From Tubulanus polymorphus (taxonomy: Eukaryota > Animalia > Nemertea), in NCBI RefSeq assembly GCF_964204645.1, contig NC_134031.1:1798001-1862000 (forward strand): a DNA stretch of 64,000 nt, in the 5' to 3' direction. Positions 1-64,000 of the stretch are shown here, one piece after another. A program made the translations under genes and the position numbers. The notes beneath the pieces were generated by a model. It saw only the letters and a program-made list of their open reading frames with translations. It had not been told where the DNA came from and did not search any database. The number at the start of each line of letters is the position of its first letter. Position 1 is the first letter of the stretch.

Positions 1-3000
1 ATTGTTTCATCCCATTGAAAATAAAAATCTGTTGAGATAAATGTGTTTTCTGGGTACACAGTGATGGAACTGCTGTACTCGTTATTAGAATTATTTTTTT
101 TCTGGTGTGGGTTGTTTTCACTCGAATGTGATTCATTAGTCTCATCGAGAATCAGCAGCTGACAAAGCGACCGAGTTGGTTCTCATCTTCGCAATCTGGT
201 CACTCGACGCTATATCGTTAGAAGTCCTTATCTGGAACCGGCATCCCAAGTGAGACATAGCGTAGAATACGTGAATTGAGTACTTCTCTACGGCCGTTGC
301 CGCCGCCGCCGCTGCTGCTGCTGCTGCTGCTGCTGCCGTTTGATCATCATCTCGTCGGTTCAGCGTTGCGTTAAGGCCGAAAAAATCACAGCAAGCGAAA
401 CTCGTCACAGCGGAACTGAGAACGAACATTCTCACAATCACAAACTGAGCTTCCCAAATACGTGAATATTCCCATGTTCGTCACCTGGTTCGTGTTGTCG
501 TAGGTTTTGACGAGTGCGAGAATTTCCTTTTCGTTCTTTCTTATAGTTAAAATGGGTTTTTTTAAAGAAATTCGTCGCCAGCCATCACGAGTTTCTCATC
601 CAGTCGTATAAGTGGTCGTACCCACCACTGATCTCCGTCGCTCTACGATCCTAGTGTAAAAATATTGTGATTGTCGTTCGTGTCTACTGATGATGACTAT
701 TAGGATTTAGAATATAATACCATTGGGATCCCCGGGTGAAACTGATTGGTCAACAACAATACCCAGGGCCCAATTTCATAACTCTTAAATCGATTAAATT
801 TCTTCATTTAATCAGTTTATCTTAAATCGCTTTAGGCCTTAATCAAGGAGTTGCTATATTAAACTTAACTAAACAAATGACAAATTTCAAAATCAATCAT
901 ATTCTCATACAACAATTATAGAAAATGCCAGGAGTGCTCGAGGAATTATGATGTAAGCTCCTCAAACACGTGGACTTTAAAAAACAACTAGTCCAACCAC
1001 CATAGGCGTATAAACTATAAACTATAAACGAGAGTTTATACGCCCATGGTCCAATCATAGACTCTAAAATCAAAAAGTCTATGGCCCAACCATGGACTCA
1101 ATAGTCCATGGCCCCCGCACTAAAACCAGAGATAAACCTGGCCAAATACTCTGGAAAGCGTAGGATTTAAGTAATCAATCTGATTTACATTTTTACATCA
1201 TTTTATTTTCACATATAAAATTATTAAATTTTAGCTTAATATATAGTAATTTTATTTCTATTACTATGTATGAAAACTTGAAAACCACAAAAGTTACATG
1301 TAAGGTATTTCGAAGTTTTAATATACAATACATCTCCACTACTACTGATTTTATACAATTTGCATCAATCAGGAAAATAACAAAAATACACAAAGAATTA
1401 TTAACTTTGATCCATAAAACACCGAAAATTGGACTAGTCTGAAAGTCTTAAGATTATGAATTTGACAATTCATGAGGTCAATATATTAACCGACACTTTG
1501 TTATATTTCATGAAATATGATTCTATCATGTCAACTTTTCAAATGACATCGAGATTGAGGATATCTCCTCAATTATCAAGAAAAAGCTCAACTTTATTCG
1601 ATAGGACCTTAATAAATCAGTGTTTTATGAATAATTGACATGAACATGTCATTTTATACCCACAACAACAATCATACCTAAATAACAGGAACATGTATTT
1701 ATGTACCCGAGGAAGTACCCCTGCAGTCATTTACAAAAACGTGACTTGTATTTCAAAAAAGTCTCCAACATAAAAAAAAACATTAAAACCAGAGATAAAA
1801 CCACAAATTCAAACTGGAAAACTTAAGATTAGATTAACTAAACAGTCTTTGGTTTAATTTTCATTAACATTATCTTACAAGATAACTAGAGTTTTGCCAC
1901 CTTTGCCTTGTCTTCAAGAGGTTGACAGACATGATCAAATTGGTTATTTTCTCAAATGTAACATTTAATGCAAAGTATTTTGGTGGTATTCTTTTCTATG
2001 CATTCAACAAGATATTGTTTAACTGACAATTTGAATACAGCTAGGGCAATTACTAATAACAAATTGCTTAGATATCTACAATTAAGTTAGATTAAATAAC
2101 TGTTAGAGGTGCTTCTTGTGCAGATATTTCAGGACCCATATAGACATTGTAAAATCATGGTTTTAGAGTCCATATATACTAGCTCACACAATCTACTGAT
2201 TAACACTGTTCATATATCCTCATTTATCAGAAGACTGCTCCTCTATTTTGCTCCTCTATTTTCATAAGGGCCTTAATAAAAATCATATTTTATGAACCAT
2301 TGATAAGCACCACAGTGAAAAATTTGCAATACACGTAACTAACCAATTGAAAAATTTTTACATGAATGACGAATGTATGACATGTAGTCGTTTCATTCTT
2401 ACACAACAATTATACCCTGCTAAATGAGTTATTTAAAAACAGTTCAAAATAAAAAAAATTAAACCTACAAATTTACTCACTCTGGAAAGCGTTAGGTTAA
2501 CTAATTAATCGTAATCATTACAAGAAAACTAAAAACATTGCCAAATTTTCCTCGTCTAAACAGGCTTGTGTAATTCAAAGATTTTATCCCACTCGATGCA
2601 AGGGATGATTGTGTCACAATCAGACTGCTCATGTAGGGCAATTTTTGAGGGTGCAAGCGAAATTACGTGTTTGCCCCAAGTGACATTTATTCCTTAAATC
2701 AAACGGCTGCAAACTATCATAAAGGTTTTTCTTCGGGATAATCTAAGATAATTTAAGAGGTATCTTCATATAAATATGGTTTGACTGATGAAGCTACGGT
2801 AACTTCTTAATTGTTTTATTCAACTTGATAGTAGATATAAATACAACTCTATACAAAGATCAGAAATTCTTCCAGGCCCCACACAGACACTGTTAAACCG
2901 ATAATCAAAACAAAGCTGGGATAACTGACCAATTAGCACTGTATCCTCAAGTTAGCCTATCAAGAAACTGCTCCTTCTATTCTATGCTTCTGTTATTTTA

Positions 3001-3184
3001 GACAGGGCCTTAATTAAATCAGTATTTTATGAACCACTGAAAAGCACCACAGTGGAATTGTTGCTATAAAACTGAAAAGTTTCAACATGAATGATGAAAA
3101 TGTACATCATTTTATTCACACAACAACATCTTAATCGAGCCTGTATTCTTTAGATATCAACCAATATTAGATTATATAGTTGTC

Positions 3185-3266
3185 TTATCAACCTCTATGG
3201 TTTGGATTTGAGCACTTTTACCTTATATAAAAATGCTGAACTAATATTAATCATAGAGGTTGATAA
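3185..3266. mobile_element. Small MITE-like hairpin
   Basis: Terminal inverted repeat ttatcaacctctatg...catagaggttgataa; a partial second copy lies at ~11745-11820. Confidence 0.5.
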
Positions 3267-3995
3267 TTGAGATTAACTAAACAAACAAAGAGTTTCTAAC
3301 AATTATGTTTACTCTCATACAACAATTATACGAAATGCCAGGTGTGCTCGAGGAATTATAACTTAAGTTCCTCAAACACGTGGACTGTATTTCAAAAACA
3401 GTCTCAATAATAAAAGTGTTCAAGAAAATCTCAACATCATCGTCGTCGACATGAACAGTTTATACAGAGCTGATTCTTCCAAAGAAACTCGGGACCAGAA
3501 ACTGAAATGTATAGATACTAGACAGGACTCTATCGATAAATCTGAAATAAGCGAGTTTTCTTCAAGCGATTCTGTGATTATTTCATGTTTGGGGTAAAGC
3601 TATAATTAGCCTCCGGTGATTATGTTAATGTGCTATTTTTCGTATATTCATTGTATTCGGTTTTATTTTTGTCTGCATGCGTTCTGTGGAAGTAGTCGGT
3701 GATCTACACAGTCGGCAGCCAGCGCTCAGGCAGGCAGAGAACTTAATTTGGACAGGAACTTTTTTTTAATTCCTAACTTTATTTTGTATGAAATAGTGTT
3801 ATATGTGGCTGTTCTAAATGTTCTCGAAGCAATAAATATATGAATATTCGATCTCAAAAGTATTTCATATTATATTTCATTGAGGCTCAATCTATCGAGT
3901 AAGTTTTTATTACGAGTTGACAATCAGTCATGTCAATCAAACGTAGACTGGTTCCCTGTACTCGTCCGGTAACCAGTCAAAATCAACGCAACAAA

Positions 3996-4221
3996 GTGGC
4001 AGCACCATACGTTCGCCTAGCGGAGTTTCTGTGAACTAATGTAATACTGCGGGAAGGTGATATGAAATGTTTATTTAGAGCGCTGTCTGTTCTTTAATAG
4101 TTTTAAAGGTGGAAATGGTGCGTTATTCGATTATTTTAAAGTGTTTTATTAATCAATCGTGACTCCAAGGTATTACATTAGTTCACAGAAATTCCGCTAG
4201 GTGACCGTACGGTGCTGCCAC
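3996..4221. mobile_element. MITE with ~52-bp terminal inverted repeats
   Basis: gtggcagcaccatacgttcgcctagcggagtttctgtgaactaatgtaatac (3996-4047) pairs with gtattacattagttcacagaaattccgctaggtgaccgtacggtgctgccac (4170-4221). It is flanked by short tagactggtt...aaccagtc hairpins. Confidence 0.75.
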
Positions 4222-7200
4222 CATAGACTGGTTACCGGTCTCTATCTTCCCATATTGAATTGGACAGGCAACCAGTCTATACCGCGGCAATCTCGATGCC
4301 TTCAGGTTCGAACCCCTCCCTGGGGGAGGATCGGCAAAAATCCTCTACCTTCAAGTGAAGAGCTCGTGGTGATTTCAGCGTCTAAATCCAACAAACGATA
4401 CATCAATGAAGCACAACATCTTATATTTTGTTCATAACCGGATTCATCAAATGAACGTATTCCGAGCTTAGGAGAGCAACATTTGCAGCAGGTCAGGGGC
4501 GACTGGCAGGGTCGGGCTATGGGGTGATTAACTGGAAGGTCGGGATCATGGGTGATTTACTGCTGAATATAGGATGTACACTAGGGGTGTCCCGGGTTTG
4601 AAACCCAGTAATTACTGACACTGATTCAGAGTGGTCCAGATGCTGAATAAAGGATATACCGTGGATTAGCGGATTTTTCATACACTAATGTGGATTGTCT
4701 CTGGCAACCAAGAGTCTACTGCCAGAGTCAGTTTGTGTTAGTTAATGCAAATCCAAGCATAGTGAATCTTAAGAATCGGCAGAACATAGCATCACAACCA
4801 CTGACTGGTGAATTGATTAAGTTCAGAGTAGCTAATTAACTAAACAAACAAAGAGTTTCAAATAATTATATTTACTCTCATACAACAATTATACAAAATG
4901 CCAGGTGTGCTCGAGGAATTATAACTTAAGTTCCGCAAACACGTGGACTGTATTTCAAAAACAGTCCAACCATGGACGTATAAACTATAAACTAGAGTTT
5001 ATACGTCCATAGTCCAAGCATAGACTCTAAAACAGACACGTCTATAGCACACAACCGTGGACTCTAAACTGTGAGAGTCCATGGCTCCCCGCACTAAAAC
5101 CAGAGATAAACCTGGCCGAATACCCTGGAAAGCGTAAGATTTAATGAATCGTTTACATGGCCGGCCGCCTATCTACCTTAGACCTTACATTACTTTTTTA
5201 AAAATCATGATCAAGGTAACCATAACAGACACGGCAGATTACAAATTTCATTGATTTATGAAATGACCCGGCCGATCAGGAAAAACAAGGTATTATCATT
5301 AGCCTTTTAATGGCTTAGATTATCCAAAATATAAGATTACTAGCTTTTAATATCACATATACTACATCAAGGAAGGTATTTCAAGGTTTTATTCGCCAAA
5401 AACATTTCCACTGCAACTGATTCATACAATTTGAATCAATAGGAAAATAACAAAATTACACACAGAATTGTAAACCTTGATCCATAAAACACCAACAATT
5501 AGGACTAGTCTGAAAGTCTAAGACTATTAATTTGACATTCACGAAGTCACTGGGCATAAGTGACACTTGGTTATTTCATGAAATGTGGAGCATTCAATCA
5601 TATCAACTATTCAAATGACAATGTGAGAGAGATTTAAGATATTCTGTTTATACAAAAAACTGCATAACATATCTCCAACATATAAACATTAAAACTGGAC
5701 ATAAAACCACAAATTTACTCTCTCAAATAATCGATCTCTAATTTCATTTCATTATTAAATTATTTCTACAAGAAAACCTAAATTTTGCAAACTTTACTTT
5801 GTATTCGAGAAATTATCATGTAAGTTCTTTGTTAACAAATGGGCTGTATTCGAAAAACAGTTCAACATAAAAGCATTAAAACTAGAGATAAAACCTACAG
5901 ATTCACTGTGGAAAGCTTGAGATTAACTAATCAATCTTTATTTTCCTTTTCATTAACATTACTTAACAAGATAACTAGAGTTTTTCCAACTTTGCCTGAG
6001 ATTTTCAAACATTATCAAACGTTTCAAACATTATTACGTTTAATGCATTTATATTGAGTATCCAACATCATAAAGATATTGTTCAACTATCCATTTGAAT
6101 ATAGCTAGGTAAATTACAAATAACTGATCACTGAGATATCTACAATTATCTACAACTTTTTCGAGATATGAAATGCTTCTTGTGCAGATTTGAATCAGGC
6201 TCCATATGGACATTGTCAAACTGACAATTTAAAAAATAGCTAGGATAATTTACTAATCAACACTGTTCATATAGGCCTATCCTCATTTATAAAAAAGTGC
6301 TCCTCTTTATTCGATAGGACCTCAGTTTGATAGTTGCTATAAACTTAACTAAACAATTGAAAAGATTTACCATGAATAATGAACACGTATGTGTCATTTT
6401 ATTCTCATGACAAAAATTATACCTCGCTAAATAACAGGTATGTCCTCGAGGAATTATCATGTAAGTTCCTAGTTAACAAATGAACTGTATTTTAAAAATA
6501 GTTCAACATAAAAGCATTCAAACTAGAGACAAATCGTACTAAGTCATCCTGGAAAGCTTAGTATTAACTTAACTTTCTAAATTTCATTTTCGTTAACGTC
6601 ATTTTTACTAGAAAACAAGAATTTTCGCTGCCCCTCGTCTTAACTAAACATTTTCAAACATTATCAGTTCGCTCATTTAATACACAATCAATACAAAGTT
6701 ATTTGAAAACATGACAATAATTTTACTATCGATAACTAATCATGTTTATAGCTGTTTAACATTCTTTCTAAAAAAGAGTAAAATGTATCTCCCAGATATT
6801 ATCCCTAAAACAATTAACAGTTACAGCAGTGATAGGGTGTGATATATAGGTAAAAGGACGCGTGATCTTTCATCAGTTATTCGAAGCATTCTATCGAATC
6901 AGTTATTTTTTAGTGTGTTTGATTTAGTTAAGGTTTATGGTTATTTGTTTTGTTTATTACTAACTGATCCGATAGAACACTTAAAACAACAACAAGAAGA
7001 TCTCAAGAGGTTGGGAAACACGGAGAAGGTTGTTCTATGAAAGAAGAACCTTTAATAATTAGATTAAGTTGATAAGAAAAAATTCCTGATGACGGAGCCC
7101 TATATTAACTTATTGTTTGTTGGTTTTGTTTATTTTTTTATTACTTAGTTTTATTTGTTTTTTTTATATTATTTATTTTGTTATGTTGTTTTGTTTATTT

Positions 7201-8995
7201 TTTTTAATTATGTTCTCTGTATTTTGTACTATTTATTACTATTTACATCAGGAATTTTTTACCGGTGAGATTATGGGCTCACTTTTAAAAAAAAGTGCTA
7301 CAAATTCACTGCTGCACCTAAATAATAGTTTCCTTATTGAACTCCCGATTTGAAGTTAAGTGATCATTAGTATGAAAGCCACTCAACCTAATCATATGAA
7401 TGACGATGAAAGAAGTTAAAACAGCTATAAACAAAATTAAAACGATCAAAATTATTGCTGGCCATTATTATTTATTCCTTTATATTACATTATTCCTAGT
7501 ATTACCTCTCATACCTCTGTGGATACAATGTACTACGATATAAGTTTCATATAACTAGCTAGGATCACCTACATGGAAGCACAATTCTAAACTCCATGTG
7601 AAAATCAAGATATTCTACTCATTAGTCAAATCGCCTTAACGGGCCTTAAAATTATGGCATAAAAAAAAAAATCAACACTTGGGTATATTAACTTATTATG
7701 TGTACACAGAACACTGCCTAATATTATATGGTTTCCTTAACTACACGTGACGATATTCGGGGGGCGTAGCCAGTTTGTACTGAAGGCCCGGCCCTTCACT
7801 TTTTGGTCAAGGAATAATTTTCAAAACATCTTTATTCCAAACCCATAAACTTGCTGGGTGAGTTTAGGAGTCCAAAGTAATTATGTACCAACTTCCTTTA
7901 TTGTGTTTAAAAGTTGCAACCGTTTAACTGACTACGCTCCCCCTTTTGAACATTTAGGCTATGCAAATCATTAAATTATTTTCACTCTCAGGAAATATAA
8001 AATGAATCACTATTTCTAAGATTAATCGAATAAAGACCAATGGACTATGTCATTATTACAAATCATGCACAGCTATGTTTAACTGAGTATGAAGATTATC
8101 TGAACTATCCCATTGATTCTATATCTCAGTTAAGGTGTATTTCAACTGACCTACGAGTCGAGAGGCTGAAAGCTATCAACACTATGAATTAATGGAGCGT
8201 AGATTTTATGAGAATCCCAGAAGGAACTTTCTGTCAAATTACAAAGGACATGACACATCTGTTTACAAACCGAAAACATTTTGCCTAATCAATATATGAA
8301 TAGTTTCTTCTCAGGCCCAGAGCCCTAATTAACTAACTTCGATTTTCATTAATCAACATTAAAACTATTTCTTTATTTCCGCCTTTTCAAATAGACAGTG
8401 AATTTTAAGACGCATTTTGGAGCCCATGTTACACATCAGATTGGTTTGTAAAAAGGTAATGCTCAAAATAAATCAATACTTTACATGTTCTACTGACGTT
8501 GCTGCTCCTGAATAAGTGTTTATAAGATACGCATTGTCTGTGCTGCTCCTGAATAACTGTTCACAATATATTTACATTGTCTCTGCTGCTCCTGAATATA
8601 CCGGTAAGACACGCATTGTCTCTTCTCCACCTATTGTAGAAGAAATCCGTCATTGGGCGATAAACCACTGCTGGCTAAATTTCTCCTCTGGACTTCTAGG
8701 CCTATGCAGTCGAATTCAAGATGGTTCTTCTGTGGTAGATGATGATTTCAATTCAAGATGGAATCTTCTGTTGGCAGTTTCAATCAGTAGATTCTAGATG
8801 ACGAGTTGATCTCAGGCTGAGCTTCTTCTTATAGATGTGATTTAGCTGAAATAAATAAAAGAAGATATCCTGTAATTATATAATATCTTACAATATACAC
8901 AATTCTTCATATACCATTAATAATAATAAATTCCATGCACCGTAAATCAATTTCATTTAGAATTAATCGCAATAATTCCATCTATATTAAGTTAC

Positions 8996-9952
8996 CTTTT
9001 ATGATTGCTGGGTTGATGATTTTGATTCTAGTTGGCTGTGCGCTGTTCCAGTTGGTCGATTTTGGACGAGTAGTTGATCTCAAAGTGGGTTTTTCATATA
9101 GTTGAAATTTAGCTGCAATGATTAAAAGAAGTTATCCTGTAATGACAAGTTTTTTCAATGAGAATTTATCGTAATAATTCCATCTATATCAAGTTACCTT
9201 TTTATGATTGCTGGGTTCGTTATCGGCGTGGATCATCTAAGTTGATTGGTTGATGATTTGATTCTAGTTGGCTGTGCGCTGTTCCAGTTGGTCGATTTTG
9301 GATGAGAAGTTGATCTCAAGCTGGGTTTTTCATATAGTTGAAATTTAGCTGCAATGATTAAAAGAAGTTATCCTGTAATGACAAATTTTTCAATTAGAAT
9401 TTATCCAAATAATTCCATCTATATCAAGTTACCTTTTATGATTGCTGGGTTCGTTATCGGCATGGATCATCTAAGTTGATTGGTTGATGATTTGATTCTA
9501 GTTGGCTGTGCGCTGTTCCAGTTGGTCGATTTTGGATGAGTAGTTGATCTCAAGCTGGGTTTTTCATATAGTTGAAATTTAGCTGCAATGATTAAAAGAA
9601 GTTATCCTGTAATGACAAATTTTTTCAATTAGAATTTATCCCAATAATTCCATCTATATTAAGTTACCTTTTATGATTGCTGGGTTCGTTATCGGCGTGG
9701 ATCATCTAAGTTGATTGGTTGATGATTTGATTCTAGTTGGCTGTGCGCTGTTCCAGTTGGTCGACTTCGGATGAGTAGATGATCTCAAGCTGGGTTTTTC
9801 ATATAGTTGAAATTTAGCTGCAATGATTAAAAGAAGTTATCCTGTAATGACAAATTTTTCAATTAGAATTTATCGCAATAATTCCATCTATATCAAGTTA
9901 CCTTTTATGATTGCCGGGTTCATTATCGGCGAGGGTCTCCTAAGTTGGTTGT
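8996..9952 (-). pseudogene. Tandem ~235-bp array, each unit one phase-1/1 exon plus an ~85-nt intron (degenerate gene or lncRNA)
   Basis: On the minus strand each unit reads cattgcag|CTAAATTTCAAC...CATAAAAG|gtaact. Exon-like parts: 9902-9952 (partial), 9668-9817, 9433-9582, 9198-9348, 8996-9112. Three carry an in-frame TGA, and one of these also has a +1 frameshift. Confidence 0.55.
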
Positions 9953-9983
9953 CTAATTTTACATATTTTTTTTTTCATATAAC

Positions 9984-10680
9984 TTTTTTTCTGCCTAATT
10001 TAATACATTGAGATTTTGGAAATAACTATATTTTACAATATTTGGTCTTTTTTCATGTAACTATTCCGAAAGTTTACAAGGTTGAATAATTTTATCTATT
10101 TTTTTTCTGCCTAATTTAATACATTGAGATTTTGGAAATAACTATATTTTACAATATTTGGTCTTTTTTCATGTAACTAGTCCGAAAGTTTACAAGGTTG
10201 AATAATTTTATCTATTTTTTTTTCTGCCTAATTTAATACATTGAGATTTTGGAAATAACTATATTTTACAATATTTGTTCTTTTTTTCATGTAACTAGTC
10301 CGAAAGTTTACAAGGTTGAATAATTTTATCTATTTTTTTTCTGCCTAATTTAATACATAGAGATTTTGGAAATAACTATATTTTACAATATTTGGTCTTT
10401 TTTCATGTAACTAGTCCGAAAGTTTACAAGGTTGAATAATTTTATCTATTTTTTTTTCTGCCTAATTTAATACATTGAGATTTTGGAAATAACTATATTT
10501 TACAATATTTGTTCTTTTTTTCATGTAACTAGTCCGAAAGTTTACAAGGTTGAATAATTTTATCTATTTTTTTTCTGCCTAATTTAATACATTGAGATTT
10601 TGGAAATAACAATATTTAACAATATTTGGTGTTTTTTTCATGTAAATAGTCCGAAAGTTTACAAGGTTGAATAATTTTGT
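9984..10680. repeat. Tandem repeat, ~116-117-bp unit x ~6
   Basis: Unit ttttctgcctaatttaatacattgagattttggaaataactatattttacaatatttggtc...ccgaaagtttacaaggttgaataattttatcta, near-perfect copies. Confidence 0.95.
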
Positions 10681-11399
10681 CTAGCTTTATATTCAAAATC
10701 GGAAATCGAAGTACAGATAAAGTTGTGTAATCGGGGGTCGATTTAACATAAATTTCTTTAAAACCAAGCACATAATTGGAAAATCTGGTTCGGGTTCATT
10801 CAATTAATCTTCCAACCAGTCTGAACCGCCAAGCGACTGATTGGGGTCAATTAAGTTGACTGCCTATTTTAATATATCGATATTTGGAATATCTATATTA
10901 CAAGGTTGAAGATCACTTTGTACATTTTATGACTAGTTGATTAATAATATAGCTGAAAAAAAGAGCAAAATCTTGTGAGCAGAAAATCCTTTTGAATATC
11001 ACTGATCATGATTAACGTGTCAATTCATACATATAAAATCAGCTATGTGGACCGGAAAGTAGATTTTGATAATAGTCAATTATTAAACGATTCAATTAAT
11101 TAATCTATATTCATTCTAGATATCTGATATTGATTATTATAGTTTAACAACAATTCGAGTAAAGCATCTCTAGCTATCTTGAGGAATACCAGAGTTACAG
11201 CAAATTTGATAAAAAAATGCAAAATCAATCTGTTAAAATTTTTTGTACTGTAGTTTCTCTTCTTCTATCTTCAGAAATTCTTGATGTTTTTCTTCCATGG
11301 GTGCTAAACACCCAGTGGCCATTAGGCTTTTATTAAAACTCACGCCCATCATATAGTGCAAACTTGCTTGTAATATTGCCCCCTATATACATTTCGATT

Positions 11400-13950
11400 G
11401 TCAGCTTAACCATGTTCATATTATCAAATTAACTTCATCGTCAATTAATAAACTTTAAGAGATATGTTTTCTACCCACAGATGGTGACATCTGTGCCCAG
11501 TGAATGGTATTCTCATCCATTTCAGTAATTCTAAATATTGCACGTAAAATATATACAATGATCTTGTAATTGTGATAATATAACTAACTAGAGTGAGTGC
11601 GCTGCCAGCATTGTGCACACTGATCCTATAAGCAACATGGTTCTACAGATTTTTAGAAACCTTGAATCATCCCCACACCTTGACAAATCCAGAATTCTGC
11701 AACACCCTGTATAGGGTATAGGCCTAAACCAATAGGTAATTACACAGTTGTCTTATCAACCCATATGGTTTGGATTTGAGCACTTTTACCTTATACGAAG
11801 ATGCTGAGTTAATCTTTATCGTAGATACCTAATAAATCAATTAATGTCCTAGCTATAATTAAAATTGTCTCGGACAATATTTTATATGGGGCTTGAAATT
11901 TCTACACGAGAAGAATTTCAGATCCGGTATAAATTTGAATTCATCATTTCAACTGCTTATTTTGCATCAGAGCTTTTGATACCTAGCTTAACGAACCCAG
12001 AATTCCCCAAAAGACAACATTGCACGATACAGCTGTCTCATCCACTGCGCTATTTTTTAAATAATTTTCACTTATATTCATTATATTGAATTAAATTTAA
12101 CTAATTTTCTAGATATCTAAGCGATCCGATAATTAGTCATCATACTAGCTACATCTTAATTGTCAGTCAACAATATTTATATTTATATGGAGCCTGAAAA
12201 TCTACACGAGTAGAATTTTAGATGTGGTGAATTCATCACTATTTGAATTCATCAGAAATTAAGATAAAAGCACATTTTTAGTGGTATATCAGAAATTCCC
12301 TTATAGCCGAATTGCTATGTAATCTTTAGTTCTTTTATATCTTTTACAGTACACTGTGTATAAGGATTGAAAGACCTTGTTATGACCGGACCTACCTGGT
12401 GCGGTGCAAGACATGATGCTGGAATATACTTTGAAGGAGGGGGGTTAGTAAAAGAGAGCTATTAGCAAGAGGAATAAGACCTAAGTTTAGGATATCCTGT
12501 CACATTAAGGCTCTCAATCTGACATACACAGTGAAATTAAAATATTCTCCCTTCCAAATTCAGGAATGTATTTGTGCACGTACAGATTTGTTTTATCTCC
12601 CTTCAATCGGAAGTAAATCTGCGTTAAATGAATTTGGCAATATGTATCAAAACTAATACAGCTGTATGACGACACAATAGGTTCACTTTAGATACAGATA
12701 AATAATTAATTTGCTCAGATACACATGTATCAGCAACATTTTAAATGTCAATGGACTTGAATTAAAAATAATTTCACATAACAATTGAATTAACCTTAAT
12801 TGTAGATATCTAAGTAATACGTTAACGAGTTATTCATCTTAGCTATATTCTAATTGTCAGTTAATAAACTGTATCTATTATGCGTCACTTGACACACAGT
12901 ATGGCTTTTAGATATCATTTGAATCAGTAAGGTTTTGGTAAATTTTGGCAATATTGAAGAGCATGACCAGTCGCCGTAAGTACGGCAGTTGGAGATATAA
13001 ATACTGATCAGTCGATGAGACTGATTCACTTATCATATAGATATGCTCAAATATACATATATCAGCTATATCTAAATTGTCAGTTTAATGATATTTATAA
13101 TGGACCTGTATCACATATATATTATTTCATACATAGCAATAAATAGTTTTTGATCTTACATGAAATATTAAATTCATCTTAATTGTAGATATCTAAGCCA
13201 TTGGTTAATGAGCAATTTTTCCTAGCTATATATATGATGATTAAAACAAGGCACAGAGTATGGCTCTGGGGAATGACTTGAATTAATTAAAGCTTTCTTT
13301 ATTCTAGATTTATCAAAGTGCTGAGACCAAATCACAGTTTCTAAAAGACCTGCAGTCCATAGTTTTCCCCATATATATTACACCAGATCTCAATAGAGCC
13401 CTAGACAATATTTCATACATCTTTCCCCCAGGAATTCATTAATGTAATGGGTAAAGCAGCATATAATATATACTGTAAAGTGCCCGAATGTTTATAAATG
13501 ACATATGTATCAATATATTATTTGTAAAAAAATCTATTAACCGACGATAAATTTTATTTGATATATATCTTTACAAGTAAAGCCAGCCTAAATGTATATG
13601 GGGCCCTAAGAATTTCTCGTCAAACATTAGGGCCTATAAGATATTGAATGATCGCTAATATCTAAGCGATTGGTTAATTAGTAAATTGTCCTATCTATAT
13701 CTTGAATGTCAGTTAAACAAGCCATATGAGGCCTGAAATATCTACGGTACAATCCGAAAATTTCACATAAGATATTGAATTTACCTTAATTGTACATACT
13801 TAAAAAATCTTTTAATCAATAACTGACCAATCTACCTTTAATTATCAGACCAAAGAATATTCAAGGGACCTCACTCAATCATTTTGTCCAATATTGTAAA
13901 TATTCAAGCAATCATTGCCCTAGCTATATTTCAATTTACTTTTAACAATA
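11400..13950. repeat. Diverged repeat units, inverted relative to copies at ~2.0 and ~6.1 kb
   Basis: 'cttaattgtagatatctaag...tagctat...aattgtcagtt' recurs at ~12100, ~12795, ~13175 and ~13655. It is the reverse complement of 'aactgacaatttgaatacagctag...gcttagatatctacaattaag' at ~2021-2086. Confidence 0.7.
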
Positions 13951-14414
13951 TACCGGCCATAGAGCTTCAACAAAGTAGTGCGGAGATGGTGAGCTTGACC
14001 AGTGTCTGTATCCTCACCAGTGCCTATGCATTCTACCCCAGATATGAAATATCAACTTAGCTTTATGTATGTATGCATTCCTGTTGCCATGCAGGATGAG
14101 ACTGCCAGATTTGGTTGCGGCAGGTCTTTCGGTGTTTGGTTCATTCAACATGGAGTCTTTTGTGGGCACTTCTAGTGGGTAGATTTTAGATGGGCCTTTC
14201 CGGATTAACCTGAAATGAGTAAAAGAACGATATTATGTAGTTACACAATCCTTTCCGTGTCATACATCGTAATTTTCACATGTATCAACTTAACTTTCAA
14301 TATTGCTGAGTTCAGTGTTCTTTTTTCGCCATCTTCTGTAGTCGCCTTCAGCATCTTCTTCTTCATCTTGGGAGTCCTGAAATGAAAAAAAAAGAGAAGA
14401 GCAATGAAAACCTG

Positions 14415-14600
14415 GTACGGAACAAAACTAATGTCTTTACAGCTCTCCGTCGCCGGTCACATGCCGAGAACACCAGACAATGAGCCAGCCAGGAATATAC
14501 TGCCCTCTACACGCCCTCACACAGAACGCGAAAACCAGGATGACAACGCCTCACATTCCCCATCTAACTGCAGGATGTACTGGGCGACGTCAGTAACTGA
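14415..14600 (+). mobile_element. Degenerate non-LTR retrotransposon (LINE, RTE/L2-like) ORF2 C-terminal fragment
   Basis: Translates as QLSVAGHMPRTPDNEPARNI then, frameshifted, ALYTPSHRTRKPG, matching the typical 'QLrFAGH..RM....P....LY.P.HG.R.PGRP' LINE tail. Confidence 0.65.
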
Positions 14601-14929
14601 CACACCTGTAAAATTGCACGAAACACAAATAGCTCAGTACAACCAGCTTGACCGGGTTGAGATTCAGGATCTCAACTAGCACCCAAAAGCGTGACAAGAG
14701 ACTTCATCCACTGACCGAGGTTGTCACAAGGACACAATGAAACTAGCACTCACAAGCCGACGAGAGACTTCATCCACTGACCGAGGTTGTCACAAGGACA
14801 CAATGAAAACTAGCACTCAAACTAGAAATCAAAGAGCGTGACAGTAGAATCATCCCTCAGCCGACTCAGAATACCAGAAACAAAGAGCGTGACAGTAGAA
14901 TCATCCCTCATCCGGGCGGTCACAAGGAC

Positions 14930-15190
14930 ACAATGAATGCTAGTAGCGTGACAAACCAGTATAACCACTCCATTTGTATCCCGCGCAATCCCACAGATAT
15001 GCCCGTCATTGACATCACTCAGCACACTTTGTAGATAGGTGGGGGCAGTGAGGCCTCGTCATCCTGGTTTTCGTGTTCCGTATGAGGGCGTGTAGAGGGC
15101 AGAATTTCCTGACCGACTCTTTGTCTGACATCCTCGACACGTGACCGGCGAAGGAGAGCTGACGCTTTCGGACATTAGTTTTGTTCCAGC
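14930..15190 (-). mobile_element. Second LINE ORF2 C-terminal fragment, inverted relative to the first
   Basis: VRKRQLSFAGHVSRMSDKESVRKF / ALYTPSYGTRKPG in adjacent frames. The nucleotide sequence is reverse-complementary to 14420-14573. Confidence 0.7.
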
Positions 15191-16736
15191 AAACGTTGAA
15201 ATTCGACAGAGAAATCGGCCCTGAAAAATAAAACGGGTTAGAACCTGCAAAAAAGAACGGATTAATAAACACGGAACAGTACAGGACAGCACAGAGACAA
15301 ACAGTAACACATAAAACATAAAGACGTCGTTCCTCAGGAAGCAGGAACAGGAGCAGGAGCGGGAGCGCAGCGAAAATCGCCAGGAGAATCCACGGTAGCA
15401 TGTTCACAGTGTGAGTGTGCAGAGGTGAATGGCCTATGCTGGTGTACACCGTGGTCAGCCGGTCACGTATTCAATAGCGCGTATAAATGATATCAACAAC
15501 TCTGAGTAGCCGCAATTGTGTCTCCATTGTTGAATGGATTTAAATTGATAGCTTATAGAAGGTTCCACTGTCGGATTGAATACGCGCCAGTAGCCAGCGG
15601 AACAATATCGTGGAACTTTGATATAAGGCCATAAAATAAATTTCTTTGGAGACAGCTCCCCTCCGAATTTAGCTGCCGCGCCTGGTTTTTTCTGAAATTT
15701 TAGAATAATTCGTAAACTACTGACCGATTAAGCTCTTCAGTTAAAAATTCACACCAACAAAATTTTACACATTCAAGTCATCTATATTTTTTCTGCAAAT
15801 CATCGCGTAACACTTGGAAGAACCATCAGCTGATGCCGTATGAACATCGGCAGACTCTAGCGAGTCGAGTAGCGACTAAGTTTATTGATTATTCCAGCTG
15901 TTCACGAGTCTTCATATCATAGAGCTTTTGGAATATTTCGTTTCATATAAAAAAAAATATTACACAGTCTCCCTCTTCAGTGATAATTTTTTTTCACAAA
16001 TTCTGATGAGAATCAAGTATTTTGCTGCTCTATGAAAAATCTCCATAAGTCACCAAAGTTACGTTATCAGTTGTGATGTTGATGCTGTCGACGATCGTGG
16101 AAGAACTCCGTATAGTGGTCGTCAGTAGTAACCTGTCTGTGGTTTACATTTCGATTTATCGATATGATGCTCCGTTTTCCGTTACCCTCACCCAAAGAAG
16201 TTCGATAGAATTCGAAAAGCTCTAAGAAAAAGAATCAAAAAACAAATTTCACATATCTTAAGAAAATAATTTATTTTAATAATTCACAGTAACCCAATAG
16301 ATGGCAAAGTGATATTGCAGCAAATGTTAAAATGTAGGGGTAAACCTTTAGTTCAATTACTTGTTATTTTCTGTCGGAAAATCAAAACATTTTCTAAAAC
16401 CTCTACTGGACCTTCTCTCATACTGACCTACGAACACTAAATTCAACAGTAAATCATCATACAATTCTCTTTAACAATAGTTATTTTTTCTAAATTTTTT
16501 AAATCGAACACAGAAAGCAGAAAAAATGAGGTAAAATTTCAGTAGAGTTTTATCGCTAGTTGAATACCTAGCATGTAGGAAAAGTCATTGATGTACTAAG
16601 TGTGCAAAATAATGCTCATAAAATCTATACGGATATTTAGCATTAACGGCTCCACAATAATTAAGTTAAAATATTTCGTTGTATTAATGAGGATGAGAGA
16701 TATCATTTTTACTTTCTACGTATCGGATTGTGTTGT

Positions 16737-19700
16737 TCATGAATTCATGGTCGGTATTTGTATGGATTTAGCGATTAACGATGCCAACGCCTCGTCCACG
16801 TTTCCGCGAGTACGTGTTAATTCAGCTACACATTGTTCGCGGGTAAATCCGTTAGCGACCAGTTTCTGAATGTCTTTTTCCGGGAACTGAGCTCCTGCTG
16901 CTGCTGCTGATGAGGATGATGTGTTGTGGTGAGATGAAACGCCTGCAATAAAAAGAGATTAAGATACGGATTAATTATCGACATTTTATGCAAGAAACGA
17001 CATTAAGACAAACTCCGCGTAATGTTTCAGTAATCGGTGGCGTATAAACTCCGACAATCTGCTCTTTGTACCCTGAAGCCCCCTTCGAGAGAATCGAGTC
17101 ATTAATTCCTCGTGGATTGTCTGATATTCACACTAACCTGCTGTTGATGGTTGTTGTTCCTGAGCTGATTTCGCTAAAGCCTGAGCCAATGCGTGATCGT
17201 CCTGTTCTAGATCTGATTCGGGACGCCGGTTTAATTTCGCGTGATCGGGTACCTCGGATTCGGTGAGGAACGGCGTTTCAGTTTGAGTCGTACCGATCAC
17301 CAGTTTATTATTCTTCAGATCGATGCTACACTGAAATTATCAATCAATAACCATTTCTCTAAATGTAGCAAGATGCGATCGAAAGGTGATACGTGATAAA
17401 GTACACACAAAATACACGATTTGAAAACCTTCTTCTAACAACCTCACTACCCCCGATAATGACTACTAGGATATAGGCAAAAAGTTTAACCCTTTCAGTG
17501 CGTCTACACCGCAGTGCGGTGTATAAATCAGTGATGGATTTTGCTAGTACACCGCACAGCGGTGTATTGATGTAATTAGTAATTTGTAATTATCTCTATT
17601 GAAAAATGGCAGCAAGAGTCAAACATAGTGAAATATTAGTAACTAACGATACACCGCACTGCGGTGTAGACGCACTATAGTGGTATTCCCATTGTTCAAC
17701 ACACTAGGGTGGAATTTTTTAGAATTTTCAAATTTTCTCCAGCACTATAGGGTATTAATTAGTCAGCACTGAAAGGGTTAAAAGAAATATTGTGAACTTT
17801 ATTTTTCATTTTGTAGTGCAGGATTTTCTATACAACCTTCCGAGTGCGTATTGTCAACACAGTAAGAAATGCCTAATTCTACAACACGCCATCCTTCTGA
17901 TGGATGCAAACATATCGGTATTTTCTGATCGTACAAAATTACGAGGATATTATACATACCTGATGTCGTTTTAACATGTCGAGACCTAGAAGCATATCCA
18001 TCGGTTGATCTTCTAATATCGAAAACGACGATGGTAAAAAGACATCGCCGATTTGTATTTGACCTAAAAGATTATATGAACTATGAATGAAATTATGAAA
18101 ACGATTTAAAACAGGGCGGCCACTTTTATTCTATTTGCTGTTTCCCCGATATGCACGTTGTTCTCAGTGACTTGATCTACTAAACACGTAAGACATAGAT
18201 GGAACCTGTTTGGTTTTACGCACGATCTTACTATCTCAACAAATTTTGCAGTCTTTTTCCTGATTTTAGCTTTTGTTGTAAAATTCCCTGACATTTTTAG
18301 AGAAAAGAAATTTCCCTGACTTTTCCCTGAATTCCAGGTACGGTAAGTGACCACCCTGTTTACCGGTAATTTCTACGTTGGTAGTTTTTTGCTGAAAATA
18401 AACATTTTATAAGCACCGGTTACTGATTTAATAGTCTTCCATAATCCAGTCAAATCCTTGAAGAATATTGTCGATGGTGAAGATGATGTGAGAATACATC
18501 AATCTACCAATCAATATTGTCGATACTGTAAGGAATATAGGTTACGTACCTAAATGTACTCGGCCGATAATTTTTTGTGTTCCGACACCTTTAGCGATTC
18601 CGGCCCATCGCGTATCTACCAGTCGATTTATATGACATCGTTCAGCGCACGCTTGACTCATTATCGTCATTTGAGCTCCTGAAATATCATCATCGATAAT
18701 ATCAATACACAGCCAGGAAACACCTCCTTCAGATTATCTCTATTGAATAAGAAGTCTTGATGACCACTTTTTAAAAGTGTGCTGATAAAATGTATAATTT
18801 CTGGTGTTTATAGTTCATTTTTTAACCCTTTCAGTGCTGACTAATCAATACCCTATAGTGCTGGAGATAATTTTAAGATTTTTAAAGATTCAACCCTAGT
18901 GTGTTGAATAACAGGAATACCACTATAGTGCGTCTGCACCGCGGCGCGGTGTATCGTTAGTTACTAGTATTTCACTATGTTTGACAGGTGCTGCCATTTT
19001 TCAAGAGAGATAATTACTAATTACATCAATACACCGCATTGCAAGTGTACTACAAAAATCTATCACTGCTATATACACCGCAATGCGGCGTAGACGCACT
19101 GAAAGGGTTAATCAAAAATGTCGCTGGTGTAGTACTGAACACGCGTGAAGTGTGGATTATCAGTTTTTAAAGGTTTGCCAATTAAATGTCATATATCTGG
19201 CGTTTGTAGTTCATTTCTAATTAAAAGCATGTTGGGCGAGGTCCTGAAACGGTTGAATGTTTGAGGGAGTGCCGGGTTTCACAAACCTGAATCAACAAAT
19301 GCTTTCACTGGATAACCATTGACGATGCAGTTTATATATAACATGATCACTTGTCCAAAACTTTCAGGAGCGTATTCCATCGCGGTCTCCATGTTCGATT
19401 CAACATTTTTTAATCTGAAGCAAAAAGAAATTTGAGAATTAATAGTACATGATTTGGTATTCTTATTCAATTTATTCAACTGATTCAGAAATCTAGTGTT
19501 CTTACAGATCACGGATTACAAATTTCCCTTATTTTCCCCAACCTTTGACCAAAAATTTCCCAGCTTAGATAAGATATCCTCAAATAGGAGCTGTTTTTTC
19601 TCATTCGAGAGGTTCATTGTGACACTCATCACCAGCAAGAACAACAAGACACCAAAAATTCAAAATCCCTGATCAAAATATAAGATATCCTCAATAGGGG

Positions 19701-21571
19701 CCGTTTCCTATCAAGAGGCTCCTTGTGAAACTCAACCAACAAGACATCAACAATTCCTCCCTGACTTTAGCCAGATTTTCAAGTAAATGGTCAGAATTTC
19801 CTGATTTTTTCAGATCTGTAAGACTTCGAGAAATCTCTCTAATTTTTACCTGATTTCTTCTGCAATTTTTTTCTGTGCTTCCGGATCGAATGGATCAGCG
19901 TTAATCATCGCGATTCTTTCTCGTTCTTTCTCCGCTAATTCGGCTCTTTGTCTTTTAAAAACCTCAGCAAACTTTTCTAAAAATAAATCAATGAAACATT
20001 ATTACATACCGCTGAAATCTTGTTTCTTGATACTCAAACTAGAGGTCCACGGGCCTTGTGAAGTGTAAGCGTCAGGTAAAGTACTTTGCATAGGCAAGGC
20101 ATTTTAATATGACCTGGAGCACGGATTCAGCAGCCCCTCAAGAATTCAGCAAAATTCATCAAATTAAAAAAAAAGATTCTTTAGACCTATAGTCCTTCAT
20201 ATTTTCATCAGCAGTTTGTGCCCAGCTTGACTTACAATCAAGTAAGGCTAAAAAAATTGATACCTTGTTTCTCCGCTCTGCTGAGCTTAAATGTTGACCC
20301 GGCTGGCCGCCTATCTACCCTATACATTACTTTTTTTTAAATCGTGATCAATTTTACCATAACAGACCCGGCCGCTATAGAAATGAACTGTTTATAGATT
20401 TTATCATATTTTACTAAAATGACCCGGCCGCTGCGGAGAAACAAGGTATCATTTTTGTTTAGCCTAACTTTGTTGGCTTTTCAATATTGTGATTTACAAA
20501 AACCTAAGTTTTTCATTTCTTGTATCAAATCATTCGCAATATCCACTCCGTTTTTATCTTTTCGGCAGTCCTTAAAATCAACTTTAACTTAAACCCACTA
20601 ATTTGAGTAACTGACCCGAAAGGTGTTTGATACATACCTAAACTTCCGCTGTGTAAAGCATCAGATAGTTCAACGTTGCGTTCTTTAAGTAAAGCTAAAT
20701 CCCGTGGAGAGGCTAAAAACATTTCTCTTACAGTCGCCGGATCATCGGATTGAGGAGGCGGAGCTGGTCTTGATTGACGCGTTGTTCCTGAACTCGTAGA
20801 AGCCCCTGGTATTTGAATGTTACTGAAGTCGATCATTCCAGCGCCTGAAAATAGTTCAAACAGTTCGAACAAATATTACAATCAATAGATTTTCACTTAA
20901 GACCGGTTTCGATCGAACTTATTCTGGTTTAGGAATCAGCCTAGTATCCAAGCACAAAGACGGGTGTTAAGTGGGCCCCACCCAAAATTTTTTTTTAAAA
21001 TTGGAGGCTTATGGAGACGTTTTCCAGGCTCTAAATGAATAATTTAGAGTTAAAAGACTAATCAAATTGGTATGAAAAATATTGAACACTGATTACATAG
21101 TAACTTGAGAAGTTAGCTCAAAAAGGGGGTGCGTCCGCTACTCCCGCACCCCCTGGGGACGCCTATGATTAGCCTATTCCAAAATAGGTGGATAGCAATC
21201 TGATTGAAACGAGTGCACCAGCCAACGAAAATTCCAGAATCGGTACACAGACAATTGAAAGTTCAGCAGTACTTACCAACAGCAGGTCGGTTTCTGAGCC
21301 CACCACCGCCGCCTGACTGTAAACCAGTCATCTGTGGAGGAGGCCCTCCTCTCATTTGTTGAATCAGTATCATTTCTCCTTCGGTTATACCGAAATGTTC
21401 GAACGATTTTGAATCGTCGAGAAGAGGTCGACCGTTCCAGAACAACCCGATCTCTAAAATTGGAATACCGGTTTCCATTTCACAAAGCACTTTAAAATTC
21501 ATCAGTTCCATATCGGGAGATACGTCCAGACTGAACACTCTATCATCAGTTGTAGCCACAGTTATCTTCAT
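16737..21571 (-). CDS. DDI1: DNA damage-inducible protein 1/2 homolog (UBL, helical domain, retroviral-like aspartic protease, UBA); 8 exons
   Basis: Phase-consistent GT-AG exons 21277-21571, 20638-20844, 19850-19976, 19287-19414, 18550-18678, 17960-18063, 17138-17330, 16737-16942. UBL MKITVAT...FSLDVS; RVP '[42 protein letters not shown]', '[18 protein letters not shown]'; C-terminal UBA-like '[37 protein letters not shown]'. Confidence 0.97.
17490..17777. mobile_element. Non-autonomous piggyBac-type MITE, copy 1 (DDI intron 6)
   Basis: TTAA|CCCTTTCAGTGC ... GCACTGAAAGGG|TTAA; internal ACACCGCA(G/C)TGCGGTGT palindromes. Confidence 0.9.
18110..18358. repeat. Dispersed intronic repeat family (also ~25211-25442 and inverted ~36807-37030)
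   Basis: Shared core 'aagacatagatggaa.c.gtttg.tttta.gcac.atctt' and TTCCCTGA motifs; CAGGG...CCCTG-like ends. Confidence 0.7.
18826..19107. mobile_element. Non-autonomous piggyBac-type MITE, copy 2, opposite orientation (DDI intron 4)
   Basis: TTAA target duplication and the same TIRs; body is the reverse complement of 17490-17777. Confidence 0.9.
19499..19824. repeat. Dispersed repeat (second copy ~22511-22780)
   Basis: Shared 'ttcttacagatca', 'gaggttcattgt', 'atcaccagcaaga', 'caaaaattcaaa', 'ggtcagaatttcct'. Confidence 0.65.
20246..20464. mobile_element. PIF/Harbinger (Tourist-like) MITE; partial copy at ~5161-5305
   Basis: TAA|GGCTAAAAAAATTGATACCTTGTTTCTCCGC ... GCGGAGAAACAAGGTATCATTTTTGTTTAGCC|TAA. 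Confidence 0.8.
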
Positions 21572-21652
21572 TTTCACGTTGATAAATGTTTGTAAAAGTT
21601 CTTAAGAAAAAAAGGAGGAAATTTTAAGTTTTTCAGAACGAATCGTAAATTC

Positions 21653-21665
21653 TTACTTCCGGGTT
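21653..21665 (-). promoter_or_regulatory. ETS-type site (CCGGAAGT) just upstream of the DDI start codon
   Basis: TTACTTCCGGGTT about 85 bp upstream of the ATG; an identical 13-mer lies upstream of the PLEKHM1-like ATG. Confidence 0.5.
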
Positions 21666-23331
21666 TTGTTGGTTAAGGTTTAATCGTAATCGCCAGATTT
21701 AAATTCAACAATACAAATCCAACTATATTTGACAAATAGTGCGTGATAACGTTGAGTTCAAGTCCGCACACTATATATACGTAAAATGTATTTTTGGTAA
21801 ATCCACTAATATCCGTACCTTCGCCCGATTAAACGATTCATCCTAAAGTTGTCATGTACATAGCATTCAGCCACGGCCTTAGCACATATTACGAAAATGG
21901 GTCCAATGACTTGATACCCCAGGAGTGACCTATCAATTTTGTCTGGTCCATGAGCCTTCAGCGTATTTATTTTTTAATAACACAGGATTCCATGCATTTA
22001 AGCTACTTCAGTCAAATTCACTTAGATGAGCCTGGATCTTTAGATGTGCCATTGACTACTAATTCATTTCCTCATTTTCTTTCCACACTTTCCACGCAAC
22101 AGAACGACTGAAATTTTGGTTCAATAGAAATTTTATTCGATCAAAGCTCATGAGACTAATTTTCCAGTATAAAATGTGTATGATACGAAAATTTGAATGG
22201 AATGTGTTTATAATAATAAAAAAAGTAAAACATTATACGATTTGGTTAAAAATCAGATAGATCGATAAGTTATAGATATAATCAGCAGAGAGGTCCGGCC
22301 TCCTAAGTACCGTATTGGTTTTTCAATTCATATGATTTCTATTATGCAGCCATAATGCATATTTGAAAAGGGACCTTGTGAATAATTCAAATACAATATT
22401 TCTTTCTTCTGAATGAAACTGGAAGAGATTACTATATAAAGAGCAAGAGCATGTTCTAAAATCGATGAACAAAACATTTAAGGACAATTCATATTATTTT
22501 TATATGATAGGTTCTTACAGATCAGCAAATCTAGAATTCCCCGATATACCAGATTTCCCTGACCCTTCACCAAAAATTCCCTGATACAATTTTAAGATAT
22601 AATCAATGGAGCCGTTTCTTATCAAGAGGTTCATTGTTCCACTAATCACCAGCAAGACCAAGACCCCAAAAATTCAAATACTTTTCGATGATTTTCGAGA
22701 AAACGGTCAGAATTTCCTAATTTTTCCAGCAGAGAAAAATAGATCCGGAATTCCCGGATTCTTTTATGATCTTTAAGAACTCTGACGTGAAGAGCAGATT
22801 AATAGAGATTATTTCTATAATCATCCGACCAGCAGATCATTTATAATATATATCACAAGTTTTTACAGCATTTTTAATGCTACACCGACGAAAAAGAGAA
22901 AAAATAAAAGTTATTTTTCAAACGTTGTCACTTTGCAACAAAAAACACTAAGACTACAACATAAATATAGAGATGCCTACTGTACTTAATAGGAATTACA
23001 TTGATAAGGATACATTACAACCTACAGATAATGGAGATTTTTAACTGATAAATTTGATTATATATTATTTAATGAATAATTCTTAATGCTTAATCTATCT
23101 ACGGCCCTTTTCAAGACGCAGTATTAACTTGGCGGTCGAAGATTTCTGCTGTTGCAGAGATGGAAGAATTGGAGGAAGATACTTCAAAACGTGACAATCA
23201 ATGGAGGAAGTAGATAATTCTTCTTCCAAACGAGGACAATTGAAAAGGGCCTATTGGGGGAGGGGGGTGGTTACTGTTTAGAGTGTTTCTATACTGCGTA
23301 GTATAGCACCGAATCAACGCGCAACAATCAT

Positions 23332-26300
23332 CTATCTCTTAGCACCGACTGCTTTTCCTTTCGGTTGTCCAGTGATGGCTTTACCTCGACCGCGACTCGT
23401 CACTTTCCCTGAAACGAATAAAGACGAGACACCGAATTATAGCTTTCAATCGATTCCGAACTCGTTCATCCTTTTATTCTAAGGTAGCAAAATATTTATG
23501 ACGAACCTTTATCTTTTTGTTTTTCTAACGCGAGCAGACGACGAGGGTTCTGTTTACAGCCGTACGAACCCATTAAATGTTCCTTCCAACCTTCTTCGCC
23601 CGGTGGAATATTGTTATGACACAACGGACAGTGTTGTTCGTTCTTTTTCGCAGCTACAATAGAAAACAAACGGTTATCGGTTTTCATACTTAAAGTGACA
23701 AATCTATCTTCATATTCAGAGAAAAATATTATTTCAAAGTTTCACTTCAATCCAAACCAAGAACCTTTTCAAAGATACATTGAGTAAGTAAACCTTGAAT
23801 CATTTCTACATTTGCTTTTGGTAATAAATCAGGTTTGAAAATGGCTCAATGCAGTTCAGTCGAAACATTACAATAGTTTTAAGAGTTTTCCTGTGACTGA
23901 GACACAGTCTGGTTTCATACTTACGGACGCAAAGTTCCTCTTTAACGTGCTGTTCGTATTCAGGTTTCGGTATCGCCTCCGTGCACCGCGGACATTTCAC
24001 GTAATTATCCTTTGCATTACATTCCTCCAATAAATGTTCTGTCAAACCGGCGATTTCAACGACCTAAATTAAAATTTTTTTTGGCTATGAAAATTGATGC
24101 AACTTGAGAGTGATATCCCAGTCAATTAAATCAAAGCATCCAAATTTGCGTCAAGATATGGGATCAGAGACAGTTACCTGTTTACAGTTTGCGCAACGTT
24201 TCAACATCGGACAACTCTTCCAGTAGTGCATATCTAAGCCTTGTTTCTTCGAGAAAGATTCATCCTTTTCACCGCAGAAAATACAATTGCTGAAACATCA
24301 AAGACAAACGTGTAAGTTACTGTCACTGCTGGGCTGAAATAAGGCATTATTAATGTTTCAGCTATTGAAATTCACCTGTCAAAATCAACAGCTTCATCTT
24401 CAACTGCTTCAGATGCCGCTTTCTTATCGCCTTTCTTGTTATCAGTTCCCTGAAACAATAATAAATCACATTTTAGAATTGAATAAATCTGTCTTCATCT
24501 CATTCTCAAATACAGTCAACCCCCGATTAACTGTCCACCCATATATCGCCAGGTTTTCTCAATGTATATCTCTATACAAATACATAGTAAAACACTCCGA
24601 TATACCGCCATACTCTCTATACCGTCAAAATCATTCTGCACTGTGGGGGTATATAGGGGGTGGACTGTATTCAGATAACCGACGAAAGACCGCACAGAAC
24701 GTAAACAGGGAAACCAGTACCTTCTTTTGTTTCGTTGGTGCTTCCCGACGTGGTGAGTCTTCATGTGCAGCCTGTTTAGTGAATATGCCAAGCAAATTAA
24801 CATTTATTCTTATATAATTGTTAAGGGTTAGATTCTGAGGTATATGTAACCTACTAATTTTACTAAATGCTTTAATTCTATTATAAGCATAAACATAGAA
24901 ACTATGATTGTTTTCGATGACTTACATTTTTCCCTGATGTAACCTCTTTCAGTTGGGCTAGCTGATGCTGCAACGCTTCGATTTCTTTCTGTTTTCTCAA
25001 CTCTTCATCTTGTTTTTGCCTCTGCAAAAGGGTACAAATTAGATATCCAGACGGGACTATTTATGAAGTATGTCCACATTGATGGAGTGGAGGGATCTAA
25101 GATTGGCTACTCTTCACTCGACATATGTTATCAATGCTTGAATTGAATTTCAAGTTAATTGTGTTCAACAGCCCCTTAGTTGACTCTACTTCTAATAAAG
25201 TGATTGCAAACAGGGTGCAGGCCACTTTTAGTTGACTTTTCCCAGACTATTCCCTGACATGTATGTCGTTTTCCATGACTTGATCTGCTAAGAACCCAAT
25301 CAATTAACACAGTCAAATACGTAAGACATAGATGGAAACCGTTTGATTTTATGCACAATCTTGAGCAGTCTCAACATTTTTTTTCGCTGACTTTTTTCTA
25401 AAGAAAAGCAATTTCCCTGATTTCCAGGTAAGTGTCACCCTAGCAAAGACACTTGTCGTTCGGAATACTTTACCTTCAGGTCATCTTTAGAAGGTTTACC
25501 ATCTATTTTATCGAACGCTTCAAACAGTAATCGATAGAGCACATTTTTTCTGGTGCGATCGTCGTCAGGAGGAAGGTAATCTTTCACCGGTTCGCCGACC
25601 TCTTTATATAACGCCACTATGATACGTTCGGCTTCCTCTCGTACTTCACCAGCCGTGTGTTCAATAGCCTGCATACAATACTTCATCATGTTATCCAGTG
25701 TAAGTCCACTACTGCAAATATAACATATTAGACACTATCTACAGTGGGTGGATTTTGTCAGCTAACCATAAAACGATGAAAATATCGCGTTTTACACAGC
25801 AAACTTTCATATTATAGAAAGTTTTAATTTTGACAGATTAATATATTCATATTGCTAAGTGAATGATTCATTAGTGTTCCACAGGACGGATCCAAACTCA
25901 GAAAAGCGTTTGCAAACTTAACATTAAGTATTTGTCTTTGTTTTATGGTATTCTATGATATATTGCAAAACAAATAAATTCATAAGAAAGTACGACAAAG
26001 TTTTCTGGGGGAAAGACCAGACCACCCTCAAGTGATTTGAAACCTGTGGTTGGTGCATTGCCGCCAGTAGGTTTCGAGGATTACAAACAAAATTTCTAAT
26101 CTAAGCAGTACTCTAGCAGGTTGGATCGATCCCAGTATAGAAATAAACAGTCAGTTTAATGAAGAGAGAAATCTTACTCGTTAAGCGTTAGTTCTTTATA
26201 AAGTTGATGAATAACTTCTGTTCTGCTGAGAGCTAATCGCGGAGCTATCGTCAGTTTGAAAGGTTTTACGCATTCTGTTGGCACGACTTGAATCGGCTGA

Positions 26301-29300
26301 AATAACGCAAAATTAATTTCAAATTTAGTTGAATTCGTGAATGAGCAGCGAACTGTGGTAATTCAATGAGTAAACAGTACTAAGGCCTTTTTTTTTTAAT
26401 TGCTTGCAGCACGGATATTATTACCCAAAAAATGGAAGGGTGGAGGGAAAAAAATAAAGAATTAAAAAAATTTTTTTTCCAAAAGACCTTGTAAAAAGTG
26501 GATGGGTGAAGGGTAAAAAAATATTTAAAAAAATAATTTTATTTTTTTCCTTTCAAACAGGAGTTTCATCGCATAATCTGGAAGGGTGAAGGGAAGAAAA
26601 ACAAACAAAAAATAAAAATTTTCCCATTTATTGCCTGCTATTATGGGATATCCTGGAGGTATCAAAGAAAAGTACTAACCTTCACTTCAGGATATTGAGA
26701 CATTTCTAGTATGTATGATTTAGCTATGTCTCTATTACGCACGGCTGTGTCTCCTGATTTCTGTATTAAAGCTCGTATAGTTTTCTCAGCACACGTGTGT
26801 GTATCAGCTCTTGGAATCCTACAACAAACAAACAAACACCCAACATCAACAGGCTGAATGCAGCATACAAACCAGGGGCCGGTTGCTCAAAAGTTGGTTA
26901 GTGTTAACCAGTGGATAGTTGATGTGGTGACGATTGAAATTTCATCGTTACTATGGTATTTAACGGCCGGTTATCTTTAACCAACCTTTGAGCAACTGGT
27001 CCCAGGTAGTTCTGACAAATTGACTAACATTAGTCAAAAATCTAATTTAAACCGTTTAGACACATTCAAAATCTGTCATTGGATACATCTTTAAATGATC
27101 CAATAGTCTTCAATGAGGGTTCAGAGTGTATAAACCACGGAATGAAAAGAATGGCATGCTAAATCTTTGAAACAGGTCTGAAGCTTAGATCTAAGCTTTG
27201 ACAGCGCAACCGGCTCCAGGAATATACTCTCTCTCGAGCGCTTACTTGTGGTTGGGTACATATTCAACCAGCATATACTTCAACAAATTCAAAGCAGCTT
27301 TAAAAACCTAAAAAAAAACCAAAAAAACATTTAAGAAAAGCTGATTTAACAGCGCAAAGTTCCAAGCTAGGTTTCTTCCCAAAATCAACTGCTCACTGAT
27401 TACATTCTAGCAGCTACAGGCCTCACATTGTAGCTTTATGGTTACAACTGCTATTGGTAGATAAATGTGAGTAGTATTTCAGTTGAAATGTCAAAATCCT
27501 CAAACAGTTTTCCTCGATTGTGGACGAAAGTCACTTATCTATGGAAATCCACATTTATTAGAAATTCGACAACAACTTACAGCGAATACTTGATCTTTAA
27601 TTCCCTTCACGACGAGGAAACACGCCGCTCTAAACATCGCTTTACTGTCGTCTTTAGTGGCAGTCGTCGGTAGTTCACTCATCAGTTTATAGATGGCGAG
27701 TAAAGCGTCCTCTCTGAACGACCACGTTTTCGAATAAGCCTTCGAAACGAGCGGTAAACCGAACACATCGATCACCGAACCGGCTTCGCGGAGATCCTTC
27801 TCGTTCATCGGTTCCGGTTCACCGGTTAAACCTACGTAAAAACAAAACATGTCAAAATCACAAGAAATATTCCTAGCTTTTTATCATTTTGATTTTTAAA
27901 TCTTGAATAGGAGTGCAAGCAATGTGGACGAATTGAAGTTTTCAATGGAAATGCAATTATATTGTAACAAACCTATTTCATCTTCGTCATCAGGAATCGG
28001 TTGCCTGAAACATACAAAGAAATGTTGTTTAAACAGAGAGATTTTAATGATGATGTGAAAAATGAAGCAGAATTTCTCCTCGTCATGAGATCCACATCTC
28101 TGGAGGGGCTCAATTTACTAATATAAGGTGTACTATGACTAAGGTGCTTAGTTTGTGTATAGTTTTACTCCGGGGTCCTGGCAATGCTCCCTGGAAAATC
28201 TCTGAAATTTAGATGCAGAGAAATTCTATGGTTTCTGACATATTGGGGTAAAAAATAGATGAAATTCTTTCAGAACACCAGCAAATTTTGCTTCATTTTC
28301 CTGCAAATTTACTGGAATCGAGTAAATTTGGAACGACAAAAAAGTGTCAGCAATGAGTAAAAACCAGTAAACTTTGAAAACAATCGCAAGAGTTAAAACA
28401 AATAGGCAGACAAACAGAGTTCATACAACACTGATAAACATAACAACAAAAAAACACAAAAAAATGCTCAAATAATATTTCAGTTAATTCAAACGAAAAC
28501 CTTAGACAGTGAACAGAAAACATGAAAAAAAACAGGATAAAACATTTCATGCATGTCAAATTAGAGAACAGCAAACAAAATGTTCAGCGAAAACCAGCAC
28601 GGCACCAAAACATGATATCGACTTACGCGGCTATTTTAGGTAAAGGTCGGTCGGACTCTAGAGGAGGCAGTGGAGTAGGGGGAGATTGTTGTTTAGGAAC
28701 CGGTTCTCTAAAGTATAACAGCAAATAAAATACAACCATCAGATTCATTAGAAACAACATCAATAAAACTAGGAAGAGGTTTCTAATGCTATATAGGTTA
28801 GTTAGTGCACTATCTAGAGGTTAACAGTTCAGTGATATAATGGAATTACTAACTGTTAGATAAAATATTTCATCGAGGGCCGGGATTATAGACTGGTTTT
28901 TGATCTCGAAATAGGGAATCGTCCCTTTTATTCAAGTATTCGATTGATTTGACGACTATTTGGTATAAATAAACCTATCGCACCACAGATATGGTTGAAT
29001 ATTCAGTTGAATTTGCAGATCAGAGTACATAATTTCTGCATAGATTGGTTTTAAACCCCAAACACCATTTTAACAAATCAATCTGTTATGCCAGTCTACG
29101 AAATAAGGCCCTCTAATAATTTGAAATGAATTCATTTTGACTGAAATTAAATCCACATCGACTGAATTTTTGGTTACATGTGAAACTTACGCGTACATAT
29201 CGAGCGCGACTGGACTAGTATTGTGCGCTGCTTTACACGGTTTATCATCGAATGAAGCGAGTGATGAGGATGATTTAGCTGCTGCTGCTGCTGCGGTATT

Positions 29301-32300
29301 ATGCCGAGTTGGACGTACGGGTACCGGGGCGGTATTCTCCTCACCCCGCGCCGACCGAGTCAACAGGATCGACGAGTCTTCAGTTTCTAACGGTTTGTGA
29401 TGATGGTTTAATGATTGGTTAGACTGGACCGGTGGTAGAACATCTAAACTATTCATCAGTGTTAGAAATAATGATGTAAATATTATAGCTGTTAATTAGT
29501 GCAGTGCATGTTAGCCTGATTGTAACTCTAACTATTTATACGAAGGGCCAGTTGTACCGATAACGCTAGATTTAAGACCAGTCTTAGCCCACTTAGGTCT
29601 CCAGCCCATCTAACAACCAGCCCCCCGTGTAACTGAGATTTAACGCTGTAAAATTTCAGTTTGGTATAAGCAAGTTTCTAGACCCAGTGCAACCTCAAAA
29701 CCTCATCATTATTGATGTTATGTATATGATAATTAGTAGTGTATAGTGAAGTAAAACGTACTTTCTGATTGCAGGTAACGGACGGTCATCGTAATCAGTA
29801 AGAACTGGTGTTAATCTCGCAGGTGTATGAGATCGGTAATCTGTGTAACAAATACAAACAAACCAATTCAACATCTCTATTCAAACAACACACAGAGCAC
29901 ATTGGATAAATGACTCTCCGTCTGCCTCTACTCTCCATCGTCCAATTAAATATCATCACAGAACACAAACTGAACACATTGATAAACAACTCCCTATATT
30001 ATTACCTTGTCTCTAAGTGTCCCAACCCTCTTCAGCCTCTCTTCCTGTCTCTGCTCCTACTCCCTGTCTCTGTCTCAGCACCCTCCCACCTCTCTCCCTT
30101 TTGTCTCTGCTCCCTCCCATCTCTCCCTGTCTCTTCTACTCCTTATCCACTCTCTCGGTCACTTACTCACTCTCTCCCTCTCTCTTCCTATCTCTGCTGC
30201 TACTCCCTGTCTCTGTGTCTGTCTCAGCACCCTCCCACCTCTCTTCCTATCTCTGCTGCTACTCCCTGTCTCTGTGTCTGTCTCAGCACCCTCCCACCTC
30301 TCTTCCTATCTCTGCTGCTACTCCCTGTCTCTGTCTCAGCACCCTCCCACCTCTCTCCCTTTTGTCTCTGCTCCCTCCCATCTCTCCCTGTCTCTACTAC
30401 TCCTTATCCACTCTCTCGGTCACTTACTCACTCTCTCCCTCTCTCTTCCTCTCTCTGCTGCTACTCCCTGTCTCTGTGTCTGTCTCAGTACCCTCCCATC
30501 TCTCCCTGTCTCTACTACTCCTTATCCACTCTCTCGGTCACTTACTCACTCTCCCTCTCTCTTCCTATCTCTGCTGCTACTCCCTGTCTCTGTGTCTGTC
30601 TCAGTACCCTCCCACCTCTCTCCCTGTTTGTCTCTGCTCCCTCCCATCTCTCCCTGTCTCTTCTCCTACTCCATATCCCCTCTCCCGCTCACTTTCTCTC
30701 TCCCTTCCTCTTTCTCACCTATATCACTAACTACCGGATGTCTGGAGATGGTGAATTCTAATAGATCGTGTATTTCTAACTCTTTATAAACTTGTAATCG
30801 ATATTCATCCATTTGAACTTTCTTCAATTTTGCTTTGTCATAATCTTCATTTTCGACTGCCTGACGCTTCTCAACTTCGAAACGACCCAACTTTTCACCG
30901 ACCTACAAAAAACAATGCCAAATTTCAAACCTTATTCTCGAAAAACTCATTTTTCAGTAACAAAACTAAAGATTCACTATGCACTATTCACTGACCTTTT
31001 GAAGTTCTTGGATGGCGACTTTTAGTTTCTTCGCCAAATCAAATCTCTCTTCTGTTAAGATTTAAATGAAAGATTTGATTGAAAATAAACTAAATTTTGA
31101 TATTGAGTGACACACAATGTCTAGCAAGGAATAGGAACATTTTTTGCGCACAACAATCTGAGGGAGGTGCAATTTACTTTTCAAGATATTTGAATTTTAA
31201 CTTACCTAAAACTGCCTCTTGTTTTTTCACCTCTAATCGACGTATGATCTGAGCGACCTCCGGATCTTGGTACATATCGAACGCTAGATCGTCGAGTGGC
31301 GAAATATAATCGGGACGGCTGAAAATACCGGCTAGAACCGGATCAGTCTGTAGCATATCGTGCGGCTCAGTCGGTAAATATACCTACAAATAAATATCAG
31401 AGATCGGGGATTCCACTTATGGCAAGTGAGGATCTACCAGGTGGCACTAGTGTGCATAGGACAATGAGCCGGATTTCTTCTCGGATTCAATTAGAATCTT
31501 AAATTCTAATGAATGACAAGTAAAGAAAAACTGTGCCATGACCAATCTGAGTTCATCTAGAGGTTGTCTGTCTACAGGCTGGGAGAGGCTCAAAATCTTG
31601 ATGAAAGTTGATTGTAAATTCACTAAATATTGATTGAATTGTCTTATTATTGATATGAACGCCATCTAGTGGGATAGCTGGAGCAGCACTGGGTTTTTAT
31701 TGATCATGAATATTTAGGAAGCTTCCTTTTCTTTAACAAGACTGCGTTTAAATAGACTCACAGAATCAGGATCTGATTTCACTTCATCTCCGATAACATT
31801 GATAGCCACGATACTGATCTAAAACCGACAAAACAGAACGAATAACAATTGATGAAATACTACAAGTCAATATTGTAATGATGACATAGAAATCCCACAC
31901 TGAGAGTCAAAACAGTCCTTGACTACACAGTTTATTCAACGTTTTTACTGTATCTTGATAGTCATCTTCAGGAATACTGTATTCCTTTTCGACTATATCC
32001 TAATAGTCTTCTTCAGGAATACTGTATTCCTTTTCGACTATATCCTAATAGTCTTCTTCAGGAATACTGTATTCCTTTTCGACTATATCCTAATAGTCTT
32101 CTTCAGGAATACTGTATTCCTTTTCGACTATATCCTAATAGTCTTCTTCAGGAATACTGTATTCCTTTTCGACTATATCCTAATAGTCATCTTCAGGAAT
32201 ACTGTATTCCTTGAGCTGAGTTGTTCAACATTTCAACTATATTCTTATAGTCATCTGAATATCAGCTCTGTATACTGAATACCGGTAATTACGCTGTTTT

Positions 32301-33507
32301 TACCTGATTATATAAATTGTGTTTGTTTACATGGTTTTTGTGTATGACCAATTTAAGATACATGCCGATAGCATCGACGTGAACGGACTTTAATTCCCTC
32401 GCTTTAAATCCGGTTTTTTCATTGTCAGACAGCGCCACATACCTACAAAAATTAAAACCATAAATCAGCGTACTACAATGTATATCAAGTTTGAAATTGT
32501 TAAAAATCTAGAGTTCCACAGTAAAACGTACCCTAGTCTGGTATATCTGGCGTTCTGTAACGATACCGGCGTGCCTTCAGGTACATCACCAACATAAAAC
32601 TCTACTTTAGTGGCTATTAATTATAAAGCACATCCAACATAAAGAATAGGATCATTCGTTAATCACATTTGAATTTTTCAACCCCAATGTACTTCAACAC
32701 ATCTCAGTATGGCTCTCAGAAAGCAAAACTTCTAAAAAAATTTTCGCCTAGCTAAATTCCCGGAACTGTACTTGAGGTATTTCAGTACGTGCTTGCACTT
32801 AACCTCCCCTCCCAAAATGAAGCTTTAAGGCTTGCTTTATACAAATCCCATGCATTATGGATCTCCTCCAAACGCACTCCACCCTGTTGCCTCATCAGGG
32901 CAAACTTGCAACTATTGTGATACAGAAACAAAATAGCCTATCAGTCGCATATAACTATTTACCGATTAGATATTGATGTGAAAGTAGTTGTATTTTACGA
33001 AGTCGACATCTTTTCTCTAATTGAATCACTAGATCTTGAGGATATAAACAAAACCTACAAAAACAACAAAATGACGAGACGCAATTGAATCGACGTGAAT
33101 CTATCAGCGGAAAGGTAAGAGTTGGCTAGTATAGGGTACGAGTTGACCTGGGTACGAGGTGACATCATTTCATTTTCTATCAAATCAGTCAAGAAATTTA
33201 ATCTATCTCTGTCATTAAACAAGATCTTTCTACGATTGGCATAAACCTCAACGATAGAACATCGGATATTGAAATCCTAAAACAAATTACTACAGATTGT
33301 TAGCAGTTGAGAAATAAAGTACACAACATCTTGGCGCTGATGATGATGATCTGTCATAATTTGATAATATTTTCTGAAAGTCGAGAAATTTAACCTTTGC
33401 GATTGCCATCCCTTAGTAATTGGACTGTGAGTGTTTAATTCAGCGGCTTTATGTAAATCATCCTGACCAGAGACGTGTATCACATGGAACGGGACCTTGC
33501 GAGGCAT
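23332..33507 (-). CDS. CEP104: Centrosomal protein 104 kDa (jelly-roll domain, coiled coil, TOG domain, C2HC Zn fingers); ~23 coding exons
   Basis: MPRKVPFHVIHVSGQDD..AAELNTHSP..KGWQSQR|FCLYPQDLVIQL; 'KARELKSVHVDA'; 'ISPLDDLAFDMYQDPEVAQIIRRL'; 'YDDRPLPAIR'; 'AYSKTWSFREDALL'; 'CIFCGEKDESF...LDMHYWKSCPML'; 'CPLCHNNIPPGEEGWKEHLM'. Example exons: 33395-33507, 32963-33054, 32532-32613, 32304-32442, 31762-31818, 31206-31383, 30996-31051, 30719-30902, 29762-29840, 27581-27831, last 23332-23408. Confidence 0.96.
24513..24667. mobile_element. Tc1/mariner (pogo/Tigger-like) MITE
   Basis: TA|CAGTCAACCCCCGAT ... ATAGGGGGTGGACTG|TA. Confidence 0.7.
26876..27002. mobile_element. Short MITE with inverted termini
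   Basis: cag|gggccggttgctcaaaagttggtta ... taaccaacctttgagcaactggtcc|cag. Confidence 0.6.
30037..30716. repeat. Composite pyrimidine-rich (CT) minisatellite in a CEP104 intron
   Basis: Nested repeats of ctctgctgctactccctgtctctgtgtctgtctcagcaccctcccacctctc with a higher-order duplication. All three plus frames are open because the strand lacks stop codons. Confidence 0.9.
31958..32212. repeat. 45-bp tandem repeat x ~5.5
   Basis: Unit atagtcttcttcaggaatactgtattccttttcgactatatccta, in a CEP104 intron. Confidence 0.95.
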
Positions 33508-33699
33508 CTTCGATGTTTATTCGTCTTCGCGCTAAGCCTAAAATAAAAGTGAATTGAATTTGAATTGGTTTGAATGAAATCGGGGAAATTGCTGCGATTA
33601 TTCGTGAATATGAACGATCAAAAATCAAACAACGCAATTAAGACATAGTGGAATAAGACGTTCCATTCGTAAACTTCTTACAATCTAGATTTACGGCTG

Positions 33700-34190
33700 T
33701 TTTATTTCAATTTATTGGACTTTTTATCATCGTTTCACTATTTGTTTGTGTACACTTGCGACCAGACGCATGCGCAATAGAGCAGTGCCTGAAATCATAC
33801 TAATTATATCCCAGCACCGATGATAGATTTTAGTTTGCCAATGCCATAGCGAGTTCCGCGTAAAAGCCACACTTAGCATAGACTGATTCGAGCATGATTA
33901 AATATATGATGATGGCGAATTGAAAATAGCTACTGAGTTCTGGAAAATGGGAAAAATAGCAGTAGTGACAGGCAACCAATCAAATTTTCGCAGGTAACCC
34001 GTCTATTTAGATGCTGCTAAAATGTGGATGTGGAATTTACTGGCTTCTGGCAAACGTAAAACGAGGATATGGATTGACTTCTGGCTCAAATTACTTCCGG
34101 GTTAGACGCTTATCAAAATAAATATTGTGAAATCTCGATCCCGGTGAAATGTTTGGTTATTGAAGAGTTGATGTGATATTTCACCGAGAC
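33700..34190. promoter_or_regulatory. Putative bidirectional promoter between CEP104 and the PLEKHM1-like gene
   Basis: Divergent ATGs 685 bp apart; NRF1-like CGCATGCGCA at 33767-33776 and ETS ACTTCCGG at 34093-34100. Confidence 0.6.
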
Positions 34191-34191
34191 G

Positions 34192-37100
34192 ATGAGTTTA
34201 TTCGGAAGTAAAGGTAAATGTTTAACTAATAACTCTCACCTGACAAACTCGTTTATGTATTGAAATCATGATTTGTTCGTTGTTGTTGTTCTGTGTGTGT
34301 GTACAGACCAGTCACACAGTGACACTGACTGACAGTGACTGGTCGTGGACCATCACACACCATGATCAGCTGATTGAATGCTCGTGATCGTCCGTGAAAG
34401 TCTACCGTTTATTTCGGAGATATAGATTCAACTCAAAAGGTCTACTCAGCAGTAACCTGTCTGTCGTATAGTTTCTTCATGAAAACCCATCTGATAAAAA
34501 AAATGCTCCCCACCAGTACCAGTTACTGACTAGATGTGTCACACGTCTGCACCGGATTGCGATAATTTGATTTCAGGACCGACCCCTCAAGAGGAGAAGA
34601 AAGCTCGCATTGTGAAGGCAAATTTGGTCGAGCATTTAGGACAGGCTTTACAACTGATGCAGATGAACCATATTCAATCAGAGGATCCTATATACAGGTA
34701 GGTTTACACCTAGTTCCAAAATAACGGCTTTAAAAAACCAGTCAGTTTTTCACCGGCATCTCCCCAATGGGTGGTGGGTTTGAATAGGGTTCAAAGGCTG
34801 GTGATTCCAGTTTCTGCAATGGCCTTTCTCCACTTAAGGCCAAATAAAAAAAATTAGTTGTTTATCGTCCCCGCCCGTCCCTACGAAAAATACCCGACCC
34901 AATGTTTTTTTTTTTTTATTGTGTTCTATTTTGGTTCCAATCGAAAATATTTGCCATAGCTACCGTTTCATGTCGATTGTAGGACAGTATAGCAGCAAAC
35001 AAAACGATTTATCGTTCGACGAAGTACGTTCACTGAATAACAAATTGAAGTCAATATTCAGTTATAGAGCGTACACAGCGTGGATTACCGGTTGTGGAGC
35101 ATATTTAGAGCGATTTTAAAATCTAAGTTAATAAAGTTCTATGAATTGAATTGTATTTGTATTGCTTGTGGCGCCACACTTCCAGTCGATGGAAAACATG
35201 CTTTATTTTATCAATCGTATATCATTTACAACACTCGATCTAAAATAAAAGATAAAAAAAAAAACCTCCCGGCCGACCCAAGCTTTTTGAAAAAAAGGAT
35301 GATAAACAACTAATTTTTTTTATTTGGCCTAATCATATAAGGAACATTGAAGCAGCTTTATAATACCCCAGTGGTGCAAAAAATGTCAGGCTTTAGGATT
35401 AGGTATAAGATATGTATATGAATTTATTTTTCAGTGGTGACAGCGCTAACGCAGTTTGTAATGTACTCGAAGCGATTTTCTTACACGAAATCAAAGAACA
35501 AAGTTTCAATTTTTCCTCCTATTTCGCCGCTTCATCGGACAAAATTCAAGACGTCGTAAGCAAATTTTTCGCGTAATTTTCGTCGATTCGCACGAATAAG
35601 CGCGATAAATGCTGTAATTGGTTTTCTTTTATTTCCGTAGAATTTTTGGTCGTTTTTGAAGAAGTTTACGCATAAAGGTGTCGTATCGCAACTAGAAAAC
35701 CTCTCACAAATCGAAACCGACATCGGACGCTGCCGGGTACGGTTACACCTTACTGTCATCAAGATTACTAATTATAATTAGTTAATGTGTAGGTTGCGAA
35801 TAAAGATTAAAGACACAAGCGTCAAACCCACAATGAAAAAACTCAAAGATTTGAAACATCGAAAAATTTATTCAAAACTGAATTTTTCAACGGAATATCT
35901 TCATCAACTAATGACTATTGTACATAATATGAAGAAGAAACTATTAGAAGAACTATAATTTAGAAGTTATTGCACGTCTTACTATAAAGGATTGACCGGT
36001 GATGAGTCAATAAAACATTATGATTTAGTTATGATAACCTTATCATTCTTCATAACTTGAATAATTTAGTAAAATGATGCCACAAGTTGAGCTGATTTGA
36101 ACGTTGATGTTTGATATTTCTAGGCGTGGTTACGACTGGCTATGAACGATGGTTTAATCGAGAGCTATGTGGATGCTATGATCGCTGATAAGAGAACCCT
36201 CAGGTATTTCGGACAAACGCCGAACTTTGCTCCAACTCCTAAAGCAGTAGTGGATCAATTTTGAAAAATGTTAGATACATGTTCTGAGATATTACACGCT
36301 CAAACATTAAGTCCAGCTTGATTGTCCTGACACTAAAAGGAGCACGTCATGAGCCCCAGTGTTCAATGGTCGATTTTCACTCATTATGACTGAACTTTAT
36401 GTTATTTTCAATTGTACTTAAGTGATATTCTATTTTGTTCACAGAACGTACTATAGATCGACGTCATTTCTACGAGACAACGAAAGACCAGATATACTGA
36501 AAACCTATCTACAAGGTACATGAAACTTGAAACGTACCGGAACTGAAGATCCTGTTCGACCTGTTCTCAGTTTGAATCTAGAATTACGGTAGTTGATTAT
36601 TTTCGATGTTTCTGTGATGTAGGTCTGAATCAGTTTGTGTTTCAATTGTCGCACAACTCGAGCATGCTGAATATTTGGACGCATACGCCGCTGATTCTCG
36701 CCGGTTTGGTCATCGCGAATGAAACTCCGAATGCGGTGGTCGTGAAACCAACGCCAGGTAAATTCTTTAAACGTCTTGAATTATATCTCAAACCGTAGAT
36801 GAATACAGGATGGCCACTTACCTGGAAATCAGGGAAATTTTTTTTTTAAAGTCTGGGAATTTTGTAAAAAAGCTGAAAACCAGGGAAAGGTCGCGGAAAT
36901 TTGTTGAGATTGCTAGATCGTAAAATCAAACAGTTTCCATCTATGTTTTACGTATTTGACTGTGTTAATTGATTGCATTCTTAGCAGATCAAATCAGGGG
37001 AAAAGAAGCAGGTTAAATGAAAGCAGCCACTTGTTGGAAATTTACTTAAAATCAAAAATCTACTCCGCAATTATATTTCGAATAATTAAAGTTATTTAAA

Positions 37101-40100
37101 ACGAATTTTCAGATCTGTCGATTACGAAGCGTAAAGTTTCCGACGCGCGAATCGTTGATTTAGGACGGAATAAAAATAGTTTGGACTCCGCGTCGGTTCC
37201 GAACAAGAAAAACACTAAAACGGATCAAGATTCGACAACAAAACATATCGATTTACCCGACGCGCAGGTTCCCGATATTCGAATAGACTCTACGACGACA
37301 ACGACTGATGACGATTCGTTAAAATCAACAACGCAAAATGCCGGTGAAGATTTCATAACGCCCCCGAACACTCCGCACGAGGTATCCGTACTTCTGAATC
37401 GGAGTTTAGAAGAATTGAACGTAGCAGGCATCGCCGCCTCCCGGGAGCCACAACGACTAGCATCGTTCGAATCTAGTCCGACGTCGACGCCTCCGAACAC
37501 TCCTTACGGCACGGTTTACCTGACGAAAGAGGTTTTATTGCGAAACGTGGCCGAGGATATCGCGAATTCTAGAGTATTGAGCGATCGGAATTCGAGTTTA
37601 AAAACTTCGCAACAACGAAATAATTTCAAAGCTGACGATTTAAATGATAATACAATCGTGAAATCTGCGAACGATCAGAATATCGGTTTAAAAGATTCTG
37701 AGCAGCAACAACGAGAAATCGATCCTGAAGTTAATGATGACACAATTGTGAAATCTGAGGAGGATCAGAATGAATCGAGTTATCATAATACGGGTTTAAA
37801 AGATTTGAAGCCAGAACGACAAATTGATCTCGAAGCAGAAGATTTCAATGATAACACTAGTCCGGCGACAGACGTGGAAATATCGCAACTTCGTAGTTCA
37901 CCGCTGATTCCGACAGTCGAATCGTTGCTATCGAGCGGATCGGACTATCAGACGGCGACCTCTAATTCTAGTCAACCGTTAACGCCGACGAATACTCCGT
38001 TCGATCCGTCGCCGCTGAGAGGTTTAAGTACGACCGATGAATTTGAATCTTTGACGCGAAAACTCGAAAAAGATTTGAATGAACGGGATGCGCAATCAGC
38101 GATTGAGGGTAAACTTTTAAATTCAGAATTTCTTCTCTTGTTCAGTTTCGTCGAAAAGTTCGTTCTTTTTAGAAACTTTTCTGCTTTTTCGATTCGGAAT
38201 TTCTCTGCATTAAGAATATTTCATTCTCTTGCCCACCAGACCCCTTGTCTATGACCTTGCCTTGAAGAAGTCCTTGTGCATTTCGTGCGTTTGAATATTT
38301 CAATTTTTGAATATTTCAGTGGATTTGAATTCTGCAGCGACTGAAGTTGAAAATACAAATTCTTCATCGCCTGAGGAATTGGAAGTAGCGCAGGATGCTT
38401 GCCTCGATTACGCCTCCGGTAGCCCAACAGAGGGTGCCACTGCTGACAAACAGTCAGCATTTCCGACACGAAATCGTCGCCGTTCTGACCCGGTACCACC
38501 GCAGGTATCGCCGGCCATCGCCTGGGCAACGAAAGACGAAGGTTACATTTTACGAGCCGTCGAGAAATTACGTGACTCGGCGAACTCGCTGTCTCAGAAT
38601 ATCTTCGGCGGAGATAGTGAGACGAACCGGGACGAGGATGCTGCGCGTGACGACGCATCCGGGAGTTTTAAAGGCAATAAATTAGGATTGGACGATATGA
38701 TGGGTTGGTCATCAGCGCCGCTGGACACCGGTTCTTCATCCGCGCAGAGTTTACAAACTGAGAATGAACCGATTGATTCAAATAGTCTCGAGCAAACTTT
38801 ATCATTATCCAATAGTCAAGATCACCCCAACACGGGTAAGTTCTGAAGTTGTTCACCAGGGGGCATTGATGTGAAGGGACCCTGTCAAGCATACAAGGTG
38901 TCCCTGGACCCCAAGTTTCCTAGTGCGTTATTGCGCTAACACCTTCTCTTAATGTGTGTATAATGAATTAATGACCCCTAATTTCTCGTTAAAGATGAAA
39001 GTTATAATACACTGTTGAAAGATTACGCGACGCCATCAATTACGATACCAGCTCCAACAATTAGCAGCGTTATCGAAAACCTGACGGCAAACTCGCCAAC
39101 CGGGTCTGCAAAATCAATTCCCAAAAATAAAGTAAGATCTTCTGATTTCGTTTTGAGAATGTTGTATAATCCGATCCTCGAATGACAGAGATTCGAACCT
39201 GACGGCATCGAGAGACCATGTTACCCGCTCATTCGGGCTAATCAGACAGAGATTCGAACCTGATGCCATCGGGTTTGAATTCCTGCCAGGTTGGATGTAT
39301 AATCCAGGATCCAGTTTCACAGTTGTGGGTTGAAATCTGACTCGTTGAAAATGAACTGATTCTAACTCATTGAGTTAATATTTAACTCAGATATATAAGT
39401 AGCTATTTTAGCAGTCTTATGGGTAGACCCATGCGCCACTGGACCCAAAGACCCAAAATTAGATGGAATAATTGATATAATATGATATTACATATGATAT
39501 TAAACTTTGTTATGTTCCTGATGGATGGAATCTGGTAGGCCTACTACTAGAGTTAGTGCTAGTTCTCCACCTACAGATGGTTAAATTATTCAAGTCATTT
39601 TCAAATATTTTTCAAATTTTAACTAGAGAACTGTGGCACTAGAATAATCAAAATGTGTTGAATTACTTAATCCAGATTACTGAGTGCAAATGAGATGACA
39701 TTATAAACATGTAACATTTTGTATTTTAAGTATGTACACATATAGATTTTATCCAACACTCCTTATGCTGATCACAAAAACTTGGGAATTTTGAAGTTAT
39801 GTAACAGTTGGAACAATGCACCCATGTGTACATACTTTCTGGGCAGCATCTAATCAAAAGATCAGATAACCAAAACCGTATAGACCCGAGAGATCACAAA
39901 TTCAGATACGATTGAATGATTTTATTGTAGCCGAATGCACAAATCAATGAAAATCCGGCCGATTTTGAGGTGATCCCATTTTCGGCCTCAATCACATCTC
40001 ACAATGCTGAACCAGTAAGTTTAAACCAGTAAATTTGATAATCGCCCAGCTGAATATTCTGTTTTAATTTGCTATTGATCTGCGGTAAAATACCGGTAGT

Positions 40101-43100
40101 TGACCTATCTATAGGTAGACTTCGGTCAGTTTCTTACGCTTGACTCCTATTAGAATGTATGTTCTATTTTTCTGACCACTTCTCCATAAGCCATGTTCAC
40201 ATTTCATTATTAGAATGAACCAAGTGTCCGTTCATGGATATATATGTTAACTAGATCTATTTTGTAATGTAGTTTATACGTCCATGGTCCGTTCAAGGTA
40301 TTGGCTAAATTATAACGGAGTATAGCGATAGTGTGAATGTGGCTAGAGTATCTAGGAATTCTAGTATTCGGACTAACTACTATTGACCATTATTTTGTTG
40401 AATGTGGACATTTACAGTAATCAATGAGTGTTTAATTTACTGTTTTTGAACAGGACAGAGTCTTCGTCTCTGAAGTATGATTTTGCTTTTCGATTCACTG
40501 CTAGTTTTATTTTACATCGATCAATTTTTTTCGAATATTAGCTTGCTTGAATTGAGAAATAGCGCTTGCTACAATAATTAGATATCTGTGCATATCCACG
40601 CATGATATTGTTTATTCAATCACGTAGGCTAATTCATACACGTGTCTCAACCTTTTTCTGTAAATTTTTAGAGAGATTGACTCTTATCGAAGTCTTATCA
40701 AATCACAGGGGCCTGACGCAGAGTTTCTTACCCCAGTATCCTTAGTATCATGTTTACCCCTGTCAGACCCCTGTGATCAAAACTTTGGACCTCAGCTAGG
40801 TCAAGTAATCGTGAACTTTGAATGCGTGCTTGGCTCGGACATCACAAACTAGTAAACAGTACACTATCGTATAGCATAAGCTTCTACCACTGCCTTGTAT
40901 AGTGATAGTAGATTCATATTCATTTATCGAAATATTTCTCTTTATTTCCTTCAAGTATTTAGTTGTTTTTCGTGGTGTGTTTATTGTAGAGTATTCAAGC
41001 CTTCATGTCAGTATTAGGAGAGATTTGTAATGAGAAAGGTTTGGACGTACAGAATTACCAGTGTAGAGGATGCTCTAAACCAATAGGAATGAGTGAGTAT
41101 GGTAGACAAATCAACCAAAATCAGCTTAAATCTTTTTCTATACCCCCGACCTGCTGATTGCTACTACAATGGACTCCGTTTACTGCTGAGTCAGTTACCT
41201 CTGATGATCATGTACCCTGGACAATATATTAGAAATTTTGCTACTCCAATCCACGGTGGTAACGATCCATCCCTGCTCCGACTGGCCCAGTATTTGAGCA
41301 ACTGAGAACGACTTTTACAAATACCGTATTTAATTTATTGTTGGTGTATTATTTTTCAGTTTATGGTTCGTATAGGGTTTGTCGTTACGATGGTTTTTAC
41401 TACTGCACTGAATGTCACAAAAATGACGAATATTACATACCTTCGAGGATAGCGCATAACTGGGATTTCAGGAAATTCAAAGGTGAAAAATTCTCCACAA
41501 AACACTCCAAGTTGCTTAACAGTTGCTTAACGTTAACCATCAGGGGCTACAGTATGACAACTATCCACTGGTTAACTCTAACCAACTCTTTAGCATTTTG
41601 CCCCTGATAGATACCTGTGTTACAATGAAATTGTGCTTACAATGAAATCTGAATTGTCCCTTATGTCGTCTGTCCATTGTATGCTTCAATCTACTTTTGA
41701 GCAGCTTTTGACCTCTTTAATGTTTTAACTGGGTCCTGATGGATAATATCGCGGAAATCATTTTGCGAAGTTTCCGTAATTTGGCGCGTCACGTCGTTTT
41801 CCAGTTTCGAAAGACAGTAAATGTTTCTTACTTCAAATACAAGAAGAACCGATGTTGAATATTGAAGAAATTAATCCGAAACTTTACAGTCACGTCGAAG
41901 AAATGAACGAACTGAAGGTAATCATCAATCAGCGAGTTCCGAATCGACACGGCTTAACGGTCTGAAAACATCGAAAAACGGATTGAAATTTTGGAATTTT
42001 TTTTCAGGCATTACGCGAACAACTGATGTCATTGAAAGCGTATTTATTCACGTGTCAACAATCAGTAGCGGACGAACTGAGGAAAAAAATTTGGCCGAAA
42101 GAATATCTGTATGATAACGCGCACTTGTATTCACTGTGTGTAAGTCTTACTTTCAACTCTACTGTATAATTAATTATCCTTTTTGCGCGTCAAATATGCC
42201 TTTAATTGTTTAGAAATTGATTATGTATTCTCTTGCATAGATGAATGAAAATTAAATTGGTTTACAGTCTAAATTGGTTAAGTCCTTATAGCTGGAATCG
42301 TCATTTATTTGACGACTTATCCAAATAATGACCTAGGCTTCGTAGATTGAGCTAGAAATACAAATTGAGACTGAAAATTAGTGATGACTTATATAATAAT
42401 GAATGGAGTTTGACTGTCATGTCATATTTGTGTCAAATTCACCAAATTTTCACAATTGCTTTGATCTTCATTCGAAATAGGATTTAATACAAGTTCATTC
42501 GGGACAGTTGGCGATTTTACTGAAAAAGATCATCCGTTTCGCCAGTAAACACGTCTACGAATGTCGTCTGTGCAGCCAGAAAGGATTCTATTGCGAAATC
42601 TGTGATATACCGAAAGTGATTTATCCGTTCGAGTTCGATACAACTACAAAGGTCAGAATTAGCGCAAAATACTCGTCTCAAAGTCAGAAACCTTGGTCTC
42701 TAGTTCATTTTCAATTAAATTACTATTCTCTATCTAAAATTACTCCCCATCAGGGCCCAGTTTCACGAAAAGGTTTAACTAAAATGTTTGGTGTAATTGT
42801 TATTGGTTACTTCATGTTTCTAATGAGGACAACAATTCAAACTTAACTATTTAAAGCTTAAACCTTTTCGTGAAACTGGGCCCAGTGGTGAAAGCAACCA
42901 CACCTAATCAAGGTGGCCACTCACCTAGAAAACTCAGGAAATTACGAAAATCTAGAAAAAAAATCAGGGAACGAAAAGCAACAAATTTTACTAAAAACCT
43001 AGAAAACTCAGGGAATTTGGATAATGTTATTGACAATGTATTTCTTTATCAATACTTGATTCAATGAAGAATGATAAAATTGTAACATTTTAAACTTAGA

Positions 43101-43438
43101 AATTTTTCCGATTCACTCAGGGAATTTTGTGTTATCACGTGGAAAAATAGGGAAAACCCACGGGATATGTGAATGAGCTGAAAGTGGCGCCACCCTACTA
43201 ATGGAAAAGTTAGGAATTCTGGTCGACCGTAAATCAGATTTTTGTTTTTCCGCAGTGTACGAGATGTAAATCAGTATTTCACCGCGATTGTAAAGATGAT
43301 TTGAAACCGTGTCCGAAATGTGAACGATGGCGAACGCGACAGAACAGCCTGATTGGAAATACCGTCGTTACGACGCCCGAAATTTCAGACTTTGCTTTTC
43401 GTCCGAATTTCAACGAATCCGAGAACGGTTCAACGTGA
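34192..43438 (+). CDS. PLEKHM1: PLEKHM1-type protein: N-terminal RUN domain, long disordered linker, C-terminal Rubicon-homology Zn-binding domain; no evident PH domains
   Basis: RUN: 'GDSANAVCNVLEAIFLH', 'FWSFLKKFTHKGVVSQLENLSQIETDIGRCR|AWLRLAMNDGLIESY', 'LSHNSSMLNIWTHTPLILAGL'. RH: 'EKGLDVQNYQCRGCSKPIG', 'YYCTECH..DEYYIPSRIAHNWDF', 'HVYECRLCSQKGFYCEIC..PKVIYPFE', 'CTRCKSVFHRDC....PCPKC'. Large linker exons ~37113-38108 and 38320-38835. Confidence 0.9.
34838..35329. mobile_element. PIF/Harbinger-type MITE
   Basis: TAA|GGCCAAATAAAAAAAATTAGTTGTTTATC ... GATAAACAACTAATTTTTTTTATTTGGCC|TAA. Confidence 0.85.
42754..42882. mobile_element. MITE with perfect ~25-bp TIRs and CAG target duplication (Harbinger-like)
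   Basis: CAG|GGCCCAGTTTCACGAAAAGGTTTAA ... TTAAACCTTTTCGTGAAACTGGGCC|CAG. Confidence 0.8.
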
Positions 43439-44201
43439 AATTTCTGTGAGAATATTCAAGGAAAACAAAGATAGTCCAGACAGCTGATTGATTATAAGGG
43501 TTACGTGATATTAAGTTAACTTATTGATTAATGGAAATCTCCAATTTTCTTTTGCGTTCAGAGGGGGAAAAGGGTCTGGGGTAGGAGGTTTTAGTGCGGT
43601 ACAAACCCCTAACCTCAGAGCTGCTATCTGCTTTAGTTTTAGAGGCATTTCTCTAAAGGTTACGAGATTAATGGGAAGTTAAAACTATTTTCAAAAAACA
43701 AGCGTAATAGATATTTTTATGTGTAAAATATGTCATAATTAATCTTTTAATATATGAAGTGGCCAGTTGTCATCAACGAACTAAGCTTATTTTTAGTTGG
43801 TGATTGTACACAGTTCAGTAAGTCTCTTAATGTAACTGATGTACTGTAAGAATGTTGTTATACTCGACTAATAAAAATTCTGAGAATTTTTAGATGAAAT
43901 AAAGGGTACATTTAGTTTACACAACTGTTCTTTTTCTGATTATTCGGTATTCTGATTCTCAAGACTTTGTTCGTTAGTCAGTTTTATTGGTGTATTAGAA
44001 ATCAATGGCCCGAAAATTAATGTCCAGAAGAACCACTTGTGGCAAGTGATGATAGACTGGTTATTTTGACTGGGGACTAGTCTAAATAGGAACGCGGTTT
44101 TCATGGAATATTGAGGGCTCGAACTTGATGCCAAATCAACCACCTGCGGCGCGTGAGGATTTCAATAACAGCTACATCTTCGACGCAACAATCCGGAGAA
44201 A

Positions 44202-45793
44202 ATGGCGGACATGGCGAATTCCGATGAATCTTTTCAGCAGAATTCAGCTGATATTTGCTGCACAAACGGTGTTGATCTGGATAGTTGGGAGGATATCGTT
44301 GATTCAGGGGTGCGTAGGAATACATGAACGACATTTTTGAACTTGAAATACAGTCATTTGATCGTCCTTCCTCTCAAAGAACCAAACATTTCTGGATCTT
44401 TCTTCCGAGACAAAAATCTTCAAAATTATCAATCCAATTATAAAAATTGACCAAAAAGGTGAAACTAAATAGATTGATATAGAGTCCAGTAAGAGCTAAT
44501 AAGCAAATAGATTCAATCAATGGATTTCAATGTAATTTGGGCTACCAAAACTTTTCGCCAACATTCTGTCCTTTACTCCTCCTCGTGACGTGAGTGGAGC
44601 GAGGCTATATATAATGTATCTCATTCAGGAACTCGATAAAAGAATTGAACAATTGAAAGTAAGCAATGAACGCAATTGTAACGATGGTGAAGAAGATGAA
44701 AGTTTTCCACGGTATGTTTGTGTGTTTTATGTGGAACGGAAATTTAGTAAAATACTTATGGGGGTCGGGAATGAGTGGGCAGTCTGTGAACCCAGGCATA
44801 GTAAGCGTAGCAAAAGATATAATCTGGGTGGTAAACTTCATCAGCGTCAAAAATTGTTCATTTCTCCCTATTTACACAATGCTTTAGATGTTGTATGTAG
44901 ATGTTTGTGATGTTACAGCGAACCCGTGATGAAAGGAGCGGCGCCAATTTTACTACAAGAAGAAAATAATCGAACTCCATATCAACCGCAGATAAAGTTA
45001 TTACGTCGAAAATCGGGAGACAACGGACGCAATCAGCAAAATAATGAGTACGTATCGACGACCTTTTTATCGCCCGAAGAATGATTGAATCAAGGCTCGT
45101 GATGAACTGTAGGAAATTGCTGGTTTATATCGATATTGAGTTTGTTAATGAATTCGAGACATTGAAATGAGTCGGGATTTTGAGTTTGATTTCTTAAATG
45201 TTGTTGTTCGTATTTCAGGGCCAAAACGAAACCCGTGAAATCATTAGCCGAACGTCAAGAGGAATACGCAAAAGTGAGGGAAAGAATATTTGGTTCAGAC
45301 AACAGCAGCAGCAGCAGCGGCAGCGGTGGTACTAGCAGCAGTTCCAATACTACAAATACTGATACACCATCGACCAATAAGTAAGCGTATTTAAACCATC
45401 TCAAATGACCCGACTTTAACTTAGTTGATTTCATTTGTATTGTTATATTGCATCCAGGTGAATTTGAATCCGGTTCCACAAATTTGTTGGTTTGATATGA
45501 CTCTGAACCCGGTTCCAACTGTGGATTTAATTTGACTGGACCCAGTTCCACAGTTGTGTGGGTTTATTGTGACTCTAAACCCGGTTCAAAAGTTCGACTC
45601 TTGACCCAGTTCCACGGGCTAACTCTTTATGTCCCAATTCAACAGATGATCGTGTAAAATGTATAAATGTTTATGATTTCGTATTTATTCTAGGCCGCAG
45701 AAATCTGTAGTTGTAAGTGTAAATACGGCCAAGAAAGCTACAGTCAGCGCCAGTACTGGACGTGTACAAATACAAGGAGGAAAGAAGAGATAG
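44202..45793 (+). CDS. SZRD1: SUZ RNA-binding domain-containing protein 1; 5 coding exons
   Basis: 'DLDSWEDIVDSG|ELDKRIEQLK', 'ILLQEENNRTPYQPQIKLLRR', 'KPVKSLAERQEEYAKVRERIFGS'. Exons ~44202-44309, 44629-44711, 44919-45047, 45219-45380, 45694-45793. A long 3' UTR probably extends to ~48170. Confidence 0.9.
45455..45620. repeat. Dispersed ~35-bp tandem unit (ccagttccacagttgtgtgggtttaatttgactctgaac); also ~51270-51480, ~55430-55540, ~39305
   Basis: Recurrent imperfect units seen at four sites. Confidence 0.75.
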
Positions 45794-48700
45794 TAAAACT
45801 AACTCATCACTCACTCGTGTGTGCGATTCGTTGATTTAACTGAACAGACAGGAAGAGAATGTATGACTGAACTATGAAAGCTACAGGCTGTGATGGTTTC
45901 TATGCTGTGTTAAGTCATTACTATTTTTATGAACCCCTGTTTGTAGAGACAAGCGGATAGTGTCGAGCCGTGTCCCGTCGGAGTGAACACAACAGGCACA
46001 CCTTATTGGTGCTATATCGCGTACACCATGTATGGAAGCATCGGGCACACCGTGTATCAGATGACACCGATTTTGGTACTTGTATCAAAGTATCGGGCAC
46101 ACCGTTTGTGTACCGGATGCACTGTGTTCTCTGCGTATCATCAATGTGTGTGGCACACTGTGTATCAGATTGGCCATTGTTGGTAGATGTTTCGGGCGCA
46201 CCATCAGGTGCTTGCGCGTCAAGTACGAGAGAATATTTCGATTACACCGCGACAGTGTGCGCCACGTGTGCTTTGATGAAGATGATGTATGAAGTCAGGA
46301 GTGGCACGGGTCGGTTGCATCGTCATGATTTACCTACAAGAGACGTGACAGTGCGCCCGGATCCACCGCTTTGTTTTAATCGTCTGTGCTAAGAGTATTG
46401 TAGGCTGAAGAATACGTATGACTTGAAATGAGAGATATTGTGGAGGGGTAGAGCTTTGTATTCAAGGGTGAAATGAGATTAGATACTTGATATGTGTTAA
46501 TGTGTACTACTGTTATATGAGCAGCAATGATTATTTCGTATTGAATATTTTAATTAACGCGACTGATGGTTCACGTTTCATATCGCATTCAGGAATAGTC
46601 TTGATTAGATTATCAGGTATCAATAATCATGATGATATGAAACTGTATCCCCGAGCCATGTACTCCGAGTAATTAGAAAAAAGGCCTAAAGTAATGTTAA
46701 TATATGAGATAGACACAGCCTTGATTAATTCCAATTCCAAGTATTAGAAACAGTCACCAATGTTAATATCTTTGGCAATCTTACTTAAATGTACATAAAC
46801 AGAGTTTAATACGAGTTGATCAGATTAATGTGTCCATCACCATGATGGATGATTTTATCTGGGCTCAAAAAGGTTTTACACTTTAATCGAATTTCTTCGT
46901 TAATTCAGTTAAATCGATTTTGGAGTTAGTCCGGTACCGGTCGGGTTGTATATAAGTGCGCCACGAAGCATTTTGAGGCTTTGAACTAGCTGTGGTGGCA
47001 CCTCGAGAGGCCACAGTATTCAGTGGCCGTGTTCGACACCCGACAAGATTTTGAACACGAGAATCAGAACTTTGAACGGATCATCGAACCTTTGATTGAT
47101 CAGTTACATAATTGATTAATGAGATAGCGATCTGTTGAGACCGACTGTTGACCCGTATCAGAAATCAGTACTGTCTCTCTCTCCTGTCTCTCTCTCCCAA
47201 CTCTTAACGTATTGAATTGATTTATTGTCAAATATGAATATGTATATGTATATATGTATGTCTGCTGATTTCATATCAATATTAGCTGTTTAGATAGCCG
47301 TCTGTTTGTTCCTCTGTGCACCTGCTCTCAGTCAGCGACAACTCCGATCTAACCACAACCTACGACGACCGTGTTTTTACGTGTTCGGTCTTTTAGTAGT
47401 AATTTCCTGTGTGCGGTTGATCTGGAAAATCTTGTTCGTTTTAACGAACTGGTGACAAAATAGAAAATCCCTCACCAAGAAAAAAATGGATTCCAAAATA
47501 TTTCCTTGATCTATTCAACTTTGCGATTCAGGAATTCGATATTCTCGCTCTTCGTTCTTATTGTGGGATTTTATACCATTAATGTTACGACATGGACTCA
47601 TTAGTGTTTTAAACGAACTGATTTTCTGGTCCTTTGAAGATTTCGTTGAATATCTGTGGACCATTTAGTTTGGTTCGGCTGTAATTGCAATACTTTGACG
47701 AAAATGGCGAAATCACCAGAGAACGACTCCCCGACTGGTATCGGGTTTTAGCTGTTTTTCTGTTAGATACATTGTGAAGTCCGTTGTAACAAGGTTTTCC
47801 TGGGTTGAAATTGAATCCGTGTCAATTTAACAATAATTTTGTAAATAAATTCGAGAATGATATTGTTTCACTTGGTAACCTTACCCCCCTCCCCCCTAAC
47901 CCCCTCCCTCCCCACCTCCGTGAACAATACACTGAAAACTGTACATCTGAAGGTTTCTTTTATAATGATATTCGGGATTGAAATTGAATATATATATATA
48001 TATTTTTATGTGAAAGGATTTTACCGGATTGGAAGTCAAATGTCTCTCTCTCCTCTCGCCGTGGTTTATTTAAAATGTATTGAGATTTTATACGATTGTA
48101 GTTCGATGAAGTAAACGATCTACTTTGATGATTATATTTTGTGTGCGACTAAATAATAATTAAAAAAGAAAAACATTTTTGTCAAAACAACGATTTTTTG
48201 TGTATTTTCTTTTCGGTTTTGTATAGATCCAACAGTTTTCAAGTGGAAGGTTTGACTGCGAATTGGCCCCCGAGTCCACCGCATCAATGTCCGGCACCTT
48301 AAGACCAACTTTTAACTTATCACCACTTTGTACCACTGAAACTCCTCCGAACTCAATCAGAATTTGAAATTACTGTGAAATCTGGATCATGAATACAAAT
48401 GAGATGACGATGAGTATAGTTCCAGTTTGACGGACGACGCGCGCGTCGCGTCCTGGGTTGCACGGGACCACGCGTACGGGTAACCAGTAACAGCATCACT
48501 GAATTGACGTCAGGGATTGCGACGGATACTTCACAGTTACAACAACATTACCGCCGATACAACTAATAAAAGCGAGAAGTATTGGAAGAATCATCAGGTA
48601 AGAGACCGAACGGTATTTCTTTGGAACGTGAGAATTTTATTTTTTACTATATATTACACGGGAAATTCTCAGCCTTTTTTATGCAGAAAATAATATATTT

Positions 48701-51700
48701 ATTCATTTCCACTAAATATTACAATATATCATTATACATTATAAAAATGAAGTTGAATTAAATATTTCAAAATTAAGCAAAAAAAAAAAATTGAAAATAA
48801 TTTTTGTATGAATAAATATATCCTGTAATATCCTGGGAAAAATATTTCCGAATTTCATAAATTCCCATCGCCGAATTTCATAAATTCCCATCGCGAGTGA
48901 ATTTGTTCATGTTAAAGAGATATTCATAAGATGTTCAATAGTTTCTAAGTAATTCTGTTCAGTATTTTTTGCGCGGCGAAGTGTTTCCCCAGAGGACCGT
49001 TTTAAAATCCTAGTCAATAATTTATAAGATGTACACTTTTCTTTGAAGAACTCTCTTTTTCTCTTTTCCTATATTCCCAAAACACTCTTCGTAGTCATAA
49101 ATGATTAAAGCAATAATTGATACATCGTTTGGACTCAAATCTCATAGGGAAAAAGTGCGCTCTCCTCGCTGTTTCATTGTAAGGTTTTCTCGTACAGACT
49201 ATGGTCTAACAACTCACTATCGCGAACAATAACGTGGCCACTTGTCGTACACGTCAAACTGGTTTGTACCAGAACAATCCAAAACCGACCTATTTGGTCA
49301 TTCTAAAGATTGCGCATCAGTGGTCTGTGGAAAGTTAGTTTGCCGTTTCGACCTGAGGTTAATCTCACAGACTACAGACACATAACGTGATATAAACATG
49401 TTTCAGAAATGACACGACCACAGTTTTGCGTTCGCCTTTTTTTTAAGCTAAAATACTATGTAAGCGTGATAACGAACAGCTGATACGATCACCAATGTCT
49501 GGCAAAAAAGGCAAAAACCTCTTAGAGGACATTTCCGAAATTTCCACATCGACCAAATCCGATTTAACCAACGTTAGAGTTGTTGTTAGAGCTGATGGGT
49601 GGAGATCGGGGGAATTACTTGTTGCGCGTCGAAGAAGTCGGTCGGGATTACGGCCCCTGGGGGTTCTCTCGTCTGTGAGCGACATTAATCTTATCATAAA
49701 TTGACTTTGTCTCATATAAAATTTAAAACCCGAATTTTGCCTCTCGATTTTTCACGTTAGTTCTATAATAAACAAGTGTAATCAGCCGTGATAATTATTC
49801 TTACTCGTTGCACGCGATCAGTCCAGGTATCCACCTATCTCTCGCAGGCGTTCGTGTTTTCTCTAACATCTGATCCTAATTCACTTTCCGCACGATATTC
49901 AACGCCTACCTGAATATAATTTTGTCCAGGGTCGACTTGTCGTGACGATCTCGAGAACGGCGCCTCCACCGTTAGATTATAGTGTTCTGTCACACGAATA
50001 AGAAACATTAAAAATAAAAATAAAAGTCGAATAAAAAAAAAACATTATCAAAAACACTGAACATCGTAAATATCTATAATGACGACGATGAGAGCCCCTT
50101 GAGAAGATGCTTTCACCGCCATTCAACAAATCAATTCCTATTTTTTCAATTTCAATCTTTTATTTGGAATCTGTGTAGAGTGTGGGCACTTGGGAAATTG
50201 TAATCTTTGGAATGTGGGGTTTTCATAATATCAAATCCGACACTCAAGAAGAAACAGTGAAACCTCGCCGGACGCCTTTGTTTTCTTTCTAAGAGTTGGA
50301 TTTTACAACACGGACTCTGAGTGTTTCATCTATGACCCCACAATAGACTTTCATATGATCGAATTTATGATCGAAATAAAACCACGACGTTTCGACTGTT
50401 GTCCAACAGCCATCATCGGGTGCAATCACTAGAAACATTTTCTCTTTTGGTTATTATATTTGGAGAAGACGTTATTTACATACAAATGTTGAAGATTTTT
50501 TAGAACAATCTGGGTTCGATCGTTATTCTCTAATTGGTGGCTTTTGATAATATCATATTGAATGTGTATCAAAGGATTTGTGTACCATGTTTTTTTTTTC
50601 AAATGTTATGAAAACATTCGCTTAAAGTTTCGGCCACTTTAATAATACATGTACTTTTTAATTTTTTTCCTTGCAAATGCATTACGCTCCAATTGTCATA
50701 TGAAAATGACCTGATTTCATCGGAAGTAAAGTAAATTAGAGATAAGTAATATGATATTCTCATCAACACCGCGAGTTCAAAACCAGACGCGCGTAGGAAC
50801 TTCACAGAAAATGGCATTAATCACGAACAAAATCCTTGAAACGAAAATCCCCCGTTGTTTATCGAAGCAAACGAAATAACTGTCGCCCTGATTCGAATTT
50901 TGCCTCTTTTCGTTCGAACGAACGGACATTTTCTATTCAAAGGGCGACCGCGTCTGCCGATCCGGGATCTCGACCGACGATTCTTTTAAACTTCCCTCAT
51001 CAGCAGTCCATACACATGTCTAATTTACACAGACTATTATTATCTGAATAAACATAAACGACGGTTGCAGATCCCTGGAGTTCTGCGCTGCATCTATTAT
51101 AACTAGTTTTGTCGGCGTCCTCTCTCACGCTTCACTCTGTTCGGTGACGTTTTACGGGGGCGGAGAAGAAAAATTTGAATATATATATACATCATCACAT
51201 ATCCTTTGATTTGCATATCGCAAAGTCATTTTTATGATAGCCCTCGACCAGAATTCACACAGCGATGAATCCAATTTCACAGGGTTTCATTTGATTCTGA
51301 AACCAGTTCTACAGTTATGTGGGTTAATTTGACTTTGGATCCAGACTCAGTTCCACGGTTGTGTGGATCCTATTTGACTCTGAACCCAGTTTCACAGTTG
51401 TGTCGATTTAATTCGACTCTGGATAGAGTTCCACGTGGGTTTAATTTCACTGTGGAACCTGAGCCATAGTTGCGTGTTTAAATCGTCACGAAGATTGGGT
51501 TCATATCTTCGTGGCACCTGGACAATTCTTGTATCACGAGTCAACTAATTCTCCTTAAAGGTGTGCTGAAAATTCATAAACAGCTGTTGAGACCATTGTT
51601 ACAAGTAAAATCACGTTTATGAAGTGTTCTTCATGTTGACAACTCCCAACAAGGTGACACTTTGTGGGGAGTGTTCGGATGTTCTTATATTACAGGCTCT

Positions 51701-53438
51701 GTGGGAGCTCATTTTGAGCATATCCATGTTTCTCAATCGCAAATACATACTTTTAAGATATAGACATGCGGATGGGACAACTTATTTTCTTAATTTCAGA
51801 AATTGAGTTCTGTTGTCATCCATTTCGGAGATTTGTTTCTTTATTGAAATTTGTCAATGATTATTATTCATTATTATTCAATTATTCAAATGATTACACC
51901 TAGATTGAAGTAGATTACAACTGGTGTAATCAATGTAGTGTATAGTTCTTCCATGTAGCCTATATACATGAATTGCTACCAAATGCGACCAACCACCTTT
52001 TTCGATTCTATGATGCAGCATTCTGACAGCTTTAACGTATGGAACCAAAATACCGTCGCGCATCGTCTAAAAGGCTAAAATAAATCCAAAAATGGATTTT
52101 TCATTAACACAGGACTTGACGATCCATTAATTCATCGAACTTTAGTTAATGTTAATATGTGTTTCTAAATAAAGTGATAAGCTCGCTCGCAGGTATGAGC
52201 TCAGGATTTTATCGGAGGGACTTTAATGAAACGTTCCATTAATTCATTGATAGAATGACATATGCGCGCATATTTGCAACCACATTTACCCCATACAAAG
52301 TATTCTAACCGTGGAAACAAGGCCACGAACCCCTTTCACGGCTGACCGGGTGCGTTACGTCGTCGAGGAGAAATCTATGATTGCCCGTTTCATTCGTATT
52401 TTGCTTTGGAATAAGACTATTAATATGAAATATGCTCTTTTATTGACAAAGAAAACTATCATAAGTAATTTAAACCCATCTATTTAATGGATTAACATCG
52501 AAATTTATTTATCAAGAATTAAAATCAGAAGACACGACGATTCAGACTCTCGCCCTGCTTAACTCCGCGTCTGAGTGCGGTAGTCGCGCATACCAAGTTC
52601 AAATCCCAGGTTTAAAGATGGTTGCGTTAAGGGAATGTTTTGATATATTCATTATTGTATATCTGCTGCTCAACAAAACTTTCGATCACGAACCATATCT
52701 ATATATGCATGGACCTCTCCGCTCGACAATAAAATACATCTTAATCATAACTATTTCACTCATATCTCGTATAATGTGACGCACTGATCGCAAATCGATA
52801 GATTGATATCTCTGTGAAATTCAATTATGTACACGATATTTCCTCGGTATCTGCTATTCTTAGAAACAACGAGGAGGAAGGCGGAAACGCAGACAGTCAA
52901 AATAGTGACAGTTTCGACCAAGATGAAACCAATTAGTCTTTCAGGCAAGCGACTGCGTGTTTTGTGGGGCCACAAATTCACCGAGTTCAACTGAAACTCT
53001 AAACATGTACCTAAACCATTTAACATTCTTAAGTGTATGAATCTCAAAGCTCTTAAAAATCTGTTCTATCCTTTCATTCGCGAAATTCTCAGCGTTTGTT
53101 GTTAATATAGCCAAAATCATAATAAAGGTCCAGAGAATATTTCTTTTTAAAGGGCTTATATATGTATTTCAGAATAAAAATATCATACCACAATTTGAAA
53201 GAGGTTTGTTTGCTTATTGGTTTTAATAGTGTATCGTATATAAACTTCCTCGAAATATTTTTCGAGAAATTGTTTAGAAGAAAGTTGAATGTTTAATCGT
53301 TGCCGCCCAGGTGTAATGATGCGTCACGAGGGTAGAATTTAGACCGCCGTGTTAGAAGTACCTATCTATACACTCTATCTACCAACTTCGTTCGTTTATT
53401 TTCAGGTGACGAAAACATCGAGAACTTTCATTCTAATC

Positions 53439-55939
53439 ATGCACAAAAACAAGCAAGAAGTGTTTATTATGGTGGTTGCCTTTTGTACACTATTGTTTCA
53501 TAGTTCCCTTGCAGACGATCAGGTAATATCCGCGTCCTCTCCCAGACGTACCCTTCATTTTATTCACGATCTAAATAATTCATCCGATTTATCCATCCCA
53601 TCAAAACATATGAAGCGTCACTGTCGAAGCACTTACTGTATTGAACTAGAAAATTATGAAATGTGCCATAAAAACATAGAATTAAGATTGATAATTCACA
53701 GGCTACATCCATTACTGAAATAACAGGGATCCAGTTCCACAGTTTTGCAGAACCTTTATGGTTATGCTTAAGACCATAAAAATGAAATAATATTTTACTC
53801 GAATTTCGAAGTGGGCATTAGACATATTGTTTGATGCGGTGAAAGAACTCCAGCACCCGAGGAGGGCCATTCAAATGTCCACCATTAAGGCCAGGCTTAG
53901 ACTTTTAAACGATATAATTCTTACTTTTATTTTGAACTGGGCCCAGCCAGGACATTTTTGACCGCGGTGACAACAAATCCCAACAAATCCCAGCACCCAG
54001 TTAAAGGGTCTGCCCTACTTGAAGACTAAGGCCTCGTCCTTGGGGTCCAGATGAACTCTATAACAACTGATCACATGAAATAGATATTCTATTTATGGAA
54101 CTGACTCGCGAGGAGAGAGAGAGAGGCAGAGATGGGCACTCAGGAAATGACTACGTGATGGAAACTTCTCGTATTCCACGTTTATAGGATTTAGTGATTT
54201 GTCGAGTGACGTCACCAGGATAAAATTCATCCGAATTAATCAAAGCTACAACAATCAACTGATATTATCAATATAAACCATCTGAAGACAACGTATTCGC
54301 GTCAGAACCAACGGACAACAAACTCTTACTCGTGGAAATGACGCAAGCTCCCCCGCCCCCATATTCACTCTAAAACTTGCTCCACAGTAGACTTCGAAAA
54401 TTCACGAGTTTAGATATCGTCATCAGAGGTCGATCCAGGGCGTATCCGCGCATGGGCTTCCGGACATCTCCTAGGATTCCCTTAAGAATTTCATCCCAAA
54501 ATATTCTGGACTGAATATTCGATAAAGAAAATGGATGTGATGGGATTTTTTAAAAGAACGGATTCAAAAAGGGTGTCCGCTGTCTGTTTTACCGTTCTAG
54601 CAGTTCTAGAAAATCATTGCGTTGAGCAACGAAATCGCGGTGAACCTTGAAAAAAACTCAAATTCTTAAAGTGTGTACATGCGCTGTTTCTTTCCGTGGA
54701 CCCTGGATCCACCTGGCGGGTAAATATACATAAAAACCACACGTCACTGAATAAGAACGGGTTTTCTGCTTTCTGTTTTTGATGAAACAAAGTACCGTGA
54801 GTTGAGATTTTGATTAAGCCTCGCTAAACAATCAATGGTTTAGGTTCAAATAATGCATTTTGATGAAGTCCGATACGAGCAGATGATGGAACGATTGATA
54901 TCACAGGGCCATCACGTGCTATGCGTAGTATGGCGTGGTAGAAATATGGATATGTGTTCGCTGGATGACTCCGTTCGGAAATCCTTTTCCTATTCAATAA
55001 AAACACATTTATCAAACAACGCATAATTTCGGCTTCATTATCCGCGATCAGCTCGATACAGAAGAGATGAGACCCGATCACTCCCCGGCCTCCACTCCAC
55101 GATATACAATCGCGCGCTGAGATCCGAGTATAAATCTTTTGACCCGCGGGCTAGGCTATTTAATCACCATCTTATACGTCGATTAGTGACAAGTCCGCGC
55201 CGGAGATGGCTACAATTTTAGCCGGCTTGTTTAGATTACTTGCGCGTCTAATCCACTTACGCAGAATGATAATCGAATCACTATAGTGTTCGCCGTTCTG
55301 ACAAACACTGAAGCCAATCTATACGTATAATGTGTACACATTGACAAACAAACAAACAAACTGCGTGACTCATCAATGTGACGACAATTTGACTTTGAAT
55401 TCAATAACAGTTTACTTAAAAACCCAGTTCCCCAGTCGTGAGGGTTTTATTTGACCCAAAAAAATCCAATTCCACGCTATGGGTTTGATTTGACTTCGGA
55501 TCCAATTCCACATGGTTTTAATCTGTCTATGATTACAGTTCAACACGTGGTAGGATGTGGGAGTTAAAATTCCATTGTACATTGCGTTGAGATGTTCATT
55601 AGTTTATTATCTCAATAATATCGCCGCCACGCTAGAGATATTTACCAACTCAATCGGTTCCTCTTTCAGTTCCTATGCTGTATGCGAGGTTGGAAAAGCA
55701 TCAAGGGAATAAAAGTTTGTGACGCACCTTGCTGTCCCGGATACGTTCAAAAAGTGTCGCACTCACCGCAGTTGTCACCACTAGTTTACTGCGATAAGAT
55801 GAAGGTATCCGCAGCCGTCGATACTAACAGGGTATTCATTTCTTTATTGGAAATCCTTCAAAAAAATTTTCTATCAAATTTTGTTTTCCAGAAAATCAAG
55901 AACACCAAGTGGAATGAAATCCTCAGAGGTAGAAATTAG
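53439..55939 (+). CDS. Secreted cysteine-rich cationic peptide precursor, 88 aa, 3 coding exons
   Basis: Exons 53439-53522 (acceptor before 53406), 55670-55804 and 55892-55939; both introns GT-AG, phase 0; AATAAA at 56091. Product MHKNKQEVFIMVVAFCTLLFHSSLA-DDQFLCCMRGWKSIKGIKVCDAPCCPGYVQKVSHSPQLSPLVYCDKMKKIKNTKWNEILRGRN. Confidence 0.8.
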
Positions 55940-56740
55940 CCTCTCTTCGATTACTGCACAAACGCCGGAGACTGAACTTTGTAATTTTCTTGCGTGAGAA
56001 AAACGGATTGAAATAACTCTAAATTGAACCAAAATTCAACTTTGGAATTTATACTAAATCCTATACATGTACGTCAAAGCAGTCTTGAGAAATAAAATTT
56101 CATTTACGATTGATAATTTTGTTTTTTTGCAAATTTGAATTTTCCCGCGCATTTTTTGTTACGAGGTTATCGGGTTTTGCCAAGCTGACGCGTTTCCATG
56201 AACGCAGCATTGACGATGTATGGATGTTTGTATGTTGTATGTGTCTAGTGCATCTTCTGTTTTTGTCCGATATTCACGCACCGACCCGATAATTAAGGTA
56301 AGGGTAAAATCAACATATTGTCGTAATGTTAGTTCAAGATGTGAAGACAACTCTAGTCCATCGGTAAACTTGGTATTCAAACCTTATTGACAATTGTTGG
56401 TCTGTGGGGTAGGCTATACACACGTATAGTCTAGTACCTAGCCGTCGTTCTTCAAACAACGGCTAGGGAAGATTGGTTGTAGGGAACTGGTAACAACGAC
56501 TGACACGTATTACGGCGGGCGGTAGTTAACTGTGTCTGATAAGCTGTGTGACTATTGTGATTGTAGAGGGCAACTTGGCGTGGATGTGCCCAGTAGTCTG
56601 CCTCGTGGCCCCATCGCGCTGATCGAAAGGCCGACCCATTAAGTAGTCGGGTTGATATCGTGTCGCGTAATATCTAAGAAGATATATTTTGTATTTATAT
56701 GCGACTTATTCACTGCTTAAAATTGTCAGTATTGTGTATC

Positions 56741-56750
56741 TATATATAAA
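56741..56750 (+). promoter_or_regulatory. TATA box candidate for the TPR-TIR gene
   Basis: TATATATAAA about 310 bp upstream of the ATG. A splice acceptor (tctttttttatag, AG at 57038-57039) lies 21 nt before the ATG, implying a short non-coding first exon. Confidence 0.5.
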
Positions 56751-57060
56751 CCCGAACATCTACTTGCGCCCCATTGTACAAAGCATCCATCTCGAAATTC
56801 ACCAGATCCTTAGAGTGACCGGTTCTCGGCGCTCCGTATATTGCGTGTACTAAGAGCTCCGTGAACCACCAATCCAGTCAGCGGTCGCGATGGCGTTAAG
56901 GTTCTCAGTGAATCATAATATAGTGAATCTGGCTGTACAATATGATAACCTGGTATATGCATTTTGATAAAAATACATTGATTTCAAGTTTATGGCTGAC
57001 AGATTAAGTTCACATATCTTCGTCATATCTTTTTTATAGATTTGATAGAACGGCACTAAT

Positions 57061-59670
57061 ATGGCAGCGTTAAAAAAACTACAGACGCCAATTGAGGAAA
57101 GATTAACCGCCGAAATTCAAAAGCTTCCGACGCATTATAAAGAATTTAAAGATAACGAATTCAGCTCTGATTATTTTAAATCGAGAATTGAGACCTTGGT
57201 CGACGAGCCCGAATTCGAAAATTTGGAAAACGGAACAAAAGATGACGAATTTAAACTTGTTTTTCGACGTTTTGAAAACCGCAAGAAGACGCTTCTAGCG
57301 CTGTTTTATTCCGTTATCGACGAGGAAGAGAAAGCGATGGAAATACTGGAAGAAATTATATCCAGTGACGCTAATGCTAGTATTGTAGCTATGGTAAACT
57401 TAGCGTGGTTGAAGATCGAAACTGGAGACCCGTCAGAACAAACAGAAGCCGAAGATTTGATAAACAAAGCTAAAGAAATATACACGAACAAAGATGCTAT
57501 TTTATTCAAACTGATTGCTGATGCCGAAATTTGCCATTTCCACGAGCGAGTTGGACCTGACCATTACCTAAAGGCTATTGAAGGTTTCAGAGATATCGTA
57601 AAAACGGCTGAAACGATATGTCCTGCTGCAGCACCGTACGATATCATTTGGCGATACGAACTGGCCGATTTGATCAACAGAACGTTTAACAAAAATGTAC
57701 TTTCAGGTCCAATGAAACAGTTGAAACAATCTAACGTTGGTCCGGAGGACTACTTACAAGAAGCGGCCGCATTTTTGAAGCCGGTTGTCGAATCCTCGAG
57801 TGAATTTGGGTTCATGAGAGCGCGAGGTTGGGTGATGTACGTTTACCTATTCAACCAATACCGCTACATCAAACCGATAGAGGATCGCACTATGCAACTG
57901 GAAGATATCACCCCAAACGGTGAGAATCTTTGCCAATGTTTAAAAATGGTGGTAGAATTTGGGATAAATGATTATTATTCAATGGAGAGACTCGGCAGGT
58001 TTTATCGCACTGTTGAAATTGATTTGGATGAGGCTGAAAAATATTTGAAGGAAGCAGCAGAACTGAGGCCCACTCCCTACTGTTACAACCAGATAGCTTT
58101 GGCCATTCGAGATAAACTGAATAAAGAGGAAGCCGTTCCTGAGTTGGAAGTAACTGACCGTAAAAATGGTGAGCCGGTCGACGAACAAAAATTATGCGAG
58201 AAAATGCGAGATTTGATGACAGACTCTCCAACTACGCGTGTCCCGGAAACACTAGACGTAACCCGTCAACCACAACCTGAGACATCTGGTGAAGTTTTAT
58301 CGCCGACAACTCCGGGTATAAAACCATCGCTGAAACGCACCAGTTCTACGGTAAAGCACAGTGTCCGTGCAAAATACTTTCAAATATTGCGCTATTCTTC
58401 GTGGCAGGTCGAACGCGTACGAGAAATAGTGGAAAACTTTCGAAAAGCTACCAAAATGACGCAAGGTACATCGCCGTATTTCCAGTGCGAATATTTCCGA
58501 TGGCAGATATCACTGGCTCTGACCGAGGGAACTACTTTAATGTCACAAAAGAAGTTATTTCGCGAATTGAAGAAGATGACAAATCAAAGCAAAGATATGA
58601 TGCCAAGAAATGCCGCTTACATTTACGAGACACTTGGGCAGTTTATGAAGTTTAAGGATAATAAGGAAGAAGCAAAGTTTTGGTATCGCGAAGCCATATC
58701 AACGCGAATGTCGTACAGAGAATCGCCCGGTCTATCTTTCGTCGATCTACGTCAGCTGATCAACAACGACACCGAACAGTCGAAAAAGAACAAAAACCTC
58801 GCTGATCTTTTCGAAATCGTCGGCGATTATCCTGGTGCTATTGGCTTCTTACAAGAAGAATTACTGAGAGACGATTTGGAACCTACAGACGAAACGGCGC
58901 TGTTGCTTTCGATGGCTAAGAATTACGCGAACATGGGTGCGTTTTCAGAAGCAGAATTGTTATTCCATATCTATATGCAACGTTTTCGAGACGAGAAAAC
59001 CATCCCAGCAGACGTCAGATCTTTGTATCTCGATATTAGATTTGGAGTAATGAAGCATATTGCGCAATTGTGTCGTCAGGATACTGAACCTACCGAGAAT
59101 GACACTGAAGAATTACCAGAGCCAAGCTATTTCTATCGACAAATACTGCAGGACGTACTCTTACGAGCGCCATCTGCCAGACGTCGTGCGTACGATTTTT
59201 ACATCGTCGTACCCGAAGAACTGGCAGACGAGAATTCCGAATTAGAAAAGCGTGCCTATGAGCTGTACGAGACGATAGTTTCGTTCGGCATTCCAAGCAA
59301 TCGATGTTGTTTCCCGCGAAAAACGTTGACGATACCCGGTTCACAACATGCGAAACAAGACGCGTATGTTTATATCATTCCGATGGCTTTCGTAAAAATA
59401 GAAGTCGCATGGCGTCTGGCCATCGATATGATTAAAACTCATATACAAGAGAACGATGACTACCGTTCGATTCTACTCGTTCGTTACGAAGACGAATGTC
59501 CGCTAGATGTCGCTCCTGTCGATCGTCCCGACGAGGTAGCCGACATATATACGTTTTTGAAATCGTGTCCAGTCGTTTTCGAATGGCACAAACACGACCA
59601 ACAGGAACTGAATGAAAACTTCATACGCGCCATAATCGATACAAAGTACTGGACCAAACCTGACAAATAA
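57061..59670 (+). CDS. IFIT/TTC22-like TPR protein with C-terminal TIR-like domain (869 aa, single coding exon)
   Basis: Uninterrupted ORF, AATAAA at 59731. TPR helices resemble IFIT motifs: '[28 protein letters not shown]', 'RLGRFYR....[26 protein letters not shown]'. The last ~160 aa begin 'AYDFYIV' and follow the TIR beta/alpha order. Confidence 0.8.
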   Translation: [869 protein letters not shown]

Positions 59671-61066
59671 TGACATATATATTTATTCGCATTGACTTTT
59701 TATGAAATTTCGAAATATTGTTGTATCGAAAATAAAATGCAATTTTTTCATTCTTTATGTATTTGATATAATAGTATATTACATAATGGATTCAAAAAGA
59801 ACGCGACCATTTAATGGTGTTATAATAGATTTATTCCAACAACGATGTATGCATATATATTAATAAATAAGATTATCATTTTCATCGTTTATTTAGTATA
59901 TGTCTAAATGGCTGAATTCTGGGGGTGTAAAATTAACTCGTTATTTGACGGGTAAAGTTACACAGAAGACCTGTGTGTCGACGAAAATCACAAAACATCG
60001 CAGAGCAAAGAGAAAAACATTCTATACACCGTTCCCACGGTCTCGAAAAAAAAAACGAAAGAATTTTGTTTCAGAAAGACTTTCAATTTTCGTTATATTT
60101 TTTCTTTGACAATAATATTCAATCAGAGATGGTTCCAATGCCTATAATAGTCAAGGGGATCCGGGCTTAGTATACAAATATATTGTACAGGTAATTGGTG
60201 ACATTTTACATTTTGAACGTGCATTTATTTGGTAAATTTCCCTGTGTCCATGTACCTGTTCCACCCATAAATAAGACTTCAGGTCTACGACACCATTTCA
60301 CCCATTACATGTACATTTCAAAGGCAAAGTCACATGTATTTATCTTAGATCTGAACTGGTTTAAATTCAACGAGACTTAAATTTTGCATAAAGTCTTATG
60401 TATCAAAGGTCGGGCGGATACCGAACAACAAATAACACCTCGACCCAACACACTAAAAGGGCTTGATGAGCGCTGCGCATGAAAATCATACATGCAATTA
60501 TTTTATCGTGTGCTGCGATGTATACTGTATTCTGACTGAGAGACTCGATTGAGAAAAGCGATTTGTGAGAATAAAGATGTGGTATTCACTAGGAAAACAA
60601 GCTTCTGTACGGGCTCTTACAGTAATGTAAACACTGCGTATCTGCGCCATATTTGGCAGATGGTTCTGCCCCTGACAAACAACAGTGATCGCTCTCTCCT
60701 CTCTCCACTCTCACTCACTTTTCTCTCTCGCTGAGTTTATTTTAAGATACAGCCTTGTATGTGAAATACTGCGGACGCTGGGTTCCTCCTGAGTTAGGTA
60801 AACTCAACGTGCGATGATTAATCAGAACATTGATTCTTGAGAATTTGACTCCGTAAGTTTCGGTGCGTACAGAACTTTCTGTTAATTACAGTCGCATCGG
60901 AATTCAAAAGCACAACCCGAAAACTACTCGGATACTTTTCAGTCGATTTTGGGTCGGTTTCTCTAACAATCGGGCGATTGTTTTAAAAAATTCTAACCGG
61001 CTCATTTTCGCATGGGAATACTATAGATGAAGCACGGTAGTTATCAACGACTTACTGCGACGAGGA

Positions 61067-64000
61067 ATGTACGGTTTGAGGAAGGGATTACGCGGGGGTA
61101 GGCGCGCCGGGGCCGGTCGAAAACGTTTGCCCGAGGAACTGAAAAAACAACGTCGCGCCATGCGAAAACAGGTTTGCATCTCGTGGCAGTTGTACGACGA
61201 ATGGGAGAAGAAAAAAGAAATCATCGGAATCAATAAAGATAAGGAGTTTTTACACTACATTCTGCGACAAGCCAGGTAAAAAACTGTTTTCATAATATGT
61301 TTTATTACACACGAAATTTTCTTAAACTTCTGCGGGGACAATTTCACGGTCATTGTGCGTCGTGGCCACCAGGGAAAATTGTCGTGGGAACTCTGTTGGT
61401 CCTTATCTATAAACGGTCATATGCTTATCTAAATTGAAGAAGAATAAATCGAAATTTTGTAGAGAAATGTTTATCAGAAAAATGGTGGCCCTTTTCATAG
61501 TAATTCTACAAATGCACACATGCCTTAGAATGTTCTTAGAATTTTTTTTTATACGAGGAAAATATGAATTGCTCATAACTATCTCAGTATTTAGTGCGCA
61601 TAACTCTCAGTAAGGTATATAAGTATAAGGTATGGTATACGCAGATAGCGAGCTGGCGGGAGGAAAAATTTTGTTCATAACTTTTCCAAAAATAGATCGG
61701 ATATTTCTTTGTCCTGTTGCAGCAGCAGCAGCAGCAGTGCGCGCACGTGCTGATGCGCGTTGCCAGATGTTCTCCTGGCAACAGTTACTGCGCACTGTTG
61801 CTCTGTTATCAATTATTGGCCTCGTTCCCGCCAGACGAGCACCTTTTAAGGAAGTGATCACTTAGAACGCTTGCTGCGCTGAGCGATTTGTCAATGAGAT
61901 CTTCCTACTTTTCGGACAGAAACTTGTAACAAGTTCCCACAAGACCTAAATTTCACTATATGTATATATTGAAAAAGGTTTTGCTTTTTTCGATGACTAC
62001 AATCGCGTCTATTTCATAAATTACGCTGGAATTCACAGCATCGTCCAAAAAAATAGTGGCAAAAATAAAGACAACTTCGAATGTATATAATATACCACAA
62101 TTATTGAAAATCTCCTAAAACTGGACTCGATCCTCCCTTCAATTCATGTATATACCTTTTTAATGAATAGATAGATAGTGACTAACTCATTATTCGACCT
62201 TTGGACGTTTGAATAATAATCATCAGACTCTGATCTGATGAAACTCGTGGCGCGTGGGATGTATATATTCAGTATCGCATAACACAGTTCCTTATGGAGC
62301 AGCGCCGTGTAAAACTAAGAATAAGTTTTACGGCTGCTGCTGCTGTTGCTGCTGCTGGAGCTGATGATGATGTTGATGATGATGATGATGCTACGGTTGT
62401 GTGTAATACCTTGCCCGGTATCTCTCCACATTCAGGCAATCAAACGGCGTATCGGGTTTCACCGAGCCGCCAACAGTTCTGCGCACTGCCAGAGCTCCAT
62501 AATCGACCATAACATAACATACCTGTAAAACTGAATCATAGAATAGTTAGCTTTCTTCTATCTCTCAACTCAAGCGCATAAAACTGATTCTGATTATTCT
62601 AAATTTAGATATTCAAAGAATTCGTACTCTAAGATCGCATCATCGTTCACTGTGGTGAAGACGTCTATATATCTTTATTTATCTTAGATCTGAGCCGGTT
62701 TCAATTCAACAAGGCTTAAATTGGCATACAGCCTAGTCTTAGCTTAAGTCTAGTACTCATAATATTAGAATCGGTGTCTTAGAATAAGAAGAAATGCCGT
62801 CTCTTATTCTTTAAGTCTTACAAACTACGTCGCTGTCAAATTTGATACTGAAACATTTTCTTTTCAATCAATTTTTCCAGGCCTCCAGATGAAGACCACA
62901 AAGAAAGCCCGTTCGCTAATTCGAAATCCTTGTCGGAATTTTTCAACGGACTACGTCACGACAACATGCTGTGTGACGTCATTCTGCGCGTGCAGAATCG
63001 CGAAGGTCGTCTGATGTTTTTCCACGCGCACAAACTAGTACTGCTCAATTCGAGTAAATATTTCAAATCGCTGACGAAAGACGAACTGCAGAAAAAATGC
63101 GAGTTTTTTCTCGAGGACGTCAGCCCGGACGGTATACGCCTGCTTCTCGATTACATGTACGGACTGCGCCTGGACCACAACGAGCACCTCGCGCACGTTG
63201 AAGACGTCATAAACGCGGCGGAAGTTCTACAAGTCGAGCAATATCTGAAACATTATAAGGCGTTGAAAAAACTATGGAAAGTTTCGAACGTCGATCGCGC
63301 GATTCTACCACGGGTCGGTAGTAATGATTTCAATTTCCGCGCATTGGATAACGGGCATCATCACGTGATCGGCGCTGCCACCGCCGGTCTGCCTCAAGTA
63401 AAAGTCGAACCGATTACCAAAGATGACGACGTAATTTGCATAGACGAATTAACACGTCAATCAAAACTCGAATCGAGTCAGCCGAACACGCCCATTAACG
63501 CGATACACTCGAATCACCCACCGAGGTTATCGTTGAATACGAACATGGCCGTGTTTCCCAGTCCGCAGCCGGTAATGGCGGGTGAGTTACCAGCCGGGAC
63601 TCTGGGAATGCCGCTGACACCTATCACCCCTAGTGTAGACGGTATCCCGCAACAGGTCAGACCGGTCAATATGCAACAAGTTATATTCATGGTTAACGGT
63701 CAGCCAGTACCGGCCATGATGTTACCGACGAGTCCGAATATAACCCCGACTACTCCGCAATCGGCCCCGGCAATAATGGGACTGACTCCACCGCTGTTCC
63801 CGATACAGGACATTAATCGACAATCAACATCCCCGAGAATGGAACCGAATTTACGACCGAAATTACAACCGAGTCCGCTGTCGAAAACCGAACCGAACTC
63901 CACCGGTCTGCTGGATTTGTCCAAGTCGCCGGAAGACTTCAATTCGCAAACCAGACCGAAACCCGATCACCGTTGCGTCAGATGCAACCAGTCTTTCGCG
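61067..64000 (+). CDS. BTB/POZ + C2H2 zinc-finger transcription factor (ZBTB-like), truncated by the window end
   Basis: Exon 61067-61275 (phase 2) joins an exon starting at 62881: 'FNGLRHDNMLCDVILRV....FFHAHKLVLLNSSKYFKS...LEDVSPDGIRLLLDYMYG' (BTB), a Pro-rich linker, then 'KPDHRCVRCNQSFA' (first finger) at the edge. Confidence 0.88.

Follow-up and report, generated by a model that had tools for sequence, protein, structure and literature searches.

An IFIT-like helical clamp joined to a diverged TIR-derived domain in a two-exon gene of the nemertean Tubulanus polymorphus

Introduction

IFITs are classic examples of interferon-stimulated genes. We found a single study devoted to their evolution. 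It records them in jawed vertebrates and nowhere else, candidates from acorn worm and lancelet having been rejected on a neighbour-joining tree, and describes vertebrate IFIT genes in which the 5'UTR and the ATG lie in exon 1 and the remainder in exon 2 (PMC3688568). The pocket of IFIT5 that receives the 5' end of RNA comprises residues E33, T37, Q41, K150, R186, Y250, R253, R260, H287 and Q288 (PMC9677429). Among invertebrates, 'TIR-TPR' has been counted as a domain-combination class in oyster (PMC4346834), and a further source cites the ecTIR-DC families, TIR-domain proteins of invertebrates that are conserved in evolution (PMC6321704). Within the literature covered, we found no statement on an IFIT-like TPR part for the 'TIR-TPR' class. 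A literature search for an invertebrate link between IFIT and TIR likewise returned nothing relevant.

Here we describe a gene from the nemertean Tubulanus polymorphus, a host for which we know of no interferon. The window, that is, the whole stretch of DNA that was analysed, spans 64,000 nucleotides of the forward strand (contig NC_134031.1, positions 1,798,001 to 1,862,000), and all coordinates below are those of the window.

Results

The coding sequence at 57061..59670 (+ strand) runs from an ATG start to a TAA stop, encodes 869 aa and is the sole ORF longer than 360 aa within the window. It stays open in three haplotypes, which differ by an in-frame 9-nt indel at 57625. A 2899-nt RNA contig from run X2 joins 56200-56297 to 57040-59840, placing the complete CDS inside exon 2. 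Exon 1 (56200..56297, +) is 5'UTR only; its 5' end is a minimum, the RNA contig beginning at 56200, and its donor reads AAG/GTAAG at 56297/56298. The intron that follows (56298..57039, +; 742 nt, GT..AG) is placed by the contig joint 56295>57038 (cut +2) together with the sequence. Exon 2 (57040..59840, +) consists of 21 nt of 5'UTR, the entire CDS and 170 nt or more of 3'UTR; its 3' end is again a minimum (at least 59840), and AATAAA occurs at 59731 and 59863. The 869-aa ORF is a real, expressed, two-exon gene, with transcription starting between about 56100 and 56200. Large ORFs at 29910-30789 were discarded as artefacts of a CT-rich minisatellite.

The first-pass annotation of this DNA had proposed an intronless ORF of 869 aa, a splice acceptor just before the ATG and an exon layout like that of IFIT genes. 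These proposals are borne out by the uninterrupted CDS from ATG to TAA in exon 2, by the spliced RNA contig of run X2 and by the presence of two exons with the full CDS in the second, the ATG lying 21 nt inside it. The TATA box that had been placed upstream is to be withdrawn: the stretch concerned, at about 56690-56750, is intronic and is not the promoter. The same intron holds a high-copy 31-mer at 56427-56461. Since the N-terminus lacks signal-peptide-like sequence, the protein is probably cytosolic.

Searches of Pfam and the PDB with the 869-aa protein directly returned just subthreshold generic TPRs, with no IFIT and no TIR. A word-indexed homologue search gave the self-match alone, the same kind of search with the alignment of its N-terminal module (N-module) gave unnamed generic TPR proteins alone, and a single-sequence AlphaFold (AF2) model of the full chain was too poor to use (pLDDT 39.8). 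An exhaustive HMMER search recovered 43 relatives (representatives), with N-module E-values down to 1.8e-16, from nemerteans, bivalves, a gastropod, hemichordates and amphioxus. They come from Tubulanus, Lineus, bivalves, Patella, Saccoglossus, Glandiceps and Branchiostoma, with Crassostrea, Pinctada and Mercenaria also among the mollusc members, and are annotated 'uncharacterized' throughout. On these profile matches we assign the 869-aa protein to a bilaterian family present in nemerteans, molluscs, hemichordates and amphioxus. The majority of its members end in a TLR/MyD88-type TIR, while TIR-less members recur, adjoining near-identical partners that bear the TIR. In the N-module tree members cluster by phylum, which fits vertical descent.

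Comparison with the family divides the protein as follows. The IFIT-like N-module (aa 10-361; 57088..58143, +) corresponds to IFIT5 residues 2-311 and is defined by the family HMM (292.7 bits) and by profile comparison with IFIT5 and IFIT1. A Ser/Thr/Pro-rich linker (aa 362-435; 58144..58365, +), predicted to be unstructured, lies where paralogues have an ORF break, and leads into a middle TPR/helical region (aa 436-700; 58366..59160, +) that is colinear with the family mid-region and carries subthreshold TPR_8 and TPR_7. The diverged TIR-like domain (aa 708-862; 59182..59646, +) is delimited by hhalign to the family TIR, an AF2 model and fold matches.

With the N-module family profile, the best natural proteins in the PDB were IFIT5 (4.4e-27) and IFIT1 (2.3e-25), designed consensus TPR proteins scoring above them. 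The HMMER alignment is colinear from residue 2, pairing profile positions 2-185 with IFIT5 2-187 and 244-336 with 218-311; part of the module matches generic TPR proteins equally well or better. The mid-region profile is colinear with IFIT5 314-479 (E 2.8e-7), and here generic TPR proteins outscore IFIT. A language-model search placed TTC22 and IFIT as the nearest clusters, both at 0.93, and a shape search matched an IFIT2 cluster over aa 6-599 (TM 0.68). The pairs of IFIT1-type motifs proposed at first pass are reproduced when the family profile is aligned by HMMER with the IFIT1 and IFIT5 chains. A preference for IFIT over generic TPRs, whose lack would have counted against the first-pass reading, is seen in the N-module, and the mid-region favours generic TPRs. 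By sequence, aa 10-361 are homologous to and colinear with the vertebrate IFIT clamp, which comprises subdomains I, II, pivot and III; for aa 436-700 this is less certain.

The residues of IFIT5 that contact RNA have counterparts in the family alignment. The K150 column is Arg in 28 of 35 members, R186 is Arg in 34/35, R260 is Arg in 29/35 and H287 is His in 30/35, and these four positions coincide with the most conserved residues of the family. The R253 column is a conserved Glu across the family and the E33 column is variable. In the alignment of the 869-aa protein itself, K150, R186 and R260 of IFIT5 correspond to R163, R207 and R316, and Y250, Q288 and T37 to Y306, Q344 and T45; changed positions are R253 (E309), H287 (N343), Q41 (E49) and E33 (S41). 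Because the most conserved residues of the family map to the RNA-contacting K150, R186, R260 and H287, the clamp would be expected to bind a ligand that is anionic. As for IFIT1 and IFIT5, this would most likely be non-self RNA, held by its 5' end.

At the C-terminus, the family profile matched TLR15/TLR2 (1.3e-9), oyster TIR-STING (6e-9, the second-best match) and MyD88 (1e-7) in the PDB, and also MAL by sequence. Pfam TIR_2 was found at E<=0.01 in 3 of the 40 family members scanned (best 1.6e-6), and paralogue L003 gave Pfam TIR at E 0.047. The profile matches identify the family C-terminus as a TIR of TLR/MyD88 type. For the 869-aa protein, Pfam TIR and TIR_2 gave no TIR row even at E 10, and the local family HMM reached only E 0.084 on its C-terminus. 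Aligned with the family TIR by hhalign, it gave E 0.0033 over 100 columns, with 152 columns in register when realignment was omitted. The score of 23.2 was reached by none of 300 shuffles (11.9±2.1), which argues that the alignment is not a composition artefact, and about 30 of the 40 family-conserved columns that it spans are kept.

Guided by aligned relatives that carry a TIR, AF2 gave a model of the TIR-like domain with pLDDT 72.4 and pTM 0.67. In VIA-align, a structural aligner, the top 11 matches to this guided model were all TIR (Z 8.8-10.7), oyster TIR-STING being the second best (Z 10.2), with other flavodoxin-like folds reaching Z 8.7. Top Foldseek matches were TIR as well (probability 0.96, E-values 0.01-0.1 only), as were 10 of 10 ESM Atlas rows (TM 0.53-0.63). 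An alignment-free language-model search with aa 700-869 gave no usable match, and the Atlas's own model of the C-terminal part showed no TIR resemblance. The box 1 Asp and hydrophobic strand (D712-V716), P759 and G760 of the BB loop, which joins strand B to helix B, the hydrophobic core, conserved prolines and hydrophobic residues of helix E are retained; the box-2 Asp and Asn are replaced by T755 and P752, and the conserved Ser of the family TIR is Q766. The TIR strand order proposed at first pass agrees with the family alignment and with the secondary structure of both models. Its assignment of the C-terminal 160 aa to TIR draws support from the profile alignment and the guided fold and none from the direct Pfam TIR/TIR_2 search. 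We conclude that these 160 aa are a strongly diverged descendant of the family TIR. With its TIR the most eroded, the 869-aa protein is the least informative member of the family.

Variation between haplotypes is concentrated in this domain, where nucleotide divergence is about 12-fold higher and pN/pS is 0.97-1.12. Within it, a hypervariable segment (aa 746-802; 59298..59465, +) shows 14 differences in 168 nt (pN/pS 0.97), such that alleles differ by about 8% in the domain core. The TIR-like domain of the 869-aa protein shows no purifying selection between alleles. Gene conversion was considered as the source of the hypervariable segment and rejected, as a second copy of the C-terminal domain was sought in the assembly and none was found.

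Discussion

The architecture of an IFIT-like clamp fused to a TIR-derived domain is supported. The reading that we hold to be probable, with moderate confidence, is that of an expressed protein with an IFIT-like clamp and a diverged TIR, in which sensing of RNA 5' ends would be followed by signalling through TIR-TIR contacts. Ligand binding to the clamp would then be relayed by TIR-TIR assembly with adaptor proteins. An output function is doubtful in the 869-aa protein, because the polar residues of box 2 are replaced and, with pN/pS near 1, the alleles diverge in the core of the domain.

These same observations would suit an IFIT-like effector whose tail is decaying or has been put to another use. 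Its clamp would bind and sequester RNA, and its former TIR would no longer signal, having at best a part in oligomerisation or regulation. The domain falls under every direct TIR threshold, nucleotide divergence between haplotypes is raised in it with pN/pS near 1, and members without TIR are repeatedly found beside their TIR-bearing near-identical partners. Yet three haplotypes keep the ORF open, the indels being in frame, and the hydrophobic core, the BB-loop PG and the conserved prolines persist; moreover, the TIR of the closest paralogue has diverged to a similar degree and can still be aligned, which suggests long-term retention. We regard this account as possible and clearly less probable than the sensor with TIR signalling. 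TPR domains mostly bind peptides. A TPR-TIR adaptor whose ligand is a protein or peptide and not RNA, its likeness to IFIT reflecting shared scaffold ancestry only, would explain why generic TPRs do as well as IFIT or better on the mid-region and on part of the N-module, why Glu is conserved at R253 with E33 variable, and why the oyster 'TIR-TPR' combination is listed without a link to RNA (PMC4346834). It sits poorly with an IFIT colinearity that begins at residue 2 and with four basic or His RNA-contact positions among the best conserved of the family, and we consider it unlikely.

The structural matches to the guided model include Cat1, SARM1, TIR-1 and plant TIRs (in the Z range of 8.8-10.7), and bacterial TPR-TIR proteins are among the shape matches, as would be expected of an executioner in which a clamp ligand oligomerises the TIR and NAD+ is hydrolysed in the manner of SARM1 and of bacterial and plant TIRs. 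NAD cleavage is less likely because the catalytic glutamate is not conserved: the acidic column of helix C, whose placement against the catalytic site carries an uncertainty of two residues, is Glu in just 8 of 30 members and Asp in 4 of 30, with Asp789 in the 869-aa protein. By sequence, moreover, the family profile matches TLR, MyD88, MAL and TIR-STING and not SARM1, and we judge an NAD-cleaving role very improbable. Still harder to credit, and already disfavoured, is a generic TPR protein with an unrelated alpha/beta C-terminus, the likenesses arising spuriously from repeat matching and from the guidance given to the model. Single-sequence searches that found neither IFIT nor TIR, the higher scores of designed consensus TPRs and the Atlas model of the tail are what it would predict; a long, colinear and N-terminally anchored IFIT alignment, highly significant family membership and the shuffle control, which rules out a composition artefact in the TIR alignment, all contradict it.

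Returning to the sensor with TIR signalling, that most family members bear a TIR suggests that the ancestral role may have been sensing coupled to signalling rather than passive sequestration of RNA. An IFIT-colinear family with RNA-contact residues in both protostomes and non-vertebrate deuterostomes would place the origin of the IFIT fold before the interferon system. Tentatively, and as something less probable than not, we suggest that the bilaterian ancestor had a one-chain cytosolic sensor made of an IFIT-type RNA 5'-end clamp and a TIR, of which vertebrate IFITs, and perhaps TTC22, would be TIR-less, interferon-driven descendants. If so, the TIR-less members in amphioxus and molluscs would replay the loss of the TIR.

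Among known systems, vertebrate IFIT1 and IFIT5 (PDB 5W5H, 3ZGQ/4HOR) share with the 869-aa protein an N-terminally colinear helical TPR clamp, basic or His residues conserved in the family at IFIT5 K150, R186, R260 and H287, and a two-exon gene whose second exon holds essentially all of the coding sequence (PMC3688568). The nemertean protein differs in being about 390 aa longer, in a linker, predicted to be unstructured, that follows the counterpart of IFIT5 residue 311, and in additional helical repeats and a TIR-derived domain at the C-terminus, whereas IFITs are TPR-only and have no signalling domain. Its ATG lies in exon 2 instead of exon 1, and a scan of the locus from 50154 to 63327 for the ISRE (GAAANNGAAA) gave zero matches. 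TTC22 (vertebrate tetratricopeptide repeat protein 22) is nearest by language-model features (0.93, 187 of 256 features shared) and lacks the TIR that our protein has in derived form. Bacterial TIR/TPR defence proteins (BcTir/Tpr, bioRxiv 10.1101/2023.05.26.542521; TPR-S + TIR_2 clusters) also combine a TPR sensor with a TIR output, but their TIRs consume NAD and their TPRs are not IFIT-like; the likeness seen is one of domain combination and shape. In oyster TIR-STING (PDB 6WT6/6WT7) a ligand-binding module is likewise joined to a TIR in one chain; there the sensor is STING, a receptor for cyclic dinucleotides, and the TIR stands at the N-terminus, whereas here an IFIT-like clamp precedes a C-terminal TIR. 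The invertebrate 'TIR-TPR' and ecTIR-DC proteins have the same domain combination as the family described here and occur in the same taxa.

An IFIT-type clamp identified through family profiles

In direct searches with the 869-aa protein, Pfam gave just subthreshold generic TPR matches and no TIR, a PDB sequence search gave no match, and a word-indexed search retrieved, out of 5.8 billion proteins, the protein itself alone. By protein-language-model search, the nearest clusters were TTC22 and IFIT (0.93; up to 187/256 shared features), and residues 6-599 of its Atlas structure superimposed on an IFIT2 cluster with a TM score of 0.68 normalised to IFIT2. HMMER, run exhaustively over 1.84 billion representatives, returned 43 proteins at E<=1e-3, seven of them at E<=1e-10. 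The named members are all 'uncharacterized' or 'hypothetical', except that UniRef labels one as a 'Tetratricopeptide repeat protein', and come from Nemertea (Tubulanus, Lineus), Bivalvia (Crassostrea, Tegillarca, Argopecten, Dreissena, Sinanodonta, Mercenaria, Pinctada, Potamilus), Gastropoda (Patella), Hemichordata (Saccoglossus, Glandiceps) and Cephalochordata (Branchiostoma). Of the 43, most measure 730-980 aa. When their domains are mapped with family HMMs, a common plan emerges: a ~340-aa N-module comes first, then a variable linker and a middle TPR region, and 27 of the 43 members end in a further domain of ~190 profile positions.

When a profile built from 35 N-modules (A4) was run against the full set of PDB sequences, the best natural matches were IFIT5 (4.4e-27) and IFIT1 (2.3e-25; 1.3e-16 for its N-terminal fragment), and the next natural family was OGT at 1.6e-12. 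Only designed consensus-TPR proteins ranked above IFIT, with scores built from many repeated short matches. Alignments to IFIT extend over long stretches and are colinear starting at the extreme N-terminus (profile 2-185 with IFIT5 2-187, and 244-336 with IFIT5 218-311). They reproduce the IFIT motif pairs that the first-pass annotation had listed. The middle-region profile (A5) aligns continuously with IFIT5 314-479 (E 2.8e-7), a region in which generic TPR proteins outscore IFIT. Homology of the clamp to IFIT is well supported.

RNA-contact residues of IFIT5 (PMC9677429) were mapped onto the family through the 35-member N-module profile. K150, R186 and R260 fall in columns that are Arg in 28, 34 and 29 of 35 members (R163, R207 and R316 in the 869-aa protein). 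H287 and Q288 correspond to His columns (30/35 and 23/35; N343 and Q344), Y250 to Phe/Tyr (24/35; Y306) and R253 to Glu (18/35; E309), while the N-terminal triad E33/T37/Q41 is only loosely kept (S41, T45 and E49). Taken as aligned residues, this pattern is only suggestive of a conserved RNA pocket.

In a maximum-likelihood tree of N-modules, nemertean (94/88), deuterostome (95/88) and mollusc (97/96) sequences form separate groups, which fits vertical descent with lineage-specific expansion. TIR-less members of IFIT size (480-596 aa) adjoin TIR-bearing partners in this tree: P0021/P0009 in Branchiostoma, P0027/P0033 in Patella, and P0013/P0019. The N-modules of the Branchiostoma and Patella pairs are nearly identical. 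Such members may reflect either recent loss of the TIR or truncated gene models.

The C-terminal domain is a TIR in the family and an eroded, TIR-derived domain in this copy

A profile of 28 family C-termini (A2) matched the TIR domains of TLR15/TLR2 (1.3e-9), oyster TIR-STING (6e-9) and MyD88 (1e-7), as well as MAL, TLR3 and the plant proteins Roq1 and RUN1. On these profile matches we assign the family domain as a TIR; Pfam TIR_2 detects it in 3 of 40 members scanned at E<=0.01.

For the 869-aa protein itself, evidence for a TIR is indirect but consistent. Residues 708-815 align in register with the family TIR (hhalign, E 0.0033); omitting realignment, hhalign spans 152 columns with a score of 23.2, compared with 11.9±2.1 (maximum 21.1) for 300 shuffles, and MAFFT yields the same register. 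About 30 of the 40 family-conserved TIR columns spanned carry the same or a similar residue. Among the features kept are the Asp and strand of box 1, the Gly that precedes strand B, the BB-loop Pro-Gly, the hydrophobic character of strands C and D, helix E and a pair of conserved prolines. Box 2 has lost its polar Asp and Asn to other residues, and a conserved Ser is likewise replaced. In helix C the acidic column varies across the family, and the alignment shows nothing that would mark a conserved NADase site.

An AlphaFold model of the tail on the MAFFT family alignment, which leaned on TIR-bearing relatives, reached pLDDT 72.4 and pTM 0.67. Among 48,161 chains compared by VIA-align, the best 11 were all TIR domains (Z 8.8-10.7), with other flavodoxin-like folds at Z 8.7 or below. 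TIRs were also the top Foldseek matches, with weak E-values (0.013-0.1), and made up all ten of the shape matches from the ESM Atlas. Searching aa 700-869 by alignment-free methods found nothing TIR-like, and a single-sequence model was poor, yet predicted the same beta-alpha order. The proposed joining of an IFIT clamp to a TIR stands, and the family represents it better than the eroded copy in the window.

Erosion is shared by the closest paralogue in the same genome (P0002, XP_074648265.1, on contig C4), whose TIR remains alignable (E 4.3e-4). This genome also has a second subfamily of IFIT-like/TIR genes, at G000:C67:7699-11478 (L003), C11:3940799-3944971 (L006) and C8:12192756-12196934 (L007). 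Each copy appears as two ORFs (~431 and ~400 aa) broken in the linker, and the C8 match contains one TAA. Their TIR has been preserved better, with E 0.047 for TIR_2 and 1e-7 to 1e-11 for the family HMM. Two short TIR-like fragments with internal stop codons, G000:C11:6229384-6229563 (L008) and C11:6252097-6252258 (L009), are probably pseudogene remnants of this subfamily.

Transcription, surroundings and allelic variation

The gene is encoded by the single long ORF of the window (57061-59670, + strand; ATG start, TAA stop); an ORF scan of the 64 kb found no other above 357 aa. Among the RNA contigs of public run X2, a spliced molecule of 2899 nt links 56200-56297 with 57040-59840, the intervening 742 nt being a GT..AG intron (+). 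This establishes a transcribed gene of two exons whose coding sequence lies wholly in exon 2. The splice acceptor predicted before the ATG is real, 21 nt upstream of it, and the TATA-like stretch taken for a promoter falls within the intron. The upstream neighbour gene likewise has a spliced X2 contig (55666-55802 and 55890-56083, +, 87-nt GT..AG intron) and an AATAAA at 56091; it ends only ~100 nt before exon 1.

Several other features were recorded. In DNA run X1, the depth of an intronic word of 31-35 nt at 56427-56461 rises to as much as 800, compared with 33 in its flanks, suggesting a high-copy repeat. A CT-rich minisatellite at 30102-30681 (units 59/118 bp) accounts both for the GC skew of -0.34 across 30001-32000 and for three overlapping ORFs at 29910-30789, which lack a Pfam match and were rejected as spurious. 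A 357-aa ORF with a TTG start at 37181-38254 is likewise without Pfam match.

Relative to the window, the expressed allele carries 20 CDS substitutions and an in-frame 9-nt deletion, and its ORF is open. Fifteen substitutions map to codons 701-869, the other five to codons 1-700 (Fisher p 1e-7), with 14 concentrated in 59298-59465 (14/168 nt, ~8%), synonymous and nonsynonymous alike. No paralogous donor for this segment was found in the assembly, and the locus has at least three haplotypes. Overall pN/pS is 1.08, and the hot segment taken by itself gives 0.97. Such variation speaks against the TIR-like domain being under strong purifying selection at present; it is compatible with relaxed constraint and with balanced, old haplotypes alike.

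Proposed function and relation to known systems

The ligand of the IFIT-type clamp encoded by this expressed gene would be anionic, the 5' end of an RNA being the most plausible candidate. Canonical family members would relay the signal via TIR-TIR assembly of the TLR/MyD88 type; in the window copy, with its TIR-derived tail, this relay may be weakened or lost.

IFITs have been reported from jawed vertebrates only, with three acorn-worm and three lancelet TPR candidates dismissed on a neighbour-joining tree (PMC3688568). 'TIR-TPR' has been counted as a domain combination of the oyster genome (PMC4346834), and invertebrate ecTIR-DC families are mentioned in PMC6321704. We found no literature link between the TPRs of TIR-TPR proteins and IFIT, the primary classification paper being outside this scope. 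The IFIT clamp and the TIR are both of known kinds, here combined in a protein of putative function.
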